Notes: generated by a model not told the origin, from the letters alone. Counted from the first letter of the stretch, positions 1-64,000 are shown. The stretch: 64,000 nt of DNA from Acidobacteriota bacterium (GCA_963664705.1 OY761556.1:832001-896000); one strand, 5' to 3'. Numbers and translations are program-made.

Positions 1-1
1 T

Positions 2-703
2 GTGGAGCGGGCTCGGGCGATTTCCTATCTCCGTGAGCTGCTGTTTCCACTTTCGGATATCAAGTTGATGTTGGACCAGTTTTCCGAAGACGCCGATATT
101 TTGGTTTTTCTGGAGACGCACAAGGGTGACATCACCAGGAGAATTAAGGAGCTGAACAAAACCGCCCTCAAACTGGAGGAGATTATTCAAAAGGAGAGGG
201 AGGCCAAGGATATGCTAAATCAGAATTCATTCTCCGTCATAGAGAGGGAAATCGATTCCATTCTGGTTGCAGGGTTGCGTTGGAAAGGTCGGTATTCCGA
301 TGTGGGTGGCGCTTTTCAGAAACTGGGAAAGCTGGTTGGCCGCTACATCCGGGGAAAACCAATGAACCTTTATTATGACGGAGACTATCGGGAGGAGGAT
401 GCAGATATTGAGACCTGCTATCCGGTTCAAAATAAAGTGAAGCAAAGCGAAGCGTTTATTCTGCATCAACTGCAGGGAGGGAAGTGCGTTTGCCTTGTTC
501 ACAAGGGGCCATATGATCTTTTGAGCCGTTCCTATTCAAAGATCATGGAGTATATGCAGGAAAGGAAATATCAGGCTCTTCTACCCACCAGGGAAGTCTA
601 TCTCAAAGGGCCGGGAATGATATTCCGGGGAAATCCCAAAAACTACCTGACCGAAATTCAAATAATGATAGCCGAGCAGCAGGATGGCTCCCCATTGCGT
701 TAG
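2..703 (+). CDS. MerR-family transcriptional regulator with GyrI-like effector domain (5' truncated by window edge)
   Basis: N-terminal ...RAISYLRELLFPLSDIK resembles the end of a MerR HTH, followed by a coiled coil; C-terminal HKGPYDLL...REVYLKGPG...YLTEIQI is typical of GyrI-like domains. Confidence 0.85.
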   Translation: MERARAISYLRELLFPLSDIKLMLDQFSEDADILVFLETHKGDITRRIKELNKTALKLEEIIQKEREAKDMLNQNSFSVIEREIDSILVAGLRWKGRYSDVGGAFQKLGKLVGRYIRGKPMNLYYDGDYREEDADIETCYPVQNKVKQSEAFILHQLQGGKCVCLVHKGPYDLLSRSYSKIMEYMQERKYQALLPTREVYLKGPGMIFRGNPKNYLTEIQIMIAEQQDGSPLR

Positions 704-898
704 CGAGTGGGCTATAGATCGGGGGATTCACAGCAGTTCGGATGGCTGGGGATTCCCTGAATCCCGGCTGCATCCCGCAAGAATAGAATAGGCTCGCCTT
801 CCCATAGGTTGTCGGATAGAGTATCTGTCGTGGCGTGAAGACCTACTTAGAAACTCGCGCTGGTTGGCTTGTACGTCGCTTAGAATCCTGAGAATGCC

Positions 899-3325
899 AT
901 GGCTGGAGATCTCAATCCCAGCAGGGGCGCAGTGTCGGAAACTCCTGCTATTCGACTCCGTGTTGTCCTTGCCTGTCGCTACGCGGCTTTCGGTTTAGCG
1001 CTGATTGCCTCGGCGTCCCTGCGCGAGGGTTCGGCTGGCATTATCGACCATGCCATCATCTGGTTGCCTACCGGAGTCTCGATTGCCGGCCTGTGGCTGC
1101 TCGGACCCAGTGCGTGGTGGGTTGTTGCCGCATCCACGTTTCTTCAACGCCTGTTCCTTGGCTACGACTGGGGCGTCGGGGTCAGCGCGGCTGCCGGCAG
1201 TGCCTTGGAGGCTTTGATCGGTGTCCTGATATTGCGCCGGCTTGGATTTCAACATTCTCTTTCCCGGCTGCGCGATGTGGGTGCGCTCCTGGCCGCGGCA
1301 GCCCTTGCCCCGCTTGGCAGCATCCTGACGTCATGGATTGGCCGGCTTTACATCTGGGTTGATCCAAACATGCCGTTTTACTCCGGCTGGGATGGCTGGT
1401 GGCGTATGAATGCGCTGGGTGCCATCACCATGGTGCCGCCAATTGTCAGTTGGCTCGGCCGGCCACGGCAGCATTCCATTTGGCGATTCCTTGCCGCGCT
1501 GGGTATCGGGATTTCCGCAATTGCGGTTGTCATGGCATTGCTGTTCTTCATATTGCCCGGTGACGCCATTGGCATCATGTGGATGAATCTGGTGCTGATG
1601 GGGATTGCATTGTTTGCGGCAGTCCGATACGGCGTGCCTGGAGCTACTCTGACAACGCTGTTATTGGCCATTGGCGTGGCGGTGATGACATCGCGAGGAT
1701 TTGGGCCCTTCCCCGGATTGCCCCGCCCTCAGCGTCATGAAGTAGTTCAGTTGTTCGAGCTCGCTCTGGCTGTAATCCCGGTTGCTTTTGCCGCGCTGAT
1801 TGCTGAACGGAGGGTTGCCGAAGATCTCCTCGAGTCCATTAACCGAAATGTGAACGAGGGGTTGTTCCGTGCAGATACTTCATTGCGGCTTGTATATTCG
1901 AATATGGCGTTGGCACGCATGCTGGGTCATGATTCTCCCGAGGGTGCGGTGGGGACCAGTCTCCGTAGTGCATTTGCCGATTCGATTCATGGCTCAGAAA
2001 TGGTCGGCCTGATCTTCACGCGTGGCCAGTGGCTGAACGAGGAGGTGCGGTTCCGACGGCCCGACGGCACAGCCTTCTGGGGCCTGATCACCGCCACTGC
2101 CGCGCGCAATGCTCAGGGCGAGGTTACCTGCTATGATGGCGCGGTTGCGGATATTACCGAACGCAAATTGTTGGAGGAAAAATTCCGTCACGCACAGAAA
2201 ATGGAGGCGGTTGGCAAGCTCGCTGGCGGCGTGGCCCACGATTTCAACAACCTGCTTACGGTCATTATTGGGTATGCTGAAAGTCTGCTGGACGAAATCA
2301 CAGATCCGGAACTGCATTCCTATGCAGAAAGTGTGCTCGAGGCTGCGCAGCGCGCCGCTACCTTGACCAGGCAATTGCTGGCCTATGGCCGCCGGCAGCA
2401 GCTTTCCCCCCGCGTTGTTGATCTCAGCGCCGTGGTTGGCCGGATGGGCAGCATGCTGAAGCGGATTATCGGCGAGGACATCCAATTTTGCGTGGAGCAC
2501 CTCTCCGGTCCCTGCTGGGTGCGCATCGATCCCGGGCAACTCGAGCAGGTACTGCTGAATCTGGTGGTCAATGCGCGTGATGCCATGCGCGGAGGCGGGA
2601 CATTGACTGTATCCACCGCGCACGAGGAAATTGACGAGCCTTCAGCCCGGGCACACTCGGATCGGTTTGCCGGATCCTGCGTGATTCTGCGCGTTCGCGA
2701 TACCGGCGACGGGATGCAGCCTGAAATTGTCGAGCGGGCTTTCGATCCCTTCTTTACTACCAAGGAGATGGGTCGCGGCACCGGTCTCGGTTTGTCGATG
2801 GTTTACGGCATTGTCAATCAAAGTGGAGGGGCTGTTTGGCTGGAAAGCGCTCCCGGCTGCGGGACTACTGCCACCATTCAGCTGCGGCGCGAACCCCAAC
2901 CGAGCGAAGCGCCGGCGGATCGTCCCGCCGGCGTTCGCATTTCAGATCCCGGTTCCGGCACAGTCCTGGTAGCGGAGGATGAATCTGTTGTGCGCGCGTT
3001 GGTATGCAGTACGCTGTCAAACCGCGGATACCGGGTGATCGAGGCTACCAATGGGGCACAGGCCCTGGAGGTGTTGGACCAGTGGGCAGGCCGTGTCAGC
3101 CTGCTGATCACAGACCTGGTGATGCCTGGCATGGGCGGTCGCGAACTTGCGCGCCGCGTGCGCTTGGTATGGCCCGGCATGCATATACTCTTCATGTCGG
3201 GCTATCCTGCCGAAGAGCAGCCGGAACCCGCCGCGGATAATCTCGATTTCCTTGCAAAACCGTTTACATCAAGTCAATTGCTGGAACGCGTTGCCCGATT
3301 ACTGCAGGAGGGTGTGGCAAAATAG
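899..3325 (+). CDS. MASE1-PAS hybrid sensor histidine kinase/response regulator
   Basis: Hydrophobic N-terminus with IWLPTG (MASE1), PAS, H-box VAHDFNNLL, FDPFFTTK and GTGLGL boxes, C-terminal REC (LITDLVMPGM, KPF). Confidence 0.9.
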   Translation: MAGDLNPSRGAVSETPAIRLRVVLACRYAAFGLALIASASLREGSAGIIDHAIIWLPTGVSIAGLWLLGPSAWWVVAASTFLQRLFLGYDWGVGVSAAAGSALEALIGVLILRRLGFQHSLSRLRDVGALLAAAALAPLGSILTSWIGRLYIWVDPNMPFYSGWDGWWRMNALGAITMVPPIVSWLGRPRQHSIWRFLAALGIGISAIAVVMALLFFILPGDAIGIMWMNLVLMGIALFAAVRYGVPGATLTTLLLAIGVAVMTSRGFGPFPGLPRPQRHEVVQLFELALAVIPVAFAALIAERRVAEDLLESINRNVNEGLFRADTSLRLVYSNMALARMLGHDSPEGAVGTSLRSAFADSIHGSEMVGLIFTRGQWLNEEVRFRRPDGTAFWGLITATAARNAQGEVTCYDGAVADITERKLLEEKFRHAQKMEAVGKLAGGVAHDFNNLLTVIIGYAESLLDEITDPELHSYAESVLEAAQRAATLTRQLLAYGRRQQLSPRVVDLSAVVGRMGSMLKRIIGEDIQFCVEHLSGPCWVRIDPGQLEQVLLNLVVNARDAMRGGGTLTVSTAHEEIDEPSARAHSDRFAGSCVILRVRDTGDGMQPEIVERAFDPFFTTKEMGRGTGLGLSMVYGIVNQSGGAVWLESAPGCGTTATIQLRREPQPSEAPADRPAGVRISDPGSGTVLVAEDESVVRALVCSTLSNRGYRVIEATNGAQALEVLDQWAGRVSLLITDLVMPGMGGRELARRVRLVWPGMHILFMSGYPAEEQPEPAADNLDFLAKPFTSSQLLERVARLLQEGVAK

Positions 3326-3351
3326 CCCCGCTTTTGTTGCGTGCCGGGAAT

Positions 3352-4755
3352 TTACGACCCAAGGACACGCAATTCGACAGGATGGGAATGCTCCGGCACT
3401 TCATAACGTTGGTTCTTTCCGGATGGGTTCCAGCCGCGGATGCCCTCGCGTTTGTTGTCATAGCGATAGGTCAGGCTCAGCCTTAATCCAAGAAGGGCCG
3501 TTTGCCACCGGAATGCCAACACATTGCGCATAAATCTCCAATAGATACGATCAAGTCTGTAAAACTGTGCATATAGCCAGTCGGCGCCAGCCTGGAGTTC
3601 TCTTGCGGTGAGCTGCGAAGGCTGAAATACAACGTGGCGGAAGTCAAAATGGCTCCAGTCCGGATCTGTTATGCGCCCGCTACCTTTCATGTCGGTAAAC
3701 AGAGGCGTGCCCGGGAGCGGGGTGAGGATATTGAGCTGAAGGGCGTCAATTCTGGATTTCTGCAGAAACCCCAGCATCCTCTCAAACACCGTTTCATCAT
3801 CCTCGTCGAGCCCGACAATGATTCCGGCGATGACGCCAATGCCTTTCCGACGGATCCTGGCAAGACGCTCGGCATATCGTGCGCTGTCGTTGAAGGTTTT
3901 GTTCATACCCGCGAGATTGCCCGTATTCAAGGTTTCGATCCCAATGAAAAAACCGCAGCAGCCGGCGGCAGCGGCCAGGCCGAGTAGTTCAGCATCGTCC
4001 GCAATTTCTATAGAACACTGGCCGACCCATCGTTTGTGCAGCGGAATCATTTTGCGGAACAGATTTCGCGCATAATCCCTGTCCGCCATAATATTGTCGT
4101 CCACAAATATCAGATCCCGGGGCAACCCCTTCAATTCCACAAGCACATCCTCAAGCCTGCGATTCCGGTATCTCTGGCGATGAAATGCCGAAACGGAACA
4201 ATAGCGGCACGCATGCCGACAACCCCGCCCGGCTTGAACGGCATTGATCGTGACATAGTGTCCTGCCTTGCCTGCCAGTAGATCGCGGCGCGGCACGGGT
4301 GAGTCCAGAGGAGCTTCATCGACACAACTGGAGTGTTCGTAGCGCCGGCGCAGTTTTCCGGTTTGGATATCCTGAAGCAGCTGCGGCCAAAGACCCTCCG
4401 CATCACCCATTACAATGGAGTCGAAATGCTCCAATGCCTCGGACGGGCAAAGCGTGGGGTGATACCCCCCGCCAATTACCACTTTTCTCTGATCTCGGAA
4501 TTGATGGGCAATCTCGTAGGCGCGCGGCGCCAGTGCCGTCATGAATGTGATGCCTATTACATCAGCATCCGAAGTGAAATCCAGGGGTTCAACATTTTCA
4601 TCCACGATGCGGACTTCATGCTCACACGGAGTCAGGGCTGCTACAATCGTGAGCGGCAGCACGCTGAAGCGCAGCATTTTCCGCTTGGGTACGGTGGGAT
4701 TCTCCCGAGTAACCCGAACATTCCGGCCGGCTGGCAAAACAAGCAGTATCTTCAT
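3352..4755 (-). CDS. B12-binding domain radical SAM protein
   Basis: CxxxCxxC motif CRHACRYC; N-terminal B12-binding-like Rossmann domain (VIGGGYHPT); FVDDN and TPLPGTPLF motifs; RBS GGAGG upstream. Confidence 0.9.
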   Translation of the reverse strand: MKILLVLPAGRNVRVTRENPTVPKRKMLRFSVLPLTIVAALTPCEHEVRIVDENVEPLDFTSDADVIGITFMTALAPRAYEIAHQFRDQRKVVIGGGYHPTLCPSEALEHFDSIVMGDAEGLWPQLLQDIQTGKLRRRYEHSSCVDEAPLDSPVPRRDLLAGKAGHYVTINAVQAGRGCRHACRYCSVSAFHRQRYRNRRLEDVLVELKGLPRDLIFVDDNIMADRDYARNLFRKMIPLHKRWVGQCSIEIADDAELLGLAAAAGCCGFFIGIETLNTGNLAGMNKTFNDSARYAERLARIRRKGIGVIAGIIVGLDEDDETVFERMLGFLQKSRIDALQLNILTPLPGTPLFTDMKGSGRITDPDWSHFDFRHVVFQPSQLTARELQAGADWLYAQFYRLDRIYWRFMRNVLAFRWQTALLGLRLSLTYRYDNKREGIRGWNPSGKNQRYEVPEHSHPVELRVLGS

Positions 4756-4789
4756 ATCCGCCTCCTGTTCAATGGAACATACTTGGATA

Positions 4790-4805
4790 TGCCCGTTTTA
4801 TGCCA
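4790..4805 (-). promoter_or_regulatory. possible sigma-54 (-24/-12) promoter for the radical SAM gene
   Basis: Minus strand TGGCATAAAACGGGCA has the GG-N10-GC spacing ~35 nt upstream of the ATG; deviates from TTGC at -12. Confidence 0.35.
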
Positions 4806-4903
4806 ATTGCTAACTGTTGATATGGTTAGGCTTGTCGTTTGTGGATAAAATGAGTGCTTGGGGAAATATGCATAGAATGTATATGGCGGGTACGGTTTAT
4901 GCA

Positions 4904-5091
4904 GGGCTTGCAGCGAAGCCATAGGGAGTGCCGCCGGGATGGCTAAGGCCGCATATTATTTGCAGGAAGGCGTGCCCGAATGGGAGCCGTGGAGCGCGGC
5001 AGCAAGCTCAGCTGTCTCCGAAGGGCTTCGTCTCGACAAATAGTATGCGGCCTTGGCCGTCTCGGCGGCCTCAGCGCTATGCAAGCAGCCC
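4904..5091 (+). repeat. long inverted-repeat structured element (MITE-like or ncRNA candidate)
   Basis: 33-bp arms 4930-4962 and 5037-5069 pair with only G-U wobbles on the + strand; extra outer and inner stems. Confidence 0.6.
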
Positions 5092-5094
5092 CGG

Positions 5095-5679
5095 TCACTT
5101 TTTATTTATATTGCCAAGAGCTTTTTCCTCACAATCCGGGCAGATGCCGTGGGAGAAGATAATGTTGGAATGGCTGCTGATGTAGGATTCGAGTTGATTC
5201 CAGTAATTTTTGTCGTCGCGGATCCGTTTGCAATAGGAGCAGATCGGAAGCAAATTCCGCAGGCTTTCAATTTCGCGTTCCTGTAAAGTTTGCATATAAT
5301 CCCGGGCTTCCTTGGATTCGGTGATGTCGATACAACTTCCTATGTAGCCCAGAAATGTGCCGGCTGCATCGTGAAAGGGGACGCCCCGGTCAAAGATCCA
5401 GCGGTATGCGCCATCCGAGCGGCGCAATCGGTATTCCATTTCAAAAGACAGCCTTCTGGCAAAATGATCCGTATAAATCTGCAGGCAGCGGTCAAAGTCT
5501 TCGGGATGGACTCCTTCTGCCCACCCATTTCCCATTTCCTGCTCCATGGAGCGGCCGGTAAATTTGAGCCAAACCTCGTTAAAGTAATCACATCCCATCG
5601 TTAAGTCTGCGCGCCAGATCATAATGGGCGCTTTTTCCACCAAAAGTCTGTATTCCTCGAAGCTCAATCGAATATCCAT
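5095..5679 (-). CDS. PAS domain protein with C-terminal Cys/His-rich (CxxC...HxxCxxC) domain
   Basis: PAS_3/PAC (WAEGVHPED, EYRLRRSDGAYRW, GSCIDITE) followed by LLPICSYCKRIRD...FSHGICPDC. Confidence 0.85.
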   Translation of the reverse strand: MDIRLSFEEYRLLVEKAPIMIWRADLTMGCDYFNEVWLKFTGRSMEQEMGNGWAEGVHPEDFDRCLQIYTDHFARRLSFEMEYRLRRSDGAYRWIFDRGVPFHDAAGTFLGYIGSCIDITESKEARDYMQTLQEREIESLRNLLPICSYCKRIRDDKNYWNQLESYISSHSNIIFSHGICPDCEEKALGNINKK

Positions 5680-5899
5680 TCTCTAGCCATCCTATAAGTC
5701 AAGGTGTGCTTAATCTCGCCATTGGTTTTATTCATTATAGAGTATTTTCGAAGTGTTCACAGTACCAGTCTATTTCGAGGGATGCATGTCAGGAAGAGCG
5801 CTGATGCCAGGGAACTGCCGGCATGATTCTATTGCGGATAATCTTGATTCAAGGCTGCGAACGCCTTATGCGGATTCGATGCAACCTGCGGCCGCGCTA

Positions 5900-6883
5900 T
5901 CAGTCAAACACGAATTTCCCATCCGTCAGCAACGAGATGGCAGCCTGAGCTGCATCGGCATTGTATTTAATTCCCATGTTGGCGCGGAGTTCGCGGATCG
6001 CTTCCTCAAGGCCCTTGGCGGGGCGGTAGGGCCGATGATGCGCGATCGCTTCCACAATGTCGGCAACGGCAATAATCTGCGCTTCCACGTGTATCTGGGA
6101 CCCCTTCAGCGCCTTTGGATATCCTGAGCCGTCCAGCCTTTCGTGGTGCTGGTAAACAATTTCGTGAATAGGAAATGGAAATCCGATGGGTGCGAGCACG
6201 TCATGTCCCACTTGGGAGTGCATCTTTACAATTTCCCATTCTGAAGCATTCAGAACGCCGGGTTTGCTGAGAAACTCGACCGGGACATAGATCTTTCCTA
6301 TGTCGTGAATCATCGCCGCCATGCGGATCTGCTCGACGGCGTTTTGCGGGAAACCAAGGGATTCTGCAATGGCGGCAGAAAGCTTGGATACGCGAGTCTG
6401 GTGTCCAGCCGTATAGGGGTCTTTCGATTCAATCAAACGGGAAAAAGCCTGGATCAGGCCTCCCATGCCCTCATTCCATCGCTTCAGGGCATAGTATTCC
6501 CGCTCGGTTTGAAGCAGTTGATGATGCCGCAGGCCGTCGAGAAGCGCCTTTTCCAGGACATCCATGGGGCATGGCTTCGAAAGGAATCGGAAGATGTTGC
6601 CTTCGTTAATGGCTCTGATGCTGATGTCGAAATGGGCGCAGCCCGTCAGCAGCATCCGTACTGAATTGGGAGAAATTTTTCCAATGGTGGCCAGGAAGGA
6701 AATTCCATCAATGCCCGGCATCTGATAGTCGGAGACAATGACGGGAAATACGTTTTCCTTTTCGATCAGCGCCAGTCCTTCTTTTGCCGAACGGGCGACC
6801 GAGATATCAAATTTTTCTTTAAACGCACGGCGGATTACCGACAGGACCGTGACTTCGTCATCAACAAAGAGGATTCTATTCAA
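5900..6883 (-). CDS. response regulator with HD-GYP c-di-GMP phosphodiesterase domain (RpfG-like)
   Basis: REC (FVDDE, VSDYQMP, KP) plus DPYTAGH, HDIGK, HHERLDGSGYP, RPYR; TTG start after AGGGGG. Confidence 0.92.
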   Translation of the reverse strand: MNRILFVDDEVTVLSVIRRAFKEKFDISVARSAKEGLALIEKENVFPVIVSDYQMPGIDGISFLATIGKISPNSVRMLLTGCAHFDISIRAINEGNIFRFLSKPCPMDVLEKALLDGLRHHQLLQTEREYYALKRWNEGMGGLIQAFSRLIESKDPYTAGHQTRVSKLSAAIAESLGFPQNAVEQIRMAAMIHDIGKIYVPVEFLSKPGVLNASEWEIVKMHSQVGHDVLAPIGFPFPIHEIVYQHHERLDGSGYPKALKGSQIHVEAQIIAVADIVEAIAHHRPYRPAKGLEEAIRELRANMGIKYNADAAQAAISLLTDGKFVFD

Positions 6884-7051
6884 CGTGCGAGCCCCCTAAT
6901 TTGTCCTCATTCCTCTTATCGTTCCGCAACCCTGTATTCGTACAATTTAATTCACAATCCTGCCTGACCATGTCCTGGCTGTGAATTCACCTATCGCGGA
7001 GGGGGGATACCTGTCGATATGTTATCCGTGCCGGAGTGTATGTGAGGGAAC

Positions 7052-9088
7052 ATGTCAAAAGCAAAAATACTGGTGCTCGAGGACGATGAAAGGCTGGGCA
7101 CTTACATCCGCAAATGCCTGGAGCAGTGCGACTATGAAGTTGCGGACCTTGTCGATACCGGACAGGCGGCTGTAGATGCGGCCTGGAATACTCTTCCGGA
7201 TCTGGCGCTGCTGGATATCTATGTTCCGGGGGATATGGATGGAATTGACGCCGGGGCCATCATTCGACGGGATCTGGATATTCCGGTCGTCTTTCAGACC
7301 GGCTATTTCGATGAGGACACGCTCGAACGCGCCATGAACGTTGATCCTCTGGGCTATCTCCTCAAGCCGTTCAATCATTTGAATCTGCAAACAACCATCG
7401 ATAATGCATTGCACCAGCACCGTGCGACATTGAAGCGAACTCGGGCGCTTGTGGCTGCCATGGAAAAGCGCTATCAGGAGATGTTCGAGAACTCGCCGTT
7501 GGGGATCGGCAGAATGGATTTGTCCGGGCATCTGGTGAATGCCAACGCCTCGCTGGCAAAGACGCTCGGGTATGAAAGCGTTCAAGCGCTCATGGAGTCT
7601 GTCGAAAATGTCGGGACGGACATGTTTGCCGATGCCGAAGACAGTCGATCTATTTTTGACCTTCTTCGCCAGCAGGCCCTGGTCAGTGCATTTGAATCGC
7701 GGTTGCGATGCGCCAACGGCAGTGAGATCTGGGGCAGCATTAACGCACGCCTGACCAAGGACGTGGGCCGGATGGAGGATTGCTACGAGTGCATCGTGCA
7801 GGACATTACGGGAAAGAGGAAGGCTGAAGAGGCATTGCGCATAAGCGAAGAGCGCCTGACCTGCCTGGTGAATGCTGCCCGGGATGGAATTTCCATGACC
7901 GATGGCACCGGCAATGTGCTGTTATGGAATCAGACCATTCAGAAAATCACCGGATACTCGGAGGCGGAGGCCCTGGGGAAGAACCTGAACGAGCTGATTA
8001 CGCCAGAGAGGTATCGCATCGATTACCAGAAGGCTTTTGTGGACTGGCTGGCGTCTGCCACGGGTGATGAGATTGGACAGACCATTGAATCAACGGCGAT
8101 GCGAAAGGATCACACGGAATTTCCTGTGGAGCTTTCTCTCTCGGCTGTGAGGCAGAACGGCCATTGGACCTCTATCGGGATCCTGCGCGATATTTCGGAG
8201 CGGATGCAGGCCAAGACCGAACGCGATCACATGGAGGTAACGCTTCGCCAGGCCCAGAAGCTCGAATCCATCGGTCAGCTGGCAGCAGGAATTGCGCATG
8301 AAATCAACACTCCAACACAATACGTGGGCGACAACACGCGTTTCCTGTTGGATGCATTTCGCGATGTGAATTCGGCGCTGCAGACATATGGGCAAATGCT
8401 CGATGCCTGCCGGGATGACAGCGTTTCTCCCGATCTGATAAAAAGGGTCGAGGCGGTTCTCCATTCGGCGGACCTGGACTATCTTTCATCGGAGATCCCC
8501 AAGGCTATCACTCAAAGCCTTGACGGCATTGAGAGAATTGCCACCATCGTGCGGGCGATGAAGAACTTTTCTCATCCAGGCTCCAAGGATATGACTCCGA
8601 CCGACATCCACAGAGCCATCCAAAACACGCTCATTGTCTGCCGAAATGAATACAAGTATGTTGCTGATGTTGCGACTCAGTTTGACGAGTCTTTGCCGTT
8701 GGTTCCCTGCATTCCCGGCGATTTCAACCAAGTCATCATGAACCTTGTCATCAATGCAGCGCATGCAATTGCCGATAAGGTTGGCTCCCAGCCAAACGCC
8801 AAAGGAAAGATCAGTATCGCTACGCACAATAAAGGAGATGTGGCCGAAATTCGCATTTCGGATACAGGGGCGGGGATCCCTGAGGAGATTCAGGGGAAGG
8901 TCTACGATCCTTTCTTTACCACAAAAGACATCGGGCGGGGGACTGGCCAGGGCCTTGCCATATGCCACGCGGTTATTGTGCAGCAGCACAAAGGCTCCAT
9001 CCGCTTTGAATCCGAAATAGGCAAAGGGACAACTTTTGTTGTGTGTCTACCGCTGGATAGTGTGGGAAGGAACGAGGAAGTGGCATGA
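7052..9088 (+). CDS. REC-PAS-PAS sensor histidine kinase
   Basis: N-terminal REC, two PAS domains, H-box IAHEINTP, DPFFTTKDIGRGTGQGL. Confidence 0.9.
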   Translation: MSKAKILVLEDDERLGTYIRKCLEQCDYEVADLVDTGQAAVDAAWNTLPDLALLDIYVPGDMDGIDAGAIIRRDLDIPVVFQTGYFDEDTLERAMNVDPLGYLLKPFNHLNLQTTIDNALHQHRATLKRTRALVAAMEKRYQEMFENSPLGIGRMDLSGHLVNANASLAKTLGYESVQALMESVENVGTDMFADAEDSRSIFDLLRQQALVSAFESRLRCANGSEIWGSINARLTKDVGRMEDCYECIVQDITGKRKAEEALRISEERLTCLVNAARDGISMTDGTGNVLLWNQTIQKITGYSEAEALGKNLNELITPERYRIDYQKAFVDWLASATGDEIGQTIESTAMRKDHTEFPVELSLSAVRQNGHWTSIGILRDISERMQAKTERDHMEVTLRQAQKLESIGQLAAGIAHEINTPTQYVGDNTRFLLDAFRDVNSALQTYGQMLDACRDDSVSPDLIKRVEAVLHSADLDYLSSEIPKAITQSLDGIERIATIVRAMKNFSHPGSKDMTPTDIHRAIQNTLIVCRNEYKYVADVATQFDESLPLVPCIPGDFNQVIMNLVINAAHAIADKVGSQPNAKGKISIATHNKGDVAEIRISDTGAGIPEEIQGKVYDPFFTTKDIGRGTGQGLAICHAVIVQQHKGSIRFESEIGKGTTFVVCLPLDSVGRNEEVA

Positions 9089-10296
9089 AGAAACGGATAA
9101 TTTTCGTGGATGATGAGCCCAGTATCCTGGATGGATTGGGCCGGATGCTGCGTGACATGCGGCATGATTGGGAGATGCGCTTTGCAACCAGCGGCAAGGA
9201 CGCGCTGGATATCCTGAGTGCCGAACCATTCGATCTTATTGTTTCTGACATGCGAATGCCTCTGATGAACGGGCTGCAGTTGCTGACTGAAGTTAAGGCG
9301 AGGTTCCCCGGAGTTATCCGGATGATCCTTTCCGGCTATTCAGATCAATCTCTGATCATGCGTTCGGTTGGAATTATCCACCAATACATGTCCAAGCCCT
9401 GCGATGCAGCCGTAATTCGTACCGTTATCGGACGGGCGCTTGAACTGCGCGCATTATTGTCGGATGAGAGGCTGGTTCGCCTGATCAGCCGCTTGAGTAA
9501 TCTCCCCAGTCTTCCCTCTCTTCATCACGAAATAGTGGCAGAGTTGCAGTCCCCCAATGCTTCCTCCGGGCGCATCGGAGATATTGTTGCGCATGACCCC
9601 GCGATGACCGCCAAGATTTTGCAACTGGTTAATTCGGCTTTCTTCGGAATCCGGCGCAAGATATGCAGCGCCCGGGAGGCTGTGAGCTTTATCGGAATTG
9701 AGACCATTCAAGCGCTGGTTCTGTCCTTGAATGCATTTGACAGCTTCAGAAGTCAGGGCGTGCCGAATTACACCATTGAAAATATCTGGAGCCACAGTGT
9801 AATCGCCGGCATATTTGCAAAACGGATTCTGCAAAAGGAAAATGGCGGCGACAGCATGGCGGACGCCGCCCTGACAGCGGGCCTGCTGCATGACCTGGGG
9901 AAACTGGTGCTCGCGTCAAACCTTCCGGAGGAATATGGAAAAGTTCTTCGCAAAGTAACGCACGAAGGGATTTCGTTCCCGGATGCGGAAAGAGATGTAT
10001 TCGGATCGACCCACGAAGAGGTGGGGGCCTATTTGCTCGGTCTGTGGGGATTGCCTGATTTGATTGTTGAGTCGGTGGCCTGGCACCACCGGCCAAGTCA
10101 GTGCAAAATCAATGTCTTTGGATTGCTCGCTGCGGTCCATACCGCCGATGTTCTGGAACACCGGCTGTCCAGCCGTGAGTCCATCGGACCGCTGCCCAAA
10201 CTGGATGTAGAGTTTCTCCAGACCGTACAGAAAAATGAGAAGATTGATGTCTGGACGGAATTGTGTGCCAACAGCATTTCCAGCAGCACCCCGTAA
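9085..10296 (+). CDS. REC-HDOD response regulator
   Basis: REC (FVDDE, VSDMRMP) plus HDOD (LPSLP, DPAMTAKILQLVNSAFFG, GLLHDLGK, WHH); ATGA overlap with upstream kinase. Confidence 0.92.
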   Translation: MKKRIIFVDDEPSILDGLGRMLRDMRHDWEMRFATSGKDALDILSAEPFDLIVSDMRMPLMNGLQLLTEVKARFPGVIRMILSGYSDQSLIMRSVGIIHQYMSKPCDAAVIRTVIGRALELRALLSDERLVRLISRLSNLPSLPSLHHEIVAELQSPNASSGRIGDIVAHDPAMTAKILQLVNSAFFGIRRKICSAREAVSFIGIETIQALVLSLNAFDSFRSQGVPNYTIENIWSHSVIAGIFAKRILQKENGGDSMADAALTAGLLHDLGKLVLASNLPEEYGKVLRKVTHEGISFPDAERDVFGSTHEEVGAYLLGLWGLPDLIVESVAWHHRPSQCKINVFGLLAAVHTADVLEHRLSSRESIGPLPKLDVEFLQTVQKNEKIDVWTELCANSISSSTP

Positions 10297-10635
10297 GGGA
10301 TTCCTTGGTGGCCGCAACGTAGTCAGGTTTCCTTCTGCATGCAAAGGCCGAAGGCAAGTGACCGTTTCCAAAAGCCGGGATGTACCGCACACAGGCATGG
10401 TGCGGGTCGATCTCTTCTTTGCTTATCGTCAGAAATATCTCCGTAGTGCCTCCTCCTGTTTTTCACAAGACCAGAACTAATAGATTCGGAATTATTCATG
10501 CATTTTTATTGCGTTTTTATTGGAACTATTTGTTGCACGTCAGCCACCATGCGCAATATTATCAGTCAACACTCTCGGGTTTTTCCTGACACACAGATTT
10601 ACGGCAGCTGATATCGCTGATGTGGGGGTTGCAGG

Positions 10636-11295
10636 GTGCCAACGGCAGACGAATGGATTGATCAGTTTGAGTTGGCGTTGTTGGCTATGGATTCGATGGA
10701 AGCCCGGCAACTTATTCACAGCGCTGGTGCAATGCTTTCTCCTGTTCAGATCGTGGACAGCATCATTGTGCCTGCGCTTGAGCGCATCGGGGCCAGGTGG
10801 GAACGCGGCGAGGCTGCGCTTTCACAAGTCTATATGAGCGGCCGAATCTGCGAGCCGCTGGTAAGCAATCTCCTGCCCATCGACAGCCACGATCGAAAGG
10901 ATAAACCGATTGTGGGGGTTACCGTCCTGGAAGATTTTCATGTATTGGGAAAAAATCTGGTTCTGTCCGCCCTGCGTGCGAGCGGATTCAATCCGCTCGA
11001 TCTTGGACGAACCGATGTAGGGCAGCTCATCCAGACTGTGATTGCTGAAAATGTGAAGGTGCTGCTCATATCCACCCTCATGCTTCCATCGGCGCTCCGT
11101 GTGCGCGATGTATGCAACGGACTGAAAGCGGCAGGATACCGGGCAAAGATCGCCGTTGGCGGCGCGCCATTTCGCTTTGATCCGGAGTTGTGGCGTGAAG
11201 TAGGCGCCGATGCCGGAGGGCGCAGTGCCGGCGAAGCTATCACGATCACGCGCGAATTGATACAGGCCGTGGAAAGGATGGAGACTACAACGTGA
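10636..11295 (+). CDS. corrinoid (cobalamin)-binding protein, MtaC/MttC-like
   Basis: Cap helices (PALERIGARWERGE), DxHxxG motif EDFHVLGKNLV, STL and VGGAPF motifs. Confidence 0.9.
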   Translation: MPTADEWIDQFELALLAMDSMEARQLIHSAGAMLSPVQIVDSIIVPALERIGARWERGEAALSQVYMSGRICEPLVSNLLPIDSHDRKDKPIVGVTVLEDFHVLGKNLVLSALRASGFNPLDLGRTDVGQLIQTVIAENVKVLLISTLMLPSALRVRDVCNGLKAAGYRAKIAVGGAPFRFDPELWREVGADAGGRSAGEAITITRELIQAVERMETTT

Positions 11296-12356
11296 CTGTG
11301 CCCGCAGCAACAGCGATGGAACGGATCATGATCAGCATGAGTCATCGGGAGCCGGACCGGGTTCCGTTTGTCATCTCGGCCACAATGCTGGGTGCTCGCG
11401 AACTGGGTCTTTCGATAAAAGAGTATTACTCAAGAGCCGAAAACATCGTTGAAGGCCAGTTGCGCATTTTAGCCAAATATCGACATGATGCCCTGATTGC
11501 CAGTTTTTATGGCGCCTTGGAAATAGAAGCCTGGGGAGGAGAAACGATATTTCGCGAAGACGGCCCTCCCAATGCCGGCGCTCCGATCATTTCCCGTCCG
11601 GAGCAGATTGTTGATCTCACGCCCCCGCGAGTTGAGGAATCCCCGCGGCTCACCGAAGCACTTAAGGTTATTCAGCGGCTGAAAGACAAAGTGGGAGATT
11701 CCATCCCGATCATGGGCGCGGTTAATTCCCCGTTTTCTCTTCCCGTCATGCAGATGGGATTTGAAGCTTATCTGAGCCTGATGCATGAACGTCCCGATCT
11801 GTTCAACCGGTTGATGGCAGTGAATGAGGAATTCTGCGTTGCCTGGGCAAATGCACAGATTTTGGCAGGCGCAACGGCCGTCGGCTATGCGGACCCGGTT
11901 TCTTCCCCGACGATTATTCCGCGCGAAATGTATCTTCAAACAGGGTATCAGGTAGCCAGGCGCGTTATCCCCCAGATTAGAGGAGGTGTTGCGACGCATT
12001 TTGCCTCCGGCAACTGTTTGTCCATTCTTGGCGATGTTGCGGAGACGGGCACCATTGCAGTCGGAGTCAGCGCCTTGGAATGCCTGACGGATCTCAAGGC
12101 GGCCTGTCGCGGCCGGTTGGCTGTAATGGGGAATCTCAATGCCATTGCCATGAGACACTGGTCAGCAGAAAAGGCAGTCGATGAGGTGAAAAATGCCATC
12201 GCCGAAGGTGGGCCGGGAGGAGGATATATCCTGTCGGACAACCATGGCGAAATTCCCTGGCAGGTATCCGATGACATTCTGCATGTTATTGCCGATGCTG
12301 TTCATACTTGGGGGTCTTATCCACTAAATTGGATTTCGAAGGAAGCAATGGAATGA
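11292..12356 (+). CDS. uroporphyrinogen decarboxylase-fold protein (MtaA/CmuA methyltransferase-like)
   Basis: ERI...EPDRVP N-terminus, SPFSL, MGNLN, GGYILS...EIP C-terminus; GTGA overlap with corrinoid gene. Confidence 0.85.
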   Translation: MTVPAATAMERIMISMSHREPDRVPFVISATMLGARELGLSIKEYYSRAENIVEGQLRILAKYRHDALIASFYGALEIEAWGGETIFREDGPPNAGAPIISRPEQIVDLTPPRVEESPRLTEALKVIQRLKDKVGDSIPIMGAVNSPFSLPVMQMGFEAYLSLMHERPDLFNRLMAVNEEFCVAWANAQILAGATAVGYADPVSSPTIIPREMYLQTGYQVARRVIPQIRGGVATHFASGNCLSILGDVAETGTIAVGVSALECLTDLKAACRGRLAVMGNLNAIAMRHWSAEKAVDEVKNAIAEGGPGGGYILSDNHGEIPWQVSDDILHVIADAVHTWGSYPLNWISKEAME

Positions 12357-13627
12357 CTTTTCCTTCCAGTGAAAATGGGGGCGCACTCGATCTGCAGAGA
12401 AGGCTGGCCGATTCAGTCATGGTACTGGATCTGCTGGGGACACTGCCCGAATTGATGGATGAAGACAGGGTGGTGGGCTTGATTCAGGATTTGTTTGTGA
12501 TGCTGTGTGCTCCCTCCCAGATTTATTACATTTCCTCCGGCAACGACAGTTCCCTCTATCCCTCCGGCGGCAATGCCAGCCGCGAGCTTCGCGAGTTCCT
12601 GTCTTGCAACAATGGCTCTCATGCATGGACGGCTTCCGGCAACGGATTCATTGTGAGATTCATGCGCGCGGGGACAACGCTGGGTGCAATGGAGGTCGAG
12701 GGCGTCGCGTTCCCGCAATACAAGACTCACTATCTCAATCTTGCCTTAACGGTTGCGCAGGTGTGCAGCCTGGCAATTCAGAATGCACGGACCTACCGAC
12801 AACTGAATGCCGCGTTAGCGGCGCGGGAGAAAGCGGAGCGCGAAGTCCGGTCGTTAAATGAGGACCTCCGGTCACAGATTCATCAGGTGGAGATTGCCAA
12901 TCGGGAGCTGGACTCCTTTGCGCATGCCGTTTCTCACGATCTGCGGGCACCCTTGCGGGCAATACATGGCTTCAGTGAAGCTCTGATTGAAGATTATGGC
13001 GGCGTCCTGCCGCCCGGAGCGCAGGAACAGGTGACACAAATCGTTTCAGCCACCGGCAACATGAGCGAACTCATCCAGGGTTTGCTGACCTTGTCTCGCA
13101 ACAGTCGTGGTGAAATGAAGCAGGGCGTAGTTGATCTGTCAATGCTCGCTGAGCGTATTCGCGATGAACTCAGTGCCTCCGATCCAGGTCGCCGAGCTAT
13201 TTGGACCATTGACCCCGGTGCCAGCGTGCTGGGAGATGCCCGCATGATGGAGGTGATGCTGTCCAACCTCATTGGAAACGCCTGGAAATATTCGATGAAA
13301 TGCGACGAGGCACGGATTTCTTTTGGCATTGCGGAGGAAATGCCCGGAGCACAATTTCAAGCGCTATCCTCCGGGCGGAGGTGCACGCAGTTTTATGTGC
13401 GGGACAATGGTGCGGGTTTTGACATGAAGCATGCCGCAAAATTGTTCCAACCCTTCCACCGTTTGCACCGGGATGAAGAATTTCCGGGATTGGGCCTGGG
13501 GCTTGCGACTGTGCAGCGGATCGTACATCGTCACGGAGGCGACGTTTCGGCTGTCTCGAGCCCGGGCCAGGGAACAACCGTCTACTTCACTTTGCCATCC
13601 GCACAAGAGGAGAACACACTGCCATAG
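12353..13627 (+). CDS. sensor histidine kinase (Cph1-like kinase core) with GAF-like N-terminal domain
   Basis: H-box VSHDLRAPL, NAWKY, VRDNGAGFD, FHRLH...GLGLGL; start set at the ATG overlapping the upstream TGA (ATGA). Confidence 0.9.
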   Translation: MTFPSSENGGALDLQRRLADSVMVLDLLGTLPELMDEDRVVGLIQDLFVMLCAPSQIYYISSGNDSSLYPSGGNASRELREFLSCNNGSHAWTASGNGFIVRFMRAGTTLGAMEVEGVAFPQYKTHYLNLALTVAQVCSLAIQNARTYRQLNAALAAREKAEREVRSLNEDLRSQIHQVEIANRELDSFAHAVSHDLRAPLRAIHGFSEALIEDYGGVLPPGAQEQVTQIVSATGNMSELIQGLLTLSRNSRGEMKQGVVDLSMLAERIRDELSASDPGRRAIWTIDPGASVLGDARMMEVMLSNLIGNAWKYSMKCDEARISFGIAEEMPGAQFQALSSGRRCTQFYVRDNGAGFDMKHAAKLFQPFHRLHRDEEFPGLGLGLATVQRIVHRHGGDVSAVSSPGQGTTVYFTLPSAQEENTLP

Positions 13628-13755
13628 ATCGTTTCAGCTTGTGCTGGTGTTCCTGAGGTTGCCAAAGGAAAGACGCGGAAACAATTGGCGTGAGGCAGCG
13701 GCCCAATGCAAAGTTTCGCAGATCCGTTCATCCACAACTGTAGTGTGGCAATAGG

Positions 13756-16700
13756 ATGACTTGCATGAGCAAAATGCTGAAATTTTTGGTTCTTGAGGAT
13801 TCTCAGTCAGATTTTCTGCTCATTGAACGGCATCTGAAGAAGAATGGCGTGGAGGCTTTGTGCCGACGCATAGAGGATTGGGCGGGACTGGAAGCGGCAA
13901 TTGGTGAAGGAGGCTGGGACCTTGTCATTTCGGACTACAATCTGCCGGGGATGGATTTTTACGAAATCCTGAATGCGCATCGGCTGCGCCAGCCGGAGAT
14001 CCCGTTTGTTTTGGTCTCTGGCAGCGTGGGTGAGGAGTCCGCCGTTGATTTGCTCAAACTGGGCGTGTCCTATTTTGTTCTTAAGGACAATCTGGTCCGG
14101 CTGAAGCCTGCCATCGAACGGAGCCTTCAAGATGCCGCCGATCGCAAAGCCCGGATTGAAGCAGAATCCGCATTGCGGGAGAGTGAAGAGCGCTATCGCA
14201 CCATTTTTGAAAATGCTCGCGATGGCATGGTCGTGGCGGATTCCGAAACCGGGATCATCCTGGATTGCAACCAGGCTCTCTGCCGCATGGCTGAAAGGGA
14301 AAAGCAGGAAATCGTTGGGAACCTGCAGTCGTTTCTACATCCTCCCCGGGATCTTGTCGATGGCAAGTCTCCCACCTTCCGCGAGCACCGATTCAACCCG
14401 TCCATCGTTTTGGAGGACGAGCTTCTTTCCAAGAGCGGGAAGAGAATCCCGGTGGAGATACGCGGCGCCCGCATCAACATTGGAGGGCGGGACTGCATGG
14501 TGGGCATTTTCTGTGATATCACCGAGCGGCGGCTGGCGGAACAGACCGTTCGGGATATGAACCGCAAGCTTTCGCGTGCCCAGCGGATTGCCCATATCGG
14601 CGACTGGGAAGACCATCTGCCCACAGGAGAATTGCATTGGTCGGAGGAAATGTATCAGATTTTTGGCTTCCCTCCGGGAATGCCGGTGACGCTTGCCGAT
14701 GCGGCTCGTCTGTTTCCTCCCGACGAGCAGGTACGATTCCGGAAGGCGGTGGAGGATGCCGTAAGCGGGCGTACGCCTTATTCCATGGACTATCGCATTA
14801 TCAGGCCCGACGGCTCTACTCGGTATATCCACGATGAAGGCGAAATCGCCCGCGACGAAGCGGGGAATGCATCCTGGATGTATGGGACGACTCAAGACAT
14901 AACGGAGAGAATGCAGTCTGAGGCGGCATTGCGCGAAAGTGAGATGTGGTACCGGACCTTGTTTGAAAGCTCTCGCGAAGCGATCATGACCATTTCTCCG
15001 GAAGACCTCAAATTCAGAAGCGTCAATGCGGCTACCCTGGCGACCTTTGGAGTGCAAAGTGTCCAGGAACTTTTGGCGCTGCGAGTGACCGACCTGTCTC
15101 CGGAACGGCAGCCGGATGGGGAGTTGTCTCAAAACAAAGCGCGACGCTTTGTGGACATGGCGCTGGAGACAGGTTCTCATTTTTTTGAATGGATGCATCA
15201 ACGCATGGATGGGAACCAGTTTCCCGCCGCCGTTCTTCTGACTCGAGTGGAACTGGCCGACGGAGATGTCGCCATTCTAGCAACGGTCCTCGATATTACG
15301 GAGCAGAAACGATCGGAAGCCGAACACGAGCGGCTTTCAACCGCCATTGAGCAGGCGGCAGAACCCATTGTGATCACGGATGCGGAGGCGAAGATACAAT
15401 ACGTCAACCCCGCTTTTACGAGGATCACCGGGTATGCACGGGATGAGGTATATGGCAATAGCCCGAACATCCTCAAAAGCGGGAAGCAGGATGAAGCCTT
15501 TTATCGACGCATGTGGGACACGATCCAGGCGGGACAGACCTGGCAGGGACGCCTGGTCAATCGGCGTAAGGACGGAACGTTCTACACGGAGGATATTACC
15601 ATCTCTCCCGTCTGTGATCAGGCCGGCACTATAACCAATTTTGTGGCCGTCAAAAGAGACATCACGCGGGAACTCAGTCTGGAGGCTCAGTTCCAACAGG
15701 CGCAGAAAATGGAGGCGCTGGGAACACTCGCAGGAGGGATTGCCCACGACTTCAATAACATACTGGGAATCATCCTGGGTTATACGGAACTGGCTGTCTC
15801 GGATTGCGATCATCCCGCCGCGGTCCGCTCTCAGCTCGAGGAGGTGCTTGCCGCTGCGGGCCGGGCCAGGGATCTGGTACAACAGATCCTTACCTTCAGC
15901 AGGCTTAAAGACCAGGAGAAAAAGCCAATCCAGCTCGGGCTTGTTGTAAAAGAAGTGATGAAGATGATGCGTGCCTCCCTGCCGACAACCATTGAGATTC
16001 GAACCAGCGTTGTCTCGAGGGGGGTGATGCGGGGCGACCCCACGCAGATTCACCAGGTATTGATGAATCTGTGCGTGAATGCCGGGCAGGCAATGGGGAA
16101 TCGCGGAGGAATCCTCGATGTAACGCTTCAGGATGTTGAAGACAAAACTGCCCTTCTGTCCTCCCATCCGGACTTGGCGCCCGCATCTTATATGAAGCTC
16201 GTGGTCAAGGATACCGGCCAGGGAATTGATCCGTTCATTATGAATCGCATTTTTGACCCTTTCTTTACCACCAAGTCTCCCGGCACCGGAACGGGTTTGG
16301 GGCTGTCGGTTGTTCACGGAATTGTAAAAAGTCATGGCGGCGCTATTGAGGTGGATAGTATTCCGGACCGTGGAGCTGCTTTCAGCCTTTATTTCCCAAT
16401 GATGGAGGGCTTGGAGTCCTCTGAAACAACGGAAGAGGTGCCCCTGCCTCGCGGGAGAGAGAAGATCCTGATAGTGGATGATGAAGCTTCACTGGCCAAT
16501 GTCATGAAGAAAATGCTGGAGAATCTTGGGTACAACGTTGAATCGTGCACGAGCAGCATCGGGGCTTTGAAAATAATCCGTGAACAAAGCCAAACAGAAC
16601 CTGCATTCGATCTGATCATTACCGATATGACCATGCCGCAGCTCACGGGTGTGGAACTTGCCGGGAAACTGATCGACCTTCAGCCTGATTTGCCGATTCT

Positions 16701-16851
16701 TTTGTGCACGGGGTTCAACGATTCGGTGGATGCCGAAAGGGCCCGGAGAAGCGGGATTCGTGAGATATTATCCAAGCCGTTTGCGGTCAAAGAACTTGCG
16801 AGATCGGTCCGCAAAGTGCTGGATGGACATCGCAATGTAGAGATCCCGTAA
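13756..16851 (+). CDS. REC-multi-PAS hybrid histidine kinase/response regulator
   Basis: N-terminal REC, about four PAS/PAC repeats, H-box IAHDFNNIL, HATPase, C-terminal REC (ITDMTMP). Confidence 0.92.
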   Translation: MTCMSKMLKFLVLEDSQSDFLLIERHLKKNGVEALCRRIEDWAGLEAAIGEGGWDLVISDYNLPGMDFYEILNAHRLRQPEIPFVLVSGSVGEESAVDLLKLGVSYFVLKDNLVRLKPAIERSLQDAADRKARIEAESALRESEERYRTIFENARDGMVVADSETGIILDCNQALCRMAEREKQEIVGNLQSFLHPPRDLVDGKSPTFREHRFNPSIVLEDELLSKSGKRIPVEIRGARINIGGRDCMVGIFCDITERRLAEQTVRDMNRKLSRAQRIAHIGDWEDHLPTGELHWSEEMYQIFGFPPGMPVTLADAARLFPPDEQVRFRKAVEDAVSGRTPYSMDYRIIRPDGSTRYIHDEGEIARDEAGNASWMYGTTQDITERMQSEAALRESEMWYRTLFESSREAIMTISPEDLKFRSVNAATLATFGVQSVQELLALRVTDLSPERQPDGELSQNKARRFVDMALETGSHFFEWMHQRMDGNQFPAAVLLTRVELADGDVAILATVLDITEQKRSEAEHERLSTAIEQAAEPIVITDAEAKIQYVNPAFTRITGYARDEVYGNSPNILKSGKQDEAFYRRMWDTIQAGQTWQGRLVNRRKDGTFYTEDITISPVCDQAGTITNFVAVKRDITRELSLEAQFQQAQKMEALGTLAGGIAHDFNNILGIILGYTELAVSDCDHPAAVRSQLEEVLAAAGRARDLVQQILTFSRLKDQEKKPIQLGLVVKEVMKMMRASLPTTIEIRTSVVSRGVMRGDPTQIHQVLMNLCVNAGQAMGNRGGILDVTLQDVEDKTALLSSHPDLAPASYMKLVVKDTGQGIDPFIMNRIFDPFFTTKSPGTGTGLGLSVVHGIVKSHGGAIEVDSIPDRGAAFSLYFPMMEGLESSETTEEVPLPRGREKILIVDDEASLANVMKKMLENLGYNVESCTSSIGALKIIREQSQTEPAFDLIITDMTMPQLTGVELAGKLIDLQPDLPILLCTGFNDSVDAERARRSGIREILSKPFAVKELARSVRKVLDGHRNVEIP

Positions 16852-16928
16852 TAACCGACGAATGGGTCGGACCTGCTCCCGACCCGCATTGATAGATGCT
16901 TCCGGGGGCTGAAAAATGAGGAGCTTCA

Positions 16929-17825
16929 TTGGCGGCATTGAACCGTGGATATGAATTTCGCAAGCATCTGGGATCCGATGCCGTTGGCGTCCGGTTGATA
17001 GACTACCTGGTTCGCTGCCATTCAGCGTTTACGGAGGCCGAGTGGCTTGAAAGAATTGAGGCGGGGCGAGTGTTTCTCAACAGCGCCCGCGCCAATGCCG
17101 ATGCGGTCCTTCAGACGGGGCACTGTTTAAGCTGGGTCCGTCCTCCCTGGGAGGAACCCCGGGTCCCACTTTCCTTTGCGATTCTGTATTCCGATGATCA
17201 CCTGCTTGGAATTGCGAAACCTTCCGGACTGCCGACGCTTCCCGGCGGCGGCAGTTTTATGGAAAACACGCTTTTATATCGGGTACGCCAGCATTATCCG
17301 GAGGCCAATCCGTTGCACCGGTTGGGACGCGGAACGTCCGGTATTGTTCTGTTCGCACGCAACACTTCCGCGGCTTCCGTCATCTCTCAATCCTGGCTTC
17401 GCGGAACCTTGAAGATCTACCGTGCACTAATCTCTGGCTGCCCTGACGAGGATGAATTTGATATCGACGTGCCTATCGGACCGGTTCCTCATCCCGCCCT
17501 AAAATCGATCTATGCCGCCAATCCCAACGGTAAGCGGGCACACAGTCATGTAAAGGTCCTGACGCGACGTGGCAACCATGCCTTGGTGGATGTCCAGATC
17601 ACTACCGGCAGACCGCACCAGATACGTATTCATCTTGCAGCGGCCGGATACCCTTTATTTGGCGATCCCCTCTATGGGATTGGAGGGGTGCCTGCGGAGA
17701 ACTCGCGCGCCTTGCCCGGGGACCTGGGCTATCTGCTGCATAACAGCGTACTGGGGTTCAGCCATCCCATCACCGGCCGGTGGATTGAGATTGGCTGTAT
17801 CCCGCCTCCCCTATTGCGTCCATAG
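16929..17825 (+). CDS. RluA-family RNA pseudouridine synthase
   Basis: KPSGL, HRLGRGTSG (catalytic Asp of HRLD replaced by Gly), TGRPHQIRIH, GDPLYG. Confidence 0.8.
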   Translation: MAALNRGYEFRKHLGSDAVGVRLIDYLVRCHSAFTEAEWLERIEAGRVFLNSARANADAVLQTGHCLSWVRPPWEEPRVPLSFAILYSDDHLLGIAKPSGLPTLPGGGSFMENTLLYRVRQHYPEANPLHRLGRGTSGIVLFARNTSAASVISQSWLRGTLKIYRALISGCPDEDEFDIDVPIGPVPHPALKSIYAANPNGKRAHSHVKVLTRRGNHALVDVQITTGRPHQIRIHLAAAGYPLFGDPLYGIGGVPAENSRALPGDLGYLLHNSVLGFSHPITGRWIEIGCIPPPLLRP

Positions 17826-17889
17826 CCAAGCGATCTCCGGCGAGTTAAAACCGATAGGCGAAGAAGGCGCGATCTATCCGCTGCCGGGG

Positions 17890-18639
17890 CTAAAAACGAA
17901 TCTGCCTAGTCACAGATTGTCTTCTCTGCGCCTCAGGGAAAATGCTTTCGATGAATGAATGGCTCCAATAGCCGGCGGGGCTCCCGTTGCCAATATTAAA
18001 AGTGGATGTGGCTCGGACCAGGTAGGAATGTCCGGCCGCAAACTCGGGGTAATCCTTCCGGATATCTTCCTGGCGAATAAAGATTCTTAAATTACTGCGC
18101 TCATCCAAATAATAGGCAGATGCATGCAGCCGCATTAGCTTTGCATTCGGAGTTGTCTGCAGAATATCGAATTGCAGGATGTAACTGCCGCCGGAACTGC
18201 CGGTGAAAGTCGGGAGGATATCGTAATCGCGTCCATTCCCGTTGCGCTCAATCCGAAAATCGCGCAGCTGTACTGGATCCAGGGAATGGTTGCGCCTTTT
18301 CTGCTCCAGTTCTGTACGGTCGGCGGCAGACCCCTCTTCGACCAGTTTCAGGCATTGATCCGGGGAATAACCCCAACTTGAAGCAAAAAGGGAATGCCTC
18401 TGAATGACTTTCCGGCAAAGAGATTTGTCTCGAAATTGAACCGCGGCCTGCTGAAAACATTCAGACCGGATATAAAAAGATCGATAGCCTGCGGGATTGA
18501 AATACAGTCCCCCACGGTATTCGGAAGGATCGATAACTTCGCATTTCCGGATGGCATTGGTGCGCAGGGATTCATAGTCAGCTCCCCATGCATAGGTTGT
18601 AGAGATAGCGATGAGGAAAGTGGCGAGCCCGATTTTCAC
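17890..18639 (-). CDS. hypothetical exported protein
   Basis: Signal-peptide-like N-terminus MKIGLATFLIAISTTYAWG; 4-nt overlap with upstream thioesterase; no recognised domain. Confidence 0.65.
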   Translation of the reverse strand: MKIGLATFLIAISTTYAWGADYESLRTNAIRKCEVIDPSEYRGGLYFNPAGYRSFYIRSECFQQAAVQFRDKSLCRKVIQRHSLFASSWGYSPDQCLKLVEEGSAADRTELEQKRRNHSLDPVQLRDFRIERNGNGRDYDILPTFTGSSGGSYILQFDILQTTPNAKLMRLHASAYYLDERSNLRIFIRQEDIRKDYPEFAAGHSYLVRATSTFNIGNGSPAGYWSHSFIESIFPEAQRRQSVTRQIRF

Positions 18640-19094
18640 GGCTGTTCCTTTGTCCGATCGGTTGAAGGGCGTTCCTCAATAGCTTTGAGAAAGGCAGCCG
18701 GAATTGGGACGCTTTTTCGATCTTCGTAGTTGTAGGTCGCAAGCCCAACTTCCACGAGAGCGATTAGCGTGGCTTCCCTCTTGACGCGGTGGAACATCCG
18801 AAATCGTTTCTCCTCGATTTCATCGATGTGTGTTTCGATGCAAAGATTGTCAAACAGGAACGCTTCGGCTCTATAGTTGACGGTCAGGTCCGTGATGATA
18901 ATACCCGTCTGTCCGTCCCCCAGATCCGTTTCGCTGAGACCGAGACCGCGAAACAGATAGGCCCTTGCGGTTCCGATCAGCGAGATCAGATTGTCGTTGC
19001 CCAAATGGCCGCCATAGTTGATGTCCTGAGGCCTGGTACAGATCGTGAAATGGAATTCATATGCTTCCTGTTCGGCAAGTTTCGTTCGCGGCAT
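18636..19094 (-). CDS. acyl-CoA thioesterase (hotdog/4HBT family)
   Basis: RPQDINYGGHLGND motif; start moved to MPRTKL. Confidence 0.85.
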   Translation of the reverse strand: MPRTKLAEQEAYEFHFTICTRPQDINYGGHLGNDNLISLIGTARAYLFRGLGLSETDLGDGQTGIIITDLTVNYRAEAFLFDNLCIETHIDEIEEKRFRMFHRVKREATLIALVEVGLATYNYEDRKSVPIPAAFLKAIEERPSTDRTKEQP

Positions 19095-19205
19095 AGGGCT
19101 TTCGAATGGAATCCTTATTAGGCAATCATCTCTTCGAGTCTTGGAGCTCTTGCGGCATGCGCTGGAGCCTCCAAGACTCATAGCAGAAAAGCTCTCGACA
19201 GACTC

Positions 19206-19619
19206 TTAGAGTTCGTGGGGCCCTCTGTAGTTTTTGTCGGTGGCGGTCGCAAAATGAAAGACCGGGCGGTCCAATTTTTTCAGGATCAAAGGGCAATGCT
19301 GGATTCCCGGAGGGACAAAAATCACGCAGCTCTTGGTAATGAGGTGCGGTTCGTTGCCGATCCAAAACTCAATCTGTCCACCCAGGTCGGTCGGGTCAGC
19401 CGGATTTGATCCAAAAAATGTTACGACTTCTCCGAAGTCATGCGTATGACCTTTGTCAACGACGACAACCTCTTTGGGCTGCGGCCAGAACCACGCGCAA
19501 TCAACATAGGGTGCGCCTTCGAATACTCCACCATTCAAGCAATAGACTCGTGTCCCCAAAGCATCCGGGACCTTATTCAGATCAGTGATGATGTATTTCC
19601 CGTATTGCGTATCAGCCAT
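19206..19619 (-). CDS. hypothetical cupin-like protein
   Basis: HTHDFGE...FVPPGIQHCPL metal-ligand pattern; RBS GGAGG. Confidence 0.7.
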   Translation of the reverse strand: MADTQYGKYIITDLNKVPDALGTRVYCLNGGVFEGAPYVDCAWFWPQPKEVVVVDKGHTHDFGEVVTFFGSNPADPTDLGGQIEFWIGNEPHLITKSCVIFVPPGIQHCPLILKKLDRPVFHFATATDKNYRGPHEL

Positions 19620-19760
19620 GTTTCAATGCCTCCTCGAATGTTTATCGAAGTCATGAAGAATTGCCGGGCTGCAATTTCAACAGGCATTATATGCGGCCGA
19701 AGACCGGACCTGATATTGAATTCGCTTTTTATGCGGGGGATTGTCGGGCGGATGATTCCG

Positions 19761-19790
19761 TGAAGGTCGTGGCTCCGGCCACGACCTTCA
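19761..19790. terminator. perfect 13-bp hairpin downstream of biotin carrier gene
   Basis: TGAAGGTCGTGGC-TCCG-GCCACGACCTTCA; no U-tract. Confidence 0.45.
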
Positions 19791-19798
19791 GTGCTGCA

Positions 19799-20122
19799 CT
19801 AGGCAATTTCGATCAGGATCTGGTCTTTTGCCACTTTATCGCCTTTTCTTACGCGGATATGTTTGACAACGCCATCCTGCGCGGCTTTGAGGCTATTGAG
19901 CATTTTCATGGCTTCAAGAATCAAGACGGTTTCCCCTTGTCGCACCGGCTTGCCGTTTTCAACGTTGATTTGCGCAATTACCCCCGGAATAGCCGCGCGG
20001 ATAATCCGGGGATCTTTTTTTTGAAAGCGCTTGCGCATTCCGAATTTTCGGGTCAAGCGGGTTTCGAATACGCCGTTTTCCAACCCGATCTGCATGAACT
20101 TATCGTGATCGCTCACAGTCAA
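19799..20122 (-). CDS. biotin carboxyl carrier protein
   Basis: LEAMKM biotinylation motif; RBS AGGAG (start may be GTG at 20116). Confidence 0.92.
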   Translation of the reverse strand: MTVSDHDKFMQIGLENGVFETRLTRKFGMRKRFQKKDPRIIRAAIPGVIAQINVENGKPVRQGETVLILEAMKMLNSLKAAQDGVVKHIRVRKGDKVAKDQILIEIA

Positions 20123-20126
20123 TCTC

Positions 20127-21671
20127 CTAGAATGGCGGAATTCCGTGCTTGCGCGTCGGACGGCTTTCCTCTTTGTTGCGCGTCATTTTCAAAGCGTGGG
20201 TAATATAGGCCCGTGTTTCCTCCGGCGCGATCACCGCATCTACGTAACCGCTGGAGGCTGCGACGTACGGATTGGCGAATTTGTCGGAGTATTCCTTGAC
20301 CTTGAGCTTGCGCATCTCTTCCGGGTGCTTTGCGGACATTATTTCGCTGCGGAAGATTATATTGGCGGCGCCTTCCGGACCCATGACCGCAATCTCGGCT
20401 ATGGGCCATGCAAAAACGAAGTCCGCGCGAAGATGATGCGAGCACATCGCGATATAGCCGCCGCCATAGGCTTTGCGCAGAATCAGGGTAATTTTCGGCA
20501 CGGTGGCTTCGCTATAGGCATATAAAACCTTGGCGCCGTGGCGGATAACACCGGCGTGTTCCTGATCGGATCCCGGCAGATATCCCGGGATGTCCACCAG
20601 CGTGAGCAGCGGTATATTGAAAGAATCGCAGAAACGGATAAAGCGCGCGATCTTGTCGGACGCGTCCACATCCAGCACGCCCGCGAGCACCAATGCCTGG
20701 TTTCCGATGATTCCAACGCTCTGACCATCGATGCGACCAAATCCGATCACCGCGTTGGGCGCGAACATTTCCTGAACTTCAAAGAATTCGGAATTGTCCA
20801 CGAGCGCGCGCACGATGTCTCTGACATCGAAGGGAACCTTGGAGTCCTTCGGGATCAAGGTTTCGATTTTAAATGTTTCGTGCGGGATCTTGGGCTCGGC
20901 GTCGGGAGCTTTTTCGCGGTTGCTGTTGGGCAGATAGCTGAACAGTTTGCGGATCTGCTCAAAGCACTCCCTTTCACTCCTGGCAAAGAAGTGGGCATTG
21001 CCTGCCAGTTCGGCCTGAACACGGGCTCCGCCGAGATCTTCCATTGAAATCTCTTCGCCAAGCACCGTCTTTACCACTTCCGGGCCGGTAATAAACATTT
21101 TGGAAATCTGGTCGACGACAAAAACGAAATCGGTAAGGGCTGGCGAGTAGACGGCTCCTCCGGCGCATGGGCCCAGGATAACCGAGATCTGTGGAACTAC
21201 TCCGGAAGCCAGGGTGTTGCGATAGAAAATTTCTCCATAGCCGGCGAGTGAATTAACGCCTTCCTGGATCCGCGCTCCCCCCGAATCGTTGATTCCGATG
21301 ACCGGGATTCCCATCTTGACGGCATGATCCATGATCTTTGTGATTTTGCGCGCATGCATCAATCCCAGCGACCCGCCGGCAACGGTGAAGTCCTGTGCGT
21401 AAATACAAATCGGCCGGCCGCCAATGGTCCCGGAGCCGGTAATAACACCGTCGGCCGCCAGTTCCTTATTGTCCATGCCGAAATCGCGGCAGTTGTGTTC
21501 TACGAAAAGGTCGTATTCGTGAAAGGAGCCCGGATCGAGCAGCGCGGCAATTCTTTCTCGCGCCGTCATTTTCCCGACAGCCTTCTGTTTGCTGATGGCC
21601 TGCTCGCCACCGCCTTTGGAGATATTTGATTTCTTCGTGAAGAAATCGACGATCCTTTGCATGACAGACAT
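20127..21671 (-). CDS. acyl-CoA carboxylase carboxyltransferase subunit (PccB/MmdA/transcarboxylase 12S family)
   Basis: MTARERI, DSGGARIQEG, GPCAGGAVYSP, RKAYGGGY, RKHGIPPF; start moved to MSVMQR. Confidence 0.93.
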   Translation of the reverse strand: MSVMQRIVDFFTKKSNISKGGGEQAISKQKAVGKMTARERIAALLDPGSFHEYDLFVEHNCRDFGMDNKELAADGVITGSGTIGGRPICIYAQDFTVAGGSLGLMHARKITKIMDHAVKMGIPVIGINDSGGARIQEGVNSLAGYGEIFYRNTLASGVVPQISVILGPCAGGAVYSPALTDFVFVVDQISKMFITGPEVVKTVLGEEISMEDLGGARVQAELAGNAHFFARSERECFEQIRKLFSYLPNSNREKAPDAEPKIPHETFKIETLIPKDSKVPFDVRDIVRALVDNSEFFEVQEMFAPNAVIGFGRIDGQSVGIIGNQALVLAGVLDVDASDKIARFIRFCDSFNIPLLTLVDIPGYLPGSDQEHAGVIRHGAKVLYAYSEATVPKITLILRKAYGGGYIAMCSHHLRADFVFAWPIAEIAVMGPEGAANIIFRSEIMSAKHPEEMRKLKVKEYSDKFANPYVAASSGYVDAVIAPEETRAYITHALKMTRNKEESRPTRKHGIPPF

Positions 21672-21810
21672 AATTGCCCCTCGGTCTCCTAGCCAAAAAG
21701 TCGCATCAGTACGCAGAGAAGATGCGAGTTTAGCAGAAAAAAGCCGTCTGGGAAGCTGCAATTTAGGTGGATGCCAATCGCGATTCCCGAACCGCCTGGC
21801 TGCTCACCCC

Positions 21811-22809
21811 CTACTGTCCTCCGCCTTCCGCAACATAGACCTGTGGATTGACGCAATTTGGCAGGCGCTCCCGCTTCAACCCGGCGATCAGGTTTTCCGC
21901 GGCCATGCTTGCCATCTTGTTGCGGGTTTGAAAGCTTGCGCTCGCAATGTGAGGCGCAACGATGATGTTGTCCAGCGACAACAACGGGTCGTTTGCGCGG
22001 ATAGGTTCGGGTTCTGTTACATCCAGCGCGGCGTAGGCGATGGTGCCAGCAGATAGCGCGTGGTAGAGGGCCACGGGGTCGACGATTGGCCCGCGCGCGG
22101 TGTTGATCAGGATGCTGCTTGGTTTCATCATCCTCAGGCGGGTTTCATTGATGAGATGGTGCGTTTGCTCGGAAAGTACCGTGTGCAGCGAAACAAAATC
22201 GGATTCTTGAAGCAGGGTATCCAGGTCGGCATATTGTGCACCAAGCTGCTGCTCCGCGTCGGGCTGGCGCTTCCTGTCAAAATACAGAATGCGCATATCG
22301 AAGCCGCGGGCACGGCGTGCCACAGCCTGCCCGATCCGTCCAAACCCGATAAGGCCCAAAGTAGCGCCCGTTATATCGGGTCCGAGAAAATCGACCGGCC
22401 CCCACGTTTTCCATTTGCCGGCCCGTGTGAATTTATCCCCCTCCACAACTCGGCGCGCTGCCGCCATCAGGAGTGTCCACGCAAAATCAGCCGTAGTGTC
22501 GGTGAGAACGCCGGGCGTATTTCCGACTGGAATGCCTTTCTCGGTGGCCGCGGTCACGTCTATGTTGTCAAAGCCCACAGCCATCTGGCTGATGACCCTT
22601 ATTTGCGGGCCGATGGAGTCCATAAGGGCCGCATCGATCCTGTCGGTCAGCAGGCATAAAAGCGCGTCGACGCCCTTTGCCTTTTTCAGTAAAACTTCGT
22701 GCGGCGGCGGGAGCGCATCGGGCCAGATCTCGATATCCGCTTCCTTCCGGATCATTTCAAGTCCCACTGCCGGGATGATGCGAGTAACAAAAACTTTGGA
22801 CTTTGCCAT
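21811..22809 (-). CDS. D-2-hydroxyacid dehydrogenase (glyoxylate/hydroxypyruvate reductase-like)
   Basis: AVGFDNID, GNTPGVLT, GFGRIG, INTARG, LDVTEPEP, PHIASAS. Confidence 0.92.
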   Translation of the reverse strand: MAKSKVFVTRIIPAVGLEMIRKEADIEIWPDALPPPHEVLLKKAKGVDALLCLLTDRIDAALMDSIGPQIRVISQMAVGFDNIDVTAATEKGIPVGNTPGVLTDTTADFAWTLLMAAARRVVEGDKFTRAGKWKTWGPVDFLGPDITGATLGLIGFGRIGQAVARRARGFDMRILYFDRKRQPDAEQQLGAQYADLDTLLQESDFVSLHTVLSEQTHHLINETRLRMMKPSSILINTARGPIVDPVALYHALSAGTIAYAALDVTEPEPIRANDPLLSLDNIIVAPHIASASFQTRNKMASMAAENLIAGLKRERLPNCVNPQVYVAEGGGQ

Positions 22810-22840
22810 GGATATTCCTGGGAATGGTTTTGGATTCTCG

Positions 22841-22871
22841 GCAACTGGGAGTGTCCGGCACTCCCAGTTGC
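22841..22871. repeat. perfect 13-bp intergenic palindrome
   Basis: GCAACTGGGAGTG-TCCGG-CACTCCCAGTTGC between two minus-strand genes. Confidence 0.6.
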
Positions 22872-22938
22872 GCAGAATTTCATCGGGGGACAATTCCCGG
22901 GTTGGGGATGTCTCTCCGACCAATATCAGACAGCAGCG

Positions 22939-23955
22939 TTATTGAATACCTTTTACCCACTCGAGGTTCTCTTTGATCAGGTTCGGTATGGGCAGGTCGT
23001 AGGGGCATCGCTCCATGCAGTCGCCGCACTCCGTGCATCCCAACGCTTTTTGCAGTGTGTTTGCGAGCATCGGAGATTTCAGGATAGCCGGACCGCCCCG
23101 CTTCACGAGCGATTTCACTCCCATCATGAATTGTATTGGAATTTCGACCGTGCAGGGCAGGCAGTAGTCGCAGCGGCGGCAGAATTTATTTTCGTATTCC
23201 TTGCTGACCTCAGCAATCAGACTCATTTCTTCCTGGGTCAAGACATAATCGCTCTCAAAAACAGACCAGTTCTGATCTATGCGCTGTTTGTCTTCAACCC
23301 CTGCAAGAACCAGGATGTTCTGATACGCAAAAATCCACTTTAGCGCGGCCGAAGCAGATTCAATGACTCCACCGGAAAAGGGCTTCATGGCCAGAATCCC
23401 CACCTGCTTGTCAATTGCCTTGGGTATGACTTTCTCCCGGGCAGCCGGCTCAAGAAAACTGAAGCAGACCATGATGGTTTCGAATAAACCATCATCGAGT
23501 ATCTGTTCCAAGAGATCAAGACTATGGCTGGTAATCCCGATATGGCCTATCAATCCCTCCTCTTTTGCCTTCTGAAGACCGTAAAGTGCACCTCCCGGCG
23601 CGGTGATCCGGAGGTATTCCTCTTTGCTGCTGATCCCGTGGCACTGGTAGATATCAATGTAATCCCGCTGGAGTTCCTTTAGGCTGATCTCCACATCTTT
23701 CCGGATGCTGTCGGCGGTGCGGCCGAAGGATTTTGTGGCCAGGGCCGCTTTTTTGTCCGTTTCCTTCAAAGCTTTGCCTATCCTTGTTTCGCTGGTCGTA
23801 TACATCCTGGAGGTGTCGATAAAGTCCATCCCCTTTTCGAGCGCATACTTAACGACCTCGATGGCTTCCGGCTCGCTGACCCTTTGAATCGGAATGCCGC
23901 CAAATCCAAACCTTGTGACTTCGATTCCTGTTTTTCCCAAAACTATTTTCTTCAT
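22939..23955 (-). CDS. aldo/keto reductase with C-terminal 4Fe-4S domain
   Basis: GFGGIPIQR, DTSRMY, ATK, DIYQCH, MKPFSGG; CRRCDYCLPC and CTECGDCMERCP. Confidence 0.9.
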   Translation of the reverse strand: MKKIVLGKTGIEVTRFGFGGIPIQRVSEPEAIEVVKYALEKGMDFIDTSRMYTTSETRIGKALKETDKKAALATKSFGRTADSIRKDVEISLKELQRDYIDIYQCHGISSKEEYLRITAPGGALYGLQKAKEEGLIGHIGITSHSLDLLEQILDDGLFETIMVCFSFLEPAAREKVIPKAIDKQVGILAMKPFSGGVIESASAALKWIFAYQNILVLAGVEDKQRIDQNWSVFESDYVLTQEEMSLIAEVSKEYENKFCRRCDYCLPCTVEIPIQFMMGVKSLVKRGGPAILKSPMLANTLQKALGCTECGDCMERCPYDLPIPNLIKENLEWVKGIQ

Positions 23956-24438
23956 GTGTCTGACCTCGAATGCAGGATAGCTTACTCCTGAACCTTGTTC
24001 CAAGAAACCAACAAAAAAGCGGGACTGTCGGTGCGAGTACTTTCGAATCTATTCGTAGGAGGGGACTCCATTTGGTCATTGGTATTAAGAATCGTTTCCG
24101 ACATGGGCATAAAATGTGATAAAAAGATATGGGCAAATTGAGCAAAAGTCCGATGTCGGATGCTCGTGCGATTGTTGAATGCCGGCATCGGTTGATTCGT
24201 ATATGCCGCTGGAATGCCCCATAATGATGTATCTGTTTCGGAAGTTCAGCCAATGTCTGCGCCGCCGGGAGATTCCTCCGCGGCGGGTTTAGTGTGCTTG
24301 TGAGAATCCCGCTGGACCGAATTCAGGAATAGCAATTATTTACGGGGGCCAGTAGACCGATGCCGGAAGCGTTTTCCCCGGAGCCATCGGCGGTGGAAGC
24401 CCAGGGTTTTATAACATAAGAGTTAAGGGAGAAGTACG

Positions 24439-26091
24439 ATGATCGAAACAGAAATGGCCGATGCTTCACAGTCTGGTGGATCAAAGGTTATTAGCGCTGA
24501 CCAGGCAGCTGCTCTGATACAGGACGGCGTGACGCTGGCTGCCCCCATTATTGGTTTGGCCGGCTGGTCCGAGGAAATTGCGCAGGCGATTGCAAAACGT
24601 TATCGGGAAACGGGGCATCCGAAAGGCATCACATTGTTTTTGGGGTCCGCCGCCGGCAACCATAAAGACAAAGGGCCACAGACCATCGGGATCGAGGGAT
24701 TGGTTACCCGTTACATCGGCGCGCACATGCACGGATCCCCGGCCATTGGAAAGCTGATCCAGGAAAACAAGATGCTCATTTACTGTTTCCCCCAGGGCGT
24801 TGTGGTGCAGCTTCTGCGGGAAATTGCCGCGAAACGGCCGGGCATCATTACTAAAGTGGGGTTGGGCACGTTTGTTGATCCTCGGCAGGAGGGCGGCAAG
24901 CTCAACGATCTGACTCGCAATGAGCCTGACCTGAATGAGGTGGTGACTTTTAATGGCGAGGAGTACATCTGGTACAAGCCGGTACCCATCAATGTTGGTT
25001 TGATTCGTGGAACGCGGGCTGATGAGCGTGGAAACATAGCGATGGACAGGGAAGGAGCCAATCTCGAGGCTCTCCAGGTCGCGCAGGCTGCCAAGAATAG
25101 CGGCGGGATTGTCATTGCCCAGGTCGAGTATCTGGCGAAAGCCGGCACGCTTCACGCAAAGTCCATCCAGGTGCCAGGCGTGCTCGTCGACTATATCGTT
25201 GTTGCTAAGAATCCCCAGGAATGGCACATGCAGAGCGAAGGCATTTACTACCAGCCGGCGTTCAGCGGCGATGTGGTTATGCCCTTGGGCGCTCTCCCGA
25301 AACTTCCATTCGACGAACGTCTGTTCATTCTTCGCCGTGCAGCCATGGAGCTTACTCCCAATTCTGTTGTCAATCTGGGGATCGGTATTCCGGACCGGCT
25401 CGCGACGGTTGCGGCTCATGAGGGCGTGACCGATATGCTGACTCTCACCACCGAAGTCGGCGGTGTCGGTGGCGTGCCGGCAGGCTGGCCCAATTTTGGC
25501 ATGAGTTACAACGCAGAGGCTTTCGTTTGCCATCCCAATATGTTCGACTGGTACGATGGCGGTGGGATCGATCAGGCTTTCCTCGGGATGGGAGAAATCG
25601 ATCAGCACGGCAATGTCAATGTGAGCAAGTTCAACGGCAGGCCGATCGGATGCGGCGGATTTATCAACATCACCACTGCATCAAAGAAGGTTGTCTATTG
25701 CGGCACCTTTACGACAGAGGGCCTCAAAGTTACGGCCGAGGATGGCAAGGTCAAGATTTTGCAGGAAGGGAAAAAGCTCAAATTCATCGATCACGTGGAG
25801 CAAATTACCTTCAGCGGCAAATATGCGGCCAAGAACAAGAAGCCCATTCTCTATGTGACTGAGCGCGCGGTGTTCCAGTTGATTGATGGCGAAATCACTC
25901 TTGTGGAGATTGCTCCGGGAATCGATATCGAGAAAGATATTTTCGCGCACATGGAATTCAAGCCCAAGGTTGCGGCCAACCTGAAATCGATGCCGCCGGA
26001 GATTTTCTATCCGGAGTGGGGACGGCTCAAGCAGATTATTGAAGCCAAGCGTCAGGACGCGGCAGCCCAGGCTGCTGGAACAGCCAAGTAG
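24439..26091 (+). CDS. family I CoA-transferase, propionate CoA-transferase/YdiF type
   Basis: GLGTFVDPRQEGGK, VNLGIGIP, catalytic TTEVG, GNVNVSKF, GCGGFINIT, EQITFSG, YVTERAVF. Confidence 0.9.
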   Translation: MIETEMADASQSGGSKVISADQAAALIQDGVTLAAPIIGLAGWSEEIAQAIAKRYRETGHPKGITLFLGSAAGNHKDKGPQTIGIEGLVTRYIGAHMHGSPAIGKLIQENKMLIYCFPQGVVVQLLREIAAKRPGIITKVGLGTFVDPRQEGGKLNDLTRNEPDLNEVVTFNGEEYIWYKPVPINVGLIRGTRADERGNIAMDREGANLEALQVAQAAKNSGGIVIAQVEYLAKAGTLHAKSIQVPGVLVDYIVVAKNPQEWHMQSEGIYYQPAFSGDVVMPLGALPKLPFDERLFILRRAAMELTPNSVVNLGIGIPDRLATVAAHEGVTDMLTLTTEVGGVGGVPAGWPNFGMSYNAEAFVCHPNMFDWYDGGGIDQAFLGMGEIDQHGNVNVSKFNGRPIGCGGFINITTASKKVVYCGTFTTEGLKVTAEDGKVKILQEGKKLKFIDHVEQITFSGKYAAKNKKPILYVTERAVFQLIDGEITLVEIAPGIDIEKDIFAHMEFKPKVAANLKSMPPEIFYPEWGRLKQIIEAKRQDAAAQAAGTAK

Positions 26092-26106
26092 ATTTTTTCC
26101 GAAAGG

Positions 26107-26155
26107 GGCCGCCAATCCCGCATGGTTACGGAGTTGGCGGCCTGATTTTTTTTTT
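26107..26155 (+). terminator. rho-independent terminator
   Basis: GGCCGCCAA...TTGGCGGCC stem followed by T10 just after the CoA-transferase stop. Confidence 0.85.
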
Positions 26156-26375
26156 CGGACGTGTGATTCCGTTTGATATTGTAGGTGAATTTCAAAACTC
26201 CGGGATGACATTGACCATTTTTTGCTGTAATATTGGCAATGCGTTTCAACTACTAACAAAAAGAGAAACCGAAAAGACGTCTTTGTTGACGCTGCAGTTA
26301 CGAACACCGGATCGAACTCGCAGAGAAGCTTTCAGTCGTCAAAAACAACAATGACTTCATTGTAAAGGTGAAGCG

Positions 26376-27818
26376 ATGAGCTCTGTAAATATTGGCAGAT
26401 TAAAGGAAATAGTCGGAGAAGTGAATGTTCGGGATAACATAGCCGACCTGTATGTCTATGGTTCCGATTCTTCCGTCCACGAAGCAATGCCGAACGCCAT
26501 TGTCCGGCCGCAGAACACTGAACAGGTTCAGGAAATCATGCGGTACGCAAATGGTGAGAAAGTACCAATCATTCCGCGTGGGTCCGGTTCGGGTATGTGC
26601 GGCCAGGTAGTGCCGGTTCAAGGGGGCATTATCCTTGACATGAAGGGCATGAACCGAATCCTCGAAATTAACCCGCAAGATGGCTATTGCCGCGTAGAAC
26701 CGGGAGTCGTTGATGATGATCTGAATAGAGCGCTGAAACCATTCGGCGTATTCTATCCGCCGACCCCGGCGTCCAGCTGCGTGGCAACCATTGCCGGCGA
26801 AATCGCCAATAACGCTTCCGGCGGACGGTCAGTGAAATACGGCGCCGCCCGTGATGCGATCCTCTCCATGAAAGTTGTCATGCCGAATGGCGACCACCTT
26901 TCATTTGGATCCAGCACGCGTGTGGCTGCGTCCGGATATCCGCTGGAACGGCTCATGGTCGGATCGGAAGGAACGCTGGCCGTTATCACGGAAGCCTGCA
27001 TGCGCTTCGTGCCAATACCCAAGCTTCGTTGCCTGGGCATTGCCAAATTCAACCAACTCGGAGAAGCAGGAGATGCGATTTCCGATATCATGGGCAGCGG
27101 TTGCCAGCCTTCCATGTTGGAACTCATCGACAAGGTTGCGATCATCGCCGCGAACAAGGCTGCGAAGCTGGGATTGCCCGAAGTTGAGGCGATTCTTCTT
27201 TTCGAAGCGGACGGAATGACGAAAGACCTGATCGATGCCGAGATGGCCAAGATTCAGAAGATCTGCGAAAAGCATAACTGCTTCGGTATGGAGAGCAGCT
27301 ACGAGGAGAAGGAAAGAACGCGGATTTGGGCCGGACGCGCCAAATTGTTCCCGGCTCTTTCAAAATACGACGATCGCCTTGCCTCCACATCATTGGCTGA
27401 TGATATGGCAGTGCCATTCTCCAAAATGGCGGCAACAGCCGAGAAGATCCATGAAGTGGCCGAGAAACATGGGCTCGTAATGACTGCCTACGGGCACTGT
27501 GGTGCCGGTTGCATGCACACCAAGATATTGATGGATACTGACCGGGAGTTCCAATGGGAAGGCGCCCGGGATGCCGTTGCCGAGATTTATGATTTTGTTC
27601 GCTCGGTTGGCGGTACCACCTCTGCGGAACATGGCATCGGATTGTCCAAAGCCGCAGCGTTCAAGAGGGAAAAGCAACCCAGCCTTGAACTGATGCGTGC
27701 GATCAAGCGCGCGTTTGATCCCAACAATATTTTGAATCCTGGAAAACTCATGGACGGCCCGGACGATTGGGTCGAGGCGACAAATTTGCGGTATCAAGTT
27801 TCGAAGGCGGGAAATTAA
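26376..27818 (+). CDS. FAD-dependent 2-hydroxyacid (probably D-lactate) dehydrogenase, GlcD/LctD/Dld family
   Basis: IPRGSGSG, YPPTPAS, VKYG, GSEGTL, GHCGAGCMH, AEHGIG, FDPNNILNPGK. Confidence 0.88.
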   Translation: MSSVNIGRLKEIVGEVNVRDNIADLYVYGSDSSVHEAMPNAIVRPQNTEQVQEIMRYANGEKVPIIPRGSGSGMCGQVVPVQGGIILDMKGMNRILEINPQDGYCRVEPGVVDDDLNRALKPFGVFYPPTPASSCVATIAGEIANNASGGRSVKYGAARDAILSMKVVMPNGDHLSFGSSTRVAASGYPLERLMVGSEGTLAVITEACMRFVPIPKLRCLGIAKFNQLGEAGDAISDIMGSGCQPSMLELIDKVAIIAANKAAKLGLPEVEAILLFEADGMTKDLIDAEMAKIQKICEKHNCFGMESSYEEKERTRIWAGRAKLFPALSKYDDRLASTSLADDMAVPFSKMAATAEKIHEVAEKHGLVMTAYGHCGAGCMHTKILMDTDREFQWEGARDAVAEIYDFVRSVGGTTSAEHGIGLSKAAAFKREKQPSLELMRAIKRAFDPNNILNPGKLMDGPDDWVEATNLRYQVSKAGN

Positions 27819-28759
27819 TGAGAGACATCACCAAATTAGAAAAATGGAAGCTTGCGCTCAATAAGTGCATCCGTTGCGGTTACTGTTATGAACACTGCCC
27901 GATCTACAAATCCACACGGTGGGAAATTGATAGCCCTCGTGGCAAGCTGATTCTGCTCTACGGAATGCTCAGCGGAGAACTGGAGCCGTCCGATTACATC
28001 GCCACCAAGATTTTTGATTGCTTCCACTGCAACCGCTGCGTGAAGGCCTGTTCTTCCGGCGTGCCGCTACAGGATGTCTATAATGATTCCAGGTCGTTCT
28101 TCCTGGAAGCCGGGTACGACGTCGTCGGAACCACCTCCATGACCAAGCACGAAGATTGTGCGCGCTGTCTGAACTGCGTGCGCATGTGCAAACATGAAGC
28201 CCGGAAGTATGTGGACGGAAAGATTGTCACGGACCGTCTGAAATGCCAGAGCTGCGGCAGCTGTATCGATATCTGCCCGGCGCAGGGTGTCAGCATTCAG
28301 CACGGTTTTGGTACCAATCCGAACGAGCTTCTTGATGAGGTGCAAGCCTACTTCGGGAATCCGGAAAACAAAGATGCCAAGGCTATCGTGTTTTCCTGCG
28401 GATATTCCAGCTATCCGGGGCTTCAGACCGCGCAGTACGACAAGTTCGTGATCAGCAACGAATACAAGATCCTGGTGACCGCGTGCAGCGGACGCCTGAA
28501 ATCGAATACTGTTCTGGAAACAATGGAGCGTGGAGCCTGGGGCGTCCTGATCTGCTGCTGCCCGGAAGATGAATGCGAGCACGGCGGAAGTCCGCGAGTG
28601 AAGGCGCGCATGAAGGCCCTGACAAGCTCTCTCGAGAGACTCGACATCAACCCGAAGCGGCTGCAGGTGGTTGAAGTGCCGCCGGGGAATCCGGGGCAGT
28701 TTACCAACGCTACGAAGGCTTTCATGGAAGATATCCGAAGCATCGGGCCTTTAGTATAA
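27818..28759 (+). CDS. Fe-S chimera: HdrC/GlcF-like 2[4Fe-4S] + ferredoxin 2[4Fe-4S] + MvhD/FlpD [2Fe-2S] domain
   Basis: Four CxxCxxCxxxC motifs, then IVFSC...ACSGR...GVLICCCPEDEC...INPKRL (MvhD); TAATG overlap with upstream gene. Confidence 0.85.
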   Translation: MRDITKLEKWKLALNKCIRCGYCYEHCPIYKSTRWEIDSPRGKLILLYGMLSGELEPSDYIATKIFDCFHCNRCVKACSSGVPLQDVYNDSRSFFLEAGYDVVGTTSMTKHEDCARCLNCVRMCKHEARKYVDGKIVTDRLKCQSCGSCIDICPAQGVSIQHGFGTNPNELLDEVQAYFGNPENKDAKAIVFSCGYSSYPGLQTAQYDKFVISNEYKILVTACSGRLKSNTVLETMERGAWGVLICCCPEDECEHGGSPRVKARMKALTSSLERLDINPKRLQVVEVPPGNPGQFTNATKAFMEDIRSIGPLV

Positions 28760-28769
28760 GGAGTTGCCA

Positions 28770-30044
28770 ATGAAGCTAAGTGTTGCATACGGCAAAGATG
28801 GAAAGCTCGAGGCCGAAATCGACGAAAAGCGTGTTCTTGGGCTCATTGAACCCAATGAAGTCGAGATCGGCGATGAAACGGAAGTCATCCGGCAAGCGTT
28901 GGCGAGTCCCCACGGGTATGAAAGCCTGCGGGAATTCCTGAAGGATGCCCGGGATGTGCTGTTCATTGTGAATGACCCGACGCGGCCGACGCCAACGTCG
29001 CGCGTGCTTCAGTTGATTCAGGATGACATTGCCGGTCACAAGGTCAGTTTTATTGTGGCCACCGGAATCCACCGGAAGCCGACGGATGAAGAATACGTCC
29101 AGATATTCGGCGAGAAGCTTTATGCCAAATACAAGGATTGTATTTTCGTCCATGATGCCAGGAAGAGCGAGGATATGGTCTTCCTCGGAACGTCGAAAAA
29201 CGGCACCGAGATGAAGGTCAACAAGCTGGGCGTCGAAGCGCACAAAATCGTCATCATTACTTCGGTGGAACCCCACTATTTTGCGGGATACACCGGCGGG
29301 CGCAAGTCGTTCCTGCCCGGCATTGCTTCGTATGAAACGATCACGCAGAATCACAAGCTCGCGCTGAAACGTGAAGCCTGTGCGCTCAAGCTCGAGGGCA
29401 ATCCTGTTCATGAGGACATGATTGATGCCCTCAGCACGGTGAAGAAGGAAATTTTTGTAATCAATACGGTTCTGGACAAGAACCATCGTATTTATGCTGC
29501 CGCCGCCGGGGACATCTATAAGTCTTTTGAGGCAGCGGTTGCGAAGGCGAATGATGTATTTGTAGCCAAGATCCCGGAAAAAGCGGATATCGTCGTTTCT
29601 GTCGCTAAATTCCCTTCCGATATCGATCTCTATCAGGCTCAGAAGGGAATCGATAACGCGAAACATGCGTTGAAGGAAGGCGGCATCCTGATTTTGGTTT
29701 CAAAGTGCCGTACAGGCATTGGCGAGGATTCGTTCGTCAAGCTTTTAAGCTCTGCAAGTTCGCCGCAGGATGCTCTGGACCGCATCGAGAAGAAATTCGT
29801 TGTGGGCTACCATAAAGCGGCCAAGATGGCGGAAGTCGGGATTTGGGCACAAACCTGGGGCGTTACGGATCTCGATCCCAAACTGCTTGAAAGCATCTTC
29901 ATCAAGCCCTTTTCTTCGCTGCAGACGGCCCTGGATGCCGCTCTGGCGGAGAAAGGAAAAGATGCCAAAGTCCTGGTGTTGCTCGACGGCAGTCTGACCA
30001 TTCCGTTCGTGCAACAGCAGACAGCCTCAGGCAAGAACGCCTAG
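28770..30044 (+). CDS. larA: nickel-pincer nucleotide-dependent lactate racemase family protein
   Basis: NDPTRPTP, ATGIHR, EPHYFAGYTGGRKS, NH, DLYQAQK; RBS AAGGAG. Confidence 0.88.
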   Translation: MKLSVAYGKDGKLEAEIDEKRVLGLIEPNEVEIGDETEVIRQALASPHGYESLREFLKDARDVLFIVNDPTRPTPTSRVLQLIQDDIAGHKVSFIVATGIHRKPTDEEYVQIFGEKLYAKYKDCIFVHDARKSEDMVFLGTSKNGTEMKVNKLGVEAHKIVIITSVEPHYFAGYTGGRKSFLPGIASYETITQNHKLALKREACALKLEGNPVHEDMIDALSTVKKEIFVINTVLDKNHRIYAAAAGDIYKSFEAAVAKANDVFVAKIPEKADIVVSVAKFPSDIDLYQAQKGIDNAKHALKEGGILILVSKCRTGIGEDSFVKLLSSASSPQDALDRIEKKFVVGYHKAAKMAEVGIWAQTWGVTDLDPKLLESIFIKPFSSLQTALDAALAEKGKDAKVLVLLDGSLTIPFVQQQTASGKNA

Positions 30045-30062
30045 CAAATGGAGGAATAGATA

Positions 30063-30728
30063 ATGATAGTTGGTGATCAGAAACCTATTGAAGACATCCT
30101 GGCATACGTCGATGGTTGCGAACGTATACTGCTGGCAGGTTGCCACGGCTGCGTTACGGTGTGCTGCGCGGGGGGACAGAAGGAAGTGGATGTTCTGGCC
30201 AGCATGATTGAACTGGGCCGGATGAAGCGCCGCCAGCCATGCCAGATTACGAAGATTACGCTGGAACGCCAGTGCGATGTGGAGTTCCTCGAAGAATTGA
30301 TCGCAAAGTCCAAGGAAAACGATGTAATCCTGTCGATGGCTTGTGGCGCAGGCGTTCAGCTGGTAGCCGAAAATGCCGGGACGAAGAAGGTAGTGCCGGC
30401 GCTGAACACAAATTTTATCGGCGCCATTCATGAAAAGGGAGTATGGGGCGAACGGTGTCAGACCTGCGGCGACTGCAAGCTTGCTCTGACCGGCGGTATT
30501 TGTCCCGTCACGCGCTGCTCCAAGAGCCTGATGAACGGCCCCTGCGGCGGATCGCGCGATGGAAAATGCGAAGTGAATTCCGATATTTCCTGCGGCTGGA
30601 ATCTGATCGTGGATCGGCTGGAGGCGACAGGTTGTTTGGACCAATACGAGAATATTCTGGAACCGGCGGACTGGTCGCGCTCCCGTGATGGAGGACCGCG
30701 AAAACTGGTTCGGGAAGACTTAAGGTAG
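30063..30728 (+). CDS. metV: methylene-THF reductase small Fe-S/Zn subunit
   Basis: GCHGCVTVC, ERQCD, MACGAG, ERCQTCGDC...GGICPVTRCSKSLMNGPCGG...CEV...CGW. Confidence 0.9.
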   Translation: MIVGDQKPIEDILAYVDGCERILLAGCHGCVTVCCAGGQKEVDVLASMIELGRMKRRQPCQITKITLERQCDVEFLEELIAKSKENDVILSMACGAGVQLVAENAGTKKVVPALNTNFIGAIHEKGVWGERCQTCGDCKLALTGGICPVTRCSKSLMNGPCGGSRDGKCEVNSDISCGWNLIVDRLEATGCLDQYENILEPADWSRSRDGGPRKLVREDLR

Positions 30729-30752
30729 AGAATGGCTAAAAGAGGAAAAAAC

Positions 30753-31670
30753 ATGAATCCAAGCAAGTCAAACCTGAAGACCGTACTCGAATCGGGCCAA
30801 TTCGCGGTAACCGCCGAAGCGGGGCCGCCGCGCGGAGCCAAGCCTGAAGTCGTGCGCCAGAAGGCCAAGATTCTGAAAGGCTGTGTCGATGCCTGCAACG
30901 TCACCGACAATCAGACCAGCGTTGTTCGTATGTGCAGCCTGGCAGCCTGCAAGATTTTGAGTGATGAGGGCATTGATGCCGTCATGCAGATGGTTTGCCG
31001 TGATCGAAACCGAATCGCGGCTCAGAGTGATATCCTGGGAGCCGCATCGCTCGGGATTTCCAATCTGCTATGCCTTTCCGGAGACCATCAGGTTTTCGGA
31101 GATAACCCGAAAGCCAAGAATGTATTCGATATCGATTCAATCCATCTCCTACAGATCGCCAAGGGAATGCGGGATGACTCCAAATTCGCCGGCGGCAAGG
31201 ATGTGGATGGACCTCCGGATATGTTTATTGGTGCGGCGGCAAATCCGTTCGCGGATCCTTTCAAAATCCAGGTTCCGCGGCTGGCAAAGAAAATTGCGGC
31301 CGGGGCACAGTTTATTCAGACCCAATGCGTTTTCAATCTCGACAAATTTATTGAGTTCATGAGCGGCGCAAGAGATCGTGGACTTGATGAAAAAGCCTAT
31401 ATCCTAGCGGGAATTACGCCGGTCAAGAGCTTGCCCATGATTGAATACATGGCAACGAAGGTGGCCGGGATGGATGTTCCGCAGGCGCTGATTGAACGCA
31501 TCAAAGGCGTCGAGAAAAAGAATCAGAAGAAGGAAGGAATCAAGATCGCGGTGGAAACGATCCAACAGCTCAAGGAAGTCAAAGGCATTCGTGGCGTACA
31601 CATTATGGCCATCGAATGGGAGGACGCTGTTCCTGAGATCGTCGAACAGGCGAATCTGAAAACCAAGTAA
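30753..31670 (+). CDS. metF: methylenetetrahydrofolate reductase (MetVF type)
   Basis: TAEAGPPRG, NVTDNQ, CRDRNRIA, LSGDH, GAQFIQTQ, GVHIMAI; alternative start at 30732. Confidence 0.92.
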   Translation: MNPSKSNLKTVLESGQFAVTAEAGPPRGAKPEVVRQKAKILKGCVDACNVTDNQTSVVRMCSLAACKILSDEGIDAVMQMVCRDRNRIAAQSDILGAASLGISNLLCLSGDHQVFGDNPKAKNVFDIDSIHLLQIAKGMRDDSKFAGGKDVDGPPDMFIGAAANPFADPFKIQVPRLAKKIAAGAQFIQTQCVFNLDKFIEFMSGARDRGLDEKAYILAGITPVKSLPMIEYMATKVAGMDVPQALIERIKGVEKKNQKKEGIKIAVETIQQLKEVKGIRGVHIMAIEWEDAVPEIVEQANLKTK

Positions 31671-31687
31671 ATCCGCACAAATACTCC

Positions 31688-31748
31688 GCGGTGAAAATCG
31701 GGTCCGACCCCGATTTTCACCGCCGCCACAAATCGGGTCCGACCCCGA
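31688..31748. repeat. REP-like palindrome plus partial tandem copy
   Basis: 15-bp perfect stem 31688-31702/31709-31723; AAATCGGGTCCGACCCCGA recurs at 31730-31748. Confidence 0.7.
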
Positions 31749-31907
31749 AAGCTAAATTTCGCCTCAGCCCATCCTCTAAATTTCTCATCAATATTTTGGC
31801 CCCCAACGGATCCGTTCACCAGATTGCCGTTTATTGCGTCTGCCCTCGGCTTGTAGCGGGATTTTTAGTTTACTAAACTTGTATTCAAGGCAGGGGAGGG
31901 GAGAGCC

Positions 31908-32831
31908 ATGAAAAAAGTCAGCATCATCGGCAGCGGAAATGTGGGAGCGAATACCGCTTTTTTTGTCGCGGAAAATCGGGCCGCATCGGTCGTGCTCGTT
32001 GACGTGAAAGAAGGACTCGCCGCAGGAAAAAGCCTGGATATGCTGGAAGCAGGGCCCATTCGCAGGTATGACACCGACATTCGAGGAGGCGATAGCATTG
32101 AGGCCATCCGCGGCAGCGATATTGTGGTTGTAGCGGCGGGGCGCGTACGTGCTCCGGACCAGAGTCGGGATGATCTGTTTCAGGAAAATTCCAAATTGAT
32201 GTTGCAGATTTGCGAAGACATCATCCGGCTGGCGCCGGATGCCGTGGTTATCAATGTTATGGAACCGGTAGATATGATCACCCTCCTGGCGCAGAAAGCG
32301 CTCGGATTTGATCGTAATAGGGTTCTGGGTGTCGGTGGCCTCCTGAGTTCCATGCGTATGCAATACCTGGTCAGCAATGCGTTGGGAGTCTCTTCGCGCG
32401 AGGCGACCGGAATGGTGATCGGCCCGCACCGGCCGACCATGGTATTTCTGCGCGATACCATCCGGGTTTCCGGGATACCGGTGGACAAGCTGTTGTCGCC
32501 CGAAAAGATCAACACCATCTTGAACGAGGTAAGAAAGGCGGGAGACGATATCCTGCATATGGCTCAGCGCTCCACCGCGTACTATGCCCCCAGCGCGGCT
32601 GTCGCCGGCCTCGTCGAAGCGATTGTCCGCAACAGCAAGGCGCTTCTGCCTGTTTCCGTCCGTTTGCAGGGAGAATACGGAGTTGGCGGGGTTGCGGTCA
32701 GCATCCCCACGCAAATAGGGGAAAACGGCGTCGATAAGATTGTTTCCGTCAGGATGAGTCCTGACGAAAACCGCGAATTTATTGATGCCGTGAATGATTT
32801 GTGCGCCTCACTGTCTCGTGCCAACTGTTAG
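31908..32831 (+). CDS. malate dehydrogenase-like protein with altered active site
   Basis: GSGNVG, AGRVRAPDQSRDDL, AYYAP; but MEP replaces SNP and LSSMR replaces LDSxR. Confidence 0.85.
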   Translation: MKKVSIIGSGNVGANTAFFVAENRAASVVLVDVKEGLAAGKSLDMLEAGPIRRYDTDIRGGDSIEAIRGSDIVVVAAGRVRAPDQSRDDLFQENSKLMLQICEDIIRLAPDAVVINVMEPVDMITLLAQKALGFDRNRVLGVGGLLSSMRMQYLVSNALGVSSREATGMVIGPHRPTMVFLRDTIRVSGIPVDKLLSPEKINTILNEVRKAGDDILHMAQRSTAYYAPSAAVAGLVEAIVRNSKALLPVSVRLQGEYGVGGVAVSIPTQIGENGVDKIVSVRMSPDENREFIDAVNDLCASLSRANC

Positions 32832-32859
32832 CCCGGCCGAAAAAAAGGAGGATGAGATC

Positions 32860-33804
32860 ATGCCTGGTAAAAAGGTAAGCATTATTGGGGCCGGCAATGT
32901 CGGCGCAACCGCTGCCTATTACATAGCCGAGAAGGTCATTGCAGACATCGTGATGGTGGATGTCATCGAAGGAATGACTCAAGCCAAGGCTCTGGACTTC
33001 CTGCACGCGGGCCCGATGCGACGGTATGATGTGTCCATTCGCGGAACCGGAGATTTTTCGGAAATAGCGGACAGCGATGTGGTGGTGATCACCGCAGGAC
33101 TGCCCCGGAAACCGGGAATGGATCGCATGGACCTTCTCAAGGTAAATGCTGAAATTGTCAAATCTGCATCGCAAAGCATTGCCCGATATGCTCCGAACTC
33201 CACAGTAATCGTTGTTTCCAACCCGCTGGATATTATGTGTCATGTGGCGTTTCGAACAACGGGTTTTGCGGTGCAGCGCGTGGTGGGAATGGCCGGAATC
33301 CTGGATTCAACCCGATTTCGTTACTTTGTTGCCCAGGAACTTGGATGTGCATTTACGGATGTACATGCAATGGTGTTGGGGGGGCATGGAGATCAGATGG
33401 TGCCACTGCCGAGATTTACTACCGTGGCCGGCATCCCGATCACCGATCTTCTTGAAAAGCCGGTCATCGATCGAATGGTGGACCGAACACGCAATGGCGG
33501 AGCGGAAATCGTTTCCCTCCTGAAAACGGGATCTGCCTACTATGCGCCCGCAGCGTCCGTTGCGGAAATGGTGGAAGCCATTATTACTGATCGGAAGACC
33601 CTGGCGCCCTGCGCCTGCTATTTGCGGGGCGAATATGGGATTGAGGGCCTGTTTATTGGAGTGCCCGTGATTCTTGGACGCAACGGTGTCGAGCGTATTG
33701 TGGAACTGGATCTGGAAAAAGAAGAGACGGAACTACTGCAGAAAAGCGCCATGGCTGTTCGCCGTGGCGTGGATGACCTGGCTTCGTTTTTTACAGTGCG
33801 ATGA
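32860..33804 (+). CDS. mdh: LDH-like NAD-dependent malate dehydrogenase
   Basis: GAGNVG, TAGLPRKPGMDR, SNPLD, GILDSTR, GGHGD, LLKTGSAYYAP; RBS AGGAGG. Confidence 0.95.
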   Translation: MPGKKVSIIGAGNVGATAAYYIAEKVIADIVMVDVIEGMTQAKALDFLHAGPMRRYDVSIRGTGDFSEIADSDVVVITAGLPRKPGMDRMDLLKVNAEIVKSASQSIARYAPNSTVIVVSNPLDIMCHVAFRTTGFAVQRVVGMAGILDSTRFRYFVAQELGCAFTDVHAMVLGGHGDQMVPLPRFTTVAGIPITDLLEKPVIDRMVDRTRNGGAEIVSLLKTGSAYYAPAASVAEMVEAIITDRKTLAPCACYLRGEYGIEGLFIGVPVILGRNGVERIVELDLEKEETELLQKSAMAVRRGVDDLASFFTVR

Positions 33805-33807
33805 TGA

Positions 33808-33872
33808 AAACCACGAATGACGAATTACGAATGGACATGGTTTTTCCATTCGTAATTCGTCATTCGTGGTTT
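33808..33872. terminator. 28-bp perfect inverted repeat of ACGAAT(G/T) heptamers between convergent mdh and gltA
   Basis: AAACCACGAATGACGAATTACGAATGGA-9nt-TCCATTCGTAATTCGTCATTCGTGGTTT. Confidence 0.7.
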
Positions 33873-33879
33873 GTGTTCC

Positions 33880-35151
33880 TTACGTTCTTTTTCCAATCGG
33901 GACGTAGTGATTTCCGACCGGACCATTGTAGACCTGTCGCGGTCGCCCAATGCGGCCTTCGGTGTCTTCCAGGATTTCCTTGTAGTTTGCAATCCATCCC
34001 GGCATGCGGCCAATGGCAAACATGACGGTGAACATGTTGATGGGGATCCCGATTGCCCGCATGATGATACCGCTGTAGAAATCGACATTCGGGTAGAGTT
34101 TTCGTTCAACGAAATAGGAGTCGCTTAACGCCGCTTCCTCAAGCCGTTTGGCAATGTCGAGCAGTGGATCTTTTTTCTTCAGCACCGCCAGCAATTCGTC
34201 GCATTTCTTCTTGATGATCCGGGCGCGCGGATCATAATTTTTATACACTCGGTGGCCGAATCCCATCAGCCGTTTTCCCTGCTTGCCCTTGGCCTGTTCG
34301 ATAAACTTGGATCCGTTGTCGCCGGATTGGTGGATCTCCCCGAGCATTTCCAGCACCGCCTGGTTGGCTCCGCCGTGCAGGGGGCCCCAGAGCGCGCAGA
34401 CACCGGCGGCGGCACTGGCGAACAAATTGGCTTTGCTTGATGCGACCATGCGTACCGTCGCGGTTGAACAATTCTGCTCATGATCGGCGTGCAGGAGGAA
34501 AATCAAATCCAGCGCCTGGACTACCTCCGGGAACAGTTCATAGTCTTGATAGGGCTCGGAAAACATCATGTGGAGCAGATTGGCCGTATATTTGTACGTA
34601 GGCTTCGGGTACATGTTGGGCAATCCGAGCGACTTGCGATAGGAAAACGCGGCAATAGTCCTGACTTGCGAGATCAGCCGCGCCGCCTGCATCAGAAAGA
34701 GTTCGTTCTTTTCCAGAACTTCAGGGAAAAAGCAGCCGGCGGCATTAATCATGGAAGACAATATTGCCATCGGATGAGCGCTCGTTGGAAAGCCCTCAAA
34801 ATGAAATTTCATGTCCTCATGAAGCATTTCATTTTTTGTCAGAAGCTGCGAGAAAGCGTTCAACTCCTGGCTTGTTGGCAGTTTTCCCCAGATCAGCAGA
34901 TAGGCTGTTTCAACGAAGGTCGAGTTTTCGGCCAGTTCCTCGATGGGGATCCCACGGTAGCGCAGGATGCCCTGTTCTCCATCGATAAATGTGATCTTGC
35001 TGATGCAGGAGCCCGTGTTCCCGTAGCCCTCATCCAGCGTTATGTATCCGGTAGCGTTGCGAAGCGAGGAGATATCGATTGCCTTCTCTCCTTCGGATCC
35101 CACAACCACAGGGAATTCGTATGTTTTACCGTCGAGTTCAAGTTTGGCCAT
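33880..35151 (-). CDS. gltA: citrate (Si)-synthase
   Basis: [42 protein letters not shown]; RBS GGAGG before MAKLEL. Confidence 0.96.
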
Positions 35152-35441
35152 CTGTAGTCCAATGCCTCCATGGCAGGAGTGGTTAAACAAGGTCCCGGCT
35201 AGAAGAATACCAATAATAATAATATCCGAGAAGAGGTTGACCGAAATGTAAATATTTCCGAATTAAAGCGATAGCCGGTCCTGGGTTCCATGGGGAGGAA
35301 ACTGCCGAGCCTGCTTTCCTGTCCATTGCCGCAATTCGGGGCGGACTTCTGGTGACTCCGACCCGCGAAACAGCTATAATGATTTCTTATTCGTTTGGCA
35401 TAATTAGATTACTTTTATATTACTCGAGCGAAGGAGGTTCT

Positions 35442-37250
35442 GTGAGCGCTCCGACAAAAAATACCAAGCTACTGTCGTGGGTGGAAGAAATTGCAGCAAT
35501 GACCCAACCCGACAGCATTATCTGGTGCAACGGCACCAAAGAGGAATACGATTCATTGATGAAGGGCATGGTGGATGGCGGGATGGCCACGCCGCTGGCT
35601 CGACGGCCCAATTCGTTTTTATTCCGATCCGACCCTTCCGATGTAGCACGCGTCGAAAACCGGACCTATATAGCATCCAAGACCAAGGAAGAAGCTGGAC
35701 CCACGAACAACTGGATTGATCCGGTCGAATTGAATGACGCAATGAAGAAGCTCTATACGGGATGCATGCGGGGCCGTAACTTGTATGTTATTCCGTTTTC
35801 CATGGGACCCATCGGATCCCCTATCGCCAAAATCGGCGTTCAGATTACCGATTCCCCTTACGTGGTCGTCAGCATGCATATCATGGCCCGGGTGGGGAGG
35901 AGAGTTCTGCAGGTGATGGGAGATTCCGGCGATTTCGTTCCCTGCCTGCACTCCATCGGTAAACCGCTGCTTTCATGTCAGGATGACGCAGGGCAATGGC
36001 CATGCGCTCCCTTGGATAAGAAGTACATCGCCCATTTCCCGGATACGAAAACGATCTGGTCCTACGGTTCAGGCTACGGAGGGAATGCCTTGCTGGGCAA
36101 GAAATGCCTGGCTTTGCGGATAGCCTCGGTTATAGCCAGGGAAGAAGGATGGCTTGCCGAGCACATGCTGATTTTGAAGATTACCAATCCGGAAGGAAAA
36201 TCGAAACACATTGCGGCCGCGTTTCCTTCCGCCTGCGGCAAAACCAATCTGGCGATGCTTGTTCCTACTATTCCGGGATGGAAAGTTGAGACCATCGGAG
36301 ACGACATTGCCTGGATGAAACCGGGCAAAGATGGAAGATTATACGCCATCAATCCCGAAGCGGGATTCTTCGGCGTGGCACCGGGAACATCCTTGGATTC
36401 GAACCCGAATGCCATGCGCTCCGTGGAGAAAAACACGATTTTCACCAATGTGGCCCTGACCAAAGACAGCGATGTCTGGTGGGAAGGCATCGGTTACGAT
36501 GCGCCCGGCGAAGTGATCGATTGGACAGGTAAGCCCTGGATTCAAGATAAAGGAAACAAATCCCAGGCTCCCGCGGCTCATCCCAACTCGCGTTTTACCG
36601 CTCCTGCGGCACAGTGCCCGGCAATTGCATCCGATTGGGAAAATCCCGCGGGTGTTCCGATTGACGCATTTCTCTTTGGCGGACGACGCCCATCGACGGT
36701 TCCTCTCGTAACGCAAGCCTTTGATTGGAATCATGGCGTCTTTATGGGATCGATCGCAGGATCGGAAATTACCGCCGCCGCGCTCGACCTGAAGGTCGGA
36801 TCGGTGCGGCGCGACCCATTTGCCATGCTGCCATTCTGCGGCTACCATATGGGCGACTATTTTGCTCACTGGATTCGAATGGGTGAGCGGACTCCGCTGA
36901 AATCACAACCGAAATTCTTCTTTGTAAACTGGTTCCGGAAGACGAGCAGCGGTAAGTGGCTGTGGCCTGGGTACGGCGAGAACAGCCGTGTCCTCAAATG
37001 GATCTTTGAACGGTGCGACGGCGGCGGCAAGGCCGTGGAGACCGCGATTGGTCACATGCCCACGGTGGATGCCATTGAGCCTCCAGCCGGCGTGAGCGAA
37101 GAGGATATGCGATCCTTGCTTGCGGTCGATGTCAAAGGCTGGAAATCCGAACTGCAGGATATCAAAGCCGAACACTATCCGAAATTTGGCACCAGGCTCC
37201 CGAAGGAGCTTAACGAACAGCTTGAAGCTTTAACAAAACGCCTGGGCTAG
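35442..37250 (+). CDS. pckG: phosphoenolpyruvate carboxykinase (GTP)
   Basis: [55 protein letters not shown]; GTG start after AGGAGG. Confidence 0.96.
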
Positions 37251-37256
37251 TAACGC

Positions 37257-37297
37257 GCCGGAACGGCATCTCAAAATGTTTGAGATGCCGTTCCGGC
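37257..37297. terminator. 19-bp perfect hairpin after pckG (terminator or mRNA-stabilising stem)
   Basis: GCCGGAACGGCATCTCAAA-ATG-TTTGAGATGCCGTTCCGGC; no U-tract. Confidence 0.55.
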
Positions 37298-37342
37298 TAT
37301 GCGCGTCTATTCTGTTGCCCGGACTTTCATAACGGAGAGCAA

Positions 37343-38644
37343 ATGATGAAAGCGTACAATCCCCTTGCCGAGGCTTTAAACAAGGACATTGAGAATGGTG
37401 CTCCGCAGATCCTCAGCATGCTCTCGGCACGCGGAAAAGCAATCTATTTCCCGTCCAAGGGAATTCTTGGCCAAACGGCCGAGGCAAAGAGCGTCAAGAT
37501 CAACGCTACCATTGGAACTGCCTTTGAAAATGATGGCTCCCCTCTCACGCTGGAATGCATGGAAGGAATGGTCAATATTCCATCGGAATCCTTTCTCTAT
37601 GCACCGAGTTTCGGAATGCCCAAGCTGCGCGAGGAGTGGGGCAAAATACTGGCTACCAAGAATCCGGGGTTGGAAGGCAAGACATTCAGTCAGCCGGTTG
37701 TAACCGCTGCATTGACGCATGGACTCTCCATGGCCGGCTATCTTTTCGCAGACGAGGGGGACGAAATCATTCTCCCCAACCTCTATTGGGATAACTACGA
37801 GCTCGTATTCTGTGAAGCCTATGGAGCCAAACTTAATTTCTACAATACCTTTGTCTCCGGCGGGTTTGATGTTGCAGCCTTCGGGAAGGCGCTCAATGCG
37901 GGCAAAGTGGGAAAGAAAATTGTTCTTCTGAATTTTCCGAATAACCCCACCGGCTATACGCCAACTGAGGCTGAAGCGAAAGCCCTGGCTTCCGAGATAC
38001 AAAAGGCTGCGGAGGCGGGGAATAAGGTCGTGGTGATCCTCGACGACGCATATTTCGGCCTAGTGTATGAAGAGGGCATTTCCCAGGAATCCCTGTTCAG
38101 CCTGCTGGTGGACCTGCATCCCAATGTTCTGAGCGTCAAGCTGGATGGCGCGACCAAGGAAGATTATGTATGGGGTTTCCGCGTTGGTTTTATCACATTT
38201 GGTTTCAAAGGTGCCAATGCGGCCCAATTGAAGGCGCTGGAGAATAAGGCCGCCGGCGCCGTGCGTGGAACCATCTCCAATGCTCCCTGCCTTTCGCAGT
38301 CTATTCTTCTGAAGGCATATACCGCTCCGGAATATGCGGATCAGAAGAAGCAGAAATATGGGATCCTGGCCGATCGCGTTCGGAAAATCAAAGCCACGCT
38401 GAAGGCGCATCCCGAGTACGCCGGGAGTTTTGAAGTGATGCCGTTTAACTCAGGCTACTTCATGTGCGTAAAGCCTATTGGAGTGGATAACGAGGAACTG
38501 CGCAAGGAACTGATTTCGAATTACAGCACCGGAGTTATCGTGCTGTCCGGCTTGATTCGGCTGGCCTTTTCGGCCGTGCCAACAGAACTGGTTGAAAACC
38601 TGTTTGCCAACCTGCATTCGGCCATTCAAAAGCTCCAGAAATAA
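37343..38644 (+). CDS. PLP-dependent class I/II aminotransferase (probably aspartate aminotransferase)
   Basis: NFPNNPTGY, DDAYFG, KLDGATKE...GFRVG; adjacent to oxaloacetate-node genes. Confidence 0.88.
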   Translation: MMKAYNPLAEALNKDIENGAPQILSMLSARGKAIYFPSKGILGQTAEAKSVKINATIGTAFENDGSPLTLECMEGMVNIPSESFLYAPSFGMPKLREEWGKILATKNPGLEGKTFSQPVVTAALTHGLSMAGYLFADEGDEIILPNLYWDNYELVFCEAYGAKLNFYNTFVSGGFDVAAFGKALNAGKVGKKIVLLNFPNNPTGYTPTEAEAKALASEIQKAAEAGNKVVVILDDAYFGLVYEEGISQESLFSLLVDLHPNVLSVKLDGATKEDYVWGFRVGFITFGFKGANAAQLKALENKAAGAVRGTISNAPCLSQSILLKAYTAPEYADQKKQKYGILADRVRKIKATLKAHPEYAGSFEVMPFNSGYFMCVKPIGVDNEELRKELISNYSTGVIVLSGLIRLAFSAVPTELVENLFANLHSAIQKLQK

Positions 38645-38665
38645 TTCCAGCTGAACATCCTGATC

Positions 38666-38703
38666 GGATCGGGGTAAGCAAATTTTGTTGTTTGCCCCGA
38701 TCC
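38666..38703 (+). terminator. 16-bp hairpin after aminotransferase
   Basis: GGATCGGGGTAAGCAA...TTGTTTGCCCCGATCC with two G-U pairs. Confidence 0.5.
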
Positions 38704-38826
38704 TCCGTGCCGCTCTCCGTGGTACAGTTAATCCAGGTATGTTTCCGAGTCAGAAACATCGCCGCGAAATGTGCATACGCTTGAGGGTGCATTCCTATAT
38801 CCTGTTGAAGGTTGCGGAGGACATCT

Positions 38827-39354
38827 ATGGGGCAGAAACGAATTGCATGGGCGATCACAGGGGCTGGACATGGTTTAGAAGAGTGTATCGATGTGCTGTT
38901 GAACCATGAGCACGTCGACATATTCCTCTCCCGGGCCGCTGAAGAAGTGCTGGGGATGTATAACATGGATGCGCGCATCAGCGTGCCGAAAATCAGAATC
39001 TACCAGGAGACGAAATACAGTGCGCCTCAGGTGATACAGCTTTTCGCCGGCACCTACAGCGTTCTGGTGGTTGCGCCGGCCACATCCAATTCGGTGGCCA
39101 AGTTTGTCGCCGGTATATCGGATACGCTGATAACAAACCTGCTGGCCCAGGCCGGAAAATCAAGGGTGCCCGCAGTCGTGTATCCCACCGATGTCGTGCC
39201 CGCCGTTGAGTCTGTCGGGCCGAAGGGAAAGCCAATCAAGGTCTATCCTCGTCCCATTGATCTTGAAAATACGGCAAAGCTGAAGACTTTTCCCGGGGTT
39301 ACCGTCGTGGGTGACCTGAAGGAACTGGAAGCAGCGCTGGCCCAATTTGCTTGA
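38827..39354 (+). CDS. HFCD-fold flavoprotein, dihydromethanopterin reductase DmrB/AfpA-like
   Basis: IAWAITGAGH, FLSRAAEEVL, VAPATSNSVAK..GISDTL.TN..AQAGK, YPRPIDLEN match the DmrB/AfpA pattern as I recall it. Confidence 0.8.
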   Translation: MGQKRIAWAITGAGHGLEECIDVLLNHEHVDIFLSRAAEEVLGMYNMDARISVPKIRIYQETKYSAPQVIQLFAGTYSVLVVAPATSNSVAKFVAGISDTLITNLLAQAGKSRVPAVVYPTDVVPAVESVGPKGKPIKVYPRPIDLENTAKLKTFPGVTVVGDLKELEAALAQFA

Positions 39355-39374
39355 CCGGCTGAAAGGTTGAATCA

Positions 39375-39992
39375 ATGTCTGATGATTTATTGGCAGATAA
39401 GCTTGCCATTCGGGAGGTCGTGGAAAACTGGGTGCTATGGCGTGACTCCGCCAATTGGGAGCGCTTTGCCACGGTCTGGCATCCGGAAGGCTGGATGACG
39501 GCAACATGGTTTCAGGGGCTTGCAAGCGATTTTATCAAAGTGAGCCGCGAAGGATTCGATAAAGGTGTGAACATCCTCCACTTTCTCGGAGGGTGGACGT
39601 GCGAGATATCCGGGAATCGGGCGATCTCGCAAATGAAAATGACGATTCACCAGCGAGCTCCATTGGATGGCGTGCCGGTGGATGTTGCCTGCATCGGCCG
39701 GTTCTATGACTTCTTTGAAAAACGCCAGGGGCGCTGGGCTATTGTTCGCCGGCAGCCTATTTATGAGAAGGATCGGCTGGATCCGGTCGATCCTGGATCC
39801 TCCCTGAAATTGGATCAGGACCTGCTGGCGCAGTTTCCGGAGGGTTATCAATACCTGGCGTACTTGCAGGCTAAAAATGGATTCAAGGTAAAGAAAGGAT
39901 TGCCGGGACTGCGCGGCCCTGAAGTGGAATCACTCTACCGGGAGGGAAAGGAATGGCTCGCCGGTTCCGAGAAACCGGGAATACCTCTTTAG
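39375..39992 (+). CDS. SnoaL-like/NTF2-fold protein
   Basis: AIREVVENW..WRD..W, ILHFLGG, GRFYDFFEKR.G.W, IYEKDR. Confidence 0.75.
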   Translation: MSDDLLADKLAIREVVENWVLWRDSANWERFATVWHPEGWMTATWFQGLASDFIKVSREGFDKGVNILHFLGGWTCEISGNRAISQMKMTIHQRAPLDGVPVDVACIGRFYDFFEKRQGRWAIVRRQPIYEKDRLDPVDPGSSLKLDQDLLAQFPEGYQYLAYLQAKNGFKVKKGLPGLRGPEVESLYREGKEWLAGSEKPGIPL

Positions 39993-39998
39993 TGCGAG

Positions 39999-40051
39999 TT
40001 CGTGGAATTCGTGGCTGACTTGCAGGTGCTTTTTGCCACGAATTCCACGAA
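39999..40051. repeat. GTGGAATTCG-family hairpin between convergent genes
   Basis: TTCGTGGAATTCGTGGC...GCCACGAATTCCACGAA 17-bp perfect stem. Confidence 0.7.
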
Positions 40052-40056
40052 TTATC

Positions 40057-41256
40057 CTATGCTTCCGCCTTAAGCTCTTTGACGCCTGCTCTGAAGAGTC
40101 TTTCTATGTCGGATTTGCTGTAGCCGAGCTCCGCAAGAATCGCATCCGTATGCTCGCCCGGGATCGGAGATGGACCGGATTTTTCCAGGGTCAGACCTCC
40201 AAAGTTCACCGGACCCGTTACAAATTTCGCCTTTCCTGCCTTTGGATGCTCCACTTCTTCCGTTATGCCAAGATGAAGAACCTGCGGGTCCTCGAGAACT
40301 TCCTTCATGTTGTATAACGGGCTCGCCGGGACATCGGCTTCTTCCAGGAGCCGCAGCCACTCTTCCCGGTTCCTGGTCGTGAAAGTTGGCGCCAGTTCTT
40401 TTTCAAGGATCTCGAAATTATTGCGTCGGTCATTGCGCGTCTTGAATCTCGGATCATCCGCAATTTCCATTCGATCCGCGGTTTTCAAGAGCGCAAGCCA
40501 GAATTTTTCCGGCACCGAGCAATGAATGGCCAAAGGCAATTGATCCTTCGTGACAAACGCAAATGCATGGCCGTTCTTGACCCGGGCAATGCGCGTTGGG
40601 ACCGTGCCGGTAGCAAAATACCCGGCAGCCGTCTCGCCGATGAATGACAGTGTCGCCTGCAGCAGCGATGTTTCTACATTCAGTCCCTGTCCAGTATTCT
40701 GCCGTGACATCAATCCGGCGAGAATTCCGTAGGCAGCCGAAAACCCTGTTATGTAGTCGGATAGGGCAATTCCCATGATCTTGGGCTCATCCGGATCGGC
40801 GAGCAAGCCCAGCAAGCCGCTCATCGCCTGACCCAGCGTGTCAAAGCCAGGCTTTTTTGCATAGGGGCCTGATTTGCCGAATGCCGAGATTGAGCAATAG
40901 ACCAGCCTGGAATTCAATGCGCGCAAGGTTTCATAGCCCAGACCAAGGCGATCCGCGACGCCTGGACGGAAATTCTCCACAAAAACATCGGCTTTGCTGG
41001 CCAGATCAATGCAGACCTTTTTGCCTTCAGGTGTTTTCAGGTCCAGAAGAATACTTTCTTTATTGCGATGCAAATGGGCAAAATTGGGGCTGTAGTATTC
41101 GCCCGGAGCAAAATAACGATAGGGATCGCCCTCAGGCGGTGACTCGATTTTAATGACACGTGCACCCAGATCAGCCAATAAAGCGGTAGCATACGGCCCA
41201 GTGACATAGGTGGCACATTCAACGACTGTAATATCTTTAAGCACAGAAACTGGCAT
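40057..41256 (-). CDS. family III CoA-transferase (CaiB/BaiF)
   Basis: GPYATALLADLGARVIKIE, RNKES, ENFRPG, catalytic ALSDY, GEHTD; RBS AAGGAG. Confidence 0.92.
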   Translation of the reverse strand: MPVSVLKDITVVECATYVTGPYATALLADLGARVIKIESPPEGDPYRYFAPGEYYSPNFAHLHRNKESILLDLKTPEGKKVCIDLASKADVFVENFRPGVADRLGLGYETLRALNSRLVYCSISAFGKSGPYAKKPGFDTLGQAMSGLLGLLADPDEPKIMGIALSDYITGFSAAYGILAGLMSRQNTGQGLNVETSLLQATLSFIGETAAGYFATGTVPTRIARVKNGHAFAFVTKDQLPLAIHCSVPEKFWLALLKTADRMEIADDPRFKTRNDRRNNFEILEKELAPTFTTRNREEWLRLLEEADVPASPLYNMKEVLEDPQVLHLGITEEVEHPKAGKAKFVTGPVNFGGLTLEKSGPSPIPGEHTDAILAELGYSKSDIERLFRAGVKELKAEA

Positions 41257-41555
41257 CTTCAACTCCTTAAATGATTCCACAAAAGAGGGCATTATACCCA
41301 TTCTGTCAAGTTTACTGGGCCCAGCTGTGCCTAATTGCAGGCAATCGAGCATTTCCTGCCGGGATATCGACTTTGTTTTTCATTGGGAAAATGATTTGGT
41401 GGTCTTGGAGTTTGACGACTTTGCTTGACAGTGCCCCCGGGATTTCACGAGAATTGCACAAAACGAATTTTCTTTTAAAGCAGCCCCAGAAATAACACGG
41501 GAGCATTGGTAAACACGGAGGCTGAGTTTTCCTATACGCAGAAAGGAAGGCCGGT

Positions 41556-42311
41556 ATGTCGTTAGAAGGCAAGGTTGTGTTCGTGACAGGGGCTTCAATG
41601 CCGAAGGGCATTGGAAAGGCTATAGCCCTTACATTAGCCAAGCAGGGAGCTGACGTGGCCGTGAGTGGCTACAATCATATGGAAGGGGCATACGCAATTG
41701 CCGATGAAATAAAGGCGCTGGGCCGGAAATCCATGGCTGTCAAAATGGATGTTCGCAATTATCCGGATGTCAAGCAGGCCTTTGCCGACATAAAGAAGGA
41801 ACTTGGATCGGTGAGCATCCTGGTAAACAACGCCGCGCTCATGGGACACAATGTTTCGATTGCAAAGACCACGGTGGAGGAGTGGGATAATGAAGTCAAG
41901 ACATGTCTCAATTCGGCTTTTTACTGCATCAAAGAGGCGTGGGCGGATATGTGTGCCGGCAAGTGGGGCCGCATTATCAACATTACCTCTGTTGCCGGCG
42001 TCATCGGCGGTTATGGCCAGTCGAGCTATGGTGCTGCTAAGGGGGGCATGATTGCCCTTGCCAAGTCTGCTGCGCTGGAAGGATCCCGGTTCAATGTCAC
42101 AGCGAACTGTGTGGCGGTCGGGATATCTTCTACCGACGGATATGATCTTCTTCCTCAGCCGGTGCGTGAGAAGGTCGAAAAGAAAACAGCGGTGGGCCGG
42201 CCGGCCGATACTCAGGAAATAGCGGACGCTGTCGCGTTCATCGCGGGCGGGGGGTATATGACCGGCGCCGTGGTGAATATGCTGGGAGGCCTCGATCTTT
42301 TCGTATTCTGA
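41556..42311 (+). CDS. short-chain dehydrogenase/reductase (FabG-like)
   Basis: TGAS..GIG, LVNNA, ITS, YGAAK. Confidence 0.9.
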   Translation: MSLEGKVVFVTGASMPKGIGKAIALTLAKQGADVAVSGYNHMEGAYAIADEIKALGRKSMAVKMDVRNYPDVKQAFADIKKELGSVSILVNNAALMGHNVSIAKTTVEEWDNEVKTCLNSAFYCIKEAWADMCAGKWGRIINITSVAGVIGGYGQSSYGAAKGGMIALAKSAALEGSRFNVTANCVAVGISSTDGYDLLPQPVREKVEKKTAVGRPADTQEIADAVAFIAGGGYMTGAVVNMLGGLDLFVF

Positions 42312-42330
42312 TTCTGGCAGCTAAAACTTT

Positions 42331-42359
42331 GTGGAATTCGAGACAGCCGCGAATTCCAT
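42331..42359. repeat. GTGGAATTCG-family hairpin between convergent genes
   Basis: GTGGAATTCG...CGAATTCCAT. Confidence 0.55.
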
Positions 42360-42419
42360 GGACTGTTATTTGCACAATTTGCCGAGATGGGTTTAGCCAG
42401 GGTTGAATCGTTTTGCCTG

Positions 42420-42611
42420 TTATGCGTAGACGTCAAGCTGACCTTGGTTTGCCTGAGGCAACGATTCTTCCATCATCTGGATGAGTGCGGAGCCTTCCTG
42501 CTGGGCAATGTCGTTGGTTTTTTTCAGCACGGCCAGTCCGGCTTCACGACTGACACTTTGGAGTGCAGCACTGCCGGCAAGCAGCGATACAGCAGATATA
42601 GGATTTCCCAT
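42420..42611 (-). CDS. small YjfB-like (putative motility) protein
   Basis: AVLKKTNDIAQQEGSALIQMM...GQLDVYA pattern. Confidence 0.65.
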   Translation of the reverse strand: MGNPISAVSLLAGSAALQSVSREAGLAVLKKTNDIAQQEGSALIQMMEESLPQANQGQLDVYA

Positions 42612-42677
42612 ATTTGCTGTATCGGTAAAAGAGCTGCCGGCCTTTAGCCGGAACATCGTCCGGCCAGGATTTATCTG

Positions 42678-44834
42678 TTATCGAGGCTTGGAAATAATTA
42701 TTCTCGCGTCGACGGCAATGCAGCCGTCGGTGTAGGGGAAGACCGGGTTGAAGTCCACTTCCTCAATCTGCGGCTGTTCTTCCAGCAGTTTTCCCAGCGA
42801 GACGAGGACGTTGGCAATCGACTCCACGTTCATCGGGCCTCTGCCGCGCACTCCTTTGATCAAGGCCGGCGGGAGCGTTCCAAGGATCAGCTTTTTCGCA
42901 TCATCAAAAGTGAGGGGGGCGAGGCGGAAGCCAACCATTTTCAACGCCTCTACATAAATCCCTCCCATGCCGAACATTACCGTCGGTCCGAAGGATTTAT
43001 CCCGGAGCGCTCCGATTACGAGTTCCGTGTTCGAAGGCATCATCTTCTGAATCAATACACTCATCTTGGTCAGCTTGGGCGCTGCTTTTTTTATATTTGC
43101 GACGAGCTGTTCATAGGATGTTTTCAAAGCGTCATCCGATGTTATTCCCAGCATGACGCCGCCGGCATCTGTCTTGTGGAGAATTTCTTCCGAAACCACC
43201 TTTAATGCAACCGGGTATCCAATTTCCTTGGCGGCCGCAATGGCATTGTCGATGGAATCCGTTACGCGGAAGGGCGGCACCTTGATGCCGTACTCCGTGC
43301 ATACTTCGTAGGCTTCAGGTTCCAGCAGGCTGACCCGATCTTTCTTTAGAGCCCCAGCAATAATTCCCGCGGATTGGTTTTTCGGATTGGGCTGGTATTG
43401 AGGACTATCGGCTTTTTCGGAATGGGCTTTGCGGTAAGCTCCGTATGTCGCCATGTTTCCGGCAACCCTGGCCAGCATATCGGAATACTCGAAGGTGGGC
43501 AAACCCGCATCCTCCAAACCCTGCCTTGCGTTGAAGGCAAACTCTCCGAAAGTCACGGCATTCAGAAACGTCTTCCCGCCTTGCTGCGCCTGGCAGGCTT
43601 CCGCAATTTCCTTCACCAGGAGTTTCTGGTCGAGAAATGCGCTCGGTGCCAGGATCTGCAGTACCATATCAATGTTCTTATCTTGGAACAGTATTTGCAG
43701 GACCTGGTTGTGGAGCTTTTCGTAATGAGCCGCAGTCAAATCGACATATCCGTCAGGGTGGCCGATATTAGCCATCGGGGCACAAATGCTCTTCAATGTT
43801 TTTTCGGTTTCGGGCGAAAGCTTCGCCAGTTGCAGTTCCTGGGTTGCAGAGAGCTCATCCATGCAGATGGTTCCCGGTCCGCCCATATGCGTGAGAATGG
43901 ACACTCGATTGCCTGTTGGAACCGGCTGTTTCGCAAAGGCTCGCACGGTGTCGTAGAATTCAAGAATGGTCCTGGCGCGGATAATGCCCGCTTGTTTGAA
44001 TGCGCCTTCGTAAATGGCATCGGATCCGGCCACCGAACCGGTATGAGACAGCGCAGCCTTTGAGCCGATGTCGCTTTTCCCGGTTTTCATGACCACGATG
44101 GGCTTTACCGCACTGACTTCGCGCGCGATTTCAAAAAACTCCCTTGGGTTCGAGAACCCTTCCATGTACAGCGCGATAACGCGCGTGGACTCATCATCTT
44201 TGAGATAGCTCAGGAGTTCGCCCATGGTGACGTCAGCCATGTTTCCAATAGAAGCGAACTTGCTGAGGCCGATCAGGCGCATTCTCTCGGCCCAGAAAAC
44301 AAACGAATTGGCGAAGGCTCCGCTCTGAGTCAGGATGCTTACTCCGCCTTTGGGATAGGTGGCAATGTCGAAATTTGTGTTGAATCCGCTGTAGGTATCG
44401 AATACGCCAACGCAATTAGGCCCGATGAGTCTGATCCCGGAGGATCTTAGGGACTGGACAAGATCATGTTCCCGCTTTTTTCCCTCCGGAGTGCCCAATT
44501 CTCCAAATCCCGCAGACATGCAAATGGCGGCGGTGACATCGTTGTGTTTGCTCTTTCGCTGAACGAGTTCCTGGGCGACCTGCATCGTTAGATCTGCGGA
44601 GACGAGCAAAACGCAGGCATCCACCGGTTCCGGGATTTCCAGCATGTTTTTATAGCAGCGATGGCCCAGAATGGATTCCTCTCGCGGATTAATCGGGAAG
44701 ATTTTACCCTGATAGCCCATGGCGATAAGGTTCTTAAATGCTGTATTGCCAACCTTTTTGGGATCAGAGGACGCTCCGACAATGGCTACGCTTTTCGGCC
44801 TAAAGAATGCGTCTAATGAAGAAATCTGTCCCAT
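42678..44834 (-). CDS. ADP-forming acyl-CoA synthetase (ACD, fused alpha-beta)
   Basis: VAIVGAS, IGPNCVG, SIGNMAD, phospho-His SHTGS, C-terminal ATP-grasp HKTDAGGV, DFNP...VDARI. Confidence 0.92.
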   Translation of the reverse strand: MGQISSLDAFFRPKSVAIVGASSDPKKVGNTAFKNLIAMGYQGKIFPINPREESILGHRCYKNMLEIPEPVDACVLLVSADLTMQVAQELVQRKSKHNDVTAAICMSAGFGELGTPEGKKREHDLVQSLRSSGIRLIGPNCVGVFDTYSGFNTNFDIATYPKGGVSILTQSGAFANSFVFWAERMRLIGLSKFASIGNMADVTMGELLSYLKDDESTRVIALYMEGFSNPREFFEIAREVSAVKPIVVMKTGKSDIGSKAALSHTGSVAGSDAIYEGAFKQAGIIRARTILEFYDTVRAFAKQPVPTGNRVSILTHMGGPGTICMDELSATQELQLAKLSPETEKTLKSICAPMANIGHPDGYVDLTAAHYEKLHNQVLQILFQDKNIDMVLQILAPSAFLDQKLLVKEIAEACQAQQGGKTFLNAVTFGEFAFNARQGLEDAGLPTFEYSDMLARVAGNMATYGAYRKAHSEKADSPQYQPNPKNQSAGIIAGALKKDRVSLLEPEAYEVCTEYGIKVPPFRVTDSIDNAIAAAKEIGYPVALKVVSEEILHKTDAGGVMLGITSDDALKTSYEQLVANIKKAAPKLTKMSVLIQKMMPSNTELVIGALRDKSFGPTVMFGMGGIYVEALKMVGFRLAPLTFDDAKKLILGTLPPALIKGVRGRGPMNVESIANVLVSLGKLLEEQPQIEEVDFNPVFPYTDGCIAVDARIIISKPR

Positions 44835-45478
44835 ACGTCTCTCCCGTTTCTGTCCATAATTGTTTTAAGTAGGGCACTTTCCATCCCTTGAGCGGTTCCC
44901 AAGGCAAAGAGCAAATAATCCTGTTCCAGATAATCGGGTTACGTTATCAACATGTTTGATTAGGCGTCAAGAAGCAATTTTGCCGCTGGGTTCCATCTGC
45001 TGGAACATGGGTCCAGGCATGGGCATTTCGTCCTTGACTATGATTCTCGGTCCCTCCTATTCTATCTCCCGGAATCTGAGATTTTGCTGCGCATGCACTA
45101 TCTTATTCAGTGCGCGTGTGTGATTTCGAAGAAGTGAACCGACAAGAAGCGGGTAAGGCGTAGGCCAGTGGGTGGCGACTCCTCCCCGTAGCCGCCGTGA
45201 AATAGAATCCCCATGTTTACCAGCGTGATTTTTTTCAGAGTCGGCAGCTTGTTATGGAACTGCCTCGAGTAGACTGGGCTTGGAAAGCGGTCATGCTGTG
45301 ATGGTGTTAAAACAATGCATCAATGTTGATGGGAGAAGATATCCTTCGGTTTTGCGGAAAGCGTATGACCTGTTTCAAAGAGCCAATAGCTTTGCATTCC
45401 TATCTTCATTACCTAAAGGCCCCAAGGCAAGAGCCTGACCAAGAGAGTCGCTAAGGATTTATTCGAAAGGAGCTGGAA

Positions 45479-46666
45479 ATGTTTAAAAATGTATATGTTC
45501 CCTACAAAGGATACTGGAGCTCACCTTTTTGTAAATGGCAGGAATCGCTGCAGAATCAGCATGCTGTAAAACTGGCCGCTTCCACGGCGAAGAAATTTTT
45601 TGAATTGCGCGGGATCACGCCGGACATCTTTGACGGCATCGTTTTCGGCACGACTATTCCGCAGAAAATGTGGTTTTATGATGCCCCGTGGTTTGCCACG
45701 CTGATGGGCAATCCAAATATCAGCGGCCCCCGGATTTCTCAGGCATGCGCTACGTCCACAGTTTCGATCAATGTTGCTTCATCCTTCATTGAAGCGGGGA
45801 ACAATTCCAACATGCTGGTGGCCACTGCTGACCGGTCATCGAATTGCCCGAACATTCTCTGGCCGAATCCGGCAGGTCTCGGTGGCAAGCCGGATTTCGA
45901 GAGCTGGATGCTGGATGGCTTTAACTTTGAGCCGACAGGCGACACAGGTCCACTGGGCACAGCCAATAACGTTGTAAAGGAACATGGCATTACCCGAGAA
46001 GAGTCCGATGCCCTGGTTCTGGATCGATATAACAAATACCTGATGTCAACCGCGAATGACCGCGAATTCCAGAAGCGCTATATGCTTCCGGTTGAAGTCG
46101 TAATTTCCAAGAAAAAATCCATATTCGTTGAAGCGGACGAGGGCATTTCTCCGTGCACAGCTGAAGGCCTGGCCGCTCTTAGACCGATGCCGGATTCGAT
46201 TATGACTGTTGGCGCCCAGACACACGCCGCCGATGGCAATGCCGGTATGATTATCACCACCAAGGACAAGGCTGCTTCGCTGTCCGCTGACAAGAGCGTG
46301 ACCATCCAGATCCTTTCCTATGGTTTTGCGCGCGTGAAGAAAGCCCACATGCCGGATGCCCCAGTTCCAGCTTCGCAGAATGCTTTGGAAAAAGCGGGGA
46401 TCAAGGTTTCCGATCTCAAGGCTGTCAAAACCCACAATCCGTTTTCCGTCAATGACATCATCATGAGAAAACAGATGGGGATCGATGAGAAGATCTTCAA
46501 CAATTACGGAAGCTCTCTGATTTTCGGACACCCCCAGGGCCCAACGGTAATGAGATTGGCCATCGAATGCATCGAAGAGCTGGTTATCAAGGGCGGCGGT
46601 TATGGACTCGTGGCCGGTTGCGCCGCAGGCGATTCAGGTGCCGCTATTGTGCTCAAAGTGAACTAA
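45479..46666 (+). CDS. thiolase family protein
   Basis: QACATS nucleophile, ADGNAG, THNPF (NEAF position), GHPQG, GCAAG. Confidence 0.9.
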   Translation: MFKNVYVPYKGYWSSPFCKWQESLQNQHAVKLAASTAKKFFELRGITPDIFDGIVFGTTIPQKMWFYDAPWFATLMGNPNISGPRISQACATSTVSINVASSFIEAGNNSNMLVATADRSSNCPNILWPNPAGLGGKPDFESWMLDGFNFEPTGDTGPLGTANNVVKEHGITREESDALVLDRYNKYLMSTANDREFQKRYMLPVEVVISKKKSIFVEADEGISPCTAEGLAALRPMPDSIMTVGAQTHAADGNAGMIITTKDKAASLSADKSVTIQILSYGFARVKKAHMPDAPVPASQNALEKAGIKVSDLKAVKTHNPFSVNDIIMRKQMGIDEKIFNNYGSSLIFGHPQGPTVMRLAIECIEELVIKGGGYGLVAGCAAGDSGAAIVLKVN

Positions 46667-46697
46667 TACGCAGACGATACGTGAAGGAGAAATCCAA

Positions 46698-48707
46698 ATG
46701 ACGGTAAAAAATCTGTATCCAGTTTTTCAGAATCCTTACCTGATTAAGCCCACCCGGCCCATCCCCAAGGAAATGGCCGTGGTCGGATCCGGAACCATCG
46801 GTCCCGATATTGCCTATGGTTTTCGCGTTGCTTTTCCTCAAATGAAGCTGTTCCTCGTGGACGTAGCGGAAGAGCCCCTCAAGAAGGCAAAGGCACGCTT
46901 TGAAGGCTATGCCCAAAAGGGCGTGGAAAGAAAAACGATCAAGCCCGAGCTGGTGGAAGCAATCCTGGGCGGTATCGTGTACACCACCGATTACAGCCAG
47001 CTGAAAAACTGCGAACTCGTGATCGAAGCCGCGACGGAAAACCTGGATCTGAAAAAGAAGATCCTCTCGCAGATCGAAGCAGTCGTGAGTAAGGATGCGA
47101 TCATCACATCCAACACCAGCGGTATCCTGGCGCATCAGATCTTCAGCCATCTGAACAACCCGGAAAGAACCACGAACACCCATTTCTTCGAACCGGCATG
47201 GCGTAGCATGGGAGTCGAGGTCATCAACTGGGAAAAGGCGAATCCTGAGACCGTTAACTGGCTGCTCTGGTTCTTCGCCCAAGCGGGCAAAGCTCCGATT
47301 GCGGCACAGGATGCATTTTCCTTTGTGCTTAATAGATTGTTTGAAACCTGGGGCAGTGAGACTGCCTGGATGCTGCCAAAGGCCACCAGCAAGGAAATCG
47401 ACTTCATCAGCGAACAGTTCCTGGGCGCTGGTCCTTTCGGTATTATGACCAATCCTCTGACCTATTCATCCATGATGAGAAGAACGGCTGAAGGAGAGTG
47501 CTACACTCCGTCCAGACTGCTCTTGTCCGTCGATAAATGGGCTGCGAACAAGCCCCGCACCAAGGTTGAGGTGGATCCTGAGCTGGCAGAATGGATTCGC
47601 ATGCGCTTCCTCGGATGCGTCTTCTCCCAGGCTTTCGATATCGCCGACAGAAATATCGGTACCAGCAGCGATCTGAATTTCGGCAGCATGATCGCTCTGG
47701 GCTACAAAAAGGGCATCTTCGATCTGATGGCCAGCCTTGGAGCCGAAAAGGTGAAAGGCTACATCGAAAAGTTCGATAAGGAACGTCCTGGTTACCCGAA
47801 GCCGGCAAAGCCCATTCAGGATTACCTCGATTTCCCGCGCGACATCCTGGTCGACAAAAAGGATGGCATCATCATCCTGACTCAGCGCAGGCCGCAGGCA
47901 GCCAATGCTCTGAGCGACAAAACCTGCAACGAGATTCTTGCCGAGCTCAAGAAGGGCGAGGCGGATTCTTCCGTGAAGGGATTTGTGATTACCGGTTACG
48001 GCCCGAAGGCTTTCTGCGCGGGCGCCGATATCGGCGGATTCGTGGCGACTTTCGGCAATCACGAGAAGGGACAGGCGTTGTCTCGTGGAAATTCCAAAGT
48101 CCTCGAATACATCGACAAGATGAGCAAGCCCGTGGTTGCAGCTCTCAACGGACTTGCCATGGGCGGCGGCACGGAACTTGCCACTCGCTGCCACAGCATG
48201 GTTGCGATGGAAAAGGCCTTCATGCAACTGCCGGAAATCACCCTGGGCATGATCCCCGGGATGGGCGGTGTTGTGATCCCGTATCGTAGATGGCCCAAAG
48301 CCGCTGCGAAATTCCATGCCATGATCAGCCAGTCCGAAAGACTGACGGTTCAAGAGGCAGCGGAAATCGGAATCGTGAAGAAGATCGTCAAGACCTTCCC
48401 CGAGTTGATTGATGCGGCAATCGCTGAAGTCAACGCGCTCCAGGGAAATGTCCCCAGAATTCCAGATGGACCGGTGGATATCCCCGAGTACAAGATCCCG
48501 GATGCCCCTATGGCCGGTGAACTTCCGCTCAGCAAGGAAATCCTTGGCATCATCTTCGGCATCGTCAGCAAGGCAGCCAAAGCCAAGACCCTGGCTGAAG
48601 CGCTGGAAATTGCCTATCTCGGTGCCGGCGACATTTCCTGCGCCCCGGATTGCAAGGAAGGCGTCAACGCATTCTTGGAAAAGAGAAAGCCCAACTTCGC
48701 CAAATAG
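46698..48707 (+). CDS. 3-hydroxyacyl-CoA dehydrogenase/enoyl-CoA hydratase fusion (HAD N-terminal)
   Basis: GSGTIG, IEAATENL, SNTS, HFF; C-terminal AFCAGADI, GGGTE, LPEITLG, AFLEKRKPNF. Confidence 0.92.
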   Translation: MTVKNLYPVFQNPYLIKPTRPIPKEMAVVGSGTIGPDIAYGFRVAFPQMKLFLVDVAEEPLKKAKARFEGYAQKGVERKTIKPELVEAILGGIVYTTDYSQLKNCELVIEAATENLDLKKKILSQIEAVVSKDAIITSNTSGILAHQIFSHLNNPERTTNTHFFEPAWRSMGVEVINWEKANPETVNWLLWFFAQAGKAPIAAQDAFSFVLNRLFETWGSETAWMLPKATSKEIDFISEQFLGAGPFGIMTNPLTYSSMMRRTAEGECYTPSRLLLSVDKWAANKPRTKVEVDPELAEWIRMRFLGCVFSQAFDIADRNIGTSSDLNFGSMIALGYKKGIFDLMASLGAEKVKGYIEKFDKERPGYPKPAKPIQDYLDFPRDILVDKKDGIIILTQRRPQAANALSDKTCNEILAELKKGEADSSVKGFVITGYGPKAFCAGADIGGFVATFGNHEKGQALSRGNSKVLEYIDKMSKPVVAALNGLAMGGGTELATRCHSMVAMEKAFMQLPEITLGMIPGMGGVVIPYRRWPKAAAKFHAMISQSERLTVQEAAEIGIVKKIVKTFPELIDAAIAEVNALQGNVPRIPDGPVDIPEYKIPDAPMAGELPLSKEILGIIFGIVSKAAKAKTLAEALEIAYLGAGDISCAPDCKEGVNAFLEKRKPNFAK

Positions 48708-48728
48708 TTGAAGCTTGGTTGGCAGTAG

Positions 48729-48775
48729 TCGCCAGTCGTCAGCGAGATATCGCCGATGACTGGCGATTTTTTTTT
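48729..48775 (+). terminator. rho-independent terminator overlapping the 3' end of the convergent MFS gene
   Basis: TCGCCAGTC...GACTGGCGA followed by T9. Confidence 0.8.
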
Positions 48776-49950
48776 GTGTTCTCCGTGATGATCAGGACAA
48801 TCAGGGCGATGGCAACGAATCCTGCGCCCGTCCAGCAAACCCCATTCCATCCAAATCTCTCGTACATCGCAGCGCCCGTTTGCGAGCCTATGGCGCCGCC
48901 AAGGAAATAGAGGGTCATATATCCGGTGGTCAGCCTGGATCGAGATCCCGGATTCAGCCGGTAAATCTCACTTTGGTTGGTGATCTGCATTCCGTGAACT
49001 CCGAAGTCCATCAGGATAATCCCGAATACCAGCCAGGCCAGACTGTCGGCTCCAAGCGCGATTGGCAGCCAGGAGACGAGCGTGCACAGGAGAAATGCAG
49101 GGGTCTGGTATCGTGCCCAGCCACGGTCTGCAAGGCGACCGGCTACGGGCGAAGCAATAACGCCGGATACCGCTACCAGTCCGAATAAGCCAATGATTCT
49201 GGCGGAGTAATGATAGGGAGAGCCGGACAGTAGAAACGAAGCCGTTGTCCAGAAGGCTGAAAATCCGGCGAATACGCAGGCGCCATAAATCGAGCGGTGC
49301 TGAAGCACGCGTTCCGTCCGCAAAAGATGCCAGACGCTCTTCATCAGGTGCGAATAGGAGGGAACGCCGATCTCCCGGTGTACAGGCAGTTCCCGGTGCA
49401 ATACGCAAACCAGCGCGAAGACAAGAAGTGCTGCCAGGATATAGATAGCGCGCCAGCCAAGATAGTCCGCAACAAATCCTGCAAATGTGCGGGCGGTAAG
49501 CATCCCGATGAGCAGCCCGCTCATAACCGTTCCTACCACGAGACCGCGCTCATGCTCAGCGGCCAAGGATGCGGAAAATGGCACCGCCACCTGGGCGACA
49601 ACCGAGGTCACGCCGACAATGAGACTGGCCATGGCCAGCACGACCAGATTGGGCGAAAAAGCAGCGGCAAACAGGCCGATTGCTGAAATGCCAAGCAGTC
49701 CCGTGATCAGACGGCGACGCTCCAGCAGATCACCCAGAGGCACGACTGCAGCCAGACCCAGCGCATAGCCGACCTGGCTGGAAGTGACTAGAAGGCTGGT
49801 GGCGCGCCGAGTGACATTCAGATGATGCGAAATGATCGCAAGAAGCGGTTGAGCATAATAATTACTGGCAACGGCAGTTCCGGCGGTAACCGCCAGCAGG
49901 AGAACCAGCCGTCGTTGTATCGAATCCGATTCACGGAGGGGAGAATGCAT
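48739..49950 (-). CDS. MFS transporter
   Basis: NYYAQPLL, PLGDLLERRRL, GRLADRG; about 12 hydrophobic segments. Confidence 0.92.
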   Translation of the reverse strand: MHSPLRESDSIQRRLVLLLAVTAGTAVASNYYAQPLLAIISHHLNVTRRATSLLVTSSQVGYALGLAAVVPLGDLLERRRLITGLLGISAIGLFAAAFSPNLVVLAMASLIVGVTSVVAQVAVPFSASLAAEHERGLVVGTVMSGLLIGMLTARTFAGFVADYLGWRAIYILAALLVFALVCVLHRELPVHREIGVPSYSHLMKSVWHLLRTERVLQHRSIYGACVFAGFSAFWTTASFLLSGSPYHYSARIIGLFGLVAVSGVIASPVAGRLADRGWARYQTPAFLLCTLVSWLPIALGADSLAWLVFGIILMDFGVHGMQITNQSEIYRLNPGSRSRLTTGYMTLYFLGGAIGSQTGAAMYERFGWNGVCWTGAGFVAIALIVLIITENTKKNRQSSAISR

Positions 49951-50096
49951 AAATTCCTATTGTGAAACGTCGGATTATATCACGCCAAATTTCCAATATC
50001 GGCGTTCGACCCGATACTGAAAATTTTTCACCGGATTTCACGAGTGGGAGTTTTTATTGTATAGTCACAATCGGAAAACTTGATGAAGGGACCAAG

Positions 50097-50870
50097 ATGC
50101 TGGAGCTAAAAAACCTGGCCAAATACAGGCGTTATCTGATTGAAGATGCCAACCTGCTGGTGGTGCGCGGGAGCATTATGCCGATAATCGCGGGGATGCG
50201 CGAATATGATTCTCGCCACAGGATCACCCCTCCACCCGAAAAATTGGATGCTCTGATTCAGGAGCTTCTGGCAACGACAGCGCTTTCGGCGATTTCGCTT
50301 GCCGACAGGGAATCCTGGGGGTGGTCGCTTACATTCAGGGGGATGAATGTAGGATTTTTCGTGGGGATTGAGCCGGAGGGAATGGTCTGCCTGAAGATTC
50401 TGGACGCTGAATCGGAAAGGGTCTCGGTTATGGTCCAAAGACAGAAGGCCGGGCTGCCAATGACCCAGAGCCATATCAAGGCGCGCACCACGAGTCCGCG
50501 TGCGATGGTCGAACAGTATTTCGCCGAGGTGGATCAGACGGGAACTCGACTTGAAGTAAGGGAAAATGGAGACGGCATTCTTGTGCAGGCCCTGCCCGGA
50601 GGCAATTTTGACGCGGTGCGTTCTCTTGATGACGATGCATTGTTTGCGTATCTCGACACTGCATTAAGTGGCGGACGTGTTAAAGCCCTCGATGAAGTAC
50701 TGCTGTTTTATGAATGCCGGTGTTCGGAAGATATGATTATCCGGATGGTGGATAACATGAGCGAAATGGATCGCAAAGATATCTTCGGCGATTTGCCGTA
50801 TGTATCGATCGAGTGCCCTCGATGCGGCCGAGCCTACACTGTGACAAGAACCGACATAAGCATTCACTGA
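50097..50870 (+). CDS. Hsp33 (HslO)-like redox chaperone, divergent
   Basis: C-terminal zinc motif ECRCS...IECPRCGRAY, YFAEVDQ and LVQALPG segments. Confidence 0.7.
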   Translation: MLELKNLAKYRRYLIEDANLLVVRGSIMPIIAGMREYDSRHRITPPPEKLDALIQELLATTALSAISLADRESWGWSLTFRGMNVGFFVGIEPEGMVCLKILDAESERVSVMVQRQKAGLPMTQSHIKARTTSPRAMVEQYFAEVDQTGTRLEVRENGDGILVQALPGGNFDAVRSLDDDALFAYLDTALSGGRVKALDEVLLFYECRCSEDMIIRMVDNMSEMDRKDIFGDLPYVSIECPRCGRAYTVTRTDISIH

Positions 50871-50879
50871 GCTGAACCA

Positions 50880-51656
50880 ATGTGCCTGATCTTTGTGGCG
50901 GTTGAAGCCCATCCAAAATACCGACTGATCATTGCCGCTAATCGCGATGAATTCTACGATCGACCATCCGCGCCCGCCTCCTTTTGGTCTGACGCGCCAT
51001 GGCTGCTCGCGGGCAGAGATCTTCGAGCCGGCGGCACATGGTTGGGCGTTACCAGGAATGGACGCTTTGCGGCCTTGACCAACTACAGAGATCCGGAGTC
51101 GAACCGAGTTACTGCGCCTTCTCGAGGACACCTGGTTTCCGATTTTCTGCTCGGCGCGATGGAGTCTGCGGATTATCTGGCGCATCTGTGCCCGAATGCT
51201 CATCAATATAACGGGTTCAACCTTCTTGCAGGACAAGGCGCGGATTTGCATTGCTACTCCAGCAGCACGGGAGAAATCCAATCGCTTGAGCCTGGAATTC
51301 ACGGCTTGAGCAACCACCTGATGGATACCCCATGGCCCAAGGTAAAAAAGGGAAAACAGTCGTTGCAGTTGCTGCTGGCTGAAAAGGATGTTTGCCCTGA
51401 GGACCTGTTCCGCCTTCTCCATGACAATGAAGCCGCGCCGGATGAGTCGCTGCCGGATACGGGCGTAGGCCTGGCCTTGGAGCGTATGCTGTCTCCCGTT
51501 TTTATCAACAGTCCTGACTACGGCACACGGTCATCCACCGTGCTTCTGATGGAGCAATCCGGCAGGGTCACGTTTGTTGAGAAATCGTTTCGGGATGGTT
51601 CCGGGCCTCCGTCCACGGTTGAATTCTCGTTCATGTCGGGAATCGATTTGCCCTGA
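50880..51656 (+). CDS. NRDE/TANGO2 family protein
   Basis: MCLIF, ANRDEFYDRP, GGTWLG, SRGHLV, YGTRSST. Confidence 0.93.
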   Translation: MCLIFVAVEAHPKYRLIIAANRDEFYDRPSAPASFWSDAPWLLAGRDLRAGGTWLGVTRNGRFAALTNYRDPESNRVTAPSRGHLVSDFLLGAMESADYLAHLCPNAHQYNGFNLLAGQGADLHCYSSSTGEIQSLEPGIHGLSNHLMDTPWPKVKKGKQSLQLLLAEKDVCPEDLFRLLHDNEAAPDESLPDTGVGLALERMLSPVFINSPDYGTRSSTVLLMEQSGRVTFVEKSFRDGSGPPSTVEFSFMSGIDLP

Positions 51657-51843
51657 TAACGGTGGTTTCCGTGCAGCGGCAGATGCTGATCCGCGCCGGA
51701 TCGTTCTGTCTCATTTACCCGGCTTGCGAAAAAAGGGAAATGGGAATCTCGTCCGCTGCCGATTCATTTAGCACTTAGAGGGTATGCATTTTTCTGTGAT
51801 AAGATGCAGACATTTCATTTCAAAATGACAGGAGAATTTCCTC

Positions 51844-52677
51844 ATGTTTAGAACACGGCTGTTAATGTCCATGATCCTTGCCGCATTCTTTGCATTTTGT
51901 GTCCAGGCCGAAGAGACGGATATGAAGGGCAGCCAGGATCATCCGCTTTTGACGCGCATGCAAAACATGTACATTACGGTGTACAAGACCTCGGAGTTCG
52001 ATCAGTTCGCTTTCAGAACCGGACCCAAATTGGCCACCACTCCTGTGGAAGGGAAAAAGTTCGAGATCCGATATGTTGCCAAGGCCGGAGCGGTGCCTCC
52101 TACCCCGGTCGCCGTTATCCGTAACCACCAGCAGGCTATTGCCAAGATCGGTGGATCTACTGTCTTTGAAGACGCGAGATATGCCACGCTGAAAGTTGTC
52201 AAGGACGGGAAAGAGATTTGGATCCAGGTCGATACCGCATGGGGGAGGGGATACTTTTTGACCATCGTAGAGAAACAGGCGATGGTTCAGGAAGTGACCG
52301 CGAATGCAGACTTTTTTAAATCCGGCTTGAATTCTACCGGCCACGTCGAAGTTCCGGGGATCTTTTTCGATACGGGGAAATCCATCCTGAAGCCCGAATC
52401 GGATGCTGCGGTGGCTGAAGTTGCCAAGTTGCTGCAGGCGGACGCCGCACTGAAGGTTTATGTAGTGGGTCATACGGACAATGTGGCTGCGCTGGACCTC
52501 AATATGAAACTGTCTCAGGCCCGAGCGGAGGCTGTGGTGCAGGCGCTTGTTACAAAACATGGCATTGCCGCCGCGCGCTTAACCGGCCGTGGCGCGGGTC
52601 CCCTTTGCCCGGTGGCCAGCAATGATGCCGAAGAGGGGCGTGCCAAGAACCGCCGCGTGGAGCTGGTCAAACAGTAG
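51844..52677 (+). CDS. exported OmpA-family peptidoglycan-binding protein
   Basis: Signal peptide, GSQDHPLL, FFDTGKS, VGHTD, LSQARA, NRRVELV. Confidence 0.9.
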   Translation: MFRTRLLMSMILAAFFAFCVQAEETDMKGSQDHPLLTRMQNMYITVYKTSEFDQFAFRTGPKLATTPVEGKKFEIRYVAKAGAVPPTPVAVIRNHQQAIAKIGGSTVFEDARYATLKVVKDGKEIWIQVDTAWGRGYFLTIVEKQAMVQEVTANADFFKSGLNSTGHVEVPGIFFDTGKSILKPESDAAVAEVAKLLQADAALKVYVVGHTDNVAALDLNMKLSQARAEAVVQALVTKHGIAAARLTGRGAGPLCPVASNDAEEGRAKNRRVELVKQ

Positions 52678-52704
52678 CCTCGAACTGTCGTCAAAGGTCT
52701 CCTT

Positions 52705-52805
52705 CGGGGACGTTCCGCTCGCTCCTCCCATTTTTCAGTATCCACGGCACCCAGCCGGATTGCTGAAAATAGGAGAATGCGTGAGGAATGTCCCCGTTTT
52801 TTTTT
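52705..52805 (+). terminator. long imperfect hairpin terminator with GGGGACGTTCC/GGAATGTCCCC ends
   Basis: ~90-nt fold-back followed by T9 after the OmpA gene. Confidence 0.7.
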
Positions 52806-52905
52806 AGTCCAGCTTCCGGTTTGAAGTAAAATCCGCTCTGCGAAGCTCGAACTTGAGAGCGCAGATTCCAAATAATTGCCTGCCCTTTTTGTGGAGGTTC
52901 ATTCC

Positions 52906-54294
52906 ATGACCAGAACTGTTGTTGAGCCGACTCGTGAGATAGAAGTGTGCCAGGAAGCGGATGTTGTCGTCATAGGCGGTGGGCCGGGCGGCATTGGATC
53001 CGCGCTCGCTGCGGCCAGAGCCGGCGCGAAGACGGTGCTGGTCGAGCGCTATGGACATCTCGGTGGAATGTCAACCGGCGGCCTGGTTGCCATTATCCCA
53101 AATCTCAGCACAATTCAGGGAGAGCAATGGATTGCCGGAATCTGCCAGGAGTTGATCGATAGAGTCGACGCGCGCGGGGCAGCTCATGTCCCCAAGAGGG
53201 AAAACTGGGGCTCCGACGATGAGAAACTCGTTAAATACTACATCGATGCCAATTTCGCTTTTTTCTATATTCGGGACGATCTCAAAACGAGACGTAAGCG
53301 GGTTCTATACACTGCATTGGTCGATCCGGAAATTCTGAAATGCGAGCTGAACAACATGATGGAAGAAGCGGGCGTCCAACTCTGTCTCCATTCATGGGGG
53401 ACTCGCCCGATCATGGAAGGGAATACGGTGAAGGGTGTTTTCATCGAAAACAAGTCGGGACGGCAGGCCATTCTGGCAAAAGTTGTGATCGACTGTACCG
53501 GTGACGGCGATCTTCTCAAACCGGCAGGAGCCGAATGCGATCCACGGATGCTTCCAGGGATGAGAATCGCCGCATTCGCTTTTCCATTCTGGATCGGGAA
53601 CGTCAACATGAAGAAGCTTGAAGAATTCAGGGAGACGCAGCCGAAGCGATATGCCGAGTTGATGGATGATTTAAGAGGGCGGGGCGGCGCCGGGTATTAT
53701 ATAAAGGACCTTCTTCCGCAACACGATGGAGTCGCCTGGTTCTATCCGTTTCTCCCGAGTCTGGATCAGGATGATATCGTCGAGATCAATCGGGCAGAGC
53801 TTCAAGGCCGTAAGCTCATGCAATCCTCGTATGAGTTTTATCGACGACATCTCCCCGGGTTTGAGAACAGCTATATTACGCTCAGCTCAATGCAACTCGG
53901 CATTCAGGGCGGGCAGCGAGTCGTAGGAGAATATGTCCTGGGTCAAAAGGATATGGTGTCCGATGAAATATTCGATGACACCATCGCGGTATTCCCCAAC
54001 AACGACAACGGCGAGGACTCCGCCCGGCATCCTAGCGTTTGTATCCCCTACCGCGCGCTTGTCCCCAAAGGAGTTGAAGGTCTGCTGGTCGCCTGTCGCG
54101 CCTATTCCTCAGAGTATCAGCATAACGAGTATTTCAATCTGATTCCCCATTGCATCGCCTTTGGTCAGGCAGCCGGATCCGCGGCTGCTCTTGCGGTGAA
54201 AGCCGGAATCAGGCCAAGAGATATTGACATCCGTCTGCTGCAGAAGCATCTGCTCAACCATGGAGTCTTGCTCCCCAAGTCCGTGGCTGTGTAG
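52906..54294 (+). CDS. FAD-dependent oxidoreductase (FAD_oxidored family)
   Basis: GGGPGG, ERYGHLGG, IDCTGDGD, IPYRALVP, GQAAG. Confidence 0.88.
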   Translation: MTRTVVEPTREIEVCQEADVVVIGGGPGGIGSALAAARAGAKTVLVERYGHLGGMSTGGLVAIIPNLSTIQGEQWIAGICQELIDRVDARGAAHVPKRENWGSDDEKLVKYYIDANFAFFYIRDDLKTRRKRVLYTALVDPEILKCELNNMMEEAGVQLCLHSWGTRPIMEGNTVKGVFIENKSGRQAILAKVVIDCTGDGDLLKPAGAECDPRMLPGMRIAAFAFPFWIGNVNMKKLEEFRETQPKRYAELMDDLRGRGGAGYYIKDLLPQHDGVAWFYPFLPSLDQDDIVEINRAELQGRKLMQSSYEFYRRHLPGFENSYITLSSMQLGIQGGQRVVGEYVLGQKDMVSDEIFDDTIAVFPNNDNGEDSARHPSVCIPYRALVPKGVEGLLVACRAYSSEYQHNEYFNLIPHCIAFGQAAGSAAALAVKAGIRPRDIDIRLLQKHLLNHGVLLPKSVAV

Positions 54295-54444
54295 GGCATT
54301 CTAGGGATTGAAAGGGGCGGCGCGGATTATCTGGCATTCAGGGACGGCAGGCATGTGAAGCAACGATCACGACGCGATTTCTGCGATCGGTTTTATTGAC
54401 GCTCCGGACAACGCAGGATACGTCCCGCCAAAAGGGGAATTGAA

Positions 54445-56736
54445 ATGGCTGATATCGTGGATGAAGAAACAGGGGTAGAGATCAGGAAGACAATCTGCTG
54501 GCCGTCTCCGGGCTGTCATTGCAATTGCGGCCTGCTGGTACGCGTCAAAGACAACAAGATACTAAGCATCCGGGGGAATCCTGACTTCCCATACAATCGC
54601 GGGTCTGTCTGCGCCGAGCGCATGCCTCACTTCCGCAAATGGCTCGATCATCCCGATCAGCTGCAGCATCCGCTCAAACGCAAAGGAGAGCGCGGCGAAA
54701 ATCTGTGGGAGAGAATTTCCTGGGAGCAGGCGCTGGACGAGATCTCCGCAAAACTGCTGGCTCTCAAGGCCGAGCACGGCGCCGAGTGTCTGTCCACGAT
54801 CGAGGGGACCTATCGCTCCGATTTCTACGCTATCCGGGCACGATTCCTGAATCTGTTTGGCAACCCGGCCAACGTGGGGGCTTCCGGGACAGCCTGCGCA
54901 TGCAACAAGGTCGCGCTGTCCTTCGCATTGGCCGGAACCAATATTCCCTGCATCCTGGCGCCTCCCATCAAGCATTTGAACTGCCTGGTACTGCTGGGTC
55001 GGGATTATACATTTTCAAATCCGATCCGGCGGCGCCCGATGCAGAAATGGCGTGCGCAGAATTCCGGCGCCAAGCTGATCGTCATAGATCCGCGGCAGAC
55101 AGAGATGGCCAAAATGGCCGATATCTGGTTGCAGCTACGCCCTGGGACGGACACAGCCCTGCTCATGGGCTGGATCCATGTGATTATTTCGCGCCAGCTT
55201 TACGACCGAGCCTTCGTCGAACAATGGACCTATGGTTTTGAGCAGCTCAAACAGCGCGCAGCGGAGTATACGCCGGAACGCGTTGCCGAGATCACATGGA
55301 TCCCGGCCGATCAGATCATCGCTTCCGCAATCGCCTATGCCGGCAATAAACCCGGATGTATCACCAGCGGACTGGCGCCCGATCAGCTGGGCCTCAACGC
55401 CACGCGCGTGGAGCAGGCCAAGCTTTGTCTGCATGCCATTACCGGGAACATGCGTGGTGATGCGCCCGGGCTCGCGCCCGAAGGTCCGGGCCCCGTTGTC
55501 AATGGCACCATGGCCCTGCGCGATTCCATGATGCAAATGGCGGAGTTGTGCCCGCCGGAACAACGAGCCAAACAGCTGGGCAGCGATCGGTTCAAGTTGA
55601 TGACCTGGCCTGCGTATGAGCGTATGAACGCAATGTATGAGCAGACGTATGGCGTGCCTATATCCATGAGCGGCCACAGCTTTACTGCCCCGGAACCGGC
55701 CATCTGGCGCAGTATTGTGGATGGCGTCCCCTATCCTACGAAAGCTCTCATCACCTGGGGCAGTAATCCTCTGCTCAATGCAGCCAATACCAGGATGGTA
55801 TACAGAGCTTTGAAGAGCCCCAACCTTGATCTGCATGTAGTTTTGGAACACTTCATGACTCCGACGGCCCTGCTGGCGGATTATGTCCTTCCCGCAGCCA
55901 GCAAACTGGAGCGCGGGACGTTGTCCACGATGGAGGATTTCACCTCCGTTTTCGTCGCGGCCGAGCGTGCCATCCCGCCTATCGGCGAGCGCAAATCGGA
56001 TTATTATTTTTTCCGCGAGCTCGCTATCCGGATGGGTTTTGGCGAGCACTTTCCGTGGGAAACCGACGAGGATCTCTATAACTATCGCCTTCAGCCCTTG
56101 GGGATTACCTTCGAAGAGGCAGCCACGAAAAGGTATGTTATCGCCAGTTCTGAATCCTGGACATACGACAAGATTAATCCGCGAACTGGAAAGATAACGG
56201 GTTTCGCTACGCGCAGCGGCAAGTTCGAGCTCTATTCGAATATCCTCGAGGAACTGGGATATGATCCGCTTCCTTATTATGAAGAACCTCCCGAGAGCCC
56301 GATACGAACTCCGGAAATTGCGGCCGAATACCCGCTCATATTGATCAATGGCGGGCGATTTCTTCCGCAGTTTCAATCCGAGCATCGACAGTTCGGTATG
56401 GGGCTGCGCGAACAACACCCCGATCCGCTTCTGCAGATTCATCCGGAAACAGCAGCCCGGCTGGATCTTCGAGAAGGAGACTGGGCGCGAATTGAATCAC
56501 CCAGAGGCGCCATTATCATGAAAACGCAGCTTACTCCGGGCATCGATCCGCGTGTTGTGCATGCAGAGCATTGCTGGTGGTTTCCTGAACAGCCGGGAGA
56601 AGAGCCGTCTTTGCATGGTCTGTGGCAGTCGAATGTAAATGTATTGACCACCGATGAACTGGATACGTGCGACCAGGTTACCGGAAGCTGGCCGGGCAGA
56701 GCCTTGTTGTGTCGAGTGAGCCGGGTCAGCGTCTAG
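54445..56736 (+). CDS. cytoplasmic Mo/W-bis-PGD oxidoreductase, acetylene hydratase-like clade
   Basis: CWPSPGCHCNC...C 4Fe-4S motif, RISWEQALD, IDPR, LRPGTDTAL, ADYVLPAA, EHCWW; no Tat signal. Confidence 0.88.
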   Translation: MADIVDEETGVEIRKTICWPSPGCHCNCGLLVRVKDNKILSIRGNPDFPYNRGSVCAERMPHFRKWLDHPDQLQHPLKRKGERGENLWERISWEQALDEISAKLLALKAEHGAECLSTIEGTYRSDFYAIRARFLNLFGNPANVGASGTACACNKVALSFALAGTNIPCILAPPIKHLNCLVLLGRDYTFSNPIRRRPMQKWRAQNSGAKLIVIDPRQTEMAKMADIWLQLRPGTDTALLMGWIHVIISRQLYDRAFVEQWTYGFEQLKQRAAEYTPERVAEITWIPADQIIASAIAYAGNKPGCITSGLAPDQLGLNATRVEQAKLCLHAITGNMRGDAPGLAPEGPGPVVNGTMALRDSMMQMAELCPPEQRAKQLGSDRFKLMTWPAYERMNAMYEQTYGVPISMSGHSFTAPEPAIWRSIVDGVPYPTKALITWGSNPLLNAANTRMVYRALKSPNLDLHVVLEHFMTPTALLADYVLPAASKLERGTLSTMEDFTSVFVAAERAIPPIGERKSDYYFFRELAIRMGFGEHFPWETDEDLYNYRLQPLGITFEEAATKRYVIASSESWTYDKINPRTGKITGFATRSGKFELYSNILEELGYDPLPYYEEPPESPIRTPEIAAEYPLILINGGRFLPQFQSEHRQFGMGLREQHPDPLLQIHPETAARLDLREGDWARIESPRGAIIMKTQLTPGIDPRVVHAEHCWWFPEQPGEEPSLHGLWQSNVNVLTTDELDTCDQVTGSWPGRALLCRVSRVSV

Positions 56737-56754
56737 CCGGGTGCGCAATCTTAC

Positions 56755-56797
56755 GTGGAATTCGTGGCAGAGGGGCTCTTTCTGTCGCGAATTCCAC
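56755..56797. repeat. GTGGAATTCG-family hairpin between convergent genes
   Basis: GTGGAATTCGTGGCAGA...TCTGTCGCGAATTCCAC, 17 bp with two G-U wobbles. Confidence 0.7.
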
Positions 56798-56803
56798 CGG
56801 CGG

Positions 56804-57913
56804 CTAAAAGCCGAGATTGTGGGTCATCAGCAGATCTGCGCATAGTGCATTCAGATTTTTCTGAACGCTGGGGGGGATGCGGATCCCTTCCACCATCGCC
56901 TTTTTCATGCATTCGTACGCCTTTTCTCCCGCGGTATATATTCTGGCGTTGGGGCCGGCATCCGGAGTTCTTTCGTATGCCCTCAATTCCCTCAGAATGC
57001 TTCCGGTCGTATGTTTGAAATTTTCCACCGGGAGGAAATTCGCAATATTGATTGCCATGAAGAAATGGCCGATGCGGGAGGGTTGTTGCTTCCCGTCCTT
57101 ATCGTGATCGTGGAGTTGAGAGAGATAGCACCCATCCTGGAAGGCTGAGGAAAGAATCTCCACTATCGTTGCCAGCCCATATCCTTTATGCCCGCCCATC
57201 AGTTCCCCTTTTCCTCCGAGGGGAAGAAGCGCGGCCTTTCCCCTGTTCATTTGCTCGATCAGCCTGGAGCTGTCGGTTGCGGGCGATCCGTCTTCTTTGA
57301 TCACCCATCCTTCGGGAATTGGTTTTTTGGCGCGGGCGGCAATTTCAATTTTGCCGCGTGGAGCAATCGATGTGGCAGCATCGAATGTAAATGGAAACTC
57401 CTCATCGGTCGGAGCGCTGAATGCGATTGGGTTAGTACCCAACATGGGTTCGACGCCGAAGGTCGGGGCGATGGAAGGATGGGCGTTGGTAAAGCTCATC
57501 CCGACCATGCCTTCGTTGGCCGCCATCCGGGAATAGTAGCCGGCGATTCCGTAGTGGCTCGAATTTCGAACGGCAACTGCCCCCATGCCATATTTGTGGG
57601 CTTTTTCGATGGCCAGTTTCATTGCATTGAACCCGACAACCATTCCCATCCCATTGGCTCCGTCAACAACGGCGGTAGTGAGAGATTCATTTACGATTTT
57701 CCAATGGGTTGTCGGCTGCTGCAGTCCTGACTTGATGCGCTTGTAATACCAGTGAAGATGGGCGATCCCGTGAGAGCGAACGCCCTTCAGGTCGGAGGCG
57801 AGAAGGACATCTGCCGCAATTTCGGCATCGGGGCGGGGAAGCCCCATGCGAGTCATTGCCTCAATCATAAACTCGGTCAGCTTCTTAACGGGTACATAGA
57901 CGGCTTCTGCCAT
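56804..57913 (-). CDS. Ldh_2 family (malate/L-lactate/ureidoglycolate) dehydrogenase
   Basis: GVRSHG, RNSSHYG, GTNPIA, DAATS, GHKGYGL. Confidence 0.92.
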   Translation of the reverse strand: MAEAVYVPVKKLTEFMIEAMTRMGLPRPDAEIAADVLLASDLKGVRSHGIAHLHWYYKRIKSGLQQPTTHWKIVNESLTTAVVDGANGMGMVVGFNAMKLAIEKAHKYGMGAVAVRNSSHYGIAGYYSRMAANEGMVGMSFTNAHPSIAPTFGVEPMLGTNPIAFSAPTDEEFPFTFDAATSIAPRGKIEIAARAKKPIPEGWVIKEDGSPATDSSRLIEQMNRGKAALLPLGGKGELMGGHKGYGLATIVEILSSAFQDGCYLSQLHDHDKDGKQQPSRIGHFFMAINIANFLPVENFKHTTGSILRELRAYERTPDAGPNARIYTAGEKAYECMKKAMVEGIRIPPSVQKNLNALCADLLMTHNLGF

Positions 57914-58010
57914 GGCTGTCTCTCCATTGTTCAAGCCGGATTCCGAGATGGGGGGCAGGGTATTCCGCGCGGAATCCTTCAGTCCGTGTTCAGCATTCAC
58001 ACTCCATTTA

Positions 58011-59393
58011 CTAATCTTGGAACATTTTTCCCGGATTTAGAATATTCAATGGATCCAGCGCCTGTTTGATTTGCCGTTGAACTCCGACAGAAACCGGACC
58101 CAACGCCTGTTCGAAATATGGGCGCTTGAGAACTCCGACACCGTGTTCTCCGGACAGTGTTCCGCCCTGGGCGAGCGCAACTGCGAAGATCTCCTTTACC
58201 ATCTTCTCCACCTTTGCCCACTCTTCCGGCTTGCGCTTATCAAAGAGAATATTGGGATGCAGGTTCCCGTCTCCCGCGTGGCCGAAGATGACGATGGGAA
58301 GCCCGTATCGGGCGCTGATCTCGCGCAGTCGCTGCACGACTTCCGGAATGGCGCTGCGCGGAACTGTGATATCTTCACCCAGCTTATTGGGAGCCTTGCG
58401 GGCGAGCGACGGGGAAATGGAACGTCGGGCCTTCCACAAGCCGGCGCGCTCAGCTTCAGTTTTGGCAACCTTTACCGACCGGGCTCCATTGTCTGTACAG
58501 ATCTCTCCTGCCGCCTCGATTTCACGGATGACCGTCTGCTCATCCGAGCCATCCGTTTCGATAATCAGAGTGGCTTCAACATCGGTCGGCAATCCCAGGT
58601 GCATCGCCTCCTCTATGCAGGATATGGCTGTCTGGTCCATCAGTTCAAGGCTTGCCGGCACTATACCCGCCGCAATGATTGCATTGACGGCCTTGGACGC
58701 ATTTGCGAGAGAGCTGAATTCGCCCAGGGCGGTCTTGGCATATCGGGGCTTGGCGACCAGACGGAGGAGCGCTTCAGTGATGAGCCCAAGAGTCCCTTCG
58801 GATGCCGTAAACAGGGCATTCAGATTATAGCCGGTTACATCTTTGATCGGTTTACCCCCGGTTTTCAGAACACTGCCATTGGCCAGCACCACGGTCAGTC
58901 CCAATACGTAATTGCCTGTGACTCCATACTTCAGACAGCGAGCCCCACCTGCATTGCAGGCAATGTTGCCGCCGATGGTGGAATGGCGGATGCTGGATGG
59001 ATCCGGAGGATAAAAGAATCCCAGTTTTTCGACTTCTGCCTGCAGGTCGGATGTGACCACGCCAGCCTGGGCGCGGATCGTGGAATTGCCGGCATCGATT
59101 TCCAGAATCCTGTTCATTCGTGTGAAGCTGACAATGATGCCGCCGGCGCGAATCGGGATTGAGCCTGCAGCCAGTCCGGACCCCATGCCGCGCGCGATCA
59201 GCGAGGTGCGGGTTTCCGCTGCCAGCTTGACTACTTCCGCTGCCTGTTCCGTCGATTGCGGCAGCACGACCACGTCGGGCAGCCCTTCGGCAAAGGTTCC
59301 ATCATAGCTATACACGGCCAGGTCTTCCGGCGTGCACAGCACGCCATCCTTGCCGGCAATTCCCACCAAACGCTCGATAATTTTACTTTCCAT
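58011..59393 (-). CDS. glcD: FAD-linked 2-hydroxyacid oxidase subunit GlcD
   Basis: YPPDPSS, LKYGVT, KDVTGY, EDITVPR, GHAGDGNLHP, SGEHGVG, LNPGK. Confidence 0.88.
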   Translation of the reverse strand: MESKIIERLVGIAGKDGVLCTPEDLAVYSYDGTFAEGLPDVVVLPQSTEQAAEVVKLAAETRTSLIARGMGSGLAAGSIPIRAGGIIVSFTRMNRILEIDAGNSTIRAQAGVVTSDLQAEVEKLGFFYPPDPSSIRHSTIGGNIACNAGGARCLKYGVTGNYVLGLTVVLANGSVLKTGGKPIKDVTGYNLNALFTASEGTLGLITEALLRLVAKPRYAKTALGEFSSLANASKAVNAIIAAGIVPASLELMDQTAISCIEEAMHLGLPTDVEATLIIETDGSDEQTVIREIEAAGEICTDNGARSVKVAKTEAERAGLWKARRSISPSLARKAPNKLGEDITVPRSAIPEVVQRLREISARYGLPIVIFGHAGDGNLHPNILFDKRKPEEWAKVEKMVKEIFAVALAQGGTLSGEHGVGVLKRPYFEQALGPVSVGVQRQIKQALDPLNILNPGKMFQD

Positions 59394-60654
59394 CCGCACC
59401 CCCGTACGCTTCGTCCAATAAAGTAACCGGGTGTACGACGCGAACCGGCAAGCCGCGCCGCTGCAGTCCCGTGTTGAGCTGCATCTGGCAGCCCGGGCAA
59501 CCGGAGGCAAGAACACGTGCCTCCGTTCCTGCGATATTATCCAGTTTCCTGTTCAGAACTTTCCATGAAGTTTCATAGTGCGTGATCAATTGACTTCCCG
59601 CAGATCCACAGCACCAGTCGGCTTCCGGCATCTCGACAAATTGCAGGCCGTCGATCAGGGACAACAGCTTTCTGGGTTGCTGCCACACTTTCTGGCCCCT
59701 TCGCAAATGACAGGGATCATGGTAGGTGACCTTTGTCTCGAGCCGCCCGGAAGGTTTCTCCAGCGGTATTTCCGAAAGAAATTCGCTGATATCCCGCACC
59801 TTGGATTCAAAGGCTTTTGCCCGGCTTGCCCAATCCGGATCGCCCGAAAGCAGAACGCCATATTCCTTCAGGCTGGATCCACACGTTGCGCAATCTGTAA
59901 CAATCTTGTCCACGTGATAGCGTTCAAAAACAGCGATATTATGCCGGGCCTGTTTTTCCACAAGATCCATGCGGCCATAGCCTCGTGCCGGCATGCCGCA
60001 GCATTCAATCTCCTTCGGGGAAATGACGGTGCAGCCGTTTCGGGCCAGGACACGCAGCGTAGCTGCGCTCTGGTCGGCGAATAATAGACTCTGGGCGCAT
60101 CCGAGAAAGAAACCGATGCGATACCGTTCTTCGCCCCTGGCTTTGGTTACCTCCGGCAGGATGCGCCGCAAAGGGCGCTGCGGGAGCCTCGGGAGCATGG
60201 CTTCGAGATCACGAAGTTTCCCGGGCAGAAGCTTGTTCAGCCCGAGCATGTATACCAGGCGGCGCAGCCCAAGTTTTTCGTAAAGCCGAAGAGGCCAGGT
60301 TGCCATTTCCATCCGACCCGCGTGGGAAACCAGTCCTCCAAAAAGCCACTGTTTCCATTTGGCAGGGCGGATCTGTTCCTGGACGTGACGCATGGAAAGC
60401 GCCAGATCGGCGGGACGAATTCCCACGGGACAGAGATCATTGCAGGCCATGCAATCGAAACAGCCGTACATCTGCTCGATAAGGTTGGGGCTGAGTTCCA
60501 GCTGTCCTTCGAGCCCTTTCCGTGCCAGGGCAACGCGACCGCGCGGAGAGGCTGTTTCCTTTAAATACTCCCGATAGGTCGGACAAACAGCCAGACATAA
60601 CCCGCAGCGAATGCAATTGTGATACGCAGATTCGTCAGGTTTAACCAGGTTCAA
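59383..60654 (-). CDS. glcF: GlcF-like Fe-S subunit with two CCG domains
   Basis: CIRCGLCLAVCP, CFDCMACNDLCP, ECCG, YHDPCHL, WCCGSAG, CPGCQMQ; TTG start after GAGGT. Confidence 0.88.
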   Translation of the reverse strand: MNLVKPDESAYHNCIRCGLCLAVCPTYREYLKETASPRGRVALARKGLEGQLELSPNLIEQMYGCFDCMACNDLCPVGIRPADLALSMRHVQEQIRPAKWKQWLFGGLVSHAGRMEMATWPLRLYEKLGLRRLVYMLGLNKLLPGKLRDLEAMLPRLPQRPLRRILPEVTKARGEERYRIGFFLGCAQSLLFADQSAATLRVLARNGCTVISPKEIECCGMPARGYGRMDLVEKQARHNIAVFERYHVDKIVTDCATCGSSLKEYGVLLSGDPDWASRAKAFESKVRDISEFLSEIPLEKPSGRLETKVTYHDPCHLRRGQKVWQQPRKLLSLIDGLQFVEMPEADWCCGSAGSQLITHYETSWKVLNRKLDNIAGTEARVLASGCPGCQMQLNTGLQRRGLPVRVVHPVTLLDEAYGGADGK

Positions 60655-60704
60655 GGCAATTACCTCATTTAGCGTTGCGGGCTCAATGCTCGCTCGGCCG
60701 GTAT

Positions 60705-61991
60705 TTATTTTGTCACGACCGGAAGCGTCAGAAGCGAATGCGGCACAATCAACACATCGCACGACAAGCCCCTGTCGCGGGCCGCAATCTGAATGGCTTC
60801 GTCCATTGTAGCCGCGGGGATCATTTTACACGCGGCCACAACTTCGGGACACTCACTGCCAACGATGATAATTTTCGTCTGTTCAAGCACCTTGGCAATG
60901 ACGAAAGCGCGCTGCTGGCCGGGAGGGAATCCGTTGGTTCGTCCGTCCTGCAGGATCGATTGAACGTCGGGCATGTCGCGCATTGCCGAAAGGAACCGTT
61001 GCTCGCCGACGCCGCTTCCGGCCCCTTCCTCACAGCGCGCGGGGACGATAAAATATCCACCCGGGCGAAGGACGCAGGTCGGTGCAAAGAAGAGGTAGGA
61101 TGGCGCCCGGCTTGCCTGGTACAGATTGCTGTCCTTTGGAAAACCGACACCGGCAATTGCAATATCGTATTGCCCGGGAATCGGAACTTCATAAACCGAG
61201 CGCGCGAAAGCGACAAGATCCTGGAACGCCTGTTCCGGATGGCCCGCGGCCACCCGCAGCACGCGCTTGTCGTCGTCGAGTACCACATTCAGAATGAATC
61301 GGAGTCCCTCGCGCTGCGCAGCCTCCGTAATGGCTTCATGGAATGGGTTCCCCTCAATCTGTCCAAGCCGTGTTCCCGGATGATCGACAAAGGCGGGGCC
61401 GTGCGAATAGGCAATCAGAGCTTCTCCGGCAGCCCCGACAGCAAGCGTTTTCCTGCCTCCGGAATAGCCGGCATATTGATGCGGTTCGACGATTCCGGTC
61501 GCGATGACAAGGTCCGATTCGACGACGGCACGATGTGCGGAAACGGGAACTCCGCCCTCCGTGGTACCAAGGTCGACCAGGGCGGACGGGTTTTGCGGTT
61601 CATTGTCAATGACGCGATAGCGGGCGACAACCGCCGCTCCCAGTTTGGATATCTTCTCCTCCCGGGTGGAGGCGCGATGCATGCCGATGCCGCAAAGCAA
61701 GGTGATGTTTTCATCTTTGACGCCGGCATCCTGCAGTTCGGACAGGATGGGCGGCACCAGAAGACTGTCGGGGCAGGAACGGGTAATATCCGTGAAAACA
61801 ATGCATACTCGACTATCGGCGTGGGCCAATTTTCTTAGAGGCTGGGATCCGATTGGATGCGCCAGTGCGTCCAGTACGGCTTTTTCCTCATTTGCAACAG
61901 GAGGAACGGGTCTGGATACGGCCTGACTGACGCGCATTTCCGAAGGAAGCGAGAACTCCATCGTCGTTTTTCCATACGGCACCTTGTACAT
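60705..61991 (-). CDS. larA: LarA-family nickel-pincer 2-hydroxyacid racemase/epimerase
   Basis: TDITR, GIGMHR, EPHQYAGYSGGRK, SH, LYQASRA. Confidence 0.85.
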   Translation of the reverse strand: MYKVPYGKTTMEFSLPSEMRVSQAVSRPVPPVANEEKAVLDALAHPIGSQPLRKLAHADSRVCIVFTDITRSCPDSLLVPPILSELQDAGVKDENITLLCGIGMHRASTREEKISKLGAAVVARYRVIDNEPQNPSALVDLGTTEGGVPVSAHRAVVESDLVIATGIVEPHQYAGYSGGRKTLAVGAAGEALIAYSHGPAFVDHPGTRLGQIEGNPFHEAITEAAQREGLRFILNVVLDDDKRVLRVAAGHPEQAFQDLVAFARSVYEVPIPGQYDIAIAGVGFPKDSNLYQASRAPSYLFFAPTCVLRPGGYFIVPARCEEGAGSGVGEQRFLSAMRDMPDVQSILQDGRTNGFPPGQQRAFVIAKVLEQTKIIIVGSECPEVVAACKMIPAATMDEAIQIAARDRGLSCDVLIVPHSLLTLPVVTK

Positions 61992-62028
61992 TTTTCGCCC
62001 CCTCTACTTTTTATATTCGCGTCCTGAT

Positions 62029-62045
62029 GTTTCGCAATGCGAAAC
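62029..62045. promoter_or_regulatory. palindromic operator (IclR-family-like)
   Basis: GTTTCGCA-A-TGCGAAAC perfect palindrome upstream of the larA-glcF-glcD operon; related boxes at 62166, 63479 and 63536. Confidence 0.65.
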
Positions 62046-62165
62046 CTTGTTCCATAAGGCAGAATATTCCTTGGTATTCCTTTTGTCAAAAGAATTGGAC
62101 CCAGTAATAATTGTGTAATTGTGGACACCCACCATCGGAGCCAATTGCGGATTATTCTTAAACCT

Positions 62166-62214
62166 GTTCCGGCATACGAAAATGATTGACACAGGGTGGA
62201 ATTTGATCTATAAA
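62166..62214 (+). promoter_or_regulatory. sigma-70 promoter with upstream operator box
   Basis: TTGACA(62186)-17 nt-TATAAA(62209); GTTCCGGCATACGAAAA at 62166. Confidence 0.7.
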
Positions 62215-62288
62215 AGCGCTTTATTTGACGCAGTAAAGTCTCAGGGCGAGTATATCGATCGGATGCCCTGCCAAAACAAAGGAGGATT

Positions 62289-63383
62289 ATGAAGGAAGGG
62301 AATATCAGTTATCAGGAGCTATCATCTTATACGCAGCAGGTCCTCGAAAAGCTGGGCTATCCGAAGGAGCAGGCAGAGGTAACCGCATGGACCCTCGTCG
62401 AAGCGGATGCGCGCGGTGTTCCTTCTCACGGGGTAGGTCGGCTTCCTTTCTATGAATCCAATATCAAGTCAAAGTTCGTCTTTCCGGAGGCGAAGCTGGA
62501 AGTTGTGCATGAGACTCCGTTGTCTCTGACCGTGGATGGGCACAATGGCATTGGACCGTATCTTGCCAAGTATACGATGAACCAGGCGATTGAGAAGGCG
62601 AAGAAAGTCGGAGCGGGTTTTGGCGCCCTGCGGAATTCGAGCCATTTCGGAATGGCGGCATTGTGGGCTGAAATGGCCACCAATGAGGGTTTCATCGGCA
62701 TGTCTTTTACCAACACAAGAATCTGTTCGGTTGTTACCTACGGGAAGGAACGCATTCTGGGAACAAACCCGATCTGCTTTGCGATCCCTTCTGCCGGAAA
62801 AGTACCGTTTATTCTGGATATGGCGACCACCACAACGGCGCATGGCAAAGTAGAAGTGTATGAACGCCGCAACAAGCCGATGCCTTTGGGTTGGGTCGTA
62901 GATGAAAATGGAAATGACACGAGCGATACGATTGAATTCCAGAAGCTGTATCGCAGCACGAACCCGAATGGCGGCCATTTGTTCCTCGGCGGTGCCGGGG
63001 AAGAGTTGGGCGGACACAAGGGTTATGGTCTTGGACTTTTCGTAGATCTTCTCTGCGCCGGTATGTCCATGGGTGCGTGGAGCAAAGAGACCTTCAGCAA
63101 AACCAATGGCTGCTGCGTGGCCAGCTTCTTCGCCGCGATCCGCACCGATCTTTTTGGGAATGCAAAGGACATTGCCGACCATGTCGAATCGATTCTGGAA
63201 GGCGTCCGCACCAGCAACAAGGCAGCAGGGCATGACAGGATTTACGTCCATGGCGAAAAGGAAATTGAAAAGCGCGCGGAATCCATGGTCGACGGAGTAA
63301 GCTTGGAGGATACCGAATGGAAGATGCTTGCCGGCTATGCCGAGAGATTCGGCTTTAAGAAGCTGGAGCCATGCAAGGCTTAG
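62289..63383 (+). CDS. Ldh_2 family (malate/L-lactate/ureidoglycolate) dehydrogenase
   Basis: GVPSHG, RNSSHFG, GTNPIC, LDMAT, GHKGYGL; RBS GGAGGA. Confidence 0.92.
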   Translation: MKEGNISYQELSSYTQQVLEKLGYPKEQAEVTAWTLVEADARGVPSHGVGRLPFYESNIKSKFVFPEAKLEVVHETPLSLTVDGHNGIGPYLAKYTMNQAIEKAKKVGAGFGALRNSSHFGMAALWAEMATNEGFIGMSFTNTRICSVVTYGKERILGTNPICFAIPSAGKVPFILDMATTTTAHGKVEVYERRNKPMPLGWVVDENGNDTSDTIEFQKLYRSTNPNGGHLFLGGAGEELGGHKGYGLGLFVDLLCAGMSMGAWSKETFSKTNGCCVASFFAAIRTDLFGNAKDIADHVESILEGVRTSNKAAGHDRIYVHGEKEIEKRAESMVDGVSLEDTEWKMLAGYAERFGFKKLEPCKA

Positions 63384-63423
63384 GAAAAGGTATCCGCTAA
63401 GTTTCATCTGGTGTTAGGTTTCA

Positions 63424-63467
63424 GGCAGCCGCCAAGAAGTTGATTCTCAGCGGCTGCCCCTTTTTTT
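63424..63467 (+). terminator. rho-independent terminator
   Basis: GGCAGCCGC...GCGGCTGCC followed by T7. Confidence 0.8.
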
Positions 63468-63478
63468 GCAAAAAAATT

Positions 63479-63552
63479 GTTCCGAAGTACGAAATTCGTT
63501 GACACGTCGTGGAATTGCACCTACAATGGAACGCGATTCCGCATAATGGAAC
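63479..63552 (+). promoter_or_regulatory. sigma-70 promoter flanked by operator boxes
   Basis: TTGACA(63499)-17 nt-TACAAT(63522); boxes GTTCCGAAGTACGAAAT (63479) and ATTCCGCATAATGGAAC (63536). Confidence 0.72.
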
Positions 63553-63576
63553 AGAACATTGGAGGATTTATTAACT

Positions 63577-63951
63577 ATGGAAAACAAGCCGCAAGTATTG
63601 CCATTTAAAGCAGCCGCTGACGTGCAGGGAGAATTCAGAACGCCTCCGCGCACATCCAAGCTCTTACTAGCTCCCAAGTTCGGGGGCGTTAAGAACGTAT
63701 CGATGGGTATGAATATCACAGAAGTCGGAAGCCAGATCCCCGACCACGTCCATGATGAATCCGAGGAAGTTCTGTTCCTGATCAGCGGGAAGGCGCGGAT
63801 TGTGATTGAAGGGGTAGGATCCTGGGAAATCGGACCGGAAACCGCCTTCTACTCACCGCTTGGTGTAAAGCACAGAGTAGAAAACATCGGTGACGAGCCG
63901 CTTCGAATAGTCTGGTGCTATTGTCCACCTTTGCCGTCTCATTGCAGTTAA
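63577..63951 (+). CDS. cupin domain protein
   Basis: HVHDESEE...G...P.GVKHRVEN cupin motifs; RBS GGAGG. Confidence 0.88.
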   Translation: MENKPQVLPFKAAADVQGEFRTPPRTSKLLLAPKFGGVKNVSMGMNITEVGSQIPDHVHDESEEVLFLISGKARIVIEGVGSWEIGPETAFYSPLGVKHRVENIGDEPLRIVWCYCPPLPSHCS

Positions 63952-63981
63952 TTTCCATATTTTTTTAAGGAGATTTTAGTC

Positions 63982-64000
63982 ATGATTTTCGATGCAACAC
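63982..64000 (+). CDS. probable start of the next gene (MIFDAT..., truncated by window end)
   Basis: AAGGAG RBS 8 nt upstream of ATG. Confidence 0.45.

Follow-up and report, generated by a model that had tools for sequence, protein, structure and literature searches.

Five adjacent genes at positions 26376..31670 of a 64,000-nt stretch of DNA, hereafter the window, from an Acidobacteriota bacterium (GCA_963664705.1 OY761556.1:832001-896000; host genome G000) raise the question of which redox partner serves the methylene-THF reductase MetV/MetF encoded at their distal end, and which 2-hydroxyacid is involved. The earlier note had proposed that a lactate dehydrogenase is wired by an Fe-S chimera directly to MetV/MetF, bypassing HdrA, Etf and Rnf. 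The wiring gained support from the domain architecture, from recurrent synteny and from two MAGs in which no HdrA was found, but lactate as the substrate was not supported. With a confidence somewhat short of even, we predict that the operon encodes a reversible, NAD-independent D-malate/oxaloacetate:methylene/methyl-THF oxidoreductase.

Gene order and boundaries of the operon

The first gene (26376..27818) encodes a 480-aa FAD- and metal-dependent D-2-hydroxyacid dehydrogenase of the GlcD/LctD/D2HGDH subfamily (FAD_binding_4 and FAD-oxidase_C by Pfam). At a TAATG junction it overlaps by 1 nt with the gene of a 313-aa Fe-S chimera (27818..28759), which contains Fer4_8 (residues 14-82), Fer4 dicluster (111-156) and FlpD/MvhD (190-310) domains. 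After a 10-nt gap follows a 424-aa nickel-pincer racemase of the LarA superfamily (28770..30044; Lar_N and LarA_C), and 18 nt further metV (30063..30728; 221 aa, PF12225, DUF5981), the Fe-S subunit of methylene-THF reductase. The flavin subunit gene metF (30732..31670; PF02219, MTHFR, 147 bits) has two optional start codons, 30732 or 30753, leaving a gap of 3 or 24 nt. ORF and family calls, all on the + strand, thus bore out the claimed adjacency, orientation and spacing.

Both hairpins claimed to flank the operon proved real when folded against shuffled sequences. The upstream one (26107..26155, +; stem 26107-26142, fold z −3.9, 0/200 shuffles equally stable) is terminator-like with a T run and closes an upstream CoA-transferase gene, while the downstream one (31688..31723, +; fold z −5.8) is a 15-bp hairpin lacking a T tail, possibly an mRNA 3′ stabiliser or a factor-dependent stop. 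A REP-like repeat was rejected for the latter, since its core (≤1 mismatch) occurs nowhere else in the genome except 35 nt downstream. The consensus terminator scan of the window called neither the 26107 nor the 31688 hairpin, and in the promoter scan promoter-like sites fell below chance, with 3 found against 7.0 expected.

HdrA and EtfAB had no match within the 64 kb, and no RnfC reached the cut-off anywhere in the host genome, in agreement with the reported lack of HdrA, EtfAB and RnfC2 in the window. Among the 22 window proteins scanned, the sole CCG protein is encoded by a GlcF-like gene (59383-60762); two MDH-family genes, citrate synthase and PEPCK are also encoded there.

Proposed electron path and synteny of the module

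The chimera is composed of a GlcF-type N-terminal dicluster, the C-terminal ferredoxin dicluster of HdrA and an MvhD domain, with four [4Fe-4S] clusters and one [2Fe-2S] cluster predicted. Twenty cysteines are invariant among its 46 homologues, those of the MvhD domain being C194, C223, C248 and C253. Residues 104-311 match the C-terminus of an HdrA-MvhD fusion (profile iE 1.7e-37), and in the structure model (pLDDT 89, pTM 0.84) the MvhD domain matches the fold of 5odc_D with an rmsd of 2.6. In solved Hdr complexes, electrons go from partner clusters via HA1/2 to the MvhD-type [2Fe-2S] (PMC12350162). MvhAGD-, FdhAB-MvhD- and ElpABC-HdrABC (5odc, 7bkb, 8rvu; PMC12350162) likewise have a ferredoxin-plus-MvhD socket that accepts interchangeable redox modules, whereas here it is split off HdrA and joined to a domain of the GlcF type. 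MetV, for which a PDB search found no solved relative, has cysteines that are invariant among homologues. Catalytic Glu, Asp and Gln motifs are visible in MetF, presumably acting as in E. coli MetF.

In the proposed mechanism, the racemase would interconvert L- and D-malate, and a hydride would be exchanged between D-malate/oxaloacetate and the FAD of the flavoprotein. The GlcF-type domain would dock the chimera onto the flavoprotein, and the chimera's ferredoxin and MvhD clusters would form the socket that takes MvhAG, FdhAB or ElpAB in Hdr complexes; MetV would plug into this socket and MetF would turn over the folate. The dehydrogenase would then serve MetVF in the redox role otherwise played by HdrA or RnfC2. 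The malate/oxaloacetate and methyl-/methylene-THF couples lie ~30 mV apart.

The module is common, with 357 loci in species genomes, and the five-gene set is kept together across several phyla of anaerobic bacteria. Synteny was counted in the best 80 of the 357 genome loci and in a metagenome set of 80, the loci being related and not independent. In these best 80 genome loci, the dehydrogenase lies upstream of the chimera at 78/78 with room and the racemase downstream at 77/79; the synteny search proposed earlier placed metV within 10 kb of the chimera at 44/80, downstream at 24, upstream and co-oriented at 7, and on the opposite strand at 13, where metVF and a split HdrA-MvhD share an operon. 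The metagenome set showed metV at 17/80, with 35 loci too short. MetV was present in 50/50 genomes, a count made with no background control and in lineages that are often multi-copy.

Two proteobacterial MAGs, G008 (3.1 Mb) and G011 (2.2 Mb), carry a dehydrogenase-chimera-metV-metF arrangement with chimera, metV and metF directly adjacent. Each has a single MetV, the chimera as its only MvhD, and a canonical MetF of its own besides, which weakens for these two the reading of the operon as a plain replacement of housekeeping MetF. The chimera was found in 0/150 other sampled genomes of the G008 family, which hence supplied no further HdrA-free examples.

A check of the host genome (98% complete single contig) for Wood-Ljungdahl and hdrA genes, as the earlier note had suggested, returned no AcsB and four HdrA proteins. 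It also has six MvhD domains, a complete hdrCBA-mvhD-metVF cluster separate from the operon (C1:42913-51177) and only one etfAB (C1:2.407 Mb). Because of these HdrA proteins and MvhD domains a redox partner encoded elsewhere is possible, and the dehydrogenase and chimera might be the D-malate input arm of such an HdrA, with malate oxidation confurcated with ferredoxin, a reading that we consider somewhat unlikely. As it does in methanogens, MvhD would then face the bifurcating FAD, and in solved complexes its [2Fe-2S] delivers to the HdrA FAD; metVF would lie nearby through a common supercomplex or pathway. Consistent with such an arm, 16/80 of the best genome loci (80 out of 357) have an HdrA-like gene in the surrounding 10 kb (etfA in 7/80), and no metV is nearby at 24/80 with enough or partial flank, 9 of them with the full 20 kb. 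Yet no free slot is evident on the host HdrA proteins, because at least three of the four and the chimera each carry their own HdrA-type C-terminal ferredoxin. Moreover, HdrA had no match in G008 or G011, two MAGs whose completeness is not stated, and 6/7 of the upstream co-oriented metV loci showed no hdr gene inside 10 kb.

Substrate and electron carrier

The racemase finds its best PDB match in the malate racemase Mar2 (6d6z, 249 bits; L. plantarum LarA 5huq, 176 bits). Its nickel-pincer and catalytic residues D69, R72, H101, H169, K179 and H195, as well as Y170 and F171, are present in 119/119 homologues and H348-K349 in 117/119, counts that are not independent given the kinship of the homologues. 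Malate racemases have H/Q plus K at the W358/T359 positions, and lactate racemases have F-F-W-E/Q (PMC11770544); the signature here, Y-F-H-K, carries the malate-type H/Q plus K pair. The 'larA' label of the earlier note held only at the superfamily level, and the score against the lactate racemase family NF033504 is below the cut-off (308.6 bits against 460). NCBIfam LarAH6 scored highest among all LarA families, yet with 399.1 bits under its cut-off of 500. With Mar2/LarAH6 (6d6z; PMC7583248, PMC11770544) the racemase shares the nickel-pincer, the catalytic residues and the H-K signature, but it falls below the family cut-off and has Y-F after the catalytic His in place of Y-K in Mar2. LarC is encoded in the host genome. 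The neighbouring genes serve malate and oxaloacetate, with malic enzyme at 4/80 and PycB/OadA at 5/80 of the best 80 of 357 genome loci, in two lineages.

The dehydrogenase retains the metal and catalytic residues R321, H374, H381, E418 and H419, and its side-chain pocket contains Y372 and K383 in 121/122 homologues, which are related to each other and not independent, and in 0/3 aligned host-genome paralogues. Lactate enzymes are hydrophobic at these places. Two positions after the second metal His stand Ile in mouse LDHD, Asn in D2HGDH and K383 here, and two positions before the first metal His D2HGDH has Tyr, as does the operon enzyme (Y372). Of the D2HGDH distal-carboxylate site (T390, K401, Y432, N443), mapped by spacing from the conserved Arg and His with an uncertain K401 position, only the Tyr is retained; F325 stands at Thr390, apparently A341 at Lys401, and K383 at Asn443. 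From these residues the flavoprotein is likely a D-malate dehydrogenase.

Whereas ETF is the redox partner of D-2-hydroxyglutarate dehydrogenase, the partner here would be the Fe-S chimera. The human enzyme (6lpn; PMC7801405) has the FAD/Zn D-2-hydroxyacid chemistry in common and is active on D-malate. Compared with glycolate oxidase GlcDEF, the dehydrogenase scored 381 bits, under the GlcD cut-off of 567.9, and the chimera has no CCG domain, unlike GlcF. The lct operon has a racemase companion too, and the A. woodii confurcating LctBCD (7qh2) belongs to the same flavoprotein subfamily with shared metal and catalytic residues; the operon studied here, in contrast, has an Fe-S/MvhD partner instead of EtfAB and a polar, Lys-containing pocket.

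Should the wiring be as proposed, the substrate might be another dicarboxylic D-2-hydroxyacid, tartrate or D-2-hydroxyglutarate, which we regard as quite improbable. Malate racemases epimerise tartrate too, the racemase stays under the LarAH6 cut-off, and at two loci (L023, L027) it is missing and a SerA-like dehydrogenase is nearby, SerA being an enzyme that makes D-2-hydroxyglutarate. On the other hand, 2-hydroxyglutarate racemases have Thr rather than Lys at the last signature position, F325 should shorten the pocket, and the gene neighbours point to malate and oxaloacetate.

Physical coupling would be dispensable if the chimera reduced a soluble carrier, be it ferredoxin, flavodoxin or a lipoyl protein, and MetVF worked separately as a type II enzyme, coupled only metabolically. 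Purified MetVF takes reduced ferredoxin and shows no stable co-purification with Hdr/MvhD, and the three-gene unit often occurs without metVF; nevertheless this remains highly doubtful, as ferredoxin (~ −450 mV) is not reducible by malate without bifurcation and no carrier gene is recurrent among 30 annotated neighbour clusters. A lactate:methylene-THF oxidoreductase that L-lactate would enter through LarA is barely credible. In its favour, A. woodii LctD is the best solved match to the flavoprotein (246 bits) and the couples would be closer (~ +2 kJ/mol), but the lactate-racemase signature occurs in 0/119 homologues (Y at 170; H-K in 117), the 30 annotated neighbour clusters include no recurrent lactate permease, and the malate-type signature, the polar and charged dehydrogenase pocket and the malate/oxaloacetate neighbours disfavour it. 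Judged by sequence, the substrate is probably malate rather than lactate.

Likely direction, reductase types and possible energy coupling

The host genome was rejected as that of a Wood-Ljungdahl acetogen or sulfate reducer, lacking AcsB, and with it the carbonyl branch, a full CFeSP, DsrA and RnfC. Because acetyl-CoA synthase is missing from it while corrinoid methyltransferase clusters, FolD and Fhs are present, the proposed D-malate/oxaloacetate enzyme likely runs toward methyl-THF oxidation in this host. The reaction methyl-THF + oxaloacetate → methylene-THF + malate would yield ~ −6 kJ/mol and avoid the +23 kJ/mol NAD+ step. MttB-type methylamine/betaine methyltransferases were found in 1/13 ACS-less genomes and are absent from the host. 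No canonical MetF was found in the host genome either, and its MetVF could serve methionine synthesis. In G008 and G011 the direction is probably the reverse, because no stand-alone methyltransferase was seen there.

Type IV HdrCBA-MvhD-MetVF of Moorella thermoacetica and Sporomusa ovata (PMC8760232, PMC9430772) and the present operon both place MetV/MetF after MvhD and an HdrA-type C-terminal ferredoxin, and both have a MetVF without an NADH site; S. ovata MvhD pulls down MetF (PMC9430772). MetV, MetF and MvhD with its [2Fe-2S] ligands are all present in the operon, while the HdrA flavin core, HdrB and HdrC (hdrC/hdrB/hdrA) are absent, a GlcF-type domain is fused to MvhD and ferredoxin, and the hydroxyacid dehydrogenase and racemase stand in for HdrA. 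With type III RnfC2-MetVF of Acetobacterium woodii (PMC8760232), a dedicated and apparently non-bifurcating redox module on MetVF is shared; here an organic acid would replace NADH as the donor, and no RnfC reached the cut-off. PMC8760232 and PMC9430772 name the physiological redox partner of MetVF and methyl-THF oxidation against +23 kJ/mol as open questions. A literature search, covering largely journals outside subscription, found no published description of the dehydrogenase-chimera-MetVF pairing, which is likely an undescribed kind of direct malate/methyl-THF electron transfer.

If true, soluble oxaloacetate/malate coupling would be a new answer to the methyl-THF oxidation barrier, an organic-acid type would join the four described MTHFR types, and nickel malate racemases, the largest LarA-superfamily group, would gain a role in energy metabolism. 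Since the module is common, and Desulfocicer vacuolatum DSM 3385 (two copies) and Desulfamplus magnetovallimortis carry it in culture, direct testing is feasible.

At three Desulfobacteraceae loci (L057, L064, L080) the module shares one co-oriented run with the genes for malic enzyme, PFOR and the beta subunit of a Na+-pumping decarboxylase. A wider reading, distinctly unlikely as a whole, is a fifth MTHFR type with an oxaloacetate/D-malate partner that closes an energy-coupling loop in some hosts, with the dehydrogenase-chimera as a plug that joins malate to MvhD partners in general. L-malate made from NAD(P)H, pyruvate and CO2 would be turned into D-malate and on into oxaloacetate, which would free two electrons for methylene-THF, and decarboxylation of oxaloacetate would pump Na+. 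In sum, NAD(P)H + methylene-THF → methyl-THF (−23 kJ/mol) would be joined to ion export; in reverse, the loop would spend the ion gradient on oxidising methyl-THF with NAD(P)+, the reaction that makes a reverse Wood-Ljungdahl pathway difficult. This loop is inapplicable to the Acidobacteriota host, because OadB had no match in its genome. MetF copies from Desulfobacteraceae group in a clade of their own (support 100/100), which suggests a second recruitment.

Operon layout and chimera architecture

The five co-oriented ORFs (26376-31670, + strand) encode an FAD dehydrogenase, a 313-aa Fe-S/MvhD chimera, a LarA-superfamily racemase, MetV and MetF, and are arranged just as the earlier note described, with a 1-nt overlap and gaps of 10, 18 and 3 or 24 nt. 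Both bounding hairpins that it had proposed fold better than 200/200 shuffles; the upstream one (26107-26142) is followed by a T run, which is absent at the downstream 15-bp hairpin (31688-31723), so the transcript 3′ end is uncertain. The genes have a GC content of 0.52-0.56, in line with 0.53 for the host genome, a single 6.89 Mb contig that is 98% complete.

Family searches assigned a GlcF-type dicluster to chimera residues 14-82, a second dicluster to 111-156 and an MvhD domain to 190-310, and over residues 104-311 the match is to the C-terminal part of HdrA2, an HdrA-MvhD fusion. Positions 1-96, 91-168 and 185-313 of the chimera-family profile align to the host's GlcF paralogues, the extreme C-termini of its HdrA proteins and its MvhD proteins, respectively. 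The predicted structure is confident (pLDDT 89, pTM 0.84), with MvhD and ElpC chains as best fold matches, and 20 cysteines are invariant across 46 aligned homologues. Of 776 candidates, 154 clusters reach E 1e-20 or better: a genuine and widespread family. In solved Hdr complexes, the MvhD-type [2Fe-2S] cluster receives electrons from a partner module by way of the HdrA HA1/2 clusters; MvhAG, FdhAB and ElpAB are interchangeable as partners (PMC12350162, in part). The chimera thus contains this socket, separate from HdrA, and MetV would dock into it. The best explanation of the operon, to which we give not quite an even chance, is a reversible D-malate/oxaloacetate:methylene/methyl-THF oxidoreductase without HdrA.

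Such an enzyme would resemble a type IV MTHFR in which the HdrA flavin core is replaced; the operon falls outside that class, and outside type III MTHFR and LctBCD. No description of this gene combination was found in the literature searched, supplements apart, nor is it mentioned in the portions consulted of PMC2702500, PMC5109826 and the UBA6911 preprint.

Synteny and racemase-free loci

Gene order was compared in the best 80 of 357 genome loci. The dehydrogenase lies upstream of the chimera in 78/78 with enough flanking sequence, and the racemase downstream of it in 77/79. FAD-dehydrogenase genes are frequent neighbours of LarA homologues (PMC7583248, in part). metV lies directly downstream in 24 loci (Acidobacteriota, Myxococcota, a Pirellulaceae, a Syntrophorhabdaceae and two Proteobacteria), upstream in the same orientation in 7, and on the opposite strand in 13, where metV-metF precedes a split HdrA that ends in MvhD; one further locus has metF only, 24 show no metV and 11 are too short to judge. 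At L024, metV is present and metF is not adjacent. Among the best 80 of 396 metagenome loci, the dehydrogenase is upstream in 67/69, the racemase downstream in 62/65, and metV present in 17 (35 too short, 28 without). In a 37-row MetF tree (34 rows from loci, the window's MetF and two host paralogues; truncated or mis-called copies excluded), the upstream and opposite-strand Desulfobacteraceae copies form one clade (100/100), separate from the downstream copies. Of 50 genomes searched from the best-80 loci, all have MetV and 36 AcsB. The closest relatives by chimera are Acidobacteriota MAGs; the gene occurs in 23/29 sampled genomes of the host genus and in 0/31 other relatives sampled. In 26 of these 80 best genome loci (L041, L043, L045 and 23 others), RACo/AcsV-like activator genes, usually two, are transcribed away from the module, tying it to corrinoid methyl chemistry.

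Two small proteobacterial MAGs, G008 and G011, carry dehydrogenase-chimera-metV-metF loci lacking the racemase (L023 and L027), with a SerA-like D-2-hydroxyacid dehydrogenase within 6 kb of metF. Each has one MetV, the chimera as sole MvhD and a separate canonical MetF, and searches of these small MAGs gave no HdrA-query match, AcsB or LarC. The operon was not found in 150 other genomes of G008's family. Joint loss of racemase and LarC with metVF kept is what direct wiring predicts. The HdrA-independent wiring proposed in the earlier note is supported by these MAGs; the host, which itself encodes HdrA, counts against it. That the dehydrogenase-chimera pair is instead an input arm for HdrA is the leading alternative, though an unlikely one.

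Substrate of the racemase and dehydrogenase

Malate racemase families are the best match of the operon racemase (LarAH6, 399 bits, vs 309 for lactate racemase, both below the cut-off), and its best solved match is Mar2 (249 bits; LarA proteins, 207 and 176). According to PMC11770544, the signature residues are F-F-W-E/Q in lactate racemases and Y-F-H/Q-T in 2-hydroxyglutarate racemases, and malate racemases have H/Q plus K. Aligned to LarA1, H348 and K349 fall on the last two signature positions; across 119 near full-length homologues (>50% identity, from the analysed loci), the catalytic residues and Y170-F171 are kept in all and H-K in 117.

The dehydrogenase retains the Arg, His, His, Glu, His set. 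Mapped by spacing from this set, the D2HGDH pocket positions Tyr432 and Asn443 are Tyr and Lys in 121/122 homologues (the remaining one reads X); both are small or hydrophobic in D-lactate dehydrogenases and GlcD (PMC7801405, PMC10589216, both in part). Because Phe occupies the Thr390 position and probably Ala that of Lys401, the enzyme is not a D2HGDH; a Lys closer to the reactive carbon would fit a four-carbon diacid. Downstream of the operon lie an MDH-like gene, MDH, citrate synthase and PEPCK, and upstream CoA-transferase and carboxyltransferase genes; in two lineages, the Desulfobacteraceae and a Syntrophorhabdaceae MAG, the module has malic enzyme and PycB/OadA genes beside it. This context agrees with malate.

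Another diacid as substrate is improbable. Indirect coupling through a soluble carrier is slightly less probable still. Lactate, proposed in the earlier note with LarA admitting the L-form, is disfavoured by the Y-F-H-K signature and the Tyr and Lys pocket, and is very improbable; the racemase falls outside the lactate racemases.

The MDH-like paralogue (31908-32831, +), directly upstream of the intact MDH (32860-33804), carries Ser at the position that is the catalytic Asp in the intact copy; its His motif is altered, and both substrate Arg are retained. It may serve as a non-catalytic subunit or sense malate, and the pair recurs in L090. A second racemase-glcF-glcD unit (58011-61991, −) has a normal, CCG-containing GlcF, Q-R at the racemase signature positions, and Ldh_2-family genes on either side (56804-58000 and 62289-63383).

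Host metabolism and direction

The host genome encodes Fhs, FolD, PFOR, malic enzyme, malate:quinone oxidoreductase, LarC and three RACo activators, and two stand-alone pterin-binding methyltransferases adjoin corrinoid and MtaA-family proteins; AcsB, DsrA, RnfC and OadB were not found in searches of this 98% complete genome. Of the Wood-Ljungdahl and hdrA genes that the earlier note suggested checking, Fhs, FolD and hdrA are present and AcsB was not found. Since methionine is the only methyl-THF sink without ACS, an enzyme of catabolism would probably oxidise the methyl group and use oxaloacetate as its acceptor; in biosynthesis it may run in the opposite direction. With the oxaloacetate/malate couple at about −170 mV and the folate couple at −200 mV, electron transfer from methyl-THF to oxaloacetate computes to −5.8 kJ/mol. 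The folate value is from PMC8760232, and transfer to NAD+ is put at +23 kJ/mol in PMC9430772 (both in part).

Other metV and metF genes of the host lie in a canonical hdrC-hdrB-hdrA-mvhD-metV-metF cluster and in a second hdrA-mvhD-metV unit, close to which is an mvhD-metF pair; there is also a MetF-MetV fusion. An mvhD precedes each of the two other stand-alone metV genes, just as the chimera precedes the metV of the operon, where the racemase lies in between. At G000:C1:79949-93065 (L002, L003), divergent mvhD and metF, two glutamate-synthase FMN-domain proteins, a 1503-aa HdrA, mvhD and metV follow one another in this order, another unusual MetVF wiring. In a 659-aa protein at G000:C1:4022602-4024581 (L005), an N-terminal region without family assignment precedes a MetF domain of divergent sequence, and a MetV domain forms the C-terminus. 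At G000:C1:1147146-1159606 (L171), malate:quinone oxidoreductase adjoins MeTr, a corrinoid protein, three MtaA-family genes and RACo, a second juxtaposition of malate and methyl-group genes. In the window, a corrinoid protein and an MtaA/URO-D-family gene (10636-12356, +) lie inside a two-component signalling cluster. A cluster at G000:C1:3809833-3831016 (L004), labelled from sequence starts, contains an AOR-like subunit, HdrA, a selenocysteine MvhD and NuoEFG-like genes, which we take to resemble class II benzoyl-CoA reductase genes.
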